NCBI RefSeq assembly: GCF_006345805.1
Contig: NW_021826648.1
Coordinates: forward strand, 1 to 12,123
Direction of reading: 5' to 3'
Source: Octopus sinensis
Taxonomy: Eukaryota
Length of the DNA: 12,123 nt
A program made the position numbers and the translations under genes. Below, piece after piece: positions 1-12,123 of the stretch (its first letter is position 1; the number at the start of each line of letters is the position of its first letter). Below the pieces are notes generated by a model that saw nothing but the letters and a program-made list of their open reading frames with translations, ran no database searches and was not told the origin of the DNA.

Positions 1-76
1 CTGTACATGTATGTATGTTACACACACGCATATATATATGTATATATTTCTGTATGTATTTATCTATGTGTGTGCG

Positions 77-108
<32 letters not shown>

Positions 109-168
109 ATATATATATATATATTATATATTATATATATATATATATATATTACATATATATATATT

Positions 169-211
<43 letters not shown>

Positions 212-312
212 CGTTCACATATACATACGTACATAATATATTTATGCATGCATATGTGTGTACCTATCTGTGTGTGTATAATATATATATATATTATATA
301 TATATTATATAT
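1..312. repeat. Compound (TA)n/(TG)n microsatellite
   Basis: Interrupted TA runs seen directly, densest at 77-210 and 277-312. Confidence 0.95.
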
Positions 313-359
313 AGAGGGCAATTATACATACATGCCAGAGAGCATTATACATACATGCC
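313..359. repeat. Two-copy 23-24 bp tandem duplication at the element end
   Basis: AGAGGGCAATTATACATACATGCC (313-336) is followed by AGAGAGCATTATACATACATGCC (337-359). Confidence 0.9.
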
Positions 360-450
360 ACACGCTAAGAGGGACAATTAGTCATTTCTACCAAAAATAT
401 TACTAATCCCACCGAATGCAATTTTTCAAAATAAGACATTTAAAAAATAT

Positions 451-498
451 AGACCTGTATCACAGTGATTTCATACTTACGTATTCATCAGCAGGCCT
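451..498 (-). ncRNA. Minimal type I hammerhead ribozyme (Penelope-like element / retrozyme type)
   Basis: The minus strand reads AGGCCUG-CUGAUGA-AUAC-GUAA-GUAU-GAAA-UCAC-U-GUGA-U-A-CAGGUCU. Helix I is AGGCCUG (498-492) with CAGGUCU (457-451), 7 bp including one G-U. The catalytic core is CUGAUGA (491-485). Helix II is AUAC/GUAU capped by a GUAA (GNRA) tetraloop, followed by GAAA (472-469). Helix III is the palindrome AUCAC-U-GUGAU (469-459). The NUH triplet is AUA, so cleavage is predicted between 458 and 457. Confidence 0.85.
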
Positions 499-791
499 GA
501 AGTATCATAATAAACGACCCAGCCCCGCTTAAGCCGATCAGCTAACTGTCAACATCAACGAAGCACATGGGTGAGTTTATATATATACATCCTGTAAATG
601 GCATACTTTTACGAATTGCATTTCGGGAGAGGAAAAGTTTTTTCGGAATAAAAATTTAGCAATTAAGGACAAACTACTTAATAAGGAAAACTTAACAAAA
701 TTGTCAGGTAGATAGCGTGAAAACCTCATAAGAGAATAAATTTCGAAATAATTATTTCTTTATTGAACATATTAATTTATATATAGAGGGC

Positions 792-793
<2 letters not shown>

Positions 794-835
<42 letters not shown>

Positions 836-870
836 CGCACACACATAAATATACATGTGTGTGTGTGTGT
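794..870. repeat. (TA)n plus (TG)n microsatellite
   Basis: TA run at 794-829 and TG run at 856-870. Confidence 0.95.
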
Positions 871-1317
871 CTATTGTAGTATATAGACTGCTAATGTGAT
901 ATTAGAGTTGAGATGTGTCAAGTGTTGTGTATTTACAAGTTGTAAACAATGAAAGGAGACTTGCTAGAGTTCACTGATGCTAAATTTCCAGTGATTTAAT
1001 TTAGTCGTTTAATCTTGTTCGAAAATAGTTGTGGCGTACAGAAGACCGTTTCTCAATATACGTCTAGATTTACAGTGTGTATAAAATTGTGTGCAACGTG
1101 GTGTACGGTAGATGTAGAGTAAATGTAATTGGGGGCGAGAATGTCGTGAGGAAATATGATGTGGAGACGGTGACGAGGCGGTGGGTTGTACGTGGGTAAA
1201 GGATGGGAAAAAGCAAGTTTAAAGGTGGATAGGAGTCTGTGTTTGACTAGAGGGAAGAGACCACAGACTGTGTTGAGGGAGGAGAGCCGCAATCAAAAGA
1301 AAAATGTTAGTATACTT

Positions 1318-1437
1318 ATATGTATAAGTGTATGCGTGTGTCAGTGTGTCCGTGTCTGTGTTTGTGAGTGCGTATGGAAGTGTGTATGTGCTAAGCATGT
1401 GTGTGCGTGTTTGTGTGTGTGTATGTGTGAGTGTGTG
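1318..1437. repeat. Degenerate (TG)n microsatellite
   Basis: Interrupted TG dinucleotide tract. Confidence 0.85.
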
Positions 1438-1702
1438 GAGGAGGGTTAGCTGGTCGAAAATTCGAAGTCACTATCAATAATATTCTTGTTTAAGAATAAT
1501 AAATTTGTGCTCTAGGAAAGTACAGGACAACCCATCACTTAAATATATAAATTGTGTTTATTATGACAGAACATGTAGCCATATATTCACTTGAAAGACT
1601 TATTTACCAGAGATTATCGTTGTGATTAGGTGATAAAATCTCCCTCTAGGGATATTTTAGATCTCCAAGAAGCAATTAAGGAAGATAGTTACTAGAAAAT
1701 CG

Positions 1703-1908
1703 TTTCCAGTATATGCACAAGGCGTGAAATTTGGGGGGAAATGGTTCAGTCAGTTACATCGACTCCGGTGTTGAACAGATACTTATTTCATCGACCCCCG
1801 AATGGATGAAAGGTAGAATCGACCTCGGTAGTATTTGAACTCGGAACGTAAAGACGGACGAAATGCCGCTAAGCATTTTTTCCAGCGTGCTAACAATTCT
1901 GTCTGCTC
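1703..1908 (-). mobile_element. tRNA-derived SINE, family A (Octopus-type), nearly full length and slightly 5'-truncated
   Basis: The minus strand begins GAGCAGACAGAATTGTTAGCACG (degenerate A box) and has a B box GAGTTCAAATAC (1842-1831). This is followed by CCGAGGTCGATTCTACCTTTCATCCATTCGGGGGTCGATGAAATAAGTA, which resembles a conserved central SINE domain. The family is recognised from memory of octopus repeats, and boundaries are approximate. Confidence 0.8.
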
Positions 1909-2088
1909 TATAATAACATAGGCCAATCAATATGTTTTCATTTCGGTTCAGAATGTAAAAAGCTAATCAATATCGAAGGTGGTCTCTGTAAAGCCAACAG
2001 TGGTGGAAGGCATGGACATGTTTCAGTCGTGTTGAAACTCATCAGTGAAACATATCCAACTCAATACTTTTGACTTTGAATTTATCGG

Positions 2089-2197
2089 TATATATATAAA
2101 TACACAAACATACACACACACATATGTATGTATGTATATATGTGTGTGTGTGTATGTGTATGTGTGTGTGTGTGTATGTGTGTGCGTGTGTGTGTGA
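2089..2197. repeat. (TA)/(CA)/(TG) compound microsatellite
   Basis: Seen directly in the sequence. Confidence 0.9.
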
Positions 2198-2339
2198 GTG
2201 GTTGAAAAAATGGGTTTTCGGGGATAATTTAATTTTGATAAGCTTTATCATTAAAATAAAAATTATCCAAAAACAGCCATCTCTTCTCATGTTTTCAAAT
2301 ATATAAAACTGTACCAGGAACTTCTTTATGTTATTCGAC

Positions 2340-2390
2340 TACATATATATATTATATATATATATATATATAATATATATATATATATAT

Positions 2391-2435
<45 letters not shown>

Positions 2436-2439
2436 ATAT

Positions 2440-2517
<78 letters not shown>
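2340..2517. repeat. (TA)n followed by a perfect (GATA)n tetranucleotide tract
   Basis: TA run at 2340-2439 and uninterrupted TAGA repeats at about 2440-2517. Confidence 0.97.
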
Positions 2518-3064
2518 TTCTCCGAGGAGAATCTTTTGTGAATAGACGCACCTACATTTGTAAGTCCATCGACAGATGAAACAAGACACCAATGCAACCA
2601 CTTACTTACAAACACCCACAACTCTCTCAACTGGTAAAGTCTTGTCGTAGCGAAGGGCTTGAACGTTCTTCAGAAGAACTTAAATAGAACTCGAAGAAAA
2701 AACACAGGCCCACATAATAATAAGACAATTTCCCAGACAGATTCGAGGAAGATCTTGATAAGGTTGCCAAGGACTCTGACAGAGAAAACTAATAACCGAT
2801 TGATTGTTCAATGAACACATTAAACAAACTATTCGATAGTTAGCTGGTAAATATACAAAGAAGTGGTACTGAACCAGTGCGTGTGCTTTAACGTTTATTC
2901 GCATAATGAGCCTCCCTTCATACAACGAAATCTGTTTGCAAAGTATTTTTTTATACATCCATTTAGTTATTCGTTCATTAATTTCATTCTTCTTTCGTTC
3001 TCTTGTATTCTTCTAGCAATATTTCATGCGTTTCTTTTTTAATTCTTTCAAAATGAAAAACCAA

Positions 3065-3145
3065 ATCATCATCATCATCATCATCATTCATCATCGCAGC
3101 AGCAGCAGCAGCAGCAGTAGTAATAGTAGTAGTAGCAGTGGTGGT
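3065..3145. repeat. Compound trinucleotide microsatellite (ATC)n(AGC)n(AGT)n
   Basis: Seen directly; it explains the I and S runs in ORF 3026-3274. Confidence 0.9.
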
Positions 3146-3304
3146 ATAACCTTCCTTTTTTTACTCTCTATCGTAATTATACACAAACGCACATGCATAT
3201 ATACACGCATAAACATAAACGCACATACAAATATAAATATAAATACGAATGCGTATGCATGCATGAATGATTAAGCACATACGTACTAAATTATACACTC
3301 ACAC

Positions 3305-3336
<32 letters not shown>

Positions 3337-3356
3337 ATAAATAAAATAAAAAATAA

Positions 3357-3462
3357 ATACATCACGTGATTATCGGATGCTGTTACACATCGCTGATCAC
3401 GATGCGCTAGGAATCATTTTAACTTTCTCACGATGCATCAGATTGCCTAGGCCCGCTATCCA
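3357..3462. mobile_element. Probable degenerate fragment of an interspersed repeat
   Basis: About 100 bp of complex, CpG-containing sequence between microsatellites. It starts with the palindrome ATCACGTGAT, and GATGCTGTTACACATCGCTGATCACGATGCG resembles an octopus repeat recalled from memory. Class unknown. Confidence 0.4.
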
Positions 3463-3467
3463 ATATA

Positions 3468-3520
<53 letters not shown>

Positions 3521-3698
3521 CATATACACATATAATACATATATATATGTATATATATATATATATATATGCGGGTTACATACATATATACATATACATA
3601 CAATACATACGTTACTTACATATATACACACACATACATAATACAATACATACAATAATTACATACATACATACATACATTACATGCATACATACATG

Positions 3699-3730
<32 letters not shown>

Positions 3731-3848
3731 CACACATACATACATACATGCATACATACATACATACACACACACACACATACATACATACACACACAAC
3801 GCATACATACACACAAACACACACGCATACATACACACAAACACACAT

Positions 3849-3881
<33 letters not shown>

Positions 3882-3953
3882 TACATACATACACACACAC
3901 ACGCATACATACACACAAACACACATACATACATACATACATACATATACATA
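3463..3953. repeat. Compound (TA)n/(CATA)n/(CA)n microsatellite
   Basis: Seen directly; the internal unit ACGCATACATACACACAAACACAC recurs at about 3799, 3823 and 3901. Confidence 0.95.
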
Positions 3954-4120
3954 TCTAGGTATATCTTCTTCTATGCTCTCCATCCTCCCTTCTGATTATT
4001 TTGTTCCTCCATTTTCCCAATTCCATTCCAATTTTCAGTGAAACTCACCCCTTCCCTACCCCATCCCTAATATTTCCTTCCAATTACATCTTAATTCCTT
4101 TTTCCTCACGTTTGTTGCAA

Positions 4121-4232
4121 TCTCTCTCTTTCTCTCTCTTTATCTCTCTCTCCCTCTCTCTTTTTATCTCTCTCTCCTTCAATCTCTTTTTTTTTTCTCA
4201 TGTTTCCTTTCTCTCTGTATCTGCCAGTCTCC

Positions 4233-4283
<51 letters not shown>

Positions 4284-4620
4284 TCACATCCCACTCTCTC
4301 TCCGTCTCTCCGTCTCTCTCTCTCTCCCGACTCTTTCTTCCTCTCCCTCTCTCTCTCCATCTCTCTCCCTCTTTTTTTCATCTCTCTTCCTCTTCCCTGT
4401 CTCTCTCTTCCTCACATCCCACTCTCTCTCCCCCATCTCCTTCCCCTCTTTTTGCCTCTCTGCCTCTCTTTCTCTCTCCCGTCTCTCTTCCTCACATCCC
4501 ACTCTCTCTCCCCCATCTCTCTCCCCTCTCTCTCCCTCTCTCCCTCTCCTTTTTCATCTCTCTTTCTCTCTCCCCTCTCCCTCTCTCTCTCTCTCTCACT
4601 CTCTGTTTCTCTCTTTCACT
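4121..4620. repeat. (CT)n-rich polypyrimidine tract with an internal repeated unit
   Basis: About 500 nt of mostly C/T; TCCTCACATCCCACTCTCTCTCC occurs at 4281, 4409 and 4489. Confidence 0.95.
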
Positions 4621-4714
4621 CTACCTCGCTTCATTCACCCAAATAAAATGTCTACCATACAGTTTTATGTTTAACGTCTATCATCAATTACTCCCCCCCT
4701 TCCTACAATCCTAC

Positions 4715-5057
4715 AAATACAAACACACACGCATAAACACACGCACAAACACACACACACATGCACACACACACACACACACACACATACGCACACACGC
4801 ACTCAGACCGACATATATATACACTTCTCCTCACAAACACATACAGAAATATACACATACAGAAATATATATACACACTTCCTCTCACACACACACACAC
4901 ATACATGTACAATAATACACACAAGCACACACACACACACATATGAATATACACAATCAGAAATACCTCCACGCGTACACATACACTCGCACACACACAT
5001 ACACACACACACACACACATGCACACACATATCTGTAGTCAGGCATACATACACACA
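4715..5057. repeat. Degenerate (CA)n microsatellite
   Basis: Seen directly in the sequence. Confidence 0.9.
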
Positions 5058-5184
5058 TCCATATTTTTTTATATTTTTATATTTGTTTCTTCTTATTTTT
5101 TAGGCTCATATATTTATTTATTCTATTTTTTCATATTTTATGTTTTAATTTTATTGATTTCTTTATTTATTATTTACTCTTCTT

Positions 5185-5218
5185 TTTCTTCTTCTTCTTC
5201 TTCTTATCATTATTATTA

Positions 5219-5308
<90 letters not shown>
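5185..5308. repeat. (TTC)n plus (ATT)n microsatellite
   Basis: Near-perfect ATT run at about 5209-5308. Confidence 0.95.
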
Positions 5309-5451
5309 GACAACTATAAAACTTTATTCCAATGTATTTTATTCATCATTTTTCGGTTTTGAAACAACCACAATAAAACTAATAAACATCACAAACAAAT
5401 AAAATTTTCTCCCTTCACCACGAAAATTGATTCAACGCTATTTTTAGAGTA

Positions 5452-5545
5452 GTGATGATGTGGATGATGGCGATGATGATGATGATGATGATGATGACGA
5501 CGATGATGATGACGACGATGATGATGATAATGATGAGGACGTTGG

Positions 5546-5581
<36 letters not shown>

Positions 5582-6220
5582 CGATGATGACGATGATGAT
5601 AATGATGAGGACGTTGGTGATGATGAGGATGATGATGATGATGATGACTATGACGATGATGATGCTGGTGATATGATGATGAGGTTGAGGGCGATGGTGA
5701 TGACGATGTTGATGATAACGACGACGACGATGATGATGATGATGATGATGACGATGCTGATGCTGGTGAGATGATGATGATGATGCTGGTGAGATGATGA
5801 TGATGATGACGATGAGGAAGAGGAGGAGGAGAATGAAGACGACGATGACAATGGCGACGATAATGGTGGTGTTGGTGGTGGTGGTGGTACTGTTGATGAT
5901 GATGAAGATGATGATAACGACGATATATGGATATGTGGTGTCAATGATACCGGTGCTGGCGGGTATGATGATGATGATGCTGATGATGTTGATGATGATA
6001 ATGAGGAGGAGGAGGAGGAGGAGGAGGAGGGGGGGAAGGACAAGGATGGTGATGATGACAATGATGGTGGTCGTGGTGGCGGCCATAGTGGTGCTAGTTC
6101 TGATAGTGATTAAGATGATGACGACGATGACGACAACGACGATGATAACGTGTTGGTGATTGTAATGGCGGCAACAGTAGTGATAGTGGTCATAATGGTG
6201 ATGGTGGTGGTGGTGATGTT
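5452..6220. repeat. Long compound (GAT)n/(GAC)/(GAG)/(GGT) trinucleotide tract
   Basis: Seen directly; the triplet phase shifts several times (for example a 23-nt internal duplication at 5762/5785). Confidence 0.92.
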
Positions 6221-6419
6221 TGCCATTCTGATTGTTGTCATTGTTGATATTTTATCTGTTATACTGACTGAGTTTTATTTGCTGCTTCCATTGCCGTTGT
6301 TGTTGGTGTTGGTGGTGGTGTTGTTACAAATTGTTGTTGAAGTTGTTTGTTTTTGTCGTTGTTGTTATAATTATTATTGTTACAATAATTGTTATGGCTG
6401 TTTTATTAGTTCTTTGTAT

Positions 6420-6578
6420 GTCATTATTTATTTATTTATTTATCATTATTATTATTATCATTGTTGTTATTAATTATTATTATTATTATTATTATTATTA
6501 TTGTCATTATTATTATTATCATCATCATTATTATTATCATCATCATTATTATTATTATCATTATCATTATTACTATTA

Positions 6579-6627
<49 letters not shown>

Positions 6628-6658
6628 GATGATGATGATGATGATGATGATTATTATT
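6420..6658. repeat. (TAT)n/(CAT)n/(GAT)n microsatellite
   Basis: Seen directly in the sequence. Confidence 0.95.
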
Positions 6659-6682
6659 GCAGTCCAGTCTGTGCAGTTATTG

Positions 6683-6886
6683 TTTAGCTCCAATTCAACC
6701 ATCACAGAACTGACCTACGACTGATGATGTTTTAGCCATGACCATCCCTCCAATTCTTTCACAGACATAATATATAAATGATTACATTATCCAAATATGA
6801 CTTCCATTATTTAAGACATTTAGCCCTGATCCGAGGGTGATCTGGTTCTTTTTTCTAGCAGGTCATATAACCACATAATGGGGCTT
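6683..6886. mobile_element. Old, degenerate interspersed repeat (class unknown)
   Basis: The motifs GACCTACGA, AGCCATGACCATCCC, ATTACATTATCCAA, TTAAGAC and TTTCTAGCAGGTC occur in the order recalled for an octopus repeat family. There is weak co-linear similarity to the reverse complement of 10397-10460. Confidence 0.4.
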
Positions 6887-6941
6887 CTTACTTTTGCAGT
6901 CGATGTTGTTTTTATTGTAGTTGCAACTGATATTTTAAGTA

Positions 6942-7023
6942 TACAAGGAATTTGGTGTTGAAAAATTCCTGGTTTTGGGTAAAAGAAAATACAGGCGGAT
7001 CAGTTAATTATGGTTTTATTCAA
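6942..7023. mobile_element. Left-end fragment of a Tc1/mariner-like MITE
   Basis: TIR-like GGTGTTGAAAAATTCCTGGTTTT (6954-6976) matches the reverse complement of 7422-7444 at 20/23. The subterminal segment 6977-7023 matches 7264-7310 at 39/47. TA lies at 6942-6943. Confidence 0.7.
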
Positions 7024-7256
7024 ATCAAGCTTTGGCTGACGCTAACCAAGGAATCATGAAGTGGCACCTAATGTTGACTCTTTGAATGTTAATTTTCTTT
7101 TGAAAATGTTTAATTCGCGTATATACACATCAGAATAATTTTTTTTGCATGATGTAATAACTATTCATCAAGAAAAAATAACTCGTTTGAAACAGCTGTA
7201 GTGAATGAACCAATATCCAACTTTGCTATTTGTTTATATACATATATATATATATA

Positions 7257-7453
7257 TGCGAGGGGGTGAAAGGAAATATAAGAGAATCGGTTAATTATGA
7301 TTTTATTCAATATATTCCCTTTCAGATTCACATACTTATTTCAATGGTCCTTCAGTTTTTCTAAGCCCTGTAAAAGAACTCGCAAGATTGGGCCTTCATT
7401 CAGACCTTTTGTGACACCCTTAAAGCCAGGAACTTTTCAACGCCCAATTGGTA
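7257..7453. mobile_element. Tc1/mariner-like MITE (~200 bp) with an internally deleted left TIR
   Basis: It starts after a (TA)n run with CGAGGGGGTG, a mariner-like terminus. It ends with AAAGCCAGGAACTTTTCAACGCC (7422-7444) and TA at 7452-7453. There is no transposase ORF. Confidence 0.75.
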
Positions 7454-7552
7454 GTTTCTGTAGAATTTGCTGTTCCTGCTATTCTTTTTATAGTCGCAAC
7501 GTTCCTGGAGCTTGTGGTTGCTGTAGTTTTTTATAGTCACTATTGTCGTTAT

Positions 7553-8001
7553 TCTCTCTTATACTCTTTTTCTTGTTTCAGTCCTTTGACTGCGGCCATG
7601 CTGGAGCACCGCCTTTTAGTCGAGCAAATTGACCCCAGGACTTATTGTTTGTAAGCCTAGTACTTATTCTATCGGTCTTTTTTGCCGAACCAGTAAGTTA
7701 CGGGGCCATAAACACACCAACATCGGTTGTCAAGCGATGTAGGGGGACAAACACACACAAACACACACACGCACACGCGCACACACACACACACACACAC
7801 ACACCACACATATATATATACATACAAACATATATACGACGGGATTCTTTCAGTCTCCGTCTACCAAATCCACTCGCAAGGCTTTGGTCGGCCCGAGGCT
7901 ATAGTAGAAGACACTTATCCAAGGTGCCACACAGTGAGACTGAACCCGGAACCATGTGGTTAGTAAGCAAGCTACTTACCACACATCCACTCTTGCGCCT
8001 A
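7553..8001 (-). mobile_element. tRNA-derived SINE, family B (Octopus-type), full-length ~450 bp with an internal (TG)n tract
   Basis: The minus-strand head TAGGCGCAAGAGTGGATGTGTGGTAAG...GGTTCAGTCTC carries Pol III A- and B-box-like motifs. The body runs to about 7835, the microsatellite spans 7750-7835, and the 3' part 7553-7750 ends in AAGAGT-type short repeats. The head and body are about 90% identical to 11956-12110, and the 3' part is homologous to 10607-10846. Confidence 0.9.
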
Positions 8002-8299
8002 TTATTGTATTTTTCCAACTTCCTCTTATATTAGTTGTTGTTGTCATCGTCGCTTTTATTGTTGTCGCAGGTCAGATTCCCAATGTATGTGGTGGTGGTG
8101 ATGGGTCGGAAAGATGAGAACTATCGGAATTTCTCTACAGTTTCATCTTCGATCTGTTTTGTAACAACCATAGATTTCCTTTCGCTATTATTCTCCACTT
8201 TCCGCCCACCTTTTTGCAAACTCATTCTCTCTGAATATCTACCTTCCTGTCTGGGCATCACACCCATTCGAGATCTTTCTCTCCCCACCTTATGCATGT

Positions 8300-8672
8300 A
8301 TCTATCTGTCTATTTATTCATTCCTTTATTTATTTATGAATCATGTATCTCTCCATCTAACAGTCTATCTATCTATCAACCCATCCACCTTTCCATTCAT
8401 ATATCCATTTATTTTTTAATCTATCAATTTATCTATCTAACTATCTGTTTGTCTGCCTATCCATACCTCTAGTAATCTATCTAGTTCTATCTCTTTCTCT
8501 CTCTCTCTCTCCGTATATATTTATACACACACACACACACACTTACATATAAGTATATATACACACAAATATATACCTGCCTATAATTTTTTTCTATCTA
8601 CCAGTCTATTTGTCTCTCAACATATCTACTTATCAATCTTTCCATCTATCTATCGATCTCTCTATCATTCTG

Positions 8673-8721
<49 letters not shown>

Positions 8722-8945
8722 ATATATATATATTAATATATATATATATATTATATATATATATATATATATAATGTCTGTCTATCTATCTATCTATTTA
8801 TCTATCTAATCTATCTATCTATCTATCATCAATCAATCTATCTATCTATCTACCTATCTATCTACCTATCTATCTATCTATATATCTATCTATCTATCTA
8901 TCTATCAATCTATCTATCTATATCTATCTATCTATCCATCTATCT
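8300..8945. repeat. Degenerate to perfect (TCTA)n tract with (CT)/(CA)/(TA) inserts
   Basis: Perfect TCTA at about 8673-8720, TA at 8720-8775, and degenerate TCTA on either side. Confidence 0.9.
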
Positions 8946-9274
8946 CTTTGTCTGTCCACCCTCTGTCTGTTCGTCTACCTTACCTATTCCTCTATCTACC
9001 TAACATCATCTCTGTCTATCAATCCCAGTTCCTTTCCCCATTCACTCCAGTCGTCAGCTGACAGCCATATTTCACGATCGCCGTTGTTAATAATACTCCT
9101 TCTTCCCGGTGTTACAGTTGCTGTTGCTGATGTTAACGTCGTTATGCAGATGTCGCCAAGGTTGCTATTACAGCTGCTGTTGAGGTTAATGTCTTCTTAC
9201 TCTGATAGTATTAATGCCGCTCAATCCTCTGATGTTGTTTGTGTTGATGCCACTGCTGTAATTTATGATATTAC

Positions 9275-9297
9275 TGTTGTTGTTGCTGTTGTCGTCG

Positions 9298-9330
<33 letters not shown>

Positions 9331-9353
9331 TTGTTGTTGCTATTGTTGTTGTT
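9275..9353. repeat. (GTT)n microsatellite in a broader decayed GTT/GCT-rich tract
   Basis: Seen directly in the sequence. Confidence 0.9.
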
Positions 9354-9439
9354 AGTACAAATAGTTTTGCTAGCGTTGCCGTTAATGTTAACGCCATCTC
9401 TATTGCAGTGTGCGAATCTAACAAACATATATCCACACA

Positions 9440-9950
9440 TACGTATGTATAAATGTGGTTGCCTCTGCGTGTGTGTGAGTGTGTATGTATATGTATGCAT
9501 GCATCATGCATGTGTGTATATATGTATGTATGTATGTATGTATGGAAGTATGTATATATATAAATAGACATATACATACGTATATATATATATATATATA
9601 TACACATACATTATGGGTAATGTTGAATGTATGGAAGTATGTATAATTTATATATATATATGTGTGTGTGGGTGTATGTATGTATGGTGTGTATGTGTTG
9701 ACATATAAAGATACACTCTATATATATGTATATATATATATATATATATAATAATTAAATATATATATATATATATAACAGTAAATATTATTTGTATGCA
9801 CACACGTATATATATATATACGCCTTTATGTATGTAATTATGCGTGCATACATATTTATATATATCTATACTCACACACATATATTCATACATATATATA
9901 TATATATAATATAATATATATAATATATATATATATATCCATATACACAC
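9440..9950. repeat. Compound (TA)n/(TATG)n/(TG)n microsatellite
   Basis: Seen directly in the sequence. Confidence 0.9.
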
Positions 9951-10470
9951 TCGCATGCCAGTCAGGGATACAAACAGGGAGATAGAGAAGAGATGTAATG
10001 GCGAGTGCCTGTGTGTCAAAAGAAAGTGAGTATTGTCATATCTCTCCCTCCCTTTGCTGCTATAAGATATTTTCGTTTGGTCTTCAAACAGTTGAGACAT
10101 TAAGAACAAAAAGACGAAATCTCTGAGATAAGACATTTCTGAACACTACCAACAATGAAACAGAATACATCACGAAATATCAGGTATTGTATTTCTTGTC
10201 AGTGTGCTTGCGAGTGCGTACGTTTGTGTGTATGTGTGTGTGTGTGTGGTCTGGTCACTAGTTCAGCATGTCTACAGGGTAAATGTCGCATCTGATATCT
10301 CTGCACATGGAAATGTGTCAGCGAGAAGAATGCAAACTTTCAAAGCAAGTCTGCACACCTAACCTCTAATCACGTGTAAACAAGGCTGCTGGCACCTGGT
10401 CGTTTAATTTCCTAAAAATGGTGTACAATGTCCTCCTCAAATCACACTGTTCTGTCTTAAAAATAGGAAA

Positions 10471-10553
10471 GCGTCTTGTATTGTAGCCTGGGGTCAACCA
10501 ATGCCTTGTGAGTGGATTTAGTAGATGGAAACTGAAAGAAGCCTGTCATATAT
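10471..10553 (+). mobile_element. Internal fragment of SINE family B
   Basis: GCGTCTTGTATTGTAGCCTGGGGTCAACCAATGCCTTGTGAGTGGATTTAGTAGATGGAAACTGAAAGAAGCCTGTC aligns with 12043-12107 and with the reverse complement of 7838-7916. Confidence 0.88.
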
Positions 10554-10606
10554 CTGTGTGTATGAGTGTAACAATTACATCATCCACTAATACACAAAAG
10601 CTGATA

Positions 10607-10846
10607 TCTTCTTTTATTTCTCTTTTAATCGTTTTAGTCATTAGACCGCGGCCATGCTGGAGCACTCTCTTAAGAGGTTTTAATCGAATGAATTCACATC
10701 AACATTTGTTTTTATTTGTTTTTGTTTGTTTTTGTTGTTGTTGTTTTTTTTTTGTTTTAAGCCTGGTACTTATCCTATCGGTCTCTTTTGCCGAACCGTT
10801 TAGTTACACAAAACACCGTTGGTCAAGAGGTAGGGGACAAAGATAG

Positions 10847-10881
<35 letters not shown>

Positions 10882-11224
10882 TGCACACACACACACACAC
10901 CCACATACAACGCACACACACACCACACACACACACATACACGCACACACAGACACACCACACATGCACACACACACACCACACACACATACACGCACAC
11001 ACACCACACACACCCCACACACATAACAACACATACACGCACACACACAGCACACACACATACACGCACACACACACACAGCACACACACCACACACTAC
11101 ACGCACACACCACACACACCCACACAAAACACACCATACACACACAGGAAAGCATATGTATGACTGGAACCTGAACCATGTGGCTGAAAATCAAACTTCC
11201 TGTCACACAGCCACGCCAGCTCCT
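10607..11224 (-). mobile_element. Degenerate SINE family B copy with an expanded (CA)n tract and a deleted central body
   Basis: 10607-10846 is homologous to 7553-7750, sharing GCGGCCATGCTGGAGCAC, AAGCCTRGTACTTAT, CTATCGGTCT..TTTGCCGAACC and GGGGACAAA. The (CA)n tract spans 10847-11145. 11161-11224 is homologous to the tRNA-like head at 7938-8000 (GAACCATGTGG...CACACAGCCAC). Confidence 0.82.
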
Positions 11225-11799
11225 CTTTTCATTCCGTTCATTGTTTTAAACACGTCTATCTTTCATGAAGCGCCAAAACGTTTCATCGCGTTTATATGCT
11301 TTAGCTACAGACAAAAACACCACCTCGGCTCCACTAGGCATTTGCATTGCGACTTATTATATTTCTCATACCATTGTATTAACGTCTGTTTTATCATGAA
11401 ACATATATACATTTACCAGTTAGAGTGATAAATTACTAAAAACTTCGCTATTCTTTTTCTAGGGTAGGGTCTTGATGAATTACATTTCTAATACTCTCAC
11501 TAACTCCAAAATACAAATGAGAAATTCAGTGTCAAACACCATAGAGAAACATACTTTCAAAGATATTACCAACAATGAAACAAACACAGAAAATATGTTC
11601 CATTCTTCTTTGTCTGCGATACAACAAATACCATTCTTTTAAAACATTTTTTAGAAATAAACAGCAGATTGTTTTTTCGGGCTTTTTTGCTTCTTCTTCT
11701 TAACAACGCTTTTTATTAATGTAAAATAATGTTTTGACAATTGAATTCAGTACAAGAATGAAAATTATTTCAGCCTTTCTATTACAAGTAATTTCAAAA

Positions 11800-11813
11800 A
11801 TATTATTATTATA

Positions 11814-11881
<68 letters not shown>

Positions 11882-11930
11882 GTTGTTGTTGTAATTATTA
11901 TTATTGTTATTGTTATTATCATTATTATTA
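11800..11930. repeat. (ATT)n microsatellite
   Basis: Near-perfect ATT run at 11802-11880, then a GTT/ATT mix. Confidence 0.95.
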
Positions 11931-11954
11931 AGGCGGCAAACTGGCAGAATCGTT
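11930..11954 (+). mobile_element. 25-nt 5' stub of SINE family A
   Basis: AAGGCGGCAAACTGGCAGAATCGTT has an A-box-like TGGCAGAATCG. It corresponds to the 5' end of the minus-strand element at 1908-1892 (12/17 identity) and to the family 5' end as recalled. Confidence 0.6.
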
Positions 11955-11955
11955 G

Positions 11956-12120
11956 TAGGCGCAGGAGTGGCTGTGTGATAAGTAGCTTGCTTACCAACCA
12001 CATGGTTCCGGGTTCAGTCCCACTGCGTGGCAACTTGGGTAGGTGTCTTCTACCGACCAAAGCCTTGTGAGTGGATTTGGTAAATGAAAACTGAAAGAAG
12101 CCCGACGTATATATATATAT
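11956..12120 (+). mobile_element. SINE family B, head and body (may continue beyond the window)
   Basis: A-box-like TGGCTGTGTGA (11968-11978) and B-box-like GGTTCAGTCCC (12011-12021). By hand alignment it differs from the reverse complement of 7835-8001 by about 16 substitutions and one 13-nt deletion. Confidence 0.92.
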
Positions 12121-12123
12121 GGA

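Follow-up and report, generated by a model that had tools for sequence, protein, structure and literature searches.

The small Octopus sinensis contig NW_021826648.1, analysed at its full length of 12,123 nt (the window), raises the question of whether a hammerhead-like sequence at 451–498 of its minus strand is a real ribozyme, and what kind of element carries and moves it. An initial annotation had described an intact minimal hammerhead with a palindromic helix III and linked it to Penelope-like elements (PLEs). The contig is simple-repeat-rich animal DNA, and no PLE open reading frame (ORF) was found in it.

The hammerhead and its variants

The CUGANGA, GAAA and UH elements of the hammerhead core were present in type I order on the minus strand. 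The complete core, the 7-bp helix I, the 4-bp helix II and the GNRA loop that had been annotated were all confirmed between 498 and 451, as follows:

451–498, minus strand: type I hammerhead ribozyme, based on core order and covariation
498–492 paired with 457–451, minus strand: helix I, 7 bp with one G-U
491–485 and 472–469, minus strand: core CUGAUGA and core GAAA
484–473, minus strand: helix II, with pairs A-U, U-A, A-U and C-G and the loop GUAA
459–469, minus strand: imperfect 11-nt palindrome, helix III including 15.1 and 16.1, with U464 central; inter-copy pairing predicted
457–458, minus strand: predicted cut site 458/457 after the AUA triplet, with A17 at 458; position from sequence

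Evidence from the window was modest and suggestive. The core pattern with at most one mismatch gave one match against 0.34 expected (58 of 200 shuffles reached one), and the hammerhead folded with a z of −2.2, with 4 of 200 shuffles equally good. The search with hammerhead models that the initial annotation had recommended gave no match to the Rfam hammerhead families at E up to 1 for the window and up to 10 for 400–560. In the genome (G000), the exact pattern of core and helix II matched 651 times and patterns of sister families another 1,199 and 20 times, in partly overlapping sets; the reversed controls gave 0. Since 651 exact matches stood against none in the control and helices I and II carried compensatory changes, a chance origin of the hammerhead was excluded. 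Judged by these comparisons, 451–498 holds a real type I hammerhead sequence, for which cleavage is predicted.

The compensatory changes were seen in an 18-row alignment of variants, in which 6 of 7 pairs in helix I and 3 of 4 in helix II had changed on both sides, so that the covariation anticipated for these two helices was borne out. Paired cells made up 90.8%, compared with 75% in shuffles, which related sequences can beat by kinship, and with 23–39% when partners were slid. Helix III was invariant and gave no covariation information, its invariance being partly imposed by the search patterns. The alignment included families D and E, which had only helix III in common with family A, and it thus mixes homologous and possibly analogous ribozymes.

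The A-U pair closing helix II and the AUA triplet had been taken for an atypical, lineage-specific variant. Among 43 distinct variants, position 10.1–11.1 was G-C in 17, U.U in 13, A-U in 10 and another combination in 3, while position 17 was A in 33, C in 8 and U in 2; both features are family-level drift and no novelties. Family B has the U.U closing pair, and family C a G-C with an AUC triplet. The helix II loop was not always GNRA either, with AGAG or AGAA in a sister subfamily. Sequence comparison suggests that family A, to which the window copy belongs, derives from a form with a longer helix II, whose base has been lost together with 6–8 nt of the helix I 5′ strand, and the loss of the basal helix II would explain the A-U closing pair. 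AUA also occurs in a natural viroid hammerhead and was the slowest of four triplets tested there (PMC1636495), and a U.U at the base of helix II is found in an axolotl retrozyme variant, as in some variants here. Hammerheads of Hydra-clade PLEs in the same genome showed the same drift at 10.1–11.1, A at position 17 and a palindromic helix III.

Conservation of the core relative to its flanks gave a divided answer. In five family representatives, 11 of 11 core and 8 of 9 helix III positions were invariant, compared with 196 of 439 elsewhere, a contrast biased upward because three of the four other families had been found by core patterns. In 23 copies of family C, found mainly by their downstream sequence, the core was not significantly better kept (7 of 253 core positions deviating vs 318 of 6731, P 0.17). 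Such unremarkable decay is expected if inserted copies drift neutrally and only source lineages are selected.

A 1-nt loop on helix III, which had been called sterically implausible, was indeed disallowed by the energy model. The palindrome at 459–469 formed an inter-copy duplex of −10.1 kcal/mol and no monomer hairpin, and in the best monomer fold the core paired with half of the palindrome, leaving helix III a probability of about 3%. Two ribozymes co-folded to an exact double hammerhead at −31.1 kcal/mol, compared with −19.4 kcal/mol for two monomer hammerheads. The modelling agrees with the suggested action as a dimer: a lone copy is predicted to misfold, and the ribozyme is predicted to cleave in pairs as a double hammerhead. 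The palindromic helix III had been rightly recognised (9 nt); the term minimal did not fit, since published minimal forms lack helix III. Palindromic helices III and dimer action have been described for PLE hammerheads (Cervera and de la Pena 2014, PMC4209133; PMC6765202). The newt satellite and axolotl HHR_Amex1 double hammerheads also have an unstable palindromic helix III and predicted dimer activity. In the octopus ribozymes, unlike these, the palindrome is longer and mismatched at its centre in the dimer, and the triplet is AUA or AUC.

A second hammerhead-like core (CUGAUGA, GAAA, a 4-nt palindrome and UC) was located at 2015–2045 of the minus strand. Its helices I and II do not form, and it is possibly a decayed PLE ribozyme.

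The 476-bp repeat unit

The hammerhead was part of an ORF-less 476-bp repeat, of which the window copy spans about 314–798. The features of this copy and its surroundings are:

314–798, minus strand: one family A retrozyme monomer, terminally redundant by about 15 nt; array units match it at 97% identity, most differences being 1-nt indels
313–360, plus strand: short tandem duplication with a period of about 20–23, typical of family A and absent from A2, B, C and F
30–313, no strand: likely target site, rich in (TA)n and bordering the element at its 3′ (E1) end
794–833, no strand: 5′-junction (TA)n tract, which shares a short TA-rich microhomology with the element where the two overlap
314–319, minus strand: E1 terminus, the 3′ end of the window insertion, followed by (TA)n
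659–670, minus strand: E2 site, internal in the window copy; two-armed insertions have it as the 3′ end of their second arm, and on the monomer it lies 128 nt downstream of E1

The 420 bases around the hammerhead had 118 genomic matches at 96–97% identity (39 of 1,204 candidates scored). Genomic units of 476 bp were arranged head to tail, with array periods of 458–503 bp. The longest ATG frame in the monomer encoded 42 amino acids and the GC content was 33%, below the 50% limit for retrozymes. An LTR architecture was absent; the elements consisted of pure head-to-tail monomers with inverted arms. Family B, about 73% identical to A, was discovered beside A copies independently of the core pattern and made up the majority of the first 100 listed among the 1,199 pattern matches. 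Families A2, C and F showed 67–70% identity in stretches spanning most of the monomer.

Cut-to-cut monomers folded as circles reached a z of −7.0 for family A and −6.4 for family B (60 shuffles each). Their structure was conserved across families at 67–73% identity, and among eight monomers both partners had changed in 17 of 97 consensus pairs, while 22 had some mismatch. The monomer RNA is predicted from this modelling to fold as a highly self-paired circle.

Variants of the family were also found in contigs of runs X1, X2, X4 and X5 from two organisms (A and B) and are thus not confined to one. Contigs of unit length plus about 31 nt occurred in X1 (510 nt) and X4 (508 nt plus adapter), runs only guessed to be RNA; they fit a closed path through the assembly graph, as expected equally from tandem DNA and from a circle.

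ORF-less tandem units of low GC, each with a type I hammerhead, are known as non-LTR retrozymes. These have been described as 150–450 bp repeats that are expressed as circles and for whose mobilisation PLEs are considered strong candidates (Cervera and de la Pena 2020, PMC7229834). A preprint has since argued for a PLE origin of retrozymes from their co-occurrence with PLEs and from homology to pseudo-LTRs (pLTRs) of PLEs in Xenopus (Li et al. 2026, 10.64898/2026.07.22.740005), and reports in vitro cleavage for one of nine Xenopus retrozyme dimers. The published metazoan retrozymes of coral, mussel and axolotl (PMC7229834, 10.64898/2026.07.22.740005) share with the octopus repeat a self-paired predicted circle in which the ribozyme is free to form, and a dispersal as monomers to multimers. 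The octopus units (476–503 bp) are longer than the range of the 2020 paper and within that of the preprint (51–972 bp). They further differ in their 9-nt palindromic helix III, in family A lacking a recognisable canonical loop 1–loop 2 contact, and in their strict two-ended (TA)n insertions, for which we found no description in these sources; the circles of the octopus family are predicted ones. The retrozyme class is already known and the ribozyme itself is ordinary. The words 'octopus', 'cephalopod', 'mollus' and 'tail' are absent from the main text of the preprint. We found no publication on this family or on two-ended retrozyme insertions, with Repbase and subscription journals outside the scope of the search, and the family may already be catalogued.

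Insertion ends and proposed mode of mobilisation

The 3′ ends of the family's insertions fell at two fixed sites and ran on into (TA)n: E1 lies about 143 nt past the cut site, E2 about 271 nt. The 5′ ends varied. The survey of these ends covered 40 regions from the first 100 of the 651 listed places, with those already sampled skipped, and comprised 41 insertions. Two arms joined head to head were present in 26 of them, and each of the 26 had one end at E1 and the opposite end at E2 (P 1.5e-8 under a 50:50 draw); the same site at both ends was never observed (0/26). Because subfamily A2 lacks a 20-bp duplication, three of the 26 and one single-armed copy had been scored 'x460' by the script; they were assigned to E1 from their flanks. 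The 15 single-armed insertions ended at E1 (nine), E2 (five) or neither (one). (TA)n flanked 38 of the 41 insertions on both sides, and any target-site duplication longer than 4 bp was hidden by these flanks. The best-scoring loci of the homology search had the same end pattern.

Haplotypes were shared among the units of one insertion. In family A, shared minor variants per pair numbered 3.12 within a locus (99 pairs) vs 0.46 between loci (1,854 pairs), and in family B 3.5 (309 pairs, partly counted twice through the overlap of L033 and L036) vs 0.44 (1,425 pairs). By eye, the haplotypes of both arms matched at 14 of 14 loci, three of which carried the majority type alone. Precise twin priming on one circle, in which either arm would stop at the start site of the other, was rejected, with arm 5′ ends lying near E1 in 3 of 52 and near E2 in 3 of 52 cases (hand count), about the level of chance. 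In four of the 26 two-armed insertions (L148, L150, L184 and the second insertion of L167), the arms stopped at the same monomer coordinate, by eye at short palindromes, which suggests annealing or fold-back at self-complementary sites. The window copy, L165, L171 and L174 were almost exactly one monomer long, a length that TA-rich microhomology at E1 and E2 may have caused.

The 5′ truncation, inverted 5′ arm, tail at one end and microsatellite target of these insertions are all marks of PLEs, whose insertions are described as 5′-truncated, partly tandem, with an inverted 5′ copy and a tail of 30–40 bp that is often confined to one end (Craig et al. 2021, PMC8557442). Hydra- and Neptune-clade PLEs share with the retrozyme the (TA)n target and the palindromic helix III as well (PMC8557442, PMC4209133); unlike them, the retrozyme has no RT or GIY-YIG ORF, and no clear homology to their pLTRs was seen. 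Its 128-nt tail also exceeds the published 30–40 bp, compared with 75–121 nt in Hydra-clade copies and about 40 nt in Neptune copies of this genome. Purified Poseidon protein of the green anole initiates reverse transcription internally, at two positions by which the tail is defined, and both target strands are extended; the Poseidon hammerhead required the protein, and insertion in vitro could do without the hammerhead (Frangieh et al. 2024, PMC11167929). As proposed for the retrozyme, these two start sites lie downstream of the hammerhead and set the genomic ends, the target is AT-rich and both strands can be extended. Unlike the retrozyme, with its same-site ends in 0/26, the anole element is autonomous, with a short tail and no strand preference of its start sites in vitro.

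The strict E1/E2 ends suggest that a PLE enzyme using two start sites mobilises the element. We consider it very probable that the 476-bp repeat is a non-LTR retrozyme mobilised by a (TA)n-targeting PLE via a self-cleaved unit RNA, with cleavage, ligation to a circle and cDNA priming as inferred steps. Double hammerheads in the transcripts of tandem arrays would cut these into unit-length RNA, which may be ligated into the self-paired circle, and a PLE enzyme would reverse-transcribe this RNA into new (TA)n sites. Two cDNAs, one per cut target strand, would be primed at E1 and E2 of one template and then be joined head to head through microhomology. The window copy, with a single arm, one monomer and one ribozyme, is consequently a likely dead end that could cleave only in trans or weakly. 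With somewhat less assurance, though still on balance, we favour a narrower account of the ends, in which cis-signals for PLE integration are all that the ORF-less RNA carries, and a single PLE ribonucleoprotein cleaves both (TA)n strands and initiates two cDNAs on the same template, of which one must begin at E1 and the other at E2.

The mechanism of retrozyme mobilisation is open in print, with PLEs named from co-occurrence and pLTR homology (PMC7229834, 10.64898/2026.07.22.740005). The main point of interest is that an ORF-less retrozyme copies the two-start-site signature of PLEs at its ends, under a strict one-of-each rule. If true, this would be a direct genomic footprint of a PLE enzyme mobilising animal retrozymes, the tail here being three to four times as long as those published, and the 476-nt unit would be a natural substrate for asking why PLE tails sit at one end only.

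The same element and PLE driver could also act on an uncleaved linear multimer RNA instead of a circle, with a hammerhead that is weak, protein-assisted or used for another step. An A-U or U.U at 10.1–11.1 is expected to slow hammerhead cleavage, as this reading would have it. The insertion ends, 143 and 271 nt off the cut site, are in keeping with it too, as are the slowing expected from AUA (PMC1636495) and the finding that RNA left unprocessed serves as the main substrate of the Poseidon enzyme (PMC11167929). The L067 array contained subsets with private variants common to 3, 4 and 4 of its 11 units, which indicates a multimer template or later duplication and is unexpected from a single monomer circle. 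Most arrays, such as L066 and L072, were uniform inside, however, and the cut-to-cut structure kept over families at 67–73% identity speaks against an uncleaved template, as does the invariance of core and helix III in the five representatives, upward bias included. We regard a linear multimer as possible but unlikely, and keep the self-cleaved unit RNA as the preferred template.

Penelope-like elements of the genome

The initial annotation was right to link the ribozyme to PLEs. A place in a PLE terminal repeat was not supported, the ribozyme sitting in an ORF-less tandem repeat. The monomer could still be a solo or tandemised pLTR of an unfound autonomous PLE, its copies being 5′-truncated insertions of that PLE. 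The insertion hallmarks are all PLE-like, Xenopus retrozymes are homologous to PLE pLTRs (10.64898/2026.07.22.740005), and PLE diversity was sampled in part, with 150 of 2,463 and 126 of 25,915 candidates scored. Yet arrays of at least 10 pure monomers without an ORF exist, and the monomer was never an ORF's own terminal repeat in 133 loci searched with six PLE proteins, seven of which held PLE fragments. Among 29 further loci, it flanked an RT and GIY-YIG ORF in none, and two lay near decayed Hydra ORFs. A pattern search for the longer-helix-II form of the ribozyme beside an ORF gave two matches, neither adjoining a detected ORF. The Hydra and Neptune loci sampled and an old degenerate Poseidon family were rejected as parents, each carrying different hammerheads. 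A pLTR origin therefore seems improbable to us, and the repeat is better read as a retrozyme that a PLE mobilises.

As to which PLE, intact Hydra-clade ORFs of 778–1,124 aa carried the RW, DKT and CxCX5C motifs (CxCX5C in five of six checked) and no CCHH-type pair within GIY-YIG, according to the motif definitions of PMC8557442. At all six distinct loci with both ends in view, Hydra-clade insertions showed an E1+E2-like pairing and ended in (TA)n, about 37–44 nt past their own hammerhead on one side and 112–158 nt on the other, with tails of 75–121 nt. Several of these ends lay near the motif CTTAATTG, as at the retrozyme E2. Homology between retrozyme and Hydra tails was rejected, with no sequence similarity in 30 comparisons (z at most 1.1).

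A young Neptune family had 781-aa ORFs that were 95–97% identical and matched RVT_1 and GIY-YIG; the two end sites of this family, both in (TA)n, were separated by about 40 nt. Its 3′ end resembled 57 nt of family A (z 4–5) and not B or C, with a z of up to 2.8 for F; the resemblance is AT-rich and out of register with the start sites. The Poseidon pLTR hammerheads were followed by a (TA)n end in one of six cases seen, at 68 nt.

Two junctions connected the retrozyme with PLEs physically. In L149, a Neptune arm ending at its tail site was joined to a retrozyme arm ending at E1 via 132 nt of 99.2% identical Neptune UTR, and in L288 a decayed Hydra ORF was directly joined to a family C copy. Both fit template switching. 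Junctions of a similar kind in L012 and L070 go back to a LINE that inserted later: this APE and RT element (L070:3262–8548 and L012:1–1236), with an intact ORF2 of 1,138 aa, sits at the TA-rich E1 site of one retrozyme copy and is joined to the 5′ end of another. Since a later insertion accompanied by deletion can also produce chimeras such as L149 and L288, they do not single out one clade as the driver. A Hydra-clade and a Neptune-clade driver are equally plausible, neither of them reaching an even chance, and another PLE is rather improbable. Young intact ORFs of both clades occur in the same genome, so that partner and start sites are open to a direct in vitro test.

Satellite DNA amplified by DNA-level recombination, with a fossil ribozyme, would account for the tandem arrays and the haplotypes common within them, and unequal crossover has been proposed for retrozyme arrays (10.64898/2026.07.22.740005), but this is largely refuted as an explanation of dispersal, and highly improbable as a whole, by scattered insertions whose 3′ ends are fixed and 5′ ends variable, with arms joined head to head and (TA)n on the flanks, by the one haplotype of inverted arms and by the compensatory changes in the ribozyme helices.

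Further hammerhead-like motifs and repeats were recorded alongside. L124–L143 (for example L126:3446–5971, minus strand, and L132:3498–6338, plus strand) contained many Hydra-clade PLE families with intact ORFs, and the genome held 2,463 first-look candidates. These PLEs had long-helix-II hammerheads, 6-nt palindromes and the tails of 75–121 nt given above, vs the published 30–40 bp (PMC8557442). The young Neptune families at L246:3532–5874 (plus strand) and L149:240–2590 (minus strand) had hammerhead-like motifs in their pLTRs with a U3-A8 core (UUGAUAA, UUGAAAA) and 4-nt palindromes; one of the two had 25,915 first-look candidates. Hammerhead-like motifs with C for U4 (CCGAAGA, CCGAUGA) were found in the UTRs of the 778-aa ORF in L136 and L142 and at L228:139 and 3477, and the two ends of the L228 element lay in (TA)n, 37 and 108 nt past the cut. 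Family G (L137:1170–1800) is an ORF-less, two-armed (TA)n repeat of about 510 bp with a long-helix-II hammerhead and no BLAST homology to families A–F. Another hammerhead-bearing repeat, in L062, L134, L149, L177, L181 and L245, had (TA)n ends about 97 and 181–190 nt past the cut. The window itself contained dispersed SINE-like repeats at about 7500–8000, 10400–10600, 11900–12123 and 1700–1990, common to up to 79, 42, 67 and 28 sampled loci, respectively, and 7904–8001 and 11956–12053 were inverted copies of each other.
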